A stretch of 64,000 nucleotides of DNA, from contig OX597819.1 of the NCBI GenBank assembly GCA_951406725.2, positions 65,472,001 through 65,536,000 of the forward strand, read 5' to 3'. The stretch comes from Octopus vulgaris (taxonomy: Eukaryota). The translations under genes and the position numbers were made by a program. Position 1 is the stretch's first letter. Each line of letters opens with the position of its first letter. A model generated the notes under the pieces. That model ran no database searches, had not been told where the DNA came from, and saw nothing but the letters and a program-made list of their open reading frames with translations. This document shows positions 1-64,000 of this stretch, in pieces.

Positions 1-59
<59 letters not shown>

Positions 60-94
60 TATATACATATATACATATATATATACACACACAC

Positions 95-132
<38 letters not shown>
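1..132. repeat. (TA)n/(CA)n microsatellite
   Basis: Dinucleotide run seen directly; one of many such runs in the window. Confidence 0.95.
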
Positions 133-134
<2 letters not shown>

Positions 135-799
135 TCGACCTCAGCTCTATTTGACTTTAGAATGTAGCGACGGGCGAAATTCCGCTATTTATAGAGGAAG
201 AAAGGGCGACACAGAGTAGGCAGACAGACTGATTCAGATACAGAGCCTGACAGGTTGGTAGATAGATAGATAAAACCGCATAAACGATATACAATGAATA
301 ATACATGCAGTCATAGGAACGAAAACAAGTGATTGGAAAACAGTAAAAATGCTACACATAAGAATCAACAGCGAAATTTGTGTTATGAAGTATATGGAAA
401 TCAAGAAAAAGTAGAAAATGCATTTTAGATGATGCACAGTATTCTCAACGTTATAAATTGTAGCCATATTTCTAACAGTTCTTTCTCGCTTCCCTCCAAA
501 AAAAAGTAAAATGGAGGAAACACACTTTTGACAATATAATGCAGATATGTACAAGGATTGAATGATCGTAGCTACAACGCCTTTCACCATAGACATGCTT
601 AATTTGTTCTGATTCAGTGATTAAGCAACCAATGAAACTAATAAAACAAATATTTAAATATTCTGTGCCTAAACACTACTAAATATCTGCAGATGATTTC
701 GACTCAGTATGTGCCAACCAGGTCACTGTTATGTAGCTTAATTACTCCAACATTTCACTTCTGGAATAAGGGGAAGCAAAATATAATAGCAGAAGCAGG

Positions 800-1415
800 A
801 AGCGAACTCCTACAATACACTTTGCTACCTCTAATTGTCTAATTATTTTACTTCTCAATCCCCGAGGATTGGCAAAAAGCCCCAACCTATCAAAATCCGT
901 CGTTCATGAGCACCTGGTAAAGCTTGGGTACACAAATCGCTACGATGTTTGGGCACCACATGCGTTGAGTGCGAAGAGCCGTTTGGATCGCATTTCCATC
1001 TGTGATTCGCTTTATACACGGAATGAAAACGCGCATTTTTTAAGGCAAATTGTAACAGGTGATGAGAAATGGATTATCTACCGAAATGTTCAGAGAAAGC
1101 GATCCTGGAGTAAGCGACATGAGCCACACTTAGCCACCCCAAAAGCGAGTCTTCGCCCTAATGAACTCTTGCTTTGTATCTGGTGGGATTGGAAAGGAAT
1201 TCTGTACTATGAGCTTCTCCCAAGTAACCAGACAATTAATTCTGAGAAATACTGCACACAACTGTACGAGTTAAAAGCAGCAATTCAAGAGAACCGTCCA
1301 GAATTGGCCAACAGGAAAGGTGTTTTTTTCAACATGATGATGCAAGACGGCATGTTTCTTTGGGAACCAGACAAAAATTGCTGCAGCTCGACTGGGATAT
1401 GTTACTCCAACCCAA
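800..1415 (+). mobile_element. Decayed mariner (DD34D) transposase, truncated by a microsatellite and SINE
   Basis: Peptides DVWAPHAL (WVPHEL motif), IVTGDEKW and LLCIWWDWKGILYYELL, then a frameshift to QHDDARRHVSLGTRQKLLQLDWDML. Ends before YSPDL. Confidence 0.93.
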
Positions 1416-1416
1416 T

Positions 1417-1487
<71 letters not shown>

Positions 1488-1488
<1 letters not shown>

Positions 1489-1646
1489 GACAGGCTTCTT
1501 CAGTTTTGTTCTACCAAATCCACTCGCAAGGCCTTGGTCGGCCTGGGGCTACAGTAGAAGACACTTGCCGAAATCACCACGCAATGGGATTGAACGTGGA
1601 ACCATAAGGTTGGGAAGTAAGCTTCTTACCACACAGCCACGCCTAT
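1488..1646 (-). mobile_element. SINE family A, head portion
   Basis: Reverse complement of the family A head (A-box TGGCTGTGTGG, B-box GTTCAATCCC). Confidence 0.9.
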
Positions 1647-2531
1647 TTATATTATTTAGCATTTATTGTTTTTTCGTCGGTATTACTTCAAGAAGCTACT
1701 TAACAATGATGACACGGCTAATCAGCAAAATGTACAATATCACAGCCCATTGAATATTCGCATAATTTGGGTACGTGTGTCTCGATTGCAAGCTACGAAA
1801 TTTCGTAATTTAAATTTATTATATATATAATGTGGACTTTAATCGCTTCTAAAAGGGTGTAAATTTACGAAAAGCTTTATTTATATTTTGCACTTTTGTT
1901 AATCAATTTAACATCAGTTCACTTAATGACTATATTCATTTAATCTCTAACACGAAAGATAAATTAATCTATATCATGTATTAATTCAATTTATTTATCT
2001 TTGGTAGTCGAAGTGAATATTATTATGAATTCATTATTATTTACTCTATCTACAACGTACGTCTTGAAGTATTAATTATCGAAATGTATTTAGAGCTGCA
2101 TTAATATTCTTACTTATTCAATGCATCTTATCACTCGAAAACATTTGTATGTATTAGAGCTTTATTATCTATTTATAAAGGATGTGGGTTTGGCAGAGTT
2201 GCTGGAGTATTAGTTTAAATAGCTTACGGTATTTACCTTCATTTCCGTGCATTCTAAGTTCAATTATAGCGAAGATCAGCCCTGCATTTTATCATGTCTG
2301 AAATGACAAAGTAAAATTCTTGTGTTGATGTAATCGGCAAAATCCTTTACAACAAATAACTGGAAATATGCCTCTTACAATCTAATTCTATTTTTAAAAA
2401 TGCACGGGGGCCTCGCAGAATCGATGCTTTTCATTGCGATTTCAAATAATACCCAGTTCAACTTTGCTATTCATCTCCCGAGCTGACATCGTTCTTTATT
2501 TAGAAATAATTACATCTTTTTCATTTACATT

Positions 2532-2702
2532 GGCATAGGAGTGGCTAAGTGGTAAGCAGCTTGCTTACGAACCACATGGTTCCGGGTTCCGTCCCACTGC
2601 GTGGCGTCTTGGGCAAGAGTCTTCTACTATAGCCTCGGGCCCACCAAAGCCTTGTGAGTGGATTTGGTAGGCGGAAACTGAAAGAAGCCCATCGTATATA
2701 TG

Positions 2703-2749
<47 letters not shown>

Positions 2750-2965
2750 TTGTGTTTCTGTGTTTATCACCCCCAACATTGCTTGAAATCCGATGCTGCC
2801 GTGTTTAGGTCCCCGTAACCTAGCGGTTCGGCAAAAAAACGATAGAATAAGTACTACTCTGACAAAGAATAAGTCCTGGGGTCGATTTGCTCGACTAAAT
2901 GCGGTGCTCCAGCATGGCCACAGTCAAATGACGGATACAAGTAAAATAGTAAAAGAGTAAAAGGG
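2532..2965 (+). mobile_element. SINE family A, full length (tRNA-derived head, CTTGGGCAAG core, central TA/TG microsatellite, LINE-like tail)
   Basis: Pol III A/B boxes; matches copies at 37152, 56128 and 63620. Confidence 0.93.
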
Positions 2966-3020
2966 TATTGCTTTGGCTGGGTCACGTCACTTTCTGACAA
3001 AAAGTCTTACGGTATTGAAT

Positions 3021-3235
3021 AAGGCGGAGAGGTGGCAGAATCGTTAACACGCCGTGCAAAAATGCTTAGCCGAATTTCGTCCGTTTTTACGTTCTGATTT
3101 CAAAATCCACCGTGGTCGACTTTACCTTTCATTCATTCGGAGTCGATGAAATAAATGCCAGTTGAGCTTTGGAGACGATTTAATTGACTAGATCTATTTC
3201 CTAAGGTTGCAGGTCACCTGCCTATATTTTTAGCC
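3021..3235 (+). mobile_element. SINE family B
   Basis: AAGGCGG..TGGCAGAATCGTTA head and a GTCGACTTT.CCTTTCAT core shared with many copies. Confidence 0.85.
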
Positions 3236-3689
3236 AGTTATGGAACTGAGTTCAATTCCCACCATAGGTCAAGTTTGCCTTTTATCTTACTATGGATGAT
3301 AAAATAATATACCAGTGAAATACTACTATCATTTCAATTTTATATTTTACCTTGCAGCGAGGTCAGACTTTTATAGATATATTTATATGAATACCAGTAT
3401 CGAGTTGTTAAGAAATGTGGAGTTATTTCAGGAAAATTAGAGGTGACCCAATCCTTCAGAGTGACATGGGACAAGCCGTCAGTTATCGTATCTCTAATTT
3501 AATGTTTCACCTTTATCAAACTGATTTTGCCGCAGTCTCATTGTGTACGCCAAAAGGTCCTTTTGGCTTTTCCAGCGAAAATAAGATGCAAGTTTTAAAC
3601 AGAAAGCGATTTATTCAGTCAATAATATAATTACAGTTTCGTTTCAGTACATTGTGTCATCTTGTTGGCAGATCCAGTGTTCTGTGTTC

Positions 3690-4620
3690 AAAGGGGTTTT
3701 TTTTTTCCTGTCTTTATTGGCGAAAATCTCTTCCAGGTAGATCACAATTGAAAGTCTGTGAATTCAAGGAAATTTGAAGATACCAAAACGGCTGGAGACC
3801 AGAAAGCGCAAGGTCGGGCGAATATGGAGGGTACTGCAAAACTTCCAAGGTCCGAGTAAATTCTGCGGCCTCTGCAAATAGGTATGTGGTCTGGCATTGT
3901 ATTTCATCGCGGTAATGCCTTTAAGATTGGCAAGAAATGGATGCTTCTATTTGATTACTTACTGCATGTAATTTGTTTAGTTGATCACAGTACACATCGA
4001 AATTGGTGGTCCTTGTGTAGGAAAAAGGCTAGTAAAAGACAAAGCCCATGCAATACCACTAAAATGAAAGCATAACCTTCATCGGGTGAAGTCTTGCTTT
4101 GAAGGTTGTAGTGGTGATTCGCCGTGATTCCTCCATGATCGTTTGCGCTTCACATAGGTATAGACGATCTGTGTTTTTCCCTCAGCACTATTCTCTTAAA
4201 AAGAGAATCGTTTTCATTAGTTTTCTGTAAAGAATGACTGATAGAAATTCGTTGAGTGTAGTTAGACTCCTTCACTTGATGTTGGATTGAGACATCGAGC
4301 CTCCCAACGTAACCAAGTTTATGTATATGAATTTTCAACCCTCAATTTGGATATTTATGAAATAACCACGCTCATCTTGGTCACCAAATTGGGTTGGTGA
4401 CGCTGCTGATCTCCGTTGATTGGTGAAACCGAGATGCTTATTGAATGGAAAGTTTTTCTGATCGAAATCTCGAATGCTACCCCAGGAACACACGTTCAGT
4501 AATATCATCCTCTTCGTCCACGACGCACAAATTCCTTCAGGTTTTCGGCTCATTCTTGCCTTTTGTATAAGTGAAAAGCCATGATTTATCGATAATGTTT
4601 GTTTTGAATTTCCATTCTAA
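3690..4620 (-). mobile_element. Decayed mariner transposase
   Basis: Minus-strand fragments: KGKNEPKT (N-terminus), HKLGYVGRLDV, KRKRSW, LHPMKVML, NARPHT, EVLQYPPYSPDLALS. Many stops and frameshifts. Confidence 0.88.
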
Positions 4621-4982
4621 ACATTTTTCTCTTTCTGTATTCCCTAGTGTCATAATTGTCTGAGCTAGTCCCAGAGCTGGTGCGGATGATGGTAATGGTT
4701 GGACTAAGCCTCCTTCTTGCACACATGGACAAATATTGAGAAGGTTTGACGGCGTGCTTCAAATGCTCGCTTCGCAGCTATGTTTTCTCAGGTTTGGTTC
4801 CACTGAGCAACTCCTTGGAAAAAAGTATTCTCTCGTCTTGGTCCAACCAATGCCCTGTGCATAATTTACGGAGACGAAACTATGCATTCAAAAACATATA
4901 CACTCATGTCCACGCACACACCCGTGCTTACACACACATACACACACATACATGCATACATACATATATGTATATGTATGTA

Positions 4983-5058
<76 letters not shown>

Positions 5059-5061
<3 letters not shown>

Positions 5062-5570
5062 TATTATAAAAGGCAGATTTTATCTGCCTCCCTTTGGGAG
5101 TTATACAAATCTACAATATAGGATTTCTTCAATTACAATTTACCTTGCATTTTTAAGAGTACAATGCATCGCGTCATGCCAGATCCAGTTTTTAAAATTT
5201 AAACTCCAATTAAGCAAAATTTACAGAAAACTCACGTTCTGGTGTGTGTGTCAAATGCTTTTCTTAGTCTGGTTTACACCACACGCAAACGCACACACAC
5301 AGTGGGCAACGAATAAAATGAAAGTAATTGACTTACTGTAGTGAGTGATTCTTTCACTCTGCCTCCCACTTCCTCTTTCAACACATAGACACGCAAATAT
5401 ATAAATAAAATTGTAAGCTAACGTGCGTGTGTGTGAGTGGGTGTGTGTGGGTGTGCGCGTGTGTGTGTGTGTGAGGGTGCGTGTGTGTGTGTGTGTGTGT
5501 GCGTGTGCGTGAGTGTGTGACAGGAAAGTTTTTTACGACGAATATAACACCTATATCCAAGTAGCAGAAA
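5059..5570 (+). mobile_element. Possible Helitron-like element, 5' part
   Basis: Begins A|TCTTATTATAAAAG, similar to the Helitron 5' end at 6845. No clear 3' hairpin plus CTAG found. Confidence 0.35.
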
Positions 5571-6050
5571 GATAAGACAGTAAGGTGTGATTTGAGGGAG
5601 ATTTGGCTGCTATTTCTACCATGTCTAGCTGCCATGTAGGGGTCTCCCTCATAGGCTCATACATACATATATACATAGATAAGACAGTAAGGTGTGATTT
5701 GGGGGAAATTTGGCTGCTATTTCTACCAGGTCTAGCTGCCATGTAGGGGTCTCCCTCATAGGCTCATACATACATATATACATAGATAAGACAGTAAGGT
5801 GTGATTTGGGGGAAATTTGGCTGCTATTTCTACCAGGTCTAGCTGCCATGTAGGGGTCTCCCTCATAGGCTCATACATACATATATACATAGATAAGACA
5901 GTAAGGTGTGATTTGGGGGAAATTTGGCTGCTATTTCTACCAGGTCTAGCTACCATGTAGAGGTCCCCCTCATTGGCTCATATATATATACATACATAAG
6001 ACAGTAAGGTGTGATTTGAGGGAGATTTGGCTGCTGTTTCTACCAGGTCT
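5571..6050 (+). repeat. 107-bp tandem repeat, about 4.5 copies
   Basis: Unit GATAAGACAGTAAGGTGTGATTTG...CATACATATATACATA starts at 5571, 5678, 5785, 5892 and about 5996. ORF-track peptides recur at a 107-nt offset. Confidence 0.97.
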
Positions 6051-6120
6051 GTTAGGCCTTCTCATGTAAACTCAAGCTTTCTCATGCCTTGAACATAAGA
6101 CCAAAGCAGAGAATGTATTC

Positions 6121-6370
6121 TTTTATTCTTCTGCTTTTTCCAGCCATTGGTCTGTGGCCATGCTGGGGCAATGCCTTGAAGAATTGTAGTTTAATGAATC
6201 AACTCCAGTTTTATTTTTGTAAGCATTGTACTTATTCTATCTGTTTCCTTTGTCAAACCACTAGGTGACAGGGATGTAAACAAACCAACATTCGTTGTCA
6301 AGCAGTGGTGGAGGACAATCACAAGCACAGACACGCACACACACACACATACATGCATACACATATACAC

Positions 6371-6405
<35 letters not shown>

Positions 6406-6420
6406 TATATGTGTATATAT
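6121..6420 (-). mobile_element. SINE family A, 3' half (diverged)
   Basis: Reverse complement of the CAGCATGGCC tail and GATAGAATAAGTAC, ending in CA/TA repeat. Confidence 0.8.
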
Positions 6421-6423
6421 ATA

Positions 6424-6745
6424 TTGCAGCCTGGAAGGTGTTTGTAAGCCATTTAAGAAACACACAAAAACCGTTACATTCACTTCAACATTTAAATTTA
6501 ATTTGCCAAAATATTTTCGTCGCTTTGAGACCGCGACCTGTTCACTGACAAAAATATCGTGCTAACAGGTCGCAGTCTCAAAGCGACGAAAATAGTTTGA
6601 CAAATTAAATTTAAATTTTGAAGTGAATCTAACGGTTTTTGTGTGTTTCTTAAATGGCTTATAAACACCTTCAACGCTGCAACTGTTTTCGTTCCAGCAC
6701 ACGATCTCAGATCAAGTCACTTGCTATGCAAGTACATCTCTGTAA
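6424..6745. mobile_element. Fold-back Penelope-like terminal element (about 119-bp inverted arms)
   Basis: 6424-6542 is the near-perfect reverse complement of 6564-6682 with a 21-nt loop. Contains a hammerhead motif and is flanked by TA repeats. The Penelope origin is inferred. Confidence 0.75.
6502..6552 (-). ncRNA. Minimal type-I hammerhead ribozyme, G3-C8 variant
   Basis: Minus strand reads UUUGUCA GUGAACA G GUCGC GGUCUCAAA GCGAC GAA AAUAUU U UGGCAAA: 7-bp helix I, 5-bp helix II, palindromic helix III. Confidence 0.7.
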
Positions 6746-6779
6746 CTATATATATATTTATATATATATATATATGTAT

Positions 6780-6844
6780 ATTGGTAAAAACAGTAAGATA
6801 ACAAAAGAAAGAAAGAGACCTCAATATTATGTAAATAGAGGAAA
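6780..6844. mobile_element. Fragment of the 22.4-kb Penelope-like family, cut by the Helitron
   Basis: Reverse-complement match to about 22635-22695 (GTAAGA.AACAAAAGAAAG..AGACCT..TTATGTAAATAGAGGAA). Confidence 0.7.
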
Positions 6845-7239
6845 TCTTTATATATAAAAGTGAGGTTGTGTGTCTGTCTCCAACGATTTAGATTCCTAAC
6901 TACTCCCACATTTTGCGGTGCAGTTTAACCAAAACCGGGTATCTTATAGTCGTGATTCATATCGAGACCGTCTGGGTATTAGCGCGCGTCTACGATGAGT
7001 CTACGGTTTAAAAAAAAATTTACCATCAATTTTTCCCATTTTTAATCCATTTTTGACATATATAAGGGAAGTAACTCTCTAAAATTTATTATTAAATCTC
7101 AGAACGTAAAAAGCTACAGTAACACCCCTCCCCCTTTGTGGTTAGCCATATTGAGATGGCTATTATACTTTACATCTCTAAAAATGCTTATATAATTATT
7201 TCCCTTACAAACCCGAGCAACGCCGGGCGATACTGCTAG
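6845..7239 (+). mobile_element. Non-autonomous Helitron
   Basis: A|TC 5' end, subterminal hairpin CCCGAGCAACGCCGGG, CTAG|T 3' end, no target-site duplication. Second copy at 15385. Confidence 0.88.
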
Positions 7240-7749
7240 TATATATATATATGCAAACACATGCATACGCAAGCTTAAATTCTTATGGGTAGTTTTGTGT
7301 GAGTTGTGTACATTAACATGAGATAGCAGTTCGACAAGAAGACACCGATAGAATATCGGTCCCAAAAGAGAGGGACATAACACATACCAGATTTAAGAAG
7401 TGTTTTAGCGATTATTTTAACGCGACCATAACTGTCAAGGGTGTGCTCTAGAATGGCCGTTATCCAATGGCTGAAATAAATAAAATATATAAGTTAAATA
7501 TATGCACCCATTCGTCCCTGCCTTATTCTTTTTGTATAATTCAAAGCCGTGTAAGTTTATAGAATTCCAAGCCATATACCTTGCTGCAGCTCATATATCA
7601 TTGTCAGGCTTAACTGATATGTCGATAATTTAGCATTACATTTTAAACGCCATTTTAAAAATTAATTCGTCGGAGATATATGTTCAGCAAGTGGTTATAG
7701 ATTATACACTGTATTGAAACCTAAACAGTCTGCTTCTAATAGATTCAAT

Positions 7750-8110
7750 TCAGGTTACTCAGGTTAGGAGAGACGAGTTTTATCAGGTGCTGCTGAAATG
7801 TCTCAAGAAAGGTGATCGAAGTGCAGTACAGGTTTCTGCAGAAGTTTTTATTGAAATAAAACGTAGTGGATGATTGTTATTAATCGGAGTGGATCATCGT
7901 TAAGCAAACGCCGTCTTGAGATAAATATAGTCAACATATGGGCAGGCCAGCCCCTGGATATATTTGAGGAGTAATGAATGCTGATTCGAGAAGTGATGTA
8001 TAGGTGTGATTAGATACCTGTTTATCTATACGACAAATCAGTCCTGCACGACTTCACAATTCGAATGGTGCCGATGATCCCGAGATAAAGGACGTTAGAG
8101 TGACTATGAT
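7750..8110 (-). mobile_element. Highly decayed LINE RT fragment (CR1/Jockey-like)
   Basis: Minus-strand peptides NVLYLGII and LLKYIQGLACPYVDY resemble KYLGI and YK.LVRP.LEY. Confidence 0.4.
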
Positions 8111-9639
8111 ATTATCACGTTAATCCATCTGCCGAAAGAGATCTATAACCACTACCAAGGACTGTCGCAAGGGCTTCGTTTCCCGCAACTAAGAAATTGG
8201 CGGTAGGAAGTGTGATTTAAACTAAAACAAAAGATAGACAGAAAATAATTTTGAACAGCATTTTGTCATTTAATCCACCATTCAGATTTTTTATCTTTTT
8301 TTTTACCAGAAATGAGGAAATTCGAATTCCATCTCTGTGAGATTTGACGCTCAAACGATTCTGGTAAGCTACCAACATAACATTCATCCTTAGCAATTGC
8401 ACAGTGCCGCATATTCGGAGGAAGAAGCTTGCTGAATGAACTGGCCACAGTACTTGATTCATACTTATTACAGCGATCACTAAAACACGAAAGGTAAATC
8501 TAGCCAAGTTCCTGTTTGAACTCAAAACATAAAACGTTCGAATATTGTCTCGTGACTTATTGTCAGACGCACTGACGATTAGGCCATTCCATCACAATTA
8601 AAATGATAATAGAATGAAAGATGTGTTTCTCTGTCTGCCCGTCCGTTACATTGTATCTATCGAACAAGATCATCTTTAAACAGCTTATCCAAAGAAACGA
8701 GGTAAAAACTGTTGGATTTATTTAAGTCATTTATTGAACAACAAGGAAAAATTAAGGTTTGTGTTTATTTTTCTAGCAGCCATTGGAATTGGAATGTAGA
8801 ATGTAAACGTAAAGTGTTGGAAAACAAAGCATTAGACATAGTGTCAGGTGCTCCTATAATTCTTTAAAGATAATAATCCCTGTTTTATTACGATTGAAAG
8901 CCTTCCATCCTACCTTTACCCCCTGCTCACAAGAGCCCTACTTTAAAATTACTTTTTAGACATGCATAACATGTCCAGCAGATTTTGTGTAATCTGGCTC
9001 AATCTATCGACATATTTTTGAGTTGTACTTGTTTGGGAAGTTATATTATATAAGATCGTATCTTGTGACTTCTAAAACAATTAGATCGTGATAGCCATTG
9101 CATTCATCAAATGTATACATAGACTGTTATATTTACTTTTAATTTAATATTTTTTCATAATACTCTACTTTATTAGGTACCAACGTTCTTTGTCGAACAA
9201 ATAATAACGTTTTATTGATTCTCTATTTCACCGTCCTTATAATAAATCTATTTCACTGGTTTTACAACAATGTTGCGGCAGTTTGCTTAAATTTCCATTC
9301 TTGTTTGTAGAGGAATATTGATTTTTCACATAAGCACAAGGTATCAAATTTGGTGTAGGGCTATAGTGATATATAAGAAGATATGGTACCTTATTTTATC
9401 GAGCTGGAAAGCTGAAGAGTAAGGTTGACCTCAATGATTATTTAGTAATATTCAATAACGTTAATTAAGAACCAGCGAGGTGGTAGGACCGGCTAGATAT
9501 AATACCCTAATTTCCCTCTTGTTAGAAAATGATATATTTCACAAAAAGTAATTACATAAAAGTATAATACAATCTTAGACTCACTAAAATTCATCTGCAA
9601 TTCGGTTGATAGAGAATCCGTTTAATACAGAGCTGTCTG

Positions 9640-9870
9640 TTCTCTATGGTGGCCGTAGGGAAATAGGGAGTATGTTGCGGACCGGACTGAAAGGGATAAT
9701 GACTGGAACTTTACACTTTGGCTAAGACCTTTTACAACTTTCACTTGACAAAGAAAGCGCGGGTGTTGAAGGAAATGTAGCTTTCTTTGAAAGGCTGATG
9801 GGAGAAGCGAACATAATCTGACTAAAAAGGTAAAACCTGAGCGTGCACCTGCAAATTAAGGGGAGACTTC
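9640..9870 (-). pseudogene. Decayed ORF of unknown family, paralogous to 11103-11330
   Basis: HAQVLPF*SDYVRFSHQP / CQVKVVKGLSQSVKF / FQSGPQ aligns with the plus-strand peptide at 11.1-11.3 kb. Confidence 0.7.
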
Positions 9871-10159
9871 GAAAGCAACATAATAATTGTAGTGTTATGA
9901 ATACTACTGGGCAGTTAAATACCATCTTTGAGAGAGCGGTGGATAAACTATTTTGCGGTAATTAGTTTAGTTACACCACTTTCTGATTCCAAATAACACA
10001 TGCGCTTTCATAGTTACAGAGTATATGAAGGTGGACAAGCGGAATAAGGACACTAAATGTTCTTCTCGGGGAATTGACTTCAGAAGCACTTTAAAATTTT
10101 GTTTTGTTTATCCTTATTCGGAGTAGTCCTATGTCATAAGGGAAATTATTTTATTCTTT

Positions 10160-10355
10160 CATACTTTTCTTTGTTTCAGTCATTTGGCTACTGTCATGCC
10201 GGAGCACCGCCTTTAGTCGACCACACCAGGACTTATTCTTTGTAAGCCTAGTATTTATACAATCGGTCATTTTGCCGAACCGCAAAGTTACGGAGACCTA
10301 AACACACAAAAATCGGTTGTCAAGCAATAGTAGGATAACACACACACACACACAA
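10160..10355 (-). mobile_element. SINE family A, 3' half
   Basis: Reverse complement of the family A tail up to the CA repeat. Confidence 0.85.
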
Positions 10356-10356
10356 C

Positions 10357-10665
10357 GATTAGCCAGAGAGGATTTTTAAAATGAGAATATCTGAAATAAA
10401 CTCGACTGCTTTCACAAAGGAGAATACTAAAAGTGAACCTGACCGCTCTAAAAAGTTAAGAGAAAAATAACGGAAAACTAATCCAAAATCACTGTCCGGT
10501 ACCGGATGGGTCCCAAAATCAGACCGGTTCGTGCCAGTCACAAGGCCAAATACCCCTGAAAACTTCATTTGAATCCATTCAGTGGTTCTTGAGATATCTT
10601 TCCACGGACAAACAAATACGACTGAAAACAATACCTCCGCCTTCGCTAAGGCGAAAGTAATAATA
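10357..10665 (-). mobile_element. Helentron-associated (HINE-like) non-autonomous element
   Basis: Minus strand starts TATTACTTTCGCCTTAGCGAAGGCGGAGGTATTGTTTTC (terminal hairpin), then GTTTGTCCGT, TGGATTCAAATGAAGTTTTCAGG and an internal CCGGTACCGG palindrome. Confidence 0.65.
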
Positions 10666-10729
10666 ATAGTAATAGACCAAACCTGAGCTTTGTTTCTATA
10701 ATGATAGTAATAAAATATTGGCTTGGTGA

Positions 10730-11535
10730 AGCACATGGAATACATGCAGTTGGGCTACTCGTTAGACACGGCGAAGCCCATTCGTAAATTCTTGGATGGT
10801 CACAGATGGAGCCTTTGTATCCCGAAGTAAACCCAACTAAATTCCATCGTTGGATAGATGGATTCTTGAAATGATAATGATATTTCGTTTCTTATCCACT
10901 AAAATTCACAAAATTTTGTGGTGATCAAGACGCCACAACGTGGGATTTCATGAAGGCATGGTTAGAAAGAAGAACAATAGTAATAATTCATCCCACCAAC
11001 GATTAATTTCCCAATGGAGGGTCAATTCTGAGAAGTCACTAACTGCAATCTCCGAAAACCTCGTTCATCCTGACCACAGTAACAAACACCTTCCCTGTGA
11101 TGTCTTCCCCCAATCAACAAGCGCAAATTTTACGGGTTTGCTCACACTCTGTTCATTTTTCTCGCCAACCTTCCCAGGAATTAACTGGAAAATTGCAGTT
11201 ATGTCTCCACCCTCAAATTCATTGTCAAGTGAAACTTGTAAGAGGGCTTGGCCAAAGAGTAACGTACATGCCATCAACTTTTCAATCAGGTCCACAGCAA
11301 AAGCCGTTTCGCTACAGCCGCCAGAGATAAGCATTCCTTGTTCTTCACAGTCAAAGGAAGGCAGAGTCATGATCCTCACAATCGACTCGGTTGATCTCTT
11401 GATACACACTACATGTGACAACAAGATCGGTAATGCTCCGGCACTGGATGAGTACGTAGGGAACTGCTTCGTCACTCTGCGCGCAGCTCGGGAAGCTGTC
11501 GGCACCTTCGTGTCTATACACCGTTTTGGATATTC
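10730..11535 (+). pseudogene. Decayed coding region, possibly LTR-retrotransposon gag/protease or another endogenised element
   Basis: Non-repetitive, higher-GC block. One frame gives FHRWIDGF, TTWDFMKAWLERR, VHFSRQPSQE and CQVKLVRGLGQRV with in-frame stops. Another gives GRVMILTIDSV...VTLRAA. The family assignment is weak. Confidence 0.45.
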
Positions 11536-12289
11536 AATAAAAAAGAACCATATATATACTACTACAATACAGGCTTTTTCCATGAACATAACCATGTTGC
11601 TTTCATATTTAAAAACAATTTCTCTTATCTATTTTCGGGATGCCTAAATAATTTTAAATTTTTTTGTCTCTTTTCGACACCAACAAATATTTTCATCTCT
11701 CCTTACATCCTCCAGTATTTCATCACCCTTCATGTTCAGGTTATAACTCATATTTTACTTCCGTTCGCTTTCTGCTTTTATACTTAACCCTGTTTTATAG
11801 AGTTTCTTTGCATGACACCTACGTCAAGGAAACAAAAAAGACAAAAAGAAAGATATGGTAGTAATAACAGAAAATAATTACATAAAAATACAAAAAGTGG
11901 TAATAATTCTCTCACTGTTCTAAATATATATCGCAAAATACCAAAACTATTCGTTACTAGAAAACTTGAAAATAAACTCGGAAGATTAATGGGAAAAGAA
12001 AGTAAAAAAGACACGTAAAGGTATAATGCATCACACATGAACAACAACACAAAAAAATAATAATAGGATGTAAATATGCTGATGATAATAATAAACGATG
12101 AAAAATTTCTATGATGTGGATGATGAAGAATTAATAAAGTATATGTATGAAAAAAATTAAATAAAATAACAAGAAAACGTACAGAATATTAATGAAAATT
12201 AATAGCCTACCTTACGCGTAAGTAGAAGCAGTTATGATAGCAAAAATAATATTCGCAACAAGAGCAAAAATAATAACAACAATAATAAT

Positions 12290-12725
12290 TTTTACTATTA
12301 AAGGTACAACGCCTGAAATTTTGAGGGAGGAGTTAAGTCGATTAAATCGACTCCAGTGTATAACTGGTACTTAATTTATCGACTCCGGAAGGATGAAAGA
12401 AAAGGTCGACCTCGGCAGAATTTCACCTCAGAATGTAGAGGCAGACGAAATTGTGCCCGGCATGCCAAAGATCCTGTCAGCTCACTGCTTTTAATGAGAA
12501 TAGTAAAAATTATTTCTACTCGAAGCACAAGCTCTCAAATTTGGGGGAAGGAATTAAGTCGATTTCATCGACCCCAGTGCGTAAGAGGTACATAATTTAT
12601 CGACCCCGAAAAGATGATAGGCAAAGCCGGCCTGGGCAGAATTTCAACTCAGAACGTAGCGACAGACGAAATACCTCTAAGCATTTCGCCTGACGTGCTA
12701 ACAATCATGCTAGCTCACCACCTTA
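12290..12725 (-). mobile_element. Two tandem SINE family B copies
   Basis: Two reverse-complement B cores, about 12290-12490 and 12520-12725. Confidence 0.85.
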
Positions 12726-12744
12726 ATAATAATAATAATAATAA

Positions 12745-12775
<31 letters not shown>

Positions 12776-12808
12776 AAGAAGAAGAAGAAGAAGAAGAACA
12801 AGAACAAG

Positions 12809-12845
<37 letters not shown>

Positions 12846-12850
12846 TCAAC

Positions 12851-12909
<59 letters not shown>

Positions 12910-13037
12910 CAACAACAACAACAAAAGGAGTAGGATGAGAAGAAGAAGAAGAAGAAGAAGAAGAAGAAGAAGAAGAAGAAGAAGAAGAAGAAGAAGAAGA
13001 AGAAGAAGAAGAAGAAGAAGAAGAAGAAGAAGAAGAT
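12724..13037. repeat. Compound (TAA)/(GAA)/(CAA) trinucleotide array
   Basis: Seen directly. Confidence 0.95.
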
Positions 13038-13039
13038 AC

Positions 13040-13472
13040 TTGTAGACTAAAAGATGTGTTCCCACTGATAAAAATATAACTGTAAAGGAATTTTACAAAT
13101 TAAGTAAAGTTAAGGACCTGGTAATGGAAATACAAAAGATGTCGCATCTTAAAGCGATAACTGTTCCTGTTATTGTGAATGCCCTTGATATGATAAGAAA
13201 GGGATGTCAGAAACATCTAGATAGTATCCCAGGAGAACCATGTCTTAGAGAAATCCAAAAGATTGTGCTGACAAGAACTGCCCATATCTTTAGAAAAACA
13301 TTGTCAGTTTAAATGTATATGTTGTATTACATGAAGATATTTCGCTACTGCTCCTACCAATTCGCCTCCCCAAGCTTTCAGTCATTCTGTAGCATCTTTT
13401 ATCCAGTACTCGCCCTAGGACGCTGGATGTGTCTCGGCAGGTGATTGTAACAAACATGCAGATTAAAAGTAA
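13040..13472 (+). mobile_element. R4/Dong-type non-LTR 3' end (RLE endonuclease C-terminus plus 3'UTR)
   Basis: KLSKVKDLVMEIQKMSHLKAITVPVIVNALDMI...EIQKIVLTRTAHIFRKTLSV*, followed by a TGA/TAA tail. Confidence 0.88.
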
Positions 13473-13502
13473 ATGATGCTGATGATGATGATGATGAGGA
13501 GG

Positions 13503-13534
<32 letters not shown>

Positions 13535-13538
13535 AATG

Positions 13539-13598
<60 letters not shown>

Positions 13599-13665
13599 GC
13601 AAGAAATGGAAGAAAATTTGAAAGAAGAAAAAAAAAGTAATAATAATAATAATAATAATAATAGC

Positions 13666-13756
<91 letters not shown>

Positions 13757-13757
<1 letters not shown>

Positions 13758-14263
13758 GACAAAGAACATGCCTCCTCATTGATATGACTGTCCCAATCGA
13801 TATAAAAGTATCTGTCAAGACCTACCAAAAACTGAGCAAATATAAAGATCTTGAAATAGAAATCAGCAAAATGTAGAAGCTGAAGACTAAAACAATACCT
13901 GTTGTCATAGGTGCCCTGGGAATGATAGCGAAAGGGACTGATTGCTACCTAACTCAGATACCAGGAAACCCCAAAATGGCAGAAATTCAAAAGATAGTGC
14001 TCATAGGAACTGCTCATATCCTACGCAAAATACTCTCTATGTAATCCCAAGGTTTAAAACAAACTTTTTATTTATTTATTTTTTTTTATTTAATTTTTTT
14101 TTTTTTTTATGTATTAGACATTCACTAGTACAACACCAAAAAAAAAAGGAGAAAAAAAAAACCCAAATATATGGCACAGAACTTCCAGCCTGTTGTCTCT
14201 TGAGGTCTCTGGGTGAGACTTGGAGCCAACTTGTACAGACATAAAGCAAAAGTCAAACATAGA
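13757..14263 (+). mobile_element. R4/Dong-type non-LTR 3' end
   Basis: CLLIDMTVPIDIKVSVKTYQKLSKYKDLEIEISKM*KLKTKTIPVVIGALGMI...GTAHILRKILSM*. (TAA)n on both sides. Confidence 0.92.
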
Positions 14264-14329
14264 ATAATAATAATAATAATAATAACGACACGCCACCCCA
14301 CCAGCACAAAGGAGCAATAAACGATGCAA

Positions 14330-15190
14330 TAAAAAGTTGCGTGAAAATAGCTGATGTCGAAAAATAATTGGTAATGCAGTATGGCTAATGTAAGTGAAGG
14401 AAGAAAAAATGAGCGAAAAGCAGCCAGATCTAAGACGAACAAGTATATTAATCAGTATGTTAGGGAAAATGCCGAATTGGAAGAGCCCTGGATCAGATTT
14501 AGTTGAAGGGTACTGGCTAAAAAATTCAGTAGTTTACATGGGAAGCTGAGGGAACAACTTCTGGTTTGCCTAAATGGAGGAATAATACCAGATAGCATGA
14601 TTAGAGGGCGGAAAATATTCTTTGAAAAAGAAAAGAGCGAAGGTAAAACAAATAACAGCTATAGACCAATCACTTGCTTACCATTAGTGTGGAAGCTGTT
14701 AACAGGGATGCTGTCAGAAAGCATTTACGAGCACCTTGTGAAATAGAATTTACGACCAGAAGAATAAAAAGGTTGCCGGAAGAAGGTTAAGGGAACGCAT
14801 GATCTATTATACCTAGACAAAGCAATTCTAAACGAAGTAAAAGCTAGAAAGAAAAATCTAACGATAACAGGGATATGTTGCAGGAATGACTATGAAATGA
14901 AAGTTAATATCAAAACAGGAATTTTCCAGAGAGAACTCCTTGTCCCTTTTAATATTTATCTTATGTTTGATCCCCCTCTGTTTACGATTAAGGAGGGTAG
15001 AGGCAGGCTATCGGGTTCAGAAATAGTAACGGAAAAATTAACCATTTACTCTACGAGTATGATCTGAAGATTTTTAGCAAGAATGAAAAAAAAGATGGAT
15101 TCCTTAATACAGATTCTGACACTCTTCAGCGAAGATATAGGCATGGAATTTGACATAGATAAGTGTGCAATGTTCGTCAAGAGAAGGGGA
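14330..15190 (+). mobile_element. R4/Dong-type RT remnant
   Basis: [63 protein letters not shown]. Confidence 0.88.
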
Positions 15191-15270
15191 AGATACTCAA
15201 CAGTTCTCTCTAGCGTGCAAGGAGTCCTATGATGGATGCCGCATGTGTTTAAATGTATACTGTATTTATT

Positions 15271-15923
<653 letters not shown>

Positions 15924-15926
15924 TGT

Positions 15927-16345
15927 TGTATCTGGGGAGAGTCATATTCTTTTTGTGTCTTATAATTTAACACACTCACCGGTAAAATTTCCACTTATTT
16001 CATATTTTTTTATTTTCCTAAAATTTTCGTTGCGTCTTGCAACCTTTCCAATAGTATTGGAGAAAACATTGGAGGACAGATTGGTTTGGAGCGTTGTCGC
16101 CTGAGTGGTGCAAAGTTCCACCTGAGAAAACCTATTGCGTCTTGCAAACTTTTCAACAGTCACGACTACTGAAAAGGTTGCAAGACGCAACGAAAATTTA
16201 GGAAAATAAGTGATAATTTTACCGGTGTGTGTGTTAAATTATAAGGCACAATAAGAAAATGACTCTCCCCAGACACAATACAATATGCTTCAACACAAGA
16301 ACTCACATAAAGTATCTTGCAAACCAAATCCCAGAACGAAATATA
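15927..16345. mobile_element. Fold-back Penelope-like terminal element
   Basis: 15927-16055 is inverted relative to about 16165-16278, with an extra short inverted copy at 16135-16161. Related pieces lie at about 36295-36500, 42880-42930 and 45290-45330. Confidence 0.7.
16166..16201 (+). ncRNA. Hammerhead-like motif of the U3-A8 family (this copy reads C3/A8 and is probably defective)
   Basis: CUA CUGAAAA G GUUGC AAGAC GCAAC GAAA AUU UAG. Other copies read UUGAAAA. Confidence 0.45.
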
Positions 16346-17025
16346 TATATATATATTGCTAGAAGAGAAAGAAGATGGGGCGGTCAAATCGGATTGTCAT
16401 TACTCGATTAATCGCTAATAAATTTGTGTTAAAGAACATTGATAAGGACAAATTCTCTAATAATACAATCACGCAGAGCAGAGGCCACAATAATGAAGGA
16501 AATTGTGGGATAATGTAGTCAGAACAACGTCGACAAACAGCTTTGAGAGAAGCGGATAAAGTGCAGCATGTGCAAAAACTATAGCAGAAACATCAATTAC
16601 TGCAAGTGTAATAAAGCAAGTGGTAATCAAGAACAACGTGAGTAGCTGAGAAAAATGCGTCAGTATGGCTCTAGTCTTGATGGGTTAAACAAACAAAGGA
16701 ACTAAAAACACCTGACAAAAACAAACAGCGGCGGTAATGATAGCAAAAATAATGGATATGGGAAGCAGCGAAGTCAACAACAACCACAATCACAGCAATA
16801 ACAACAACAGCAACAATAACAACAACAAAAGACTAACAGATGTTCCTAGAGGTATCTGGTCTATTTACGGATTGGTTGATTATATATATGTACGGATGGA
16901 CAAAGGTGCTGGGAAGATTTTTGTGCGTTAATAGCTGATATTATTCCATGGGGCGAGACAGGGTGAGTGATAGAAAGAGGGTGGGTGTTAGAGAAAGGGT
17001 ATCCGCAATCACCAACATCATTCAT

Positions 17026-17372
17026 ATGGTTCCAGGTTCAGTCCCACTGCGTGGCACCTTGGGCAAGTGTCTTCTACCGTAGCCTCGAGCCGACCAAAGC
17101 CTTGTGAGTGGATTTGGTGGACAGAAACTGAAAGAAGCCCGTCGTATATATGTATATATATATATATATGCGTGTGTATATATGTATATATGTTTGTCCC
17201 CCAACATCACTTGACAACGGATGCTGTAATTTAACAGTTCGGCAAAAGAGACCGATAGAATAAGTACTAGGCTTACAAAGAATAAGTCCTGGGGTCGATT
17301 ACTTCGACCAAAGGCGGTGCTCCAGCATGGACGCAGGCAAATGACTGAAACAAATAAAGAGTAAAGAGTAAA
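17026..17372 (+). mobile_element. SINE family A, 5' truncated
   Basis: Runs from the B-box to the GTAAAGA tail. Confidence 0.9.
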
Positions 17373-18819
17373 CCAATACTGGTCCTTCTACGCGATAATT
17401 TGAAATGCGTGAAATAGCAGCCAAATTTCAGTTATATTGCACCCCTCCATACTTAGAAAATGACTATTTGATTGATGTGGTTCTCGGTTACCAGTACAGC
17501 GGAAAAGTACTACATGGCTTTGAAAGCATTTGAAGGCAGCTCTTCTTGAAAAGTTCTTAACATCAGCAAAAATAGCTGCCTTTATCACTACAAAGCGAGC
17601 AGTAGTGTTATGAAATAACCTTCAATATGGTAACTGAAACACCCTATATGGTAACATGTAGTATTAGAAATAGCCAAAGATCTTCTGAACCACACACTAA
17701 AGTTACTGTTCTCAAATTATGCGACGTAGAATTTGGGAGACGAAATACTAATGGCTTTAGAAAATGTTTACTGATGTTTTAAGCGTCTTGAAAAATCATA
17801 CTTTTCACAATATTGTTATACACAAATATTAATAAACGGAGGTAAGAAACACTTTCTTCCGTGTTTCGTTTTTTTTTTTCCAAAATTTCTAACATTAAAA
17901 TATTTATTTTATGAAAATTTCTTTGCGAGATGCATCAGTAATTTTAAAGTTTGCGTGTGAACTGAAACATTAATTCTAAATTTGATCTCCAGGACGCCAC
18001 AATTGGAAGAAGCTGTGCTCTATCATTTATTAAAAAAAACAAACAGAAGACTAGATGACATTAACGCGATTCCTTTTGATCAATACTCTGCTTGATCAGT
18101 GATGACCTTGGGCTAAACGACAACAGCTATCAATCATACAAACTAATAAAGATTGTTGCATGCCATTGATCTATCACGATGTGCTGGAATAAAGCAATCA
18201 AATTTTACTCAAGTATTTTGCCATCTTCATTAAAAAAGAAAAAAATCCGAGATCCTATTGCGGAGTGTTGTCAACATACTCTAGAAACTCAAGAATGTGG
18301 AATTGTCTCTCCTCATAATCCTTTCTGATCTGGGCTGACTTGGGACTAAACATCGTCGATAAGAATAATTCGTCATAAAAGATGTTGTAGAATCTTTGTA
18401 CCGTCTCTGCACTTTAATCAAAAAATATGCTGTATACAATCTTTTTGTCACTTTGTCACCCTGCTCGCCTCTCTGCCAACACAATAACCAATATTAACGA
18501 TTGGCAGAACAAGCACTCTTGTTAATACCTTTACCATGTTAGTCACTCCTATCATGACTACAACCATTAAAGCTGATGCCATCAACACCACCACCATGAA
18601 GACTACTATATCTAATAGGATGAACGGGTTTATTAAATACTTTCGTCAGATTCATTAGAGTGTCAAGTAAAACTGACTTGCTGTATTAAGCTGGTACACT
18701 ATACGATCTGTGTTCAAATCATGCGAGATTAATTTTAGTTCTTATCCTTCCGATGATAATAAAATAAACTTCTAGTTAAATATCTGGTCTTCTTCCCGAT
18801 TTTACGTAATTATTTTTAC

Positions 18820-21164
18820 CATTGTTACAACCACCAACAGCACTAACAACCACATCCCTAACACCACCAGCACAAACAACCCCACCACAACCACCTATAA
18901 CACAAATGTCAACGCCATCATGGACCCACCACCCCAAGCACCACCGTTGCTGTTAGTATAATTCAACATTACCAACATCGCCACCACGGCCACAGCCAAT
19001 ACTATCACCATAACCATTAACATAGACGCCAACACAGTATAACCACCAATACCTTTAACATCAATGTTATTGTTACCTCAATTACAACAATCAATACCAC
19101 TACCAGCAACGCTCACTTTAACATGTTCAAGCTCCACCATTTTAATCAACATTTTTATCAGAACTACAATAAATTAACACATACGTCACCACCACCACCA
19201 TTACAACCACAATCGCTACAATCGCCGTCAATACAACCATAGTCACTCCTTCACCATAGAATTACTCATCAATAATCTATTATCCAACACCATCACCAGC
19301 TTAGTTTTATCTAACTAGTACACTAATCCTTAATCACTCTATCATCACAAGTCACGAGGGAATCTCTATGAGGTCACTCAATTTACTAAAAATAACAGCC
19401 AAATTACCACCGAATCGTATCCTACAGTTGTTTGTAACGGTCGTGTCTGATTATATGGCTCTGCATTCCTTGCACATCGGAAAACAGTGAGATGGTCACG
19501 GGTTCAATCCATTCGATCGTATAATTGTTGATTCATATCTGGCCTTGGGCTAAACAGCAGCAACAGCAACAGCGGCAGCAGCAGCGGTGACAGCAACAGA
19601 GGCAGCAGCAGCAGCGATAGTGGTAGCAACAATGGCAGCGGGAACGACATCAAATGCAATAACCTTGATAATCACCATAAAACATCAAAGATGAAATATA
19701 TGTACCAAAGCAAACGCTGCCTCGTCTCTTCCTCCACCGCTTCCAATCAACATCCCTCAGCGGGAACCCTTACCACTCACACATTCACAACTATATCTGC
19801 AACCTCCACCGCCACCCCACAACTGCAGGCCACCACAACAAAAAGCGCCATCAATGAACTATCAATTGCCACCCACTGCCAGCATCTTTCGCTACCATCG
19901 CGACAACCACTGCCGCTGAAACAACAACCACCACCACCACCACTGCCGAACCACTGCAAATAATTAACTGACAACGCCCGATCCGCCACCAACGCCAGCT
20001 CTGTCGACACCGCCACCGTCTTCACCACGAATCCTCAACTGACATTTCCCTGCCAATATCTACACCCATCCACCCACCCATACCATCCATCTCCACCGTG
20101 CCATCAGGTACCGTTCTCACAACTGCCGCCGACACTGCCATCGCCACAACAGCCACCACCACAGCTACCATCAACACCACCACCATATCATCACCATGAC
20201 CATCATCATAATCATCACTATCTCACCATCATCATCATCACCGCCACCAACAACATCATCATCATTATCACCACCACCACCATCATCATCATTATCATCA
20301 TCATTACCACCACCACTATCATCATCACCATCATTACCATCGTCAGCAGCATCACTACCATCATCATCGACAGCGGCAGAACCGCTAGCAGCAGCAGGAG
20401 CATCAGTGCCAGCATTAGCGCTACAACCGTCACCACCATTGCCGCTATCAGCACCACAACCCGGCATCACCACCTTCATGTACTACCACCACGACTACGA
20501 CATTTACACCCAAGAACATCCCCACATTCACCTCCACCACCGTCTTCTCCGCCCTCATCAATATCCCCACCACAACCGCTACAATCTCCATACAATCACG
20601 ACCACCACCACCATCTTCACTGGAACTACCACCATCACCATCAGCGTCACTGCCATCATCACCACTCCGTGACTACTAATTAATGGCTGCCGCTACCACT
20701 GCCACCACCCAACCTTACATCTCACCATCCAAGCAACATTACCATCAAAACCACAGCTATCACCATCTCAATGAAAGCACCCCCTAACTCAACACTAGCG
20801 CCAATACTATCACCGGTACTGCCATCATGCAGCACACCACCACCACGAACATGATCGCCGTAATCACTATTGACGCTGCCGCCACCTTCGCCGCTTTCAC
20901 CACCACCACCACCATCTGTTATCAGCTGCCAACTTTTTCCCCACCAACTGTAACATCAACATCGCGTCATGTTTCCAGCATCCACAAAATATACTCCGAC
21001 GCCACCAACACTGCCGTCATTCACAACCCCCCCACCGCCAGTGCCTGCACCACCTCCACCACCACCACCGACACCCACAAATTATCAATTGCCAACAAAT
21101 CTCCGCCATCACCACCAACACCACCCACCCCAGCAGCAGCAACAACAACAAAATCCGTAGCTTT

Positions 21165-21230
<66 letters not shown>

Positions 21231-21620
21231 GTCGTCGTCGTCGTCGTCGTCGTCATCATCATCATCATCGTCATTGTCATCGTCGTTATCATCATCATCA
21301 TCATCATCATTCTCATCATCATCATCATCAACGCGGCCATTATTCAACATCCACAAAGCAGTCCTTTCCCACCGCCATCACCAAAAAACATGGCAATCAC
21401 CGACATCTCATCCATCCATCCCCCATCCCGAAACCATCCACGACCACCATGAATTATCAACTGCCAACAGTCCTCCGCCGTCATCGCGAGCAACGGCACC
21501 ACCACCACCACCGCCACCGCCACCACCACCACCACCACTACCGCTGCTTTCATCCAGCATCCACACAACACCACCACCTCCTCCGCCACCGCCATGCGCA
21601 CCCACAAATCAATACATGAC
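18820..21620. repeat. Long degenerate ACC/ATC/GCC trinucleotide low-complexity region
   Basis: C/A-rich strand asymmetry over about 2.8 kb with embedded recurrent motifs. Confidence 0.9.
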
Positions 21621-21721
21621 ACTGACTTGTACAGCTGTTATAACTGCAGGCTATGTATATCGATCGACATAAACCGTTTGGTTTTGGTTGTGGGTTAATT
21701 GTTAAATGTCGATGCTCTATG

Positions 21722-21773
<52 letters not shown>

Positions 21774-22184
21774 AACGTATGTATATGTATATATATGTAT
21801 ATATACTTGTGTGTATGTGTGTGTGTGTGTGTGCGTGTGTGTGGAGAGAGAGAGAGAGAAAGAGCGATGAAAACGTGACATGACGAACCGATTCAAGAGA
21901 TAGCGATGGCAGGGAACGGAGGTATTTCGAATGACAATGGATGAGATAGATAGACAGAAGAAAACATACTTACCTATATAAATACATATATATGTGTGTG
22001 TGTGTGTGTGTATGTGTGTGTGTGCGTGCGTGTGTGTGCGTGTGTGTGTGTGTATAACAACAATGAATATGCAAGAAGAAAATCATATTTTTATTTTATA
22101 TCACATTTTCGTTACACGCACAAACACACACACACACACACATATATGCCTATATAGATATGTTTGTATGTATGCTTGTACATA

Positions 22185-22232
<48 letters not shown>

Positions 22233-22410
22233 CATGCATACATACATGACTACATATATATCTTTATATATTTATACATATACACAGATATAAACATACA
22301 TACATACGTACATATCTACATATGCATATACATACACTCACTCCCACATCCATATGTGCGTATGTATGTGTGTGTGTGTGTGTGTGTGTGTCTGTGTGTG
22401 TGTCTGTGTG

Positions 22411-22695
22411 TGTAAATGTAATATATGACAATTATTTGGCAGTCATGATAAAATTCCGAGTTTCAGATGCTGAGGTGGAAATCCACGCCGCTATCTCTTC
22501 AGTTATCCGGCCAGCATTTTTCCGATGGCCGGATAACTGAAGAGATGGCGGCGTGGATTTCCACCTTGTCATCCGAAACTCGGAGTTTTATCATGGCTAC
22601 CGAATAATTGTCACATATTACATTTACAGATACATTCCTCTATTTACATAAAATCAAGGTCTCTTTCTTTTGTTGTCTTACCGTTTTATCAATAT
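22411..22695. mobile_element. Fold-back Penelope-like terminal element (about 103-bp arms)
   Basis: 22411-22513 is inverted to 22526-22628 with a 12-nt loop; each arm has a hammerhead core. Confidence 0.78.
22532..22592 (+). ncRNA. Type-I hammerhead ribozyme, canonical core with long helix II
   Basis: GAUAA CUGAAGA GAUGGCGG..GUGG AUUU CCAC..UUGUCAUC C GAA ACUCGGAGU U UUAUC. Confidence 0.72.
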
Positions 22696-22716
22696 ATATA
22701 TATATATTTTCTAGTA

Positions 22717-22757
<41 letters not shown>

Positions 22758-22784
22758 CCTTTTACTATATATATACATACATAT

Positions 22785-22845
<61 letters not shown>

Positions 22846-22846
<1 letters not shown>

Positions 22847-23085
22847 AGAGTCTGAGGAACTTGCACAAAGTAGATGTAGCGGTTTTTAAATCCAAAGCTG
22901 GACATCTTCCTGTCGAGAGTCCCAGATGAACCTACCTCATGGCAAGAAGTGCAAATGAGAGTAGCTATATCAAACTCCATTCTTCACCAAGTGCCACATA
23001 TTAGAGGAGGTTCTTCGTAATAACAGTGTAGCACAAAACGGCGCTGCATCAGCATGGCCGCAGCTCTGAGCTGAAACTAGAAAAA
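22846..23085 (+). mobile_element. CR1-like LINE 3' end
   Basis: KSLRNLHKVDVAVFKSK / LDIFLSRVPDEPT...AISNSILHQV* (FK..LD.FL..VPDEP motif), a short 3'UTR and an A-rich end. Confidence 0.8.
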
Positions 23086-23358
23086 TATATATATATATGC
23101 ATATACAGTGAGAGAGACAAAGAGAGATCTTCACATAGGAACAAAGAAAGATGTATAGGTAAAGAGAAAGGGAAGCAGTCACTCACATAGGGGAACATAT
23201 AAAATGTGGAATTAAACTAATGTCAAGGAGTTGACAGAAAAATTTAGAGAGAATATGAGTGTGGAGAGAAAGAGAGAGAGAAAGAGAGACAGGAAATTTG
23301 GAGACAAAGTGTAAATGAGAGAGAAAGAAAGAAAGAAACGGAGGGACCCACTGACTTC

Positions 23359-23408
23359 TTTAATTAATTACCGATCTATCAATATAGATAGATCGGTAAT
23401 TAATTAAA
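23359..23408. repeat. Perfect 22-bp inverted repeat with 6-nt loop
   Basis: TTTAATTAATTACCGATCTATC-AATATA-GATAGATCGGTAATTAATTAAA. Confidence 0.95.
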
Positions 23409-25619
23409 TCAGTAAGCGAACATTTTTAATATATTTATATATGCACACATATACACAGACGCGCACATACACACATATACGTACACAGACGCGCGCACCG
23501 CACTTACACACACACACACACACATACACACACACACACAACAAGGGAACTATTATTTCCACAGAATTTGGCAATAAGTTTAAAGGATGAAATTACTGCT
23601 ATCTATATTTTGGTTGAGAGGTGTTCTACCTTTTGAAGCGGCCTACACAGAGAAGATGGCCTAAATAGTTTCGTTCATAAAATTGTCAACAAGTGCATAT
23701 TTACCGCTGAAAATCACCTATATATGTGTTTGCGTGCTTGCATGTGTACGTGTGTGTTTTGAGTAGATCCCACAATATTACTTTGTATAACATATTGTCT
23801 CTTCCAATCTAAGAGTGATATTTCCACCACTGTTATTCAAATAGATTGGACCATTTACCAATATCGTACCCCTAACCCATGTCAGCCAACGCTTTATCAC
23901 CTTGACATTCGGACACTTTCACTGTATAGCCATTTTATAGGTTATTCTAAGTTTTATTCTTCATAATTTTCAGAAGATCGGAAACCAGAAAGTCAATAAC
24001 GTGTGTGTGTATGTGTGCGTGTGTCTAGTTTAAGTGACCTAAAATAGATTCAAATCATAAATATTCCGAAATAAATACAAATATCACCAGGACACGAAAC
24101 TGCGATTAAAACGTCTTCTATAAACAATCCAGTAATTCACATCAGCCGGAACCAAATAATAACAGGAGACATGAATTTATCCAGATAAATCACACAAGAG
24201 TCGATCAAGTCATGCTACAAGAAAATTTGATGAACCGTTATTGATATTCGACTCGCCATTTCATTTTCTTAATGTATTTTTAAAATAACTATATTTACAG
24301 CTTGAAATATAGATTTCGCAATGTTTGTCGATGCATTCTGGTGAATTAACAACCGATGAATAGGAGTGAATTGGAAAATCTACGCTGTTTCACTAAGTTT
24401 TAATATCTCGTGATTGAACTTCCACTAATATATTCACTGTACTAAGCAGAGTTCCTCTTTATTCATTTCCGCCTAATGAAGGCATTCATTCGAAGAGTTA
24501 CAAGCCAACTTGAACACATAAACACGGATTCCTGACCCAGATGCATTAATTTTGATTTCTGTTTTCTTATGCATCAAATATTTTTGTCTTTTCTTTGCAG
24601 GGTTTAGTTAAACTAAGCTAATAATAAGAAAGATACGAATTTATCAGATAAAAATCACAAATACAAGGAACACTACGCGCGCGTACACACACTCACACAC
24701 ACACATATATAAAATGAATTTAAACAACAGTATGCAATGTTTCGCCAAAAAGAAAGAAATACAAATGCCATTAAGTGTGACTAGGGAGTTAGGAAACTCC
24801 TACATTGCTAGAAATAAGAGCTAAACCACTCTAATGCTTTAGTTAACGCACATGAATGGAAACATATTTACTAACAGGAATCTTATTGTCCGAAAATTAC
24901 CGATTGAGAATTCTTAATACTGACGCGTCAGTGTCGGCAATTACTGTTGCCTTATCACTTAAGACAACTCGACTGATGCATATAACATGTGTGTGTGTGT
25001 GTGGATCTATATGTAGCGTTAGAATAAGAACCAGGCTTTATGAGATGTAAACAAAGCGCTAGAGTGGATTCATTTTGGTGAAAATTCTTGAGGCTGATTC
25101 TCAAGTATGGCTGCAATTTACTGACCGAAATAGGTAAAGGATGAAAGATATGTATTTACAGACAGACAGTAAAAGATGACGATCGAACTGTAGTTAATTT
25201 ATCACATTCCACAACGACAAAGGACAATGTGTTATTTAGGACATCTTGCAAGTTCCGAACGAGTACCACTACATATTTCCTTTGAATCCACCATCTAATC
25301 ATATGCATGTATGTGTGCATGTGTGTGCATGTCTTCACGTGAGACTGTTTGTGTAAGAACGCACTAGTCTATATGTGTGTCTGTATGTGTGTGCCTGGCT
25401 TGTTAGGTTTGTGTTGCTACTTGAATGCACGCTCATGAACTTCACAAGAGTAGCCAGCAGGTCTATGCACCTTTCAGTATATTTAAGGTAGGGTATGCAT
25501 AATAAATGCATACACACACACGCGCGCGCGCGCACATATATTTCCTTGGTTTTAAAACTGCTACTAGCCACCTTGATGATATATATATATATAGATAGAT
25601 AGATAGATCATGTGATCCA

Positions 25620-25841
25620 CCAGGTTAGCAAATATTGTTACACTTCGCGTTTTGCATTGTTTGTACTCTTCAGAAAACGCCATCCCGCTAGCTAGGAGAG
25701 CAGGCCGACTTTCCCCACTTATCGAAAGAGAGTCTGAAGCAACGAGAAAGGAAGTGTTTTGCGTCACCCTATCAAGGAATCGAACCAGCGATCTAGCGAT
25801 CGTCAGCACAACAGTCTAACCACTACAACAAGCGCCTTCAC
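25620..25841 (-). mobile_element. SINE family C (old, tRNA-derived)
   Basis: Minus strand has a TAGTGGTTAG A-box and GGTTCGATTCC B-box; similar heads at 27878 and 59408. Confidence 0.65.
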
Positions 25842-26373
25842 AGATAGATAGAAAAATGTGGGATATATATACTTTTCGGCTAGACTGTATGCACATTGAT
25901 ACAATGATAAAGACAATATCTAACGTCGTTAGAAATCGTCAGTTTCCGTTCATCTTCGCAGTTAATCCACTAAGAATTTTATATTGCTACATATTGACCC
26001 TGCATAATTTAATTGGACGAGCAAAACACGTTTATTGCCGTCTCATGTAAGACATTCTTAGATGAGATAAATTTAGTAGCGGTTCTTATTGCAGTTGTAT
26101 GTAAGACAAGTATGAAAGCTTTATCGTTGTGCCTGGTTCTCATTTGTTAGCAATTGGCTTGTTATTTTCTTATCTCTGATGCCAGATGTATTTCAGAATG
26201 TATATAGTATTGTAAGTGTGAACCAGGTGTTAATTCCATCACTGGAAAGCTTTGTGTTAAATGTGGCTTCTTATTTTTTCAACTAATATATCAAATTAAT
26301 GCATTTAACATGGCTTTTTCCTTTTGGTTTATTTCGTGTAATATATTTTATCTTAGCAACTCTCTTATACTTC

Positions 26374-26434
<61 letters not shown>

Positions 26435-26574
26435 TTTTGTGCTGTCTGCGTAATACAATATATGTGCAATAGCTTCTTCTCAATTTAGGTGCGTAGTCAG
26501 TTAACAAACAAGAATATATGTGTGTGTGTGTGTGTGTGTGTATGTTAAAAGAGAAAGAGCGGTTGAAGAGCTAG

Positions 26575-26622
<48 letters not shown>

Positions 26623-26673
26623 GGAAAATAGGAAAAGAGCCGTGGAGAGTAGAGAGCAATATTATACATATAC

Positions 26674-26768
<95 letters not shown>

Positions 26769-26847
26769 CACTGGCGGTACCCCAGCATGGCCGCAGCTGT
26801 AAGGCTAAGACATATAAAAGGCTATAAATAAATAAATATATATATAT

Positions 26848-26907
<60 letters not shown>

Positions 26908-27495
26908 CACATATGAAAGTGTGTGTGTATTTTATTTTTTGTTTTATTGTTATTTTTGTTTCCCTATATGTTCTCTCTATTTGTAAAGTCAGAGCTGAAT
27001 TTGTTTCTATATAACTGTAGAATGCAGTCTAGTAAATCTCTTCAATATCCGCATTAACTCGCGTTTGTTTTATCCTATTAATTTTCCTTTTGCCTTCCTG
27101 CTTTCGTGCACGAGATTCGAAAGACCCTTCTGAGATGTTATAACTGACGATTTATACATAAGTGGACATTCACAATCGGCAATGCTTGCTTCGCCATTTA
27201 TGACTGTTTTAGTGGATGCTGATGGAAATACGTGCTGTAACCTATTCTTCCATTTATATTCAAGAGTGAATGCTTCCAAAGTTATTGTAGCTATTAAATT
27301 GGGAATCTAAGATATTTTATATACCTATTTTTTTTTGTTTGCTATTTATTTATAAATTTTATGTATTTCTATACTTGTTTTGTTTTCATTTGACATCTTG
27401 CGTGATCATCACAATGAAAATATCTAACTACGTCCCTGATATGAACTGTATGTTTCAATACTCGTACGACAGCTTTTAATATAATTCGCAGCTCT

Positions 27496-27865
27496 AAGGC
27501 GGCGAATCGGCAGAATCATTAACAATTCGGGCGAAATGCTTAGAGAGGTATTTCGACGGTTTTTACGTTCTGAGTTCAAAATCCTCTGAGGTCGACTGGC
27601 TTTCATCTTTTCGGGATCGATGAATTAAGTACCAGCTGCGTACTGGAGTCGATCTAATTGGCTAGCCCCCTCCCCCCAAATTTCGGGCCTTGTATCTAGA
27701 GTACAAGAGAATCATTAGCACGCCAGACAAAATATTTTGCTGCATTCCGTCCGTCTGTACATTCTAGGTTCAAATTCTGCGGAGGTCGATGCAATAAGTG
27801 CCACTTGAGTGCTGGCGTCGATGCATCTGACTTACTCATTCCCCTGAAATTTGGTACCAAGATTA
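27496..27865 (+). mobile_element. SINE family B plus a second partial copy in tandem
   Basis: Full B element to about 27712, then a decayed copy. Confidence 0.85.
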
Positions 27866-27877
27866 TTCTCTTCTCTA

Positions 27878-28080
27878 TGGAGATGTGTGGCCAAGTGGTT
27901 AGGGTGTCAGAATCAAGATCGTACGATTATGGTTTCGATTCCTGGCCCTTGTGATGTACTTTTTCCTGAGAACGTCGCTGCGTCTCCCGTTTTTCCAGTT
28001 CACCTAATTGGAAAATAATATGTGATTCTGTGACGGACTGACATCCCATTCAGTTAAGAAATATGGGATGCAAGGAAAGC
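27878..28080 (+). mobile_element. SINE family C
   Basis: TGGCCAAGTGGTTAGG A-box, GGTTTCGATTCC B-box, CTGTGACGGACTGACATCCCATTCAG downstream. Confidence 0.65.
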
Positions 28081-28117
28081 GTGAAAGAATTTTATTCTAT
28101 TTTATTTGAAGACAAAT

Positions 28118-28310
28118 TCATTAGCACGCCGGTCAAAATGTTTAGATACATTTCGTCCGCCGTTACCTTCTGAGTTTAAGCGACGTCGATATCGACTTTG
28201 CCTCTCCTCCTTTCAGGATCGGTAAAACATGTACCAGTTGTGCGTTCGGGTCGAGTTATCCCTTCACCCGAAATTGCAGGCCTTGTGCCAAAATTTGAAA
28301 CTAGCATTAT
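28118..28310 (+). mobile_element. SINE family B
   Basis: Core and CCTTGTGCCAAAATTTGAAA tail. Confidence 0.8.
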
Positions 28311-30055
28311 TCACAGGTAAAATATATGAGCGTCTGTATGTGTGTGTGAATATATGTTTATATATGTGTAATGCGTATATATAAGTATATATGATAATGT
28401 ATATATGTATGCACACATATTTACTTGTACATATATACATGTGTGTGTGAATAGCTAATACTTTAGCGTCGCTCCTAACGACTTGTGGGGCGAGTAGACA
28501 CATGCATCTCCTCAGATGTTCGGAGACAGAGTGCAAATCTAAGCGCAAAAACACACATAAACCTGGAACTGCTGAAGTCTTAACAAATGTCAACTGCGAG
28601 AATCGCGCCTCTGAAAAGTTGAGTCACCATCGCTCCATCTGATGGCACGACAAAACACCACAACACGGATGTGACAACCGAAGTGAAGGTGCTAGGGTCG
28701 GGGAAAATTCTCCTTGTTCTACTCCATCTGAAGTACCTCCATGACCTTCAAAATGACGTCCACTCATAAAATGGAGTATTTTGGACTGGGCTGCCGCTTA
28801 CTTAACTGGAGTCTGCAATTTACAAATCTATCTCCGTTAGAGATTATGCATATTCCACACACCCGTATTCTCCATCAATTGTAGACCTGTTATTGACCTT
28901 CAAGATTCTGGTAATTGGCTACTAGTTTACTACCCAAGGTCAGCTGTCCCCCACAAATGGTCAGCGTATTTAACCCCTGACACGTGTATGGACTACAGGC
29001 CACCGATTTTTACCATGCAAATTTAACTGCAAACCAACTTCATCGAATTTTGTTAGTCCCAATTAAATGTACACGTGATATACAATAAATAGTAATCAAA
29101 TATCTCACAATTTACACCGTATATTATATTTATAATAAATGTGGGATGCATGATGTAATGTAATCGCGTATATACTGGGTTTACTGAAAAGCGATAGAAT
29201 GTTCAACGAAGGACACTTCGTGGTATTTGTCTCTATTCTGTCGAGTGAGCATCGACGAAACAAAAGAATGATTACCGCTGCCTGCACCATGACCACTATC
29301 GCTATCAACACCAATACGTTCTCAAGTAATTTATAAAACAAACTACGATGTAGGGTGCACTACTTGGTCGCTAGATCTGCTATAAATAGCTGGTAAACCT
29401 TCTTAAATTTCACAATACTCCTGCTTTCATGTGGAATTATAGTAATTAAGGATACTGTCCCAAATGATACAGTAGTCATGTTAAATGGATTTCTTTCTAG
29501 ATTCCCTTAATCACATTTGAAGTGAGAGCAAGCAGCAAGAAGAACAGCAACGAAGAGCAAAATAAACACTTACGGTGTTGCTAGTTCTTTAGTGCTGCTG
29601 ATGCTATTGTTGTAGAAGCATGAGTTTGAAATCCTTTGAAGCACACTCAGCTTTCAGGTCGGAATCCTGCGGCGCTCTTCTAGACAGCTTCAGAAGAAAG
29701 AATCAACCACAATTTTGATACGTTGTCGACCTCGATGGCATGATAAATATAGCTGATATTGGCATGGTTTGCATGCAATTATGCTACATTCAACGCGGTG
29801 TATAAAAGTCCGAGCGAATACTAAAACTTAATGTATCTCATCCTGCGCTGATTATACCGACTTAAAGACTAGAATAGAATATGGCTTCAAGGCCATGTAA
29901 TTGACCCACACAGAGAGAAGATACCAAATCTCTGAGTGTGTTCTGCTCACGTGTGTAATCCTATGCCTTAGACCCCACTTAGCAACGTTCCACCAATGAC
30001 CACCCTGTTGTAAATTCTTTCGTTATTTTTTAATATTTTTTCCCAAATATAACTG

Positions 30056-30460
30056 CAGTCATAGCTGTGTATTGAAATGCCTATTTCTCAACCTTATAGT
30101 TTGGGGTTCGGTCCCACTGCGTGACACCTTGGGCAGCTGTTTTCTACTATAGCCACGAGCCGACCAAGGGGTCTTGTGAGTGGATTTGGTAGATAGATAT
30201 ATATTCGGCGTGCTTATTTTTGGTTCCATGTGCGTTTCTCTTTGCATCCATGTTCGTCCGTCCACCACTGCCTACAACCGGTGATAGCCAGTTTGCGTCC
30301 CTGTAACTTGTCGATTCGTCAAAAGAGAACGCTAGCATAGGTATCAATCTTTGAAATATTTAAGTACTGGAGTCGATTAATTTGACTAAACTTTCTTCAA
30401 GGCGGTGCCCTATCATGGCCGCAGTCTAATGATTGAAACAAGTTAACGATAACAGAAAAT
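30056..30460 (+). mobile_element. SINE family A, diverged full length
   Basis: GGTTCGGTCCC B-box, CCTTGGGCA core and CATGGCCGCAGTC tail. Confidence 0.85.
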
Positions 30461-30860
30461 GGTAAAATGGTAAATATCGTGTACCAGAAACTCTTTTATT
30501 CAATATATTCTTCAGCATCTCATATATTTATTTATTTATTTGTTTTCTGTTAAGATGCTAAGATGGTTGATTAACAGAATTGTTGGAACTGTGAATAAAC
30601 GATTTTCCGGTATTTAGTTACGGCTTTTAACGCTGTAAGTTCAAGTCCTTCTTAAGTTGGTAAAACAAACAGAGGTGAAGTACCGAGGTCGATGAAATTG
30701 ATAGATTCTTCCTGTCCGAAATTTCTGGTTTTGTGAATTTGAAAGTAATCAATAAATTGTTTTATAGGGATGTGATACAAGGACATTTTGTCTGATATTT
30801 CTAGCAGATAACATAACCACCTTATCGTCAAGGTTTGACTTTTGGTGTTCTCGTTCGTTT

Positions 30861-31373
30861 ATGTTGATCGTGGTGGTGGAGGTGAGGATGCTTATGTTAG
30901 TGATTGTGAAGGTGGCTGGTCGTGGTGGTAGTTGCGTTAATGATGATGATGGCGGTGGTGGTGGTGGTGATCCTGGTGGTAGTGATGACGGCGATGGTGG
31001 TATTGGTTTTGGTGCGGATGTTGAAATTAGATGTGATGGCGGAGTTACTTGCGGTAGTCGTGATGTGAATGGTGGTGGTGGCGGTGGTGGTGGTGTTGGT
31101 TGTGTTGCTGATGTTGGCGATGGTTGTGATGGCGGTGCTGGTCGTGGTTGTAATGATGATGATGGTGGTGGTGGTGATGCCGATGGCCATAGTGGCGGTG
31201 GTGATCGTGGAGGTGATGTGGTTGTGGTGAATTTAGTAGCAGCAGCAACAACTGCAGCAGCAGCAGTAGCAGTAGTAGTAGTAGTAGTAGTAGCAGTAGC
31301 AGCAGTAGCAGCAGCAGCAGTAGTAGTAGTAGTAGTAGTAGTAGTAGCAGCAGCAGTAGCAGCATCAGCAATG

Positions 31374-31441
<68 letters not shown>

Positions 31442-31505
31442 GGTGGTGGTGGTGGTGGTGTCGTCGCTGATGATACAGAGGGCGGTGATGGTATTGGTGG
31501 TGTTG
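30861..31505. repeat. Degenerate GGT/GAT/GTA/GCA trinucleotide region
   Basis: Seen directly; explains the overlapping low-complexity ORFs. Confidence 0.9.
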
Positions 31506-32475
31506 ATATTTTTCAACGGCATTTGTTTTTGTTTTTAAAGTTTCGTTCTTTGTTTGTGTCTCATCTTTTTTTTTTGCTTTTCTTTACAGGGCTATGATAA
31601 AGTCCTCCTCTGAGACAAAATATGTATGAATTTACGGTTATGTGGTTGAGTGGATTTGTGAATTCTCGATGAAAAATCGTAAATGTTTGCTTAATGTTGC
31701 AATTTATATAGATGGAAATGTACGTACTGTTTTACATTACAGAACCATTCTCTTGATCATCGATAAGTAACGATTAAACGATGTTTCTTGTTATTTCTTT
31801 TTTGCTTTCTTCATCTTGTTTTTTTTTATTTTCGTTTTTCGTTTTTCTTTCTATTTCCCATTTTGTAACTACACTATCATTTCTCTTTTATATTGTTTTG
31901 TTTGTTTGTTTGTTTGTTTGTATTTTGCGTTTGTTCTCTTTTCTACTTTTCATTTCATCACACAAGGGATCATTGCCTCGTTTTAGTAAAGAGCTGATAT
32001 GGTCGAACGAATTTAACCAATAATCTCATGCTTATTAAACACTTTATCGACTAAAGATTGATAAAAATCGTTCTTTTCGTGTTCCTCTTCTTTGAAAGAG
32101 AGAGAGAGAGGGTGGAGGAGGGAAGGGGAGAAAGAGAGAATCACGTATGTAGACAAATGTACGCACAAACAAATATACTAGATGCACTCGTGCAGTTATA
32201 TACGCATTCAGAAAAACACACGCCAAAAGGAACACAAACATAAAGCCACAAAGATGTATGTATGTGTGTGTGTAGACATGTGTATACGCGCACGTGTATG
32301 CATACATGTGTCTTTGAGTCTGTATATGTGTGTGTATATATATATATATATTTATATATACATTTCTGTGAGTATCTATATAATCATACACACACACATA
32401 TACATAGACATACATATATGTAAATATATGTACAAATATATACATATATATGTATATATATATATAGAGAGAGAG

Positions 32476-32533
<58 letters not shown>

Positions 32534-32751
32534 ATGCGTGTGTGTGAGTGTGTTTATTTGTATACGTGAATGTGTATGTGTGTGTGTATATACCATTAGA
32601 CCCTTCCTCTGTATTATTTCTACGTCATCATCACCATCGTCATCGCCGTCGTCATTGTCATCGTCCATGCTATAATTAGCAACATCTCTACCAGAACTAT
32701 GAAAACCATTATAAGACAACATCAAAAGAGCAACACCAGCGAACACCTTAC

Positions 32752-32812
32752 CTGTAGTAAGCTTCCCTAGAGCCACCACTCTGGCAGTTTCCAGCCACGA
32801 ACCAGCACTGAT
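32752..32812 (-). CDS. Candidate 61-nt internal exon of an unidentified gene
   Basis: Acceptor TTTTCTGTTTTTGCTTTCCCAAG, donor CAG|GTAAGG, GC-richer non-repeat body. Two frames are open (QCWFVAGNCQSGGSREAYY or ISAGSWLETARVVALGKLTT). Confidence 0.5.
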
Positions 32813-32984
32813 CTTGGGAAAGCAAAAACAGAAAATATATATACTTGGCCTAATTGGACACGTAATTAGCTTCGTCCTCGTAAAATTTTGTCAATCTAGC
32901 TTCAAAAGGGAAAGACGTATAAAACGAAGCTTGCCTAACATTTACATCACCACAAATACCAACGTTCTGATTATGTTCAATATT

Positions 32985-33421
32985 TAATGGCGTCGGTGTC
33001 ATCGTCGTCGACATCGGCGCCTTCGTTGTCGTTGTCGTCATCGCCGTATCACTACCACCACCACTAACACTAGAGTTACCACCAACAGGAACATCAACAT
33101 TGACATTAACACAGACAATCTTGATCATCGTCATCACCATCATCACCATCATCATCAATTTCATCAACATCGTCGTCATCATCATCGTCGTTATCATCTT
33201 TGCTACCGTTACCAGCATCATTAACCATCTTGCCGTTGTCGTTGTTGTCGTCGTCTTCACAATCATCTGTCGTCGTCCTCATCGTCATTGTGAATATAAT
33301 TACCATGACCCTCACTATCGACATTCTTTGAGGTTATTACTGCTAAAGCAGCAGCAGCAGCAGCAACAACATCAACAAACGAAACAACGGCAACATCAGC
33401 AACACCAACATCAACAACGGC

Positions 33422-33453
<32 letters not shown>

Positions 33454-33830
33454 TAGTGGTAGTAGCAGTAGTAGTAGCAGTAACAACAACAACGTAGAAA
33501 ACGGCACCTTCAGCAACATCAGCTGTTCAAAAATTTGGACCTGGAGATCTCCATTTCCAGCGACCTCGAGGGCCACCTCCTAGTGGTGTCGGGCGTCAAC
33601 GATGAGCCCTCGACTACAACATGACGACCAAAGTTTTTTTTTCCCCCAAGATCTGGGGTCTCCCGCTCCTAAGCCCTCGACCATCACCTAATCACCCTTG
33701 CTTAACAACAACAACATCAACAACAACAACAATCAGCAACATCAACGGTAGCAGCAGAAACTGCATCATCATCATTATCAGCAGAAGTAGTAGTAGTCAT
33801 AGTAGTAGCAGCAGCAGTAGTTGCAGTAAA
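32985..33830. repeat. Mixed CAT/CAG/CAA/TAG trinucleotide low-complexity region
   Basis: Seen directly; interrupted by a unique GC-rich block at about 33495-33700. Confidence 0.85.
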
Positions 33831-34299
33831 CTTTTACGTGTTAGCGAAAATGATGAAAAACCTGCATTTGACATAAATCGAGACAAGCAAAAACCGACTA
33901 ACAAAACAAATACTTCTAACATTATTCAGGCTCTAAAATTAAGAAAATCAAACAAAACAATATCGAATGCATTAAATAACAGAGGCAGCATATTAATTGT
34001 GTATGAAATTTTCCATGGATAAAGACAACACATCGGAGTTGATCAACATCGTTGTATTTGTGTCTCGGAAGCTTGTCATGTCAGGTGATTTTCAACAGCT
34101 TTCTCAGACAGTTAATGCAGAGGTGGTTCGGCTTTTTGAGAAAACTACTAAATATCACCTTACAAGACTAAGTCTGAGACACAGGGGTCTTCTCTCGAGC
34201 TTATCTGCCAAGAATTTACACTTCTTATTTCTTTATTGCCAACAAGGGGCTAAACATAGAGGAGAAAAACAAGGACAAACAAAAGGATTAAGTCGATTG

Positions 34300-35838
34300 T
34301 CTTCGGAATTCACTTAGATATTCCTTTGCCTGTTTTGTTACTGAGTATAATGCTTTCTTATTTTCATGTTTTGAGACAAGTTTTAACATCCAGTCCTCAG
34401 AGTTTTTCAGGTAGGTGTCTAGGCCAATTGTAGCAATCTTCATTGTTATTGCCAGTTGTAAAAGTCCACGACCTCCCTCTTTTCTTAGCAGATAAAGTCG
34501 TTCTATAAATGCCTTAGGGTGGTGCATTCTATGCATTGTCAACAGTTTTCGTATTTTTCTGTCAAGATTACATATTTCAGTAATTGACCAGTTAACGATA
34601 TTGAAACTGTAAGACACGACTGGTATGGCTAAAGCATTGATCGCTTCGATCCTATTTCTCGCATTCAGCTCTGTCTTGAGTATTGCTCTTACTCTACAAT
34701 AACATTCTCTCCTGATCCTTTCCTTCATCACTGAGTGCCTTATTCCTTCCCCTTCAATTACCCCTAGGTGCTTGTAGCTCTCCGCTAGGTCTAACTCTTT
34801 TATGACATTCTGCTGGTCAAGGTAAACGTTAGATGTTTCTGTCATTTTTCCTTTGATAAAGGTAGCTTTTGCACATTTATCGAGGCCAAATTACATTCTG
34901 ATGTCATCACTGAATTGTTTAACAATCGCTAGTAGACCCTTGAGTTGTTGGTCATTTTTTGCAAAGAGCTTTAAATCATCCATGTAAATGAGATGATTTA
35001 TATTTTTATCAAACATTTTATATCCGTACGGTGCGTCACAGAGGAATTTTGAGAGAGGTATTAAGGCTAAACAAAAGAGGAGTGGTGATACTGAGTCAAC
35101 CTGGAAAATGCCACATGAAATTTTTACATCACCAGCATTTAGAGATTCATAGTCACTGTTCAAAGTTAGTGTGGTTCTCCATGATCTCATACTTACAGAC
35201 AAAAGTTTCGCAGAGCAGACGTTATTTTATACATTTCCAGTCATTTCTTAATCCAGCTATGTGCTAGGCTATCAAAAGCCTTTTTATAGTCTATCCAGGC
35301 TGTTGACAAGTTTTTGGGTCGTTTGTGACAATCTCCTAAGATCATCTTATTGATAAGTAGCTGATCTTTGCAACCATAGGACCACGTTTACATCATTTCT
35401 GTTCATGAGGGAATATGCTGCTGTCTATTAAAAAACTATTGGTATACTCCGTCAGGACAGATGTTAGCGTTTTATACATAGTTGTTAAGCCGGTTATGGG
35501 CCTATAGTTTTTTGGTTCATTTATTTCTTCACTTTTTGGAAGCAGGAATGTTAAACCATTAACTAGCCAAGGAGGCATCCTACTAGGGTATTGCAAAACA
35601 TCATTGTAAAGTTCTGTCAGCAGTTCATGGCTCTTTGGGAAGGAATTCAACCAGAAGTTAGGAATGTTATCCTTTCCTGGAGACTTCCATTTGCTTGAAC
35701 TCCTGAGAGCAAATCTTATATCTTCTACCTTGACACTTCCTCTAAGGAGTCCAAGTCTGTAGATATTCTATCAATCTAAGAGGCATCTTCGTTGTGTTTT
35801 TTCTTCTGCCCAAATTTTATTCCAAAATCCCTGCACTT
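34300..35838 (-). mobile_element. R4/Dong-type RT remnant, 5' truncated at (TAA)n
   Basis: PKNYRPITGL, GIFQVDSVSPLLFCLALIPLS, NHLIYMDDLKLFA, YKHLGV, RLYLLRKEGGRGL. Confidence 0.93.
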
Positions 35839-35839
35839 C

Positions 35840-35861
35840 TTTATTATTATTATCATTATTA

Positions 35862-35912
<51 letters not shown>

Positions 35913-35939
35913 CATCATTATTATTATTATTATTATTAT

Positions 35940-36033
<94 letters not shown>

Positions 36034-36034
36034 G

Positions 36035-36094
<60 letters not shown>

Positions 36095-36124
36095 TGCAGG
36101 TCACTGAATAATAATAATAATAAT
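35840..36124. repeat. (TTA)/(TAG)/(CAG) compound microsatellite
   Basis: Seen directly. Confidence 0.95.
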
Positions 36125-36799
36125 GGATGAGAACCCAGGTTCGAAATTTCCTCAAGACACCCGATGAAGTCTGAAGGTTATATCAGTGTTAACATCAAAC
36201 AACTTGAGGACAAATGCCCGTCAAATATGAATAATGTAAATAATTCGTCATCTCGTAAATATAGAACTGTATGAAGCTATGAAGTGTACTTCAAGATTGT
36301 ATCTGGTTTGCAAGATACTTTATGTGAATTCGCGTGTTGAAATATTTTTTTTAATGTCCGGTGAGAATCATACTGCCTTAGTATCTAACACACTGACCGG
36401 TTCAGTTCCCACTCATTTATTATTTCTATTTTCTCCTTTCCAAAATATTCATTGCTTTTGCAAGAGCAACAAAATTTTTGGAAAGGAACAAATATAAATA
36501 ATAATTATTTAATGTACTTTTCGAGAATTCGCAATTTTCTGATTTGCTTTCCACAAATATGTGTCTACTCACACTTTATAATCTATACCTACAGAGTCTT
36601 TCTGCATTCCTTCAAATCATACATAAAGCGTCGTACACGGATTTCACCACGCTCACAACCTCTTTAGACAGCAACATATCTATACATATATCTATACTAT
36701 ATTCATCTCATAGAATCTTGGTTCCAATAGCCTACACTACAAGTAGTACCTAAGAAAGAACACGATACCTGTTATCATTACTAACATCATGCAATATTA

Positions 36800-37140
36800 A
36801 ATGCAAACAGACATCAAACTAACAATATGAACTTAACTTACACACACAGGGGACAAATATGTTAGGAGTTAAATAAAAAGTTCCACAACATTTACATCAT
36901 AAAATTAAGATATGGTAAAGAGAGCAAAACGGCGTAGAGACATACCTAGAGCAATTACACGTAGAACATTTGACCAACAGATGGAAATGACAACGGTTGA
37001 TGTGCAAACAATACATTCGATCCGTCAAAATTTATGCCACGCCTCTCAATCTATTGCAAACCTGCCACAATAAACTATAATGAACACAAGAGAGCACCGT
37101 TTGCCTCTTCAAAGTCTATACACAGAGCACTCAATGATAC
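36800..37140 (+). mobile_element. I/Nimb-clade LINE RT remnant
   Basis: KQYIRSVKIYATP; homologous to 38990-39170. Confidence 0.5.
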
Positions 37141-37151
37141 AAAATAAATGA

Positions 37152-37318
37152 ATAGGTGTAGGAGTGCCTGTGTGGTATGTAGCTTGCTTACGAACTACAT
37201 GGTTCCGGGTAGAGTCCCACTACGTGGCACCTTGGTCAAGTGTCTTCTATTATAGCATCGGGCCAACCAAAGCCTTGTGAGTGGATTTGGTAGACGGAAA
37301 CTGAAAGAAGCCCATCGT

Positions 37319-37411
<93 letters not shown>

Positions 37412-37610
37412 TGTGCCTGCGTTTGACACCCTCCTCCCAACATCGCTTGACAACTGATGCTGGTGTGTTTACATACCCGTAACTAAGCGGTTCGATAAAA
37501 TAAGTACTTGGCTTACAAAAATAAGTCCTGGGGTAGATGTGCTCGACTAAAGGCGGTGATCCAGCATGGCAACATTCAAATGACTGAAACAAGTAAAAGT
37601 GTAAAAGAGA
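37152..37610 (+). mobile_element. SINE family A, full length
   Basis: Head, core, microsatellite and tail all present. Confidence 0.93.
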
Positions 37611-38989
37611 ATATCTGGATATGACAGGAACGGTACTTGTACACCTCAACACCCTTCAGTTTTCAGTACAATTACCTAGATGAAAACTTAATCTTAAATG
37701 TTTTGAGATATCCAAAACACTCCAGAATATTACTGCAACACAATTTTCTATATACTTTCCCACAAGCTGTCCAAATAACCATAAAAATAATCACATTTAC
37801 ACACAATTAGATCAAGCATCCATAGCATGTTTGCCTCCAAGTATTATGTTTTGATGTACTCTATCATTGATAAATGAATACTAAAACCAACTGTCAAGCT
37901 CTGAGCGAGACTACCATTTCTTCCTGCGCTCTGACAACACCAAAATCTAGAGATTTAGCGAAAGAACCTTGACAATAGAGAATGCAGAACACATCACTCA
38001 GCATCTATAATTCGCAACATGTTCGAATTCATGTTCTGAGTCTAAGAAAGCGAGATCTGAGATATATTTGAAAGAATGGATACATTGGTTGTTTGGCTGG
38101 GATCCTTAGCTGCGTGATCAGAGTTGATCTTGGAATATGCAATACCTAAAATAACAACAAAACATTGCCTGCTTCTCCCTTCGTTTCTGCATCAAATTTA
38201 AGAACTCACTCTTTATATAATTCTGTTTGTTCGATAATCGTTTTCACATAGAAACAAGGGAGAGATCACTACCTATTTAGCCATGTATTTATGTTAGATA
38301 TGTGTAAGACAAAGACAGACAAGGAAACAGCGAACGTACCCTAAATACCATACAGTATGTGTTTAACTTCTATAAATTCAGTATTATATACAACAGACAT
38401 TGTTTAGTTGATTGTATATTTTCTGAAATATGTTTGCAGATGTAAATGATATATGTTATACTTTCCTTGGGGTATATACATTTCATTGTTATTATTAATA
38501 TTTAATATCTCGTTGTAGACTTTTACACATATATTTATTAGTCTATTTCAGCAGACGTTATTAATGAAACTTTGTTCAAATCTATTACGTCGAAGTTTAA
38601 TAGTTTTAATTATCTCAAGTTTATCATAAATTCCAGAAATTAGTTATTCTATGTCTGTAGAATCCGTATGCCTACTTGAGACACAGCTACCCAGGGAATG
38701 TTCCTCTTTAAGACCAAGTGCTGCGCAAGATTTTTTTTTATGAAAGTGCGACAGTTACCCAAGTATTGTAGGCGTCCGTTTCCATGCCACAAATATCGTT
38801 TCACGAAGATCATCTCTCCTCCCTTCTCCAGACACAGCCACACACCCATCCAGCACAGTGTTCATCATTTACAAACTTTGCTACAAACCAAGAAACTACA
38901 AGTAACACCTAAAAAATACGATTAAATTCTTCCTCTTTGCAGAGTATCCAGTGCAACCAGCTATAAACTTCAACCTCATAAATTCAACG

Positions 38990-39170
38990 TAACACATAGA
39001 GACGACGAACATGTTAGGAGCTACAGTAATTCACATCACATATAGTAGAAGATGCAATGGAGAAAGCAAAACGACATGGAAATATATTTAGAGCAATTCG
39101 ATGCATCACATTTAGGACACACATTGAAAAGGCTACGCTTGATGTATCGCCAATATATCAGATCTATTAA
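38990..39170 (+). mobile_element. I/Nimb-clade LINE RT remnant
   Basis: KAKRHGNIL / EQFDASHLGHTLKRLRLMYRQYIRSIN resembles K..RLNILK.L....WG....L...YK..IRS...Y. Confidence 0.55.
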
Positions 39171-39171
39171 C

Positions 39172-39553
39172 GCGGCGAGCTGGCAGAAACGTAAGCAAGC
39201 GGACCAAATGCTTAGCAGTATTTCGTCTGCTGCTACGTTCTGAGTTCAAATTCCGCCGAGGTCGATTTGCTTTTCATCCTTTCGGGGTCGATTAAATAAG
39301 TACCAGTTACGCACTGGGGGCAATATAATCGACTTAATCCGTTTGTCTGTCCTTGTTAGTCCTCTCTGTGTAGAAAAGAAATAGGTATTTCGTCTGTCTT
39401 TACGTTCTGAGTTCAAATTCCGCCGAGATCGACTTTGCCTTTCATTCTTTCGGGGTCGATAGATTCTGTACCAGTTGCGTACTGGGGTCGATCTAATCGA
39501 CTGCCCCCACCTCTCCAAAAAATTTCGGGCCATATGCCTAGAGTACAAAAGAA
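39172..39553 (+). mobile_element. SINE family B dimer
   Basis: Full copy with a GTCTGTCCTTG tail, then a 5'-truncated copy with a different tail. Confidence 0.92.
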
Positions 39554-39959
39554 TATATCAGATCCATTATCCATCACAAAGACAATGTTGCCTAATGAGT
39601 GGCACAAGTGCCGGCGCTGACAAATTCAAAATGTATTGAAAAAGAACGGATAACAGTAAGTGGAAACTCGCTACGGGGCGAGCAGATAGGATAAATCTTT
39701 AGAGGAAGAACCTCCGTCACTCAAGGGATTTGGCCGGTCCGTTAGTTCCCAACAATATCAAAGAGCCGGGACTACATAGGTCATGACCCCTAGGTGTCTA
39801 TCTTGCTTCTCAAGCAACTGTCTTTGACATGAATTGAAACCGCGTCATTCAGATGATCTCATTTCCTTGAACTGTGGGGTATATTACATTGAAAGTGATT
39901 GCATTGTGGATTCGTTTAAAACCGGGGTTTTCGTCATTTTCTCTTTAGATGCTTGCAGT

Positions 39960-40235
39960 ATCCCATTGCAACTGCTGTTCTTGCTTTTTTCTCCCCACAG
40001 CAACGTTGAGTTCTTCTTAGCTGTCTCTGACAGGCGTTTCATTGTCAGTTCTTTTGCGCCCATCGATATCTAGTTGAGCGCGTAATTGTCACAAACTCGC
40101 TGTTCAGCTCTTTCACAAGGTCATTATAATTCTTCGTTTATAATGGCGATGCTCCTCTACTCCGGTTATCATAAAGGCCTGTCAGTTGAACTAAAATAAT
40201 CTGGCAACTGATTCCGACAATATCTGACCCTCACA
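39960..40235 (-). mobile_element. HERO/NeSL-like RLE-domain remnant
   Basis: SDIVGISCQIILVQLTGLYDNR / KNYNDLVKEL / MKRLSETAKKNSTLLW resemble PDIV...ELTVPWE.R, KY.ELV and LSEAAE..S.WLW. Confidence 0.55.
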
Positions 40236-41393
40236 ATTTTGCCAAATCACCGCCCTGGGTTAGCACTTCATCTTATCGACGTTGGAAAGAGGAAAAATAA
40301 ATTTCATCTCAGTGAGCTCTGAATCAGAAACTAAGAAAACAAGACTAAACAACTCTTTTATAGCGCAAGTTGCCTGTTTAATCATTTGTATGGGCAGCTA
40401 GTGAGAGACGTTTATATCAAACACAGATGGATAACAATATTAATGGAGGCGCTGGATTTAATGTATTTACATTTTTTTATTTTGATCTACGTTTCCGCGT
40501 TCGAATAAATCCTAGATTGAGAATACCTTTTTATTACTGATAGTTCGATAACATATCTATCAATTGTGGCAATCGATTAGAGGAAACAATAACCTTCTCA
40601 CTAAATCTATGTTGCTTAATGGCACCAATATAAAAACAAAAATAAAAAAGAAATCATTGTCATCCTCATCAGACAGTGAATTGACAGAATCAGTGAAACA
40701 ATTCCAGGTAAATGCCTTGCGCTTCTTAGTTACATTCCATTTCATTTCTGGTTTTATATCATACCGTGATCGATTTTGTGTTTTATCCTTCTGGAAAACG
40801 ATAAATATATATGCGAGGTCAAGCACTAGATCGATTTAATCGATTTGTCCTTCCTTAAATATGATGATAACGTCGTTGCTATGTTATAAATCAATGTTAT
40901 CTGGAATTAATTTGATGGGATTTTTTTTCCTTAGGGCCTATTACCCTAGTATTATGTTCACTGCTTCAGTAACAACTTAAAATGTCGAGTTTTCTTCCAT
41001 CTTAAATATTTTTTTATCCCTTCTATTTACTTAAAGCAACGGCACTTCGCCATTTTCTGTCTCCCACGATACACCATTTTTCTCGTTCGATATACATTCT
41101 TTTCAATTAATCAATCATTTTCCTCATTTTACGGGCATATATAAACCCTACTAAGAAGTAATTTAACGGTCATTAAGTTTCTAGTTCTTTCTATTTAAGC
41201 CAACATTGATATTTTATTCTGCTTAGTGATGCCTCCAAATCACTCCAAAGTAGATCCATCCTACATTTTAAAGTATAGGAAGTGAGTTTTGCCATTTAAT
41301 TTAAAAGGTTAATGTTTTCTTAGCAAAATAAGAAGTTTATTTATGATAGTTGCCTTCATCGGATCTGCTTATATTTTACTAAACGTATATAGC

Positions 41394-41451
<58 letters not shown>

Positions 41452-42270
41452 CCTACATAACTACCTACCGACCTACCTACCTAACTATCTACCTACTTGC
41501 ATACACACATACGCATATATAGATATATACACGGGTAGGAAAGGAAAGGGTCATAAATGGATAGATAGATATATGGTTGCTTGAGAATATATTTGGCTAG
41601 TAATACCACTTAAGATTCAATTAGTATTCATATTTTCCGTAATAAAAACCAATCTCTTTTCAAACCTCCAGTTCTATAAATACTTTAACTGAAGCCATGT
41701 AATAATTTACGTAATGATGTGTAAAATTTCTTCATTCTTTGCAAATATTTCTCATATTTACAGAGAGGTTAATTTTTCCTTACAATGCCGGTCTTTAATT
41801 ATATACTTACCTTTAACCATTCCTTGTTGGGGAGTTGAATGTAACATCTCTAGCACAACATCCAGCCTTATAGCTCTGTTGCGGCAGCACAGTCTAACTA
41901 ATTGTTAGTGTCACTCCACCCCACAGGACACCCTTCACTAATCGATATGTCAGACGCCCTTGATTATTTTCCTGCTTCAGACTCAGTATGAGCAGCTGAC
42001 ATATCGTTCGACTCCCGTCTAATCGCAGCTTCCTAACACAGATGCAAGTAATGAAGAACACAAAAGTAGTTCCCTACCTCCAAGATCCTTTGACACTTCA
42101 GATCAGTAACCTGGTTCGTATTTCACCGACTTGACGTTTGCTATTCCTGGAATCACATTAATGTTAGACTGATCCACTCTTGACAGCGATTAAGACCACT
42201 GAAGCCATCTGGCATATTTCTCTACGATCTTCAGGTAACCAAGTCTCATAACCCACAAAGGGTAAACCCA

Positions 42271-42486
42271 TAGATGTAGGAGTGGCTGTGTGGTAAGGAT
42301 CTTGCTTACCAACCACATCGTTCCGGGTTCAGTCCTACTGCGTCACACCTTGGGCAAGTGTCTTCTACTATAGCCTCGGGTCGACCAAAGCCTTGTGAGT
42401 GGATTTGGTAAACAGAAACTGAAAGAATCCCGTCGTATATATGTGTATATATATGTGTATGTTTGTGTGTATGTGTGGTTGTGTGT
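42271..42486 (+). mobile_element. SINE family A, head half
   Basis: Head through the central microsatellite, where it is interrupted. Confidence 0.9.
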
Positions 42487-42872
42487 CTTGTTTCAGTCAT
42501 TTGACTGTGGCCATGCTGGAGCACCACCTTTAGTCGAGCAAATCGACCCCAGGACTTATTCTTTGGAAGCCTCGTAGTTATTCTACCGGTCTCTTTTGTC
42601 GAACCGCTAAGTTACGGAGACGTAAACACACCAGCATAGGTTGTCAAGTGATGTTGGGGAGACAAACACACACACACAACCATATACACCCACATACATA
42701 CATATATACATACATGCGATGGGCTTCTTTCAGTTTCCGTCTACCAAATCTACTCACAAGGCTTTAGTCGACCCGAGGCTATAGCAGAAGACACTTGCTC
42801 AAAGTGCCACGCAGTGGGACTGAACCCGGAAACATGGGGTTCGTAAGCAAGCTACTTACCACACAGGCACTC
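42487..42872 (-). mobile_element. SINE family A, full length, inverted against the previous copy
   Basis: Reverse-complement full element. Confidence 0.93.
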
Positions 42873-42885
42873 ATATATTTTTTTC

Positions 42886-42922
42886 CTAAAATTTTCGATG
42901 CGTCTTGCAACCTTTTCAATAG
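42886..42922 (-). ncRNA. Minimal hammerhead-like motif, U3-A8 variant
   Basis: Minus strand reads CUA UUGAAAA G GUUGC AAGAC GCAUC GAA AAUU U UAG. One helix II mismatch; helix I is only 3 bp. Confidence 0.5.
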
Positions 42923-43291
42923 TCAAAGACTATAGGTTAAATAATAAGACACTAAATGTGAAAGACCAAATTATTATTAGTTATTTTGGTGGGGTTTTTT
43001 TTTGCATTTATCTCTGATTTAAGTATTAAATTAATTCATCTATAATATTCATTCCTTACTTTTCCTTCATTTTTGCATGTTACATATTTGATTCATTGCT
43101 TAATTCAAAGTGCTTTTCGGAGACACAATGCTACTTTTTTTTACCAAAATATTCGTTGCGATTTACCTGAGATCTCTTATTTTAGATGAACCATTTATTT
43201 CACGTAATCTCGTTTGTTATTTAACATTACTGCAGTGTTTTTATTATTTTTTTTCCAGTTGTTTCATAGCGTTATTTTGTTGTTGACTTCA

Positions 43292-43480
43292 AAGGCGGCG
43301 AGCTGGCAGAAACGCTAGCACACCGGGCGAAATGCTTAGCGATCTTTCGTCTGTCTTCATGTTCAGAATTCAAATTCCGACGGGGTCGGCTTTGCCTTTC
43401 AACCTCTCAGATTTGATAAATTAAGTACCGGTTGCGTGCTGTTGTCGATCTAATCGACTGGTCCCTTCCCTCAAAATTGT
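43292..43480 (+). mobile_element. SINE family B
   Basis: AAGGCGGCGAGCTGGCAGAA head and core. Confidence 0.9.
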
Positions 43481-44313
43481 AGTTCTGCTTTGGTATATCT
43501 TCGGTCACTCTTGCGTTATGCTTTGGTTTGTGCGGTTTCCTCATCTGTTTCGTCTGTGTGGAACGTCTGTGTGGAACCCAATACTTTTCAGTTTAGTTAT
43601 TCTGAGATCAATACTTATCTTTTAGTAATATGTTATTTCATTTAATTGTTTTATTTCAATTTTTGATTACCTTTTCCTTATTCTGAAAAGGTATTTCCTT
43701 AAATTAGCTACTTTGTCGTATACTCTCGTATTTTCGCTTTAAGGGTAGAACACCGTTGCAATATAAACATGAAGAACAGAAGCATATTCTTTCATGTCTA
43801 CGTATGTTTTCTCGTATTATTTGCGAGGCATCAGGATTAACGACCAGGCATTTATTTTATTTGTCATCACTTTAGCCAGAAACCGGAGTATCCGTTTCTG
43901 ATACTGGAAGATTTTCCAGGGGTACGTTTTCGTACTTAAAATAAATTCAAATTACTCTATTCCCGTTTATTAGACTTGGGCTGAAGTATTATTTTGAATG
44001 CTTTCCCTTTATTTATTTATTTAGTTTTCTATTTGACTGAACGGGACGGAGGTGTTCTGTTGTTGATAAGAGCCCTATTCCAGCGATCAAGTTTACACGT
44101 GTTCACAAAAATGTTGAATATTTTAATCTTTTCTAATACATCATTTATGTGTAGCAAATAGAAAGGAAATATTAATGAGTATTACACATATATCACAGCA
44201 TTTCCTATGTGATTTTTCGATTGCCTTTGTCAGTATTTTGGGTTTTCTTTCTCGATCTTAGGGGATAAATTTTGGAGTAATATTGTAGCCTTTTCGCACG
44301 TTAAACGTTTCCC

Positions 44314-44314
<1 letters not shown>

Positions 44315-44379
<65 letters not shown>

Positions 44380-44413
44380 GTTGTTGTTGCTGTTGTTGTT
44401 GTTGTTGTTGTTG

Positions 44414-44494
<81 letters not shown>
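44315..44494. repeat. (TTA)/(TTG) microsatellite
   Basis: Seen directly. Confidence 0.95.
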
Positions 44495-44495
<1 letters not shown>

Positions 44496-45027
44496 GTGAG
44501 AGAGCAGTGCATGCCATCAAAACGACACTGAGGTAAAATATACGAAGCCCAGTATACCTATCATGAGTACCCGTCTGATAAGGGTACACCAGGCACATGC
44601 ATCACAACCATATGTGCGCACCATGGTGATCTCATATCAAGATAAACAGCGCATGACCTTGCAGGTCGGACCCAGCTAGAATTTTCTTCTGGTCGAGTAG
44701 CCCATCCCGCTCAAAAGATCCTTGAATAAAGGTTGTTTAGGGATGTTGAAAAAACCACCCATGTTTGGTGAATCATCCAAACCTCCAAGAATACTTTTCA
44801 ACACACGGCTATGATGCTCCCCCACTACTTCCGCTCGTGATCAGAGATGCACATATCGTCAGCCACTAAGGGACATGCTCAACCGGTTAAGGTCAAACAG
44901 CTGACAAGCAAATCTGTGGTATTGAGCATAATATTTGTTGTAACCCGTCTTTTATATCATGATAACACTTCCAATCAGTAAAGATCAGAAGCTATGAGAG
45001 CCACTGTCTGGTACTGCATCAGGGCAT
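44495..45027 (-). mobile_element. About 530-bp non-coding insertion between (TAA)n tracts
   Basis: Sharp-edged, higher-GC block with TAA repeats on both sides and no ORF. Mobility is inferred. Confidence 0.55.
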
Positions 45028-45882
45028 TTATTATTATTATTTTTATTTTTATTATTAGTAAAAAGGCAGTGCGTGACAGAATGGTTCGCGCGCTGGGATT
45101 AATGCCTAGCGGCATTTCGATATCCATACATGCATGCATGGATATATACATAGGTACGTACGTGCATACATACACAAGCACACGCACACGCTGACACGCA
45201 TGCACGCATATACACACACACACACACACACACATACACGCAACAGCATATCAGGCAAACAAACGCGGCCTCTATAACGGAATAAACCAATAGTCATCGA
45301 AAAGGTTGCAAGAAGCAACGAATGAATTTTGACAAACAAAAATAAAACAATCGGATATTTAATCAATTGATGAATCATGAATGAATGGAATTAAACCAGT
45401 GTGTGGGGGGTGAGTGGAGGTGTTTATTATATTGGCATAATGATTCTGCATAGATACAACAAAACTTGTTTCAACACACGAATTCGCATAAAGAATCTTG
45501 TAAACCTGATATAGAAACGAAGTTGTTGTTGTTGGCGGTGGTGGGTGGTGGTGGTGGTGGTGGTGGTGGTGGTGGTGGTGGTGGAGATAGTGGTGGTGTT
45601 AAGGCAGAATCTTTACGGCGCTGGAATAAATGCTTCGTTGCATTTTTTTTTGTTTTGTTTCTGCTTCAGGTTTTGAGTCGAAATTACTATGAGCTCGACT
45701 TTATACTTACGGGGACAGATGTAGTTGACTTTCCTTAGAAAATGCTAGTCATACAAATTAGAAAGAATAACAGCAACAACAACTACTACTACTGCTACTA
45801 CTACAACTTCTACTACTACAACAACTACTACTACTACTACTATACTACTACTTCTACCAGTACTACTGCTGCTGTTACTACT

Positions 45883-45935
<53 letters not shown>

Positions 45936-46324
45936 TCTGCGATAGTGTGTGTATTCGAATCGGCTGAGATTTAACGAACAAGATCTTAAGTAGATTTCGT
46001 CTGTCTACTTCCCCAATAGTTGCGCCAAGCCAGTTCTTTCCCCGTTATCTTGTATCTTACAACGTTCCACCAACACAACACAACACAATCGGTTTAGCTT
46101 CAAAGAAATTATCAAAGACCATTTTTACCGCTAGCACTTTGGCCACGATGTGTTTGCTACAAGGCATTTTTTGTTTACTAACCCATTCTCTCGCCCTATC
46201 TCAGTTAATAATCTTCAGAGCTTACAACTTTAGTAACACTAATAGATTCCCTGCTTAAGTTAGTATTTTATCTAACGTGATTCCGCCATCAATCGTTTAC
46301 TTTATTTATGTATGGCTTTCCTCT

Positions 46325-46767
46325 TTCATCTTGTCCTTGTTTTAGTCATTAGACTGTGGTCATGCTGGAGCACTTATTCTATTTTAACGCCAGGTACTTA
46401 TTCGAGCGGTCTCTTTTGCCGAAAACAAAAAAAAACGACGGGAACGTAAACACACCTATACAGGATGTCAAGCGGTAGCGAAGGACGAACACAGACACAA
46501 AGACTTGTGCACACAGATATATATATATGTGAGTGTACGTGTGTGTGTGTGTACGTGTGTGTGTATGTGTGTGTGTGCGCGCGTGTGTGTGTGTGTGTTT
46601 GTGTGTGTGTAAGACAGTATGTGTCTACCAAATCTGCTCACAAGGCTTTGGTCGACACGAGACTATAATAGAAGACACTTGCCGAATTTGTCACGCAGTG
46701 GGACTGAACCTGGAATCATGTGATTGAGAAGCAAACTTCTTACCACACAGCCACGCTTGCACCTATA
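46325..46767 (-). mobile_element. SINE family A, diverged
   Basis: Reverse-complement head and tail. Confidence 0.88.
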
Positions 46768-47277
46768 ACGTTTTTGTTTTTCTTTCCTGTGTCCCAGAAC
46801 TCTGGTCACTGGGTTTCAACGAGGTGTGACTGAGATTACAACATTCTTCATGAACAGAGCGCCAGCCCATTGCTGGATTCAAAGCCAGCAATTTGGATCT
46901 GGCAAATCGATCCCATCCACCTCCAGTACATCACTGGTACTTCATTTGATCGATTTCGAAGAGTGGGATAAAAGCCAAAGGTGATTCCGCTAAGTTTCGA
47001 ACTCTGAATGTAAAGAGACCGAAGAATTGCCAGCTCATTCCTTTTATTACCCATTATAAATACCATGAAATGTAGTGCCTCTTAGAGGTTATGTAATCTG
47101 CAAGAAATAGAAGCCAAACCTCCCTACAATCATATATTCGTCCCCTACATCAAATGAAAAATCACATTAGATATAATGTAACTTCGGTTCCCTGCATGCA
47201 AGAAAAAGTTTCTTTCGTCAGCGTTGAACGCTTTAATTTACATTGATGACAGATCAGAAAAGACTTACCCTAAATAC

Positions 47278-47509
47278 CTATTTCTTTACTACCCACAAGG
47301 GGCTAAACACAGAGGGGACAAATAAGGACAGACACATGGATTAATCGATTACATCGACCCCAGTGCGTAACTGGTACTTAATTTATCGACTCCGAAAGGA
47401 TGAAAGGCAAAGTCGACCTCGGCAGAATTTGAACGCAGAACGTAACGACAGACGAAATATGGCTATGCATTTTGCCCGGCGTGCTAAAGATTCAGCCAGC
47501 TCGCCGCCC
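47278..47509 (-). mobile_element. SINE family B, full length
   Basis: Reverse complement of head, core and CCCCTTGTGGG tail. Confidence 0.92.
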
Positions 47510-47917
47510 TAAATACCATGAACAATAATTACTGTATTTAATGGTATAAAAGACTGATGGCCTTATACGATGCGTCTCAAGTTCAGCAGTGTGTATTCAG
47601 GGAAAGAGCTTCAACGGCAATATTAGTTTATGGAAGGCATAACTTCATATATTGGACCAAGGGTGATTTTATTTTATTTATTTATTTTTTCATTTATTTC
47701 TTTTGAGATACTCTATTGGAGAAAAAAGTGCTTCTAATATACTGTCAAATTCCGTAACGTAATGTGTTATTCCAGTATGGCGAGTTTAGAAATCTTATTT
47801 CGATTGAACAAATGATAGATACCTTTGCAATTCATGTCGCCATTTTGTGTTTAACATAAACAATAGAATCAATTGTTATTCAATAAAGTACTTTTAATTT
47901 TTATTCTACATGCTGAT

Positions 47918-48285
47918 CATAGGCGCAGGAGTGGCTGTGTGGTAAGAAGCTTGCTTCCAAACCACATAGTTCCGAGTTCAGTACAACTACGTTGCATCTT
48001 GGACCGACTAAATCTTTGGGAGTGGATTTGGTAAACGGAAACTGGAAGAAGCTCGTCGTATATATGTGTGTGTGTTTGTGCTCCTACAAGGAATGTTTGT
48101 ACTCATACAACCGATGTTCGTGTGTTTACGTCCCCTTAATTTAGCGCTTCAACAAAAGAAATCGATAGCATACGTACTAGGCTTAGAAAGAATAAGTCTT
48201 TGGGTCGATTGGTTCGACTAAAGGCGGTGCTACAGCATGGCCGCAGTCAAATGACAGAAGCAAGTAAAAGAAAAAAACAAAGAAT
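47918..48285 (+). mobile_element. SINE family A with internal deletion
   Basis: AGGCGCAGGAGTGGCTGTGTGG head through CAGCATGGCCGCAGTC tail. Confidence 0.9.
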
Positions 48286-48639
48286 GTAGCTATATTAGTG
48301 GGTGAAATGCTGTTTTGATATTTAATAAGAAAATAACCATTAACCTGCAGCTATTATTTTGTGGAGAATTTGGCTTTATTGAACAGTTGCTGGGAGGAAA
48401 CTGAAAAAAGTGTTAAGGAAAGGAATGGGGCAATCATAAAAATAGTATTGCAAAGCGCAAGGCTAGATTATTTTTGGAATATGTTGCAACTTTTGTAATA
48501 ATCATCGTTGTTGGTGCTATTGGCCGATAGCAGCAGTGAACTTTTGTAGAAAGAACAGTTGCTTTTATTGGTGTCTGTTTTCTTCTTCCATCCGCTGTTC
48601 TTTCGGTACTTGAAACTGATTTAATTTCCAACCATTTTA

Positions 48640-48855
48640 AGGTGGCAAATTGGCAGAATCGTTAGCGCCTGAGACACAATAGTTACTGCATTATCTTCTA
48701 GCTCTTTCGGTTCTTAATTCATACACCGCGGAAATCAACTTAGACTTTCATTCCTAATGGGGTAGATAAAATAAAATATCAGTCAAATATGGTCGGTGAA
48801 ATCAAATGACCTCCCCCACTTAAAAATTGCTTGCTTTGTGCCAAAATTTAAAACT
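48640..48855 (+). mobile_element. SINE family B, diverged
   Basis: TGGCAGAATCGTTAG head and GTGCCAAAATTT tail. Confidence 0.7.
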
Positions 48856-49428
48856 ACTGTCTCTACGTCTTGCTCCTATTGTTATTATAGATTATTCTAT
48901 TGATATTGTTGTTGCTGCTGGTAAACTTGTCACGCATATTAATTTTTCGCTATTGGCCACTTGGCTTTTTCCTTTTGTTTCGACACGCTCTTTTGTTTTC
49001 TCATGAGACATCAAAATACGAAGTGTCTCGGTTTGAGGTTATAATTGCGGATTACACTTGGCTCATGTCGACATCATTATTTCCTTTCATATCTGTGACT
49101 CTTATGTGATAGCCAAAACGTGTAGCATTTTGGTTTATTAGTTTCAATCATCACCGGTATTTTCTTAGAAAGATTAACAAATATTTTCGTGTGCAACAAA
49201 CACTTAGAAGACCATGGACGTCCTTGACCAGTTTTCCTATACAGTATATTTCAGTTTTACGACCTTAGTTTCTTCAGCTTTTGTCATAACTCTGGATTGG
49301 ACTCTGTAATTTCACTTAGCTCACAATCAGGTTTCAATCTCACTGTATCATGCTGAGTGTTGTGATCACAAATTTTTATGAGCTTCCAAATTTAGTATAG
49401 TCTTTATGTGACTCTTATTCCCTGTAAG

Positions 49429-49460
<32 letters not shown>

Positions 49461-49489
49461 CACGCAATAATTTCTTGCTGTTTTCTTAC

Positions 49490-49646
49490 CTTCATGCATT
49501 TGACAATCATTATTTTTTTCTGCTTCTGCTGGAGCGGATAATTCAGTTATCCTACTTTTTTTTCGGTTCGTACATCTGTAAGAAACTGTTGTTCTGGTGA
49601 TGTCGCTAACTTCTTTTACTGACAACGCCATGACACCGGATCGCAT
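49490..49646 (-). CDS. Candidate coding exon (start at ATG 49646, or acceptor at 49575)
   Basis: Strong donor GAAG|GTAAGA. Open frame MRSGVMALSVKEVSDITRTTVSYRCTNRKKSRITELSAPAEAEKNNDCQMHE. Ends in phase 1, compatible with the exon at 32752-32812. Confidence 0.42.
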
Positions 49647-50911
49647 ATTGTCAACCTTAATCTATTCTGTAGCCTCGCTTTCACCTTCAAGTGAATTTTG
49701 GGACCACGTATTTGCTGAGTTAGCAATTAAAGGAGAATTCGTAGCCACTACGCTAGTGTTGTTGTTGTTGCTGTTGTCGTTGTTGTTACTGACATTGATT
49801 TTCTTGCATTCGTTGTTCGCCTCTGCGGTTGTAGTTAAGTTGTTGTTGTAGGAGCTGCTTTTGTTCTTTATGTTATTGCATTCAATGATAGATTGCGGTA
49901 TTTCAGAAGGATTGGTTCAATGCTTTCCTTGACATTAATAATAATGGTTTGCTTTATATAACATAAAAATAATTATATTATGAAAAAGACCAACAATATC
50001 AATTCTGGCAGGAACAAAGCAGCGATAACAATAAATAGAAAATGAACTTAGATTATGAAATATGGTGAAAACAAAAGCTGCATTTTTGAAGATTCTTTCG
50101 AAAACTTAAACGTTCGTGTATGGAATTCATTAAATATTTTGAACAAAAATGGACGCCATCTTGCTTATTACATGGTATCTTTTAACAACTTCAATGAAAT
50201 GATATATTTCTATAGTCATTAAAATACACATTAACTAAGCGCAGGTATAAGTAAACGAAAATATATGGATAGATATGTATCTATGTATGCATGGTCGTAC
50301 ATATACAATCACACGTACAAACACACGCAAACACGAACTAATAGACAGATAGATATGTAAAAGAACATATGCAAGGGAACGTATGTATCTGTGTAATGTG
50401 TATGTGTACATATATTTGTGTATGTGTACGTCTATCTGTCTGTTTGTATGCATATATTTGCAAGTATTTTGTATATTCACATGCAGACGGCTGTGTATGT
50501 ATATGTACGTGTGTGTATGTCTGTATGCACGGATGCATGTTTATGTACACGTATATGTTTTCATGTGCGATTATGCACGAGAATTTTTGCGAACAAGTTT
50601 AGGAACAAATTTACAGGCAGGTGTTTAATAAATATACATTTATCTACACTGTGCAAAGAGACAACACGGATAAACAACAGGCCATTTTCTGCAAAGCGGA
50701 TCAACTAGTTTTAGAAGTGTTTACTTCATTTGAATTGCAATGAGGGTAAAAGGAGATGGTGGCAGAGAGAGAGAGACAGACAGACAGACAGATAGATAGA
50801 GAAGTGTTTATGTAGTGAAGGAAATAATAATCTCTAGGTTCGGGCTATTTATTAAAAATGCAAAATACAAGTATTACATATAGTCAAACACATATATACT
50901 TGTATATATAT

Positions 50912-51789
50912 AGGGTGCGGTGAATAATTTGTTGGCTGAATTACATAAAGAAGAAAATAACACTGACATCTCATTTTAACAGATATATTTATATATTTAT
51001 CAAAATTACATAAAAATGTCTTGAAATACTAAAGAGTAAATGTATTCAATAAAATAGCCATTGACTTCAACCACTGTCTCCAGACAGCTTGGGAATCTCA
51101 TGTAACTCTTCTCGAAGGTTTCCTTGTTTAAACTGGTGAACGCTGCCACAGTTCGTCTTTGGTGTTACGAGGAGTTTTGTTGGTCTCCCGCTCAACTGCG
51201 CCACACACGTAATAATCAAAGGGGTTGCAGTCTGGGGAGTTAGGTGGCCAGATGTTAGGGGTGTTTGGTCCCACAAATTGTCTGACAGCCATGACTGGGT
51301 AATCCTGTTTGTGTGGCATGGAGAAGAATCCTGTTGTCAGACATAGGGTTTTCCAGCAGCCAACATTTTGACCCAGAGCAGCATTACTCCCTCCAGGCAC
51401 TTGATGTAGGTGTCCGTGTTGAGTCTTAGGGCGTGTGGGAAGATGAATGGACGCATAATGTCACAATCACTACTGATCACTCCAAAGAACATGATGTTGA
51501 CTGGATGTTTGATTTTTATCATACTCGCTACATGTTTTGGGGACACGGCAAACTCTCAGATTGACACCCAAACACTCTGAAATGTTCGTATTAAAGCTTT
51601 CGGTGCGAATGCCAAGCAGTACAGCAAGTAGATTTTATATTTCTGGCAGAGAGAATTGCTTCTTGGTGCTGTTTTTCTCACAGACGGTTTCCAACTGACC
51701 CTACTATACTGTGTTGTTGACAAAATCAAAATCAAACAATGCGCATGTGCGAAATTAAAAGCATCGTATGGCGACAATTTACCCCTCAC

Positions 51790-51792
<3 letters not shown>
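50912..51792 (-). mobile_element. Internally deleted Tc1/mariner element of maT (DD37D-like) type
   Basis: KHPVNIMFFGVISSD, YV*QQDSSPCH, IWPPNSPDCNPFDYYVCGAVE. Degenerate terminal repeats inside TA runs. Confidence 0.85.
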
Positions 51793-51829
<37 letters not shown>

Positions 51830-51852
51830 GTACATACATATATATATCTTTG

Positions 51853-51892
<40 letters not shown>

Positions 51893-52611
51893 TATAGATA
51901 TAGATATACCTATCTATCTAGCTAGCTAGCTAGCTACACGCACACACAGAGAAACAAACACTCTAACATACACAACCACACACTAACCTATATAACGTAT
52001 AGTGTATTCCCTTTGAGTAACCCACGATAATTGGCTAATCCACTGCCACAACTAAGTTACAATATAGATTTTAACTTCCCATTTGCGGAAAGAAAAATGA
52101 GGTTATCTGTTTATTCTCTAGTGTTTATAGGTTTATCAATGAACAAAACCCATCTAGTGCCTATGAATACAATGGAAGTTTATAACCGTTTTTAGTATCT
52201 AATAATCAGGTCACAGCGAAAGTGATCACTTCAATATGCATGACATTGCATGCGGTCACATCACGATGAATATATTAATGAATAATGCAACATACATCGA
52301 TGTTTCGATAAATTGAAACGAATCGAAAGGTAGAGATACGTTGATAAGCATGCAAATAAAGCTTCGCGGTGTGAATAATAAATCGGTTTAAACTACAGGA
52401 CTAGCCAATTTCTTTAATATTTATTTGTAAAAGTGTTTACATTTTGCAAACATCTCGGAACTAGTGTTTATGTACTTAACGATATTCTGAAGAAGTTTAA
52501 ACTAATGTTTATTGAAGATTTGAGAGCTATCATAATTTGTAGCGTATATATTCTACACCCGGACGTAGTGCATGTACTCCCTTTGGCAATAACTCTTGAA
52601 ATAAGCATATA

Positions 52612-53139
52612 CAGTTATCCCTCGGTTATCGCGGGTATTACGATTCAATGTATACCGTGGTAGGTGTAAATCGGCGAAGTAGAAACAGTACGCTACTGTA
52701 TATATATTTTAATTATGTTTATAATTTGTATATATCCATTTCAGTATTTTCAAAAACTTAAGCTTTATAAACTCTCTCCACACTTTTAGGAATCCCTGTG
52801 TCATTTGTGTTCTTTGGCGAGTGAAGAACATAGTGATGGGTAGTTGCTAGCGCTGCTATTTTTTCTGTGTAAGGAGGTTTTTGTAAAAATACATAGCTCC
52901 GTCGATTGCATTTCTGAACTGCAACGCACGAATCATCTTGAGGTCCCAATCTTCCGCCACTCTGAATTTCTTTTGCCGTTTTTGCTAGAGTTGAGAGGCC
53001 CTCTAGTGATAGGCCGGAAGGCTTCTCCCTCTTTTAAGCATGTACGTGATCTAAATTTACATATACGAGTATTAGCCAGAACAATCCGAGATGTACAGAG
53101 GACGTGATAGGTGAACCACGATGTGGTGAGTGATGACTG
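52612..53139. mobile_element. pogo/Tigger-like MITE
   Basis: TA|CAGTTATCCCTCGGTTATCGCGG ... CCACGATGTGGTGAGTGATGACTG|TA. Related copy at 61174. Confidence 0.75.
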
Positions 53140-54289
53140 TAGACACATTACCTATTGTATTTATATATGATCATATCATTTACAAAGATGTTTTCGAATA
53201 CAAAACGTCGTAATTTTCTCTACTGGCGCTATAAATTCTGTTGTGAATTTGCATAGATAAGCTTAAAAATGAGAGCATCACAAGTCTAACACAAAGGAAA
53301 GTTAAAATATCGACTTGTAAATCTCTAATATACTTAGTAGTATACAATGGTTGTGAAACAAAATATCGTGTCCTTCCTAGCAATATTTCCCAAACAATTG
53401 CCAGGAGTGTACTTGATATATAAATTGGTCTAGCGAATACTGTTATACCGCGTAAATTTGGCGTATATTTAAGCAATGTGTTCCTGACATATGGGGACGG
53501 GGCAGTTGGACGTGCTGCTGATGATAGCGCAGTAATTCTTGAAATATGGATATACGGCCATCGGCTGTCTTTTCTGTCTTCGATCGGATTGTTTACGTAG
53601 GCATATACTAAAACGAAATTTAACTTTCACTGTTGGGTTTGAATTGTACTGAAAATCTGTAGAGGTAAACTTAATCTATCTTAATCTGTTATTGTTCGAT
53701 GCTTTCACAAAGACAAAGGGATTTGTTTTCATGTAAATCATTTCTTATACAAGTGCCTCTTCTTTACGGGAAGAATCGTGTGTGGTACTTGAACTGTCTC
53801 TGTAAAGTTAGCGTATGTTCTTCAGGTTAGGACGGTAACTGCCTTTAGTATTATTCCTACTGAATAATTTCCTATATATATGGTTAGATGTAACTGTCTC
53901 ACAATTACAATTTGAAGAATTTTACCAATTTTGAATAGCACATTCAGGAAATCCCATATAATATTATGCATTGCTTTCTATTTTAAAATGGCAAGAATTT
54001 GATGGGTGTACCTTATCTTACCGTTAAATCTTTTTTCCTTCTCTTATTTATTGAGTTTAAGAGGTCCCTTCACAAAAGTATGTTTCAGATATACCGAATT
54101 ATATATAATTTAGCATTGGTTTCTATGTATATCTACATACAGATATAAGCACATATATATATACATATGCATACATAGATACACACACACACATACATAC
54201 ATATATATATATACAAATGTATGTATGTATATAAGCGTATGCTTGTGAATGTTTTTGTATTAGAATGGTATCTTCTATTTGTATCTTTT

Positions 54290-54625
54290 TTTTCTTTTGC
54301 TTGTTTCAACCATTGGATTGCAGCCATACTCTGTTACGTATTCTATTGGCCACATTTTTGCTGAATCTAATTTACGTTATTGTAAAGGAAAGAGCACTGG
54401 TTGTCAAGCTGTTGTGGGTTACATAGGCAAAAGCAGAGACACACGTATATAGGTACAGCGGTATATACATATGTGGCAGGCTTCTTTACTAAACCTTGTC
54501 ATAAAACTTTAGTCGGTTTAGGGTTATAGTAGACGGCACCTGCCCCACGTCCTATGCTGTGGGACTGAAAGCATAACACGTGGTTGGGAGGCAGCCTTCT
54601 TACCACACTGCCACGCCAGCTATAT
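54290..54625 (-). mobile_element. SINE family A, old copy
   Basis: Degenerate reverse-complement head and tail. Confidence 0.75.
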
Positions 54626-54684
54626 CTATTAAATATAATTGGTATAAAATCTATAATTAATAAACAAATGTTGATAATATTTTT

Positions 54685-55127
54685 TTATTCTTTTGCTTGT
54701 TTCAGTCATTTCACTTCGGCCATGCTAGAGCACCGCCTTTAGTCGAGCAAATCGAACCCCACCAGGAATTATTCTTTGTAAGCCTAGTACTTATTCTATC
54801 GGCCTCAATTGCCGAACCGCTAGGTTACGGGGGCGTAAACACACCAGAATCGGTTGTCAAGCGATGTTGGGGGACACACACAGACACTCGAAAATATGTA
54901 CACACACATATATGTCCTTACATTCGGAACGCGGAGTAGATAAAACAACTGATGAAGGGAATGTTCTTTATGTTGCCCGTCTCGTTTCTTTATTTGTTTC
55001 TTTCGTAGTTCGAAAAAAACTTCTATATTTTTCTTTTTATATGTTCTCCTTTCTCATTTTTTCACGTTATTTTTTGATGTCCTGTATCCATATATGCATA
55101 TATATATGTATATATATATGTGTGTGA

Positions 55128-55161
<34 letters not shown>

Positions 55162-55177
55162 TTATATATATATATAT

Positions 55178-55264
<87 letters not shown>

Positions 55265-55365
55265 TAGATATAGATATACTACGAGCTTCTTTCAGTTTCC
55301 AGTCAGAAGGCTTTGGTCGGGCGAATACTATAGTAGAAGATACTTCTGAACAGCCACGCATGCGC
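54685..55365 (-). mobile_element. SINE family A split by an insertion (about 54912-55090) in its central microsatellite
   Basis: Tail half at 54685-54900; deleted head at about 55280-55365. Confidence 0.75.
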
Positions 55366-56060
55366 CTTATAGCATGTTAAATTTTGTAATCTTATCACAG
55401 TATTCATTATCAAAGTCAAAATAATCTCTTGTCTTCCTAATTTAACTTACCTCTAATACCACCGCCACCACCACCACTACTACTACCACCACCACCACTA
55501 CCACCACCACCACTACCACCCCTACTACTACTACTACTACTACTACTACAACTGCTGCTGCTGCTGCTGTTGCTGCTGCTTATGCTGTTCTAGTAATTGA
55601 TGAAGATTTGTTCCATGCTATTTGATATTTGGAATAATAACCTAGTGACTTTTAACCTTCACACAAAATTATCTGCCGTATTGTCCAGCACACCTATTCA
55701 TTAACACTATGAAATTCCCCGTTCTACAGTCATGATATTTACATTAATTCTCCTACAGTGCTTGTCTCCCCTCGCCCCTATATATTCATTTGATATTTTC
55801 TTCATTCATTTCCCATAAAAGTTCACGTACTTCGTCGTTTTGCTGTGTTAAACTTTATAAACTCTTATTCTACATATACTCCAAACGAATCTAGCTTTTA
55901 TCTTTTTGTGAGGTCACCATGCTGCACACATATGTGTGCATTCTTTTCTATTTCAAAATGGCAAGAATTTGATGGGTGTTCTCTTGTTTATTGAGGTTAA
56001 GAGGTCCCTTCTCAAAAGTATGTTTCAGATATAGCGAATGATATATAATTTAGCTTATGT

Positions 56061-56127
<67 letters not shown>

Positions 56128-56131
<4 letters not shown>

Positions 56132-56522
56132 CGCAGGAGTGGCTGTGTGGTAAGTAGCTTGCTAACCAACCACATGGTTCCGGGTTCAGTCCCACTGCGT
56201 GGCATCTTGGGCAAGTGTCTTCTGCTATAGCCCCGGGCCGACCAATGCCTTGTGAGTGGATTTGGTAGACGGAAACTGAAAGAAGCCTGTCGTATATATG
56301 TATATATATGTGTGTGTTTGTGTGTGTGTGTCTGTGTTTGTCCCCCTAGCATTGCTTCACAACCGATGCTGGTGTGCAAAAAGAGACCGATAGAATAAGT
56401 ACTGGGCTTACAAAAGAATAAGTCCCGGGGTCGATTTGCTCGACTAAAGGCGGTGCTCCAGCATGGCCGCAGTCAAATGACTGAAACAAGTAAAAGAGTA
56501 AAAGAATAAAAGAATAAAAGAA
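56128..56522 (+). mobile_element. SINE family A, young copy
   Basis: Near-consensus, with a small internal deletion. Confidence 0.95.
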
Positions 56523-56684
56523 AATACACATAAAGATATATACACATATGTGTTGCGTGTTTCCGGGGTATTTTATCAGACGTGCAGTCAAGGTGTGTAT
56601 ATTGGTCTTCGTTTATTTGTACCCCAGTTCACTTACATACCATCCGCTGCTCTGTTACACAATAACAGTTATGAGAATGGTTTC

Positions 56685-56875
56685 AAATTTTTGGCACAAT
56701 CCCAGCAATACGCGTGGGGGAAGAGGTGTAAATTGATCAGATCGAACTCAGTACTCAAATCATGCTTATTTCATCGACCCTTAAAATATGAAAGACAAAG
56801 TCAACCTGAAAGGAATTTGAAATACAGGAACCGCAGCAGCAGCAACAACAACTACTGCTACTACTACTACTACAA

Positions 56876-56962
<87 letters not shown>

Positions 56963-57140
56963 TGATGATGATGATGATGATTGCCATGTTTGCCACAAGG
57001 GCAACTTTGGGGAGGGTACTGAGTCGATTACATCAACCCCAGTGAGTAACTGGTACTTATTTAATCGACCCCTAAAGGTGAAAGGCAAAATCGACCTCGA
57101 TGGAATTTGGACTTAGAACGTAGCGACGGGTGAAATACTG
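56685..57140 (-). mobile_element. Two partial SINE family B copies separated by trinucleotide repeats
   Basis: Cores at about 56685-56830 and 56985-57140. Confidence 0.8.
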
Positions 57141-57142
57141 AC

Positions 57143-57670
57143 CAGTGCGCTGGACTTGACAGAGCAAAAAATTTGTACGAATATAAACCCGAAAGTATCA
57201 TCGAAAATGATAATGCAAAGATCCTATGAGATTTAATGATGCAGTACGACCATGAGATAGAGAATAGAAAGCCAGACAGTCTTAAGTAAGAAAGAAAGAA
57301 AACTATGCTGAATCATAGCTATAGAATGCCCAGCTCACAACAACATATGCGATAAGGAAGAAAGAAAAGTCGAGGGATATGACAGGTTAGCTTGGGAAGT
57401 TAAGCACTTATGTTCGATGAAAAAGGTAGCAGTAGTACCAACAATTGTCAGAACCCTGGGAACAGTGAGCAAAAATCACGAGAAGTATGTGAAACAAATA
57501 GGGGCTGCGATAAGGGTGGAGCACTTGCAGAAAACAGCATTGCTTGGAACCGCCCGAATACTCCGGATGGTGGTCGAAAAATAAGAGGTGTTACCTTAAT
57601 TCACTGGTAGTGAACAGCTGACACCGTAGTACATATCCAGCGTTAGAAGCTGTGCAAAGACAATGAAAAT
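57143..57670 (+). mobile_element. R4/Dong-type non-LTR 3' end
   Basis: YEYKPESIIENDNAKIL*D, NRKPD, LQKTALLGTARILRMVVEK*, then a 3'UTR and a long (TAA)n. Confidence 0.9.
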
Positions 57671-57673
57671 GAC

Positions 57674-57732
<59 letters not shown>

Positions 57733-57775
57733 TAATAATAATAATATTAATAATAATAACAACAACAACAACAAC

Positions 57776-57806
<31 letters not shown>

Positions 57807-57810
57807 TAAA

Positions 57811-57880
<70 letters not shown>

Positions 57881-58224
57881 GCTGAGATGGTAAATGTTTT
57901 TAATTTTCATTCCTTTCATGAATTTATCCCTTTTTGTGTTTCTAGCACTACGCTTCCTTATTTGGAAGCCTTTTATTATATTTCTATACGAAAAATATAT
58001 AGTCTAATGACTATCTCGTCTTTTGTGCTAGGCCACTGGTAATAATAATTTATTTTATTACCCTATTTGATTATGTTTATATATATATAATTATATATAT
58101 ATAGATATATATCGTAAATCCCACCCAACCCAAAAAAAACGAAGAACAAACATATAAAAACAACAACGCGAACACGTGGTATATGTAAAGTATTAGCAGA
58201 CGCTCAGGGAAGGCATGAAAAGTG

Positions 58225-58259
58225 GTTTTACGTTTCGAGCAAAGCTCTTCTTCAGAAAC
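58225..58259 (-). ncRNA. Canonical minimal type-I hammerhead ribozyme within a probable Penelope-like terminus (about 58140-58345)
   Basis: Minus strand reads GUUU CUGAAGA A GAGC UUU GCUC GAA ACGU A AAAC. All core residues present; palindromic ACGU helix III. Confidence 0.82.
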
Positions 58260-58374
58260 AGGAGACAGAGGAAAATCCAATAGAGAATGAAGACGGAGAA
58301 AGAAAAATCACCAACGATTTACAGGTGGCTATGTTTTGGAATATATATGAGAGATGAAATTGTCGCAGATATGA

Positions 58375-58479
<105 letters not shown>

Positions 58480-59407
58480 CACTTATACACTGTGTATTTT
58501 GCAGGATATCTTTCTTTCTTGAAAGATTTGAATTATTTCTTATACTCTAGAAAATAATAGAAATCACTTGTACACATTTCAAAAATGCGTGTACACCTGA
58601 CTCATTACAAACAGTACTGTGAAAACTCATAATAAATTTAAACCTAGTACGAACAGTGTAACTAATTAGGAAACGAAGCAATTATCTTCGCTCTTTAAAA
58701 ATGGACGCCTACACATTGACATTTCGTGAAATTAACATAATCCTAATTTCTTGGGATTATATTCATTTGACCCTAAATGCAAGCATATTAACCCTACGCA
58801 ACCCCAACTAAATAAGGTTACCATGTATTCACTAGATTCTACATTAAGATTATTATGCTCTCGTATAGCTTTCTACCCGACGTTGAATAATAATTCACAT
58901 GATTAATTACTTTGATGACACATAATAAATATAACTGTAAATTCATGCAATTTCATACCATGGTATATTACTCATCTGTTGCTATCATTCTCTTGACACT
59001 GAGATATCGGTGTTATTATTACTGCTTAAGGTATTGATATCATTACGCACACTAGCATGTTTTTTTTTCTAACTAGAGCGTTGATGATATTTTTTAATAG
59101 GAATTGTGTTTAAGTGAATTCGAATTGACCTGATTTATCTTGGCTTTGCTTGTCGCGTGGAGACATGCAACGCAATTAATTCGCTAGCGACGGTTGTCTG
59201 CTTAAGTGTAAACGTTTACAAAAGAGGTGATATATATCTTACCGGAGGAAATATAACACATTACGTAGAGCCTACATATCATTCCATGTATGCAAACAAA
59301 CACACACACTCTGCTGTTCTATGCTACATTGCAGCATGTTACACTATTCTGTTCTACTCTGCACATCAATGCGTTTCAGTACACAGTATTGCGCAGCGGG
59401 AAAACAC

Positions 59408-59650
59408 GTGAGATGGTAGTTAGGTGTATCACATTCACAATCGTTCGATAGTGGTTTCGATTCTCCGACCGGCAAACTGAGCAAACCACTTCATTTCAAG
59501 TGGCTTCAATGCACTCTGCTTTAAAAGGGTAACCGAGCGGCGGATTAGCCTTTACATCAGGGGCAATGTTGGCCTACTCGGTAGCTTCTGGGGCGGCATC
59601 ATTCAAAAACCAAACCACTGCAAAGTGCATTTTGACCTATCATATATAAA
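59408..59650 (+). mobile_element. SINE family C, decayed
   Basis: GGTTTCGATTCTC B-box followed by CTGAGCAAACCACTTCATTTCA. Confidence 0.55.
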
Positions 59651-59751
59651 AGCATCTGATAATCGGGCCCATCACCTGATCACTACCTTGTATGTTTCTC
59701 TTGCTTCTGTACACAAAACCATAGAACAACAACAATCTACTATATAGACAA

Positions 59752-60050
59752 TGAGGAGCTACTAAAAAGTTCCTTGCTTTGGGTAAAAGGAAATACAGGA
59801 AGATCAGTTAACTATGATTTTATTCATCATGTTTCCCTAGGGTACTGAAAAGTTCCTTGCTTTGGGTAAAAGGAAATACATGAGGATCATTTAATTATGA
59901 TTTTATTCAATATATTCCCCTCTCAGACACACACACTTATTGCAGCGGCCTTTCAGCTTTTCTAAGCCCTATAAAAGAACTTGGAAGGTTAGGCATCCAA
60001 CCAGGCCTTTCTCCATAATCTTGAAGCCAGAAACTTAGCGCCTTCTCCTG
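59752..60050 (-). mobile_element. Mariner-derived MITE with a duplicated end
   Basis: AAAAGTTCCTTGCTTT terminal motif occurs twice. The minus strand encodes the transposase end RCNKCVCLRGEYIE*. Confidence 0.75.
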
Positions 60051-60689
60051 AACATTTCATGTACTACGCAACACTTTCACTCTCAACTTGTTACCAGTTA
60101 TTCAACTACAGTGGTAATTAAATTAGAACACTACAGCGCTCTGACTATGACGCTGGTCTGTAGCGGAGTCCGAGGTCGGCAGTTTGGAGAGAAAAACAGT
60201 AGTCGATTACAACATCTCCTGATCAGCGGGGTGGCATCACTTGAAAGCTAAAGCGATATAAACCTTATTGTGACTAGCGATGCATAACAAGATTCTATAG
60301 ACTGGTCAATCGATCTCGAGATCACGATATGAGTGTATGTGCGTCTGTGTGTGTTTGTGTGTGTTCGTTTGTGTTAAAGTTACCACTGCTTTCATGTTAA
60401 GGAATGCCTCAACAATGATCAAGCTTAACATGGAAAATTCGGTGTTCGTTTCTATTTAATCCAAAATGAAGGCGATCACCAATACTCCCTGTGATAGGCT
60501 TGATAATCTTTGAGGTATTTCTTAACGTGAAACCAATGGTAGCCTTAGTACAGCAATAAAGAATCTCTATCCAACTGGTACAGTGTTTGAGCATTCATTC
60601 TCATTGTTCGATATTTACGTTTATATGATGGGTTCTCTTCCCTTGAATGATAAATGAGGATTCAGTAAAATAAAGAGACAACCATGTTC

Positions 60690-60940
60690 TATGGATACGA
60701 ATGTGTCTCTTGAGGCCTGCTGGTGCATTTCAAACTTTTAGAAAAGGGAAGAGGCCGAAGACTCAGTTTGCTCGAGTGTTTTACCGAGTGGACGGAAGGC
60801 TTGTTTTGCCCTGTGCTACAAATCCACAATGGCAGGGAATGTTTTACCAGCGTCCATTTCTGTTTCTACGAAGTTGGTCCCCGTGTTGGAGTCGACCTCG
60901 CTCAAATCTTTGGTCTGCGGAGAAGCAGGACTGATGATGT
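60690..60940 (+). mobile_element. RTE-like LINE 3' end remnant
   Basis: EKGRGRRLSLLECFTEWTEG resembles GKR.RGRPR..W.D.I.EWTG; ends in TGATGATG plus (TATG)n. Confidence 0.5.
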
Positions 60941-61121
60941 ACGTATGTATGTATTATGTATGTATTATGTATATATGTACTTACGTATGTATGTATGTAT
61001 GTATGTATGTATGTATGTATGTATGTATGTATGTATGTATGTATGTATGTATGTATGTATGTATGTATGTATGTATGTATGTATGTATGTATGTATGCAT
61101 GTATGAATGCATGTAGGTATA

Positions 61122-61157
<36 letters not shown>

Positions 61158-61173
61158 CGTATAGGCATAAGTA

Positions 61174-61382
61174 CAGTAATATCTCGACTATTGCGGATGT
61201 TACGTTCCAAAACAAACCGCGATAGGTAGAAATCCGTGAAATAGAAACAGTCCTTTACTGTATATCTGTTTTTATTAATTTTACAATTTCTACATATTTA
61301 TTTTATTATAAATGCAAAACAACAACACAGAAGAATTGAGGTAATCTTGAATGATAAACCGCGATATGAAGATGGATTACTA
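61174..61382. mobile_element. pogo/Tigger-like MITE
   Basis: TA|CAGTAATATCTCGACTATTGCGG ... CCGCGATATGAAGATGGATTACT; left end matches 52612. Confidence 0.72.
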
Positions 61383-61464
61383 TATACGAATATATATATA
61401 TCTATATTCATACATTAGCTCCATGCCGGGTTATGTATTTATATTTTAGCGCTTTTTTTTAGTA

Positions 61465-61882
61465 TTCTTTTCTACTCTAGGTACATGGCCCAAAATGTTT
61501 GGGGAGGTAGAGCTAGTCGATTAAATCGATCACAGTATACAACTGGTACTTAATTTATCGACCGCGAAAGGATTAAAAGCAAAGTCGACCTCGGGGGAAT
61601 TTGAACTCTGAACACAGACAGACGAAATACTGTTAAGCATTTCGCTTGGCGTGCTAACGTTTCTTATTCCTTTATTGCCCACAAGGGAACAAACAAGGAC
61701 AGACCAACGGATTAAATCGATTATATCGACCCCAGTGCGTAACTGGTAGTTATTCAATCAACCCCTAGATGATAAAAGGCAAAGTTTGACCTCGGCGGAA
61801 TTTGAACTCAGAACGTAACAGCAGTCGAAATACGCCAAGCATTTCGCCCGGCGTGTTAACGTTTCTGCCAACTCGGCACCTT
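61465..61882 (-). mobile_element. SINE family B dimer
   Basis: Same two-tail architecture as 39172-39553. Confidence 0.9.
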
Positions 61883-62084
61883 ACACAGTTTTTTTTATTA
61901 TTAAATCTCCTCAGCCAACGTTTTAACGATTTTTCATAACAAATATTTCTCGAACAATTAGACCACATTTTCTGAATATATTAATCGCTATTCATTTTCT
62001 GACTACTTTACGATGAAAACTGTCGCCCTCCATTCACTGCCGCAGCTTCGTTACTACAAATATGTGTGTATGCAAGTATGAACA

Positions 62085-62114
62085 TTAAATATATATATAT
62101 ATATATGTAAGTGT

Positions 62115-62169
<55 letters not shown>

Positions 62170-62239
62170 GGTATATATATATATATATAAATATATGTAT
62201 ATATACATATAAATATAGGTATATATATATATATATAAA

Positions 62240-62290
<51 letters not shown>

Positions 62291-62467
62291 GTATATATGT
62301 ATATATATATATATATATTTGAATATATACCCATATATATGGGTATACATATATATATATGTATATGTTTATATATGCATATATATATTTACATACATAC
62401 ATGTATATATATTCTTATTAATGCATATATATATATGTATGTATGCATGCATGCATGCTTATATGTA

Positions 62468-62509
<42 letters not shown>

Positions 62510-62510
62510 T
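62085..62510. repeat. TA-rich compound microsatellite
   Basis: Seen directly. Confidence 0.95.
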
Positions 62511-63619
62511 GTACAGGTGTAATCAACTCTCCATGTATACATACATACTTAAGTGAACACATGTTTTGTATCGACTCATTGTATATCGGAAGCAATAGTG
62601 ATTTACAGGAATTGTGAATTTCTTTTCCGTGACATTAAGTAATACTTAACCTGGCGAAAAGAGGGCGAGAAACATGTTTTTTCCTTCTTTTTTTGTTCTT
62701 TGTTAGTGGTGGTGGTGATGGGTGAGTTTATAAGGGTCAATACTCATGAGATTGAAAGAGTGGAAACGAGGGTGAGCGGGGAGAGATGCTATAAGTTAAT
62801 GGAAGTTGGTACATAATGGAAGCTAATACATGTCCAAACAGCACTTCTTCAACGTATCATAATTAACAAATGCTTGTTCTTGGGAACAATATAGCAGGAA
62901 AAGGGAGTCGGAAATGAGAAAGAGAGACGGTGACAGAGAGTGAGAGAGAGAGGTAGAGAGGTAGAGAGAAAGAGAGAGAAACACGCACAACGACAGAGAA
63001 AAAGTAGACAACCATCGGAGACAGGAAGACAGAGAGAATGAGACAGAGAAAGAGAGTGACCTGGAAAGTCTGAAGAGACGGAAATAATGAAAATAGGAAT
63101 AAAAATAGAAGTAAAATGGAAGGAGCGAGACAATATGTGATAAGAATGTTTTGGAGAATGGGATAAATAGAGCAGCAGGGAGCAGACGAAGGAGAAATAG
63201 GGAGAGTGAGATGGGGTTTCGAGTTAATGACATTTGAAAACTGGAGAGAAAGTGAATGAAAGTTAAACAAAGATTAGAATGAATGAGAGATGATTTTGAC
63301 AAAGAGATATAAATGATTTGGACAGCACAAGAGAGAGACTCAGAAAGAGAGAGAGAGTGAGACAGACAGACAGACAAAGACAGGCAGACAGAGAATGATG
63401 GAGATGGACACAGAGCGGCAGAGAAGGGGCGTTTGACTTACTAAGCCACTGAAAGAGAGAGTGTGAAATATTGACAAGAGAACAGAAGAGTGGCATTGAT
63501 GACAAAATTGAGAGATATGAGAGAAAAAGAGGAGAAACGGCTCATGATTGTTGGAGAGTGGTGTAGAAGTCAGAGAGAAGGAAAGATAGAAAGAGAAATA
63601 TTAAGAAAGATTAAGAGAT

Positions 63620-64000
63620 ATAGGCGCAGGAGTGGTTGTCTGGTAAGTAGCTTGCTTACCAACCACATGGTTCCGGGTTCAGTCCCACTGCGTGGCACCT
63701 TGGGCAAGTGTCTTCTACTATAGCCTCGGGCCGACCAACCTTGTGAGTGGACTTGGTAGACGGAAACTGAAAGAAGCCTGTCGTATATATGTATATATAT
63801 ATATATGTGAGTGTGTGTGTGTTTGTGAGTCTGTGTTTGTCCCCGTAGCATTGCTTGACAACCGATGCTGGTGTTTTTACGTCTCCGAAAATTAGCAGTT
63901 CGGCAAAAGAGACTGGCAGAATAAGTACTGGGCTTACAAAGAATAAGTGCCGGGGTCGATTTGCTCGACTAAAGGCGGTGCTCCAGCATGGCCGCAGCCA
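63620..64000 (+). mobile_element. SINE family A, young copy running to the window end
   Basis: Near-consensus head, core and tail. Confidence 0.95.

Follow-up and report, generated by a model that had tools for sequence, protein, structure and literature searches.

The motif on the minus strand at 6552-6502 of the window, the whole stretch of 64,000 nucleotides of Octopus vulgaris DNA analyzed here, is probably the minimal hammerhead of a Penelope-like element (PLE) family in which the core pair C3-G8 reads G3-C8 family-wide. On this reading, which we consider the likely one, the hammerhead would be weakly self-cleaving in full-length tandem elements, by forming a dimer or with the help of a protein, and the copy in the window would be an inert, truncated passenger of a Helitron.

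Read directly from the sequence, the motif has the layout of a minimal type I hammerhead, all its parts lying on the minus strand. The 5' strand of helix I (6552-6546) is followed by a core reading G3 U4 G5 A6 A7 C8 A9, with G3 at 6545, C8 at 6540 and A9 at 6539, and by an extra G at 6538 placed between A9 and G10.1. Helix II pairs 6537-6533 with 6523-6519 and leads to GAAA at 6518-6515, to a palindromic helix III, AAUAUU, at 6515-6510, to U17 at 6509 and to the 3' strand of helix I at 6508-6502; helix I has 7 bp, one of them a G-U pair, and helix II has 5 bp. The fold given in the original prediction (helices I and II, palindromic helix III, core and UUU cleavage triplet) was thus read as claimed, the extra G being an addition to it, and the predicted cut fell at the same position, between 6509 and 6508. 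U4 G5 A6, A9, GAAA, the pairs A15.1-U16.1 and G10.1-C11.1 and an NUH triplet are all in place, the 3-8 pair is Watson-Crick (G3-C8), and both the extra nucleotide between 9 and 10.1 and the palindromic helix III are present. As position 3 is G and position 8 is C, the literal core CUGANGA is absent, and the motif is a hammerhead variant, not a member of the consensus.

The minimum-energy fold of these 51 nt contains helices I and II (z -2.1; 7 of 200 shuffles were equally stable). A descriptor admitting any Watson-Crick 3-8 pair matched the window twice, at 6502-6552 and at 58225-58259, and gave no match in 100 first-order resamples of the window, so that the motif at 6552-6502 is not a product of chance. 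The other match, on the minus strand, is a second hammerhead, minimal, with a canonical C3-G8 pair and from another family. Searches with Rfam over 1-20000 and over 6490-6562 yielded no hammerhead match. Position 3 is also the centre of a quasi-palindrome, TCA-N-TGA (6542-6548), where a small inversion could yield a C to G change.

The motif is contained whole in a 5'-truncated copy of the Penelope pLTR (6424..6563, minus strand) that is identical at 115 of 127 aligned bases to the pLTR of a tandem family element, L113, and that terminates at the first 3' end-point of the family, shared with dispersed copies. Next to it, on the plus strand, an inverted pLTR copy (6564..6745; 162 of 180 aligned bases as in L113) begins at core A6 and has no functional motif; it includes the start codon of the family ORF at 6654 and a tail of roughly 60 nt. 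From 6654 the copy translates into a match to the N-terminus of that ORF, of which the window contains only the first codons. The two copies build an inverted repeat (6424..6682) whose 119-bp arms, 6424-6542 and 6564-6682, are 93% complementary and separated by a 21-nt spacer. Inverted, 5'-truncated insertions with a tail have been described for PLEs (PMC8557442), and inverted PLE insertions have been explained by two starts of reverse transcription (PMC11167929). We infer that the insertion in the window is a 5'-truncated PLE copy plus an inverted second copy, and that a (TA)n tract inside the Helitron was its target.

This anatomy bears on a claim that helix I had been kept by compensatory change. 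UGACAAA is indeed found in the opposite arm, as had been stated, but that arm starts at A6 and has neither the 5' strand of helix I nor G3-U4-G5. The A-U pair became G-U by a change on one side only, and what was taken for an opposite arm is a duplicate in inverted orientation with no pairing partner, so the notion of a compensatory helix I fails. A-U is the usual state in the family: among 217 distinct copies this pair is A-U in 143, G-U in 46 (27 of them Helitron-borne) and something else in 28.

In a read-through minus-strand transcript the complementary arm would be made first, and the helices of the motif are predicted at near-zero probability (about 1e-23 for helix II), whereas for a transcript starting within the spacer the predicted probabilities are 0.69 for helix II and 0.49 for helix I. 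The RNA ends that had been expected at 6509/6508 are accordingly not foreseen by the folding model for a read-through transcript, in which the motif is sequestered. The window copy is thus predicted to be inert, its motif buried in a 119-bp hairpin; it is cargo and in itself matters little.

The carrier is a non-autonomous element of Helitron type of about 2.18 kb (5059..7239, plus strand), located in an (AT)n tract. It opens with TC (5059..5060), and its 3' end (7212..7239) is made of a short GC-rich hairpin at 7212-7227 and a terminal CTAG at 7236-7239, after which comes a T. The sequence common to its copies spans about 5059 to 7240 and includes a tandem array of 107-bp units (5570..6050, plus strand), of which there are 4.5 copies here and a different number in other carrier copies. 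CTAG was followed by T at all 59 carrier 3' ends compared, 9 of which were joined head-to-tail; at the 5' ends, A stood before 40 of 48 and CTAG before 7. A 5' TC, a 3' CTRR, a subterminal hairpin, an A|T target and head-to-tail joins, the marks looked for in a Helitron, were therefore all found.

The junction peculiar to the arrangement of a PLE within this Helitron occurs 639 times in the genome, and the spread of the Helitron would have inserted the PLE piece, as DNA, at more than 600 sites. The best 40 of 2,285 genome candidates were 98-100% identical across the motif stretch, and the motif itself was identical in all 30 Helitron-borne loci retrieved; as recent DNA copying accounts for this near-identity, it is uninformative about selection on the RNA. 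An empty Helitron, one having no PLE piece, was not found among the first 30 marker loci, since 28 carry the piece and neither of the remaining 2 is clearly an empty site.

The home of the motif is a different element. Searching the genome with a pattern for the swapped core returned 5,470 places, and its reversed control none. Most copies in a sample of 20 loci were free of the Helitron and had two alternative end-points about 60 nt apart; these Helitron-free copies usually adjoin (TA)n and often form inverted pairs. Longer copies of the family extend upstream into a GIY-YIG endonuclease and an RT. The RT/GIY-YIG ORF is followed on its own strand, after about 1 kb, by the G3-C8 motif in 9 of 10 top loci and in all 9 loci with a long ORF; among loci of an older lineage the motif pattern was matched in only 2 of 11. 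One family protein (P0001) has a YVDD motif, a GIY-YIG match and a C-x3-C-x2-C linker, with RT and, C-terminally, GIY-YIG in one ORF; Pfam GIY-YIG scored above its cut-off in one of the two family proteins tested, protein homologs of the ORF carry RT names, and the closest database protein is an Octopus vulgaris entry that matches this genome at 100%. The family is also present in contigs from three other organisms.

L113 is a pLTR-ORF-pLTR tandem with a frameshifted ORF and, on one strand, two G3-C8 motifs at a distance of 4,261 nt. The ORF of the family starts 3' of the motif (window position 6654), which makes the motif non-coding, and codon constraint was ruled out as the cause of the swap on the same ground. 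Location of the motif in the pLTR, partial tandem pLTRs, an inverted truncated 5' copy, a tail and a (TA)n target were all found, as for a PLE. Full-length pLTRs also contain a motif that looks like a branch point and an acceptor and stops about 15 nt short of helix I (L113:5195-5225; also L054-L083; 443 exact matches), an arrangement resembling Drosophila virilis Penelope, in which an intron end adjoins helix I (PMC4209133).

Relatives of the family connect the swapped core with ordinary hammerheads. Canonical C3-G8 cores in a homologous frame with an identical helix II were matched 3 times and in the same frame 20 times, mostly in an older family whose pLTR is homologous, and a young sister element, whose protein is 55% identical, keeps the C3-G8 frame. 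One copy of the swapped-core family (L137:1498-1548) has unlike arms, the first with a canonical C3-G8 and its inverted counterpart with G3-C8. Further families in the genome contain U3-A8 motifs, again in a homologous frame (14 matches, L317-L330). A3-U8 was not found as a separate family, 8 of its 9 matches being scattered members of the G3-C8 family. The PLE family of the young sister element is tandem and full-length, with frames of up to about 1,312 codons and dozens of near-identical long-ORF copies; its motif (L294:6385-6440, minus strand; L298:6409-6456) has C3-G8, A9 changed to C and mismatches in helix I.

When 17 representatives were aligned, positions 3 and 8 read C-G in 9, U-A in 5, G-C in 2 and unpaired in 1, a column that is partly circular as the rows were picked by patterns that fix those letters. 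Other helix columns were likewise fixed by the search patterns, and one row is shortened by its coordinates. Two columns were free to vary, and both contain double changes: the fourth pair of helix II is A-U in 6 rows, G-C in 6 and unpaired in 5, and 15.2-16.2 of helix III is G-C in 10, A-U in 4, G-U in 1 and unpaired in 2.

A single context pattern with 5,685 matches in the family showed G3-C8 in 5,235 (92%), G3 with another base at 8 in 303 and a base other than G at 3 in 147. The double change is therefore no decay of one copy, as had been argued, and GUGAACA recurs in other copies as anticipated; relatives with C3-G8 share the frame. In four runs of family contigs no core position changed at 3% or more among the 40 rows listed, out of 41. 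The further proposition that selection kept the pair is weakened by 176 copies whose core is left unpaired as G3/G8, a tenfold surplus over the strand-symmetric change to C3 (17), and by the sister family lacking A9. With 17, reversions to C3 at the quasi-palindrome are not in excess, which speaks for no present hot spot.

The G3/G8 copies are not scattered singletons. One subtype numbers 36 copies, 28 of them on one contig (C16), and the same subtype with C8 has 197 copies; 20 of the G3/G8 loci on that contig (L244-L263) have separate flanks and PLE ends, and ORF remnants occur in 7. The cluster lies at about 1.7-9.3 Mb and 55.6 Mb, where ORF copies of the older lineage gather too. In another loop type a further variant is common to 9 of 12 G8 copies. 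Since the G3/G8 copies have separate flanks and shared variants, a core predicted to be dead was copied, and at least some of these copies are retrotransposed. Moreover, one arm with C8 and one with G8 were seen in 4 of 26 two-armed insertions (L189, L214, L225 and L397, from loci chosen by pattern and hence biased), which suggests that a single event used two distinct RNAs as templates.

A tree of the endonuclease region (35 family rows and 3 outgroup rows, three loci being entered twice) separates two lineages: in the youngest, G3-C8 is fixed (support 71), and in an older one both G8 and C8 occur (support 96); with an outgroup branch of 0.73 it gives no order for G8 and C8. The pLTR tree is poorly resolved; its 230 copies are what remained of 251 rows after 21, largely redundant copies of the Helitron, had been set aside. 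The G3/G8 state may be a surviving intermediate or a repeated reversion.

The activity we propose draws on published mutants. In the PAc hammerhead of Anolis Poseidon the C3G/G8C double mutant is partly active and needs protein, and the single mutants are inactive (PMC11167929); the G3/G8 state corresponds to the C3G single mutant. By analogy, we infer that the swapped G3-C8 pair would keep partial activity. Transcription through the two pLTRs of a tandem element would let its two motifs pair their palindromes, and the paired motifs would cut after U17 and so trim the tandem precursor RNA, as the account in PMC4209133 leads one to expect; to judge from the published mutants, this trimming is probably not essential for transposition. 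In the energy model the double-hammerhead dimer gains only 0.6 kcal/mol over two monomers. From the patterns described above, cutting looks useful at most and not essential.

That the motif descends from a hammerhead and no longer cuts, drift in a master copy having fixed G3 and C8, with a fold that, if kept at all, serves as a protein-binding or splicing-related structure of the 5'-UTR, is in our estimate a doubtful alternative that nevertheless deserves weight. The G3/G8 copies spread, the sister family lacking A9 has its dozens of near-identical long-ORF copies, and canonical hammerheads are absent from the thriving Naiad elements (PMC8557442). In addition, the hammerhead of the lizard PLE is reported to be dispensable for insertion in vitro, its mutants inserting unaffected, and no reads ended at its cut site (PMC11167929). 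Drift does not sit well, however, with the fact that, of the states with one change or two, the paired one alone is predominant (92%), as well as being the fixed state of the youngest lineage, nor with a motif whose other core letters, both helices and palindrome stay intact while loop II differs between subfamilies; the core positions listed for the four runs of family contigs point the same way. We thus hold to a weakly cutting hammerhead as the more probable state of full-length tandems.

Two other readings fare worse. It is very improbable that the window copy has a role of its own, as ribozyme or as regulatory RNA, in the service of host or Helitron, although the motif is identical in all 30 Helitron-borne loci and a transcript started in the spacer would form helices II and I: the Helitron copies are 98-100% identical throughout, so that the identity reflects youth and not selection, the carrier appears to move as DNA, a minus-strand transcript would make the complementary arm first and bury the motif, and the carrier element holds no partner motif on the same strand. 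A chance look-alike within a foldback repeat or MITE, or a hairpin of microRNA type, has a negligible probability. The 259-bp hairpin is very stable and Rfam gave microRNA matches, though weak ones (43 bits against a cut-off of 91); against this stand the empty resamples, the identity of the hairpin arms as pLTR copies of an RT/GIY-YIG element and the existence of canonical homologs. A MITE or microRNA hairpin was ruled out by the linkage to the ORF and the homologous canonical cores. The preferred reading remains that of a PLE hammerhead, with the window copy as cargo.

A bolder proposal goes beyond it, and we make it tentatively from sequence comparison, as a possibility that we would not bet on: that the family has a functional G3-C8 hammerhead of natural origin, which CUGANGA descriptors overlook in over 5,000 copies, and that this core was reached from C3-G8 via a cleavage-dead G3/G8 step surviving as copied sub-lineages and mixed-arm insertions. 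If true, the full compensatory path of a ribozyme core would be found in one genome and would offer a natural test of the purpose of PLE hammerheads.

Natural covariation at 3-8 has been published as U3-A8 (PMC3088659; PMC4209133), and G3-C8 is mentioned as a laboratory variant (PMC3884650). In the literature searched no natural G3-C8 hammerhead was found, only laboratory variants; Lunse et al. 2017 (RNA Biol 14:1499), outside that scope, may bear on the matter. New here are the carriage by a Helitron, the copied G3/G8 sub-lineages and the sister family lacking A9. Hammerhead searches based on CUGANGA would miss the whole G3-C8 family, and PLEs scored as having no hammerhead may hide swapped cores. 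Moreover, related elements of known copy number in one genome carry cores with C3-G8, U3-A8, G3-C8 or an unpaired G3/G8 and cores without A9, a natural panel suited to the question of whether cutting matters for transposition.

Compared with known systems, the carrier shares with the non-autonomous Helitrons described in PMC4778049 the 5' TC, a 3' CTAG preceded at short distance by a hairpin, A and T as the letters flanking the insertion, head-to-tail joins and captured foreign DNA. The family resembles the EN+ PLEs of Neptune/Nematis type, as presented in PMC8557442, in the order of RT and then GIY-YIG, in CCHH-like residues and in the linker cysteines; the CX2-5CxxC linker given there as the mark of Neptune/Nematis is present. 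Partial tandems, an inverted 5'-truncated copy, a tail and (TA)n targets are shared with EN+ PLEs as well, whereas their tail is of 30-40 nt as opposed to about 60 nt here, and they have DKG in place of our DKS.

As for the ribozyme, the minimal hammerheads of PLEs treated in PMC4209133 share with ours the type I layout, the extra nucleotide after A9, G10.1-C11.1 and the tiny palindromic helix III, together with location in the pLTR, thousands of solo copies and pairs on opposite strands. They differ in their 3-8 pair, which is C-G or U-A (U3-A8 in Schistosoma Cercyon) and not G-C, and in the extra nucleotide, which is A, C or U in the published consensus and G here; the copy in the window is, unlike them, borne by a Helitron. 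Finally, the ORF of PAc begins inside stem II (PMC11167929), in contrast to the start 3' of the motif in our family, and the C3G/G8C mutant of PAc carries the identical swap, but there it was made in the laboratory, whereas in this octopus family it is the natural majority state.
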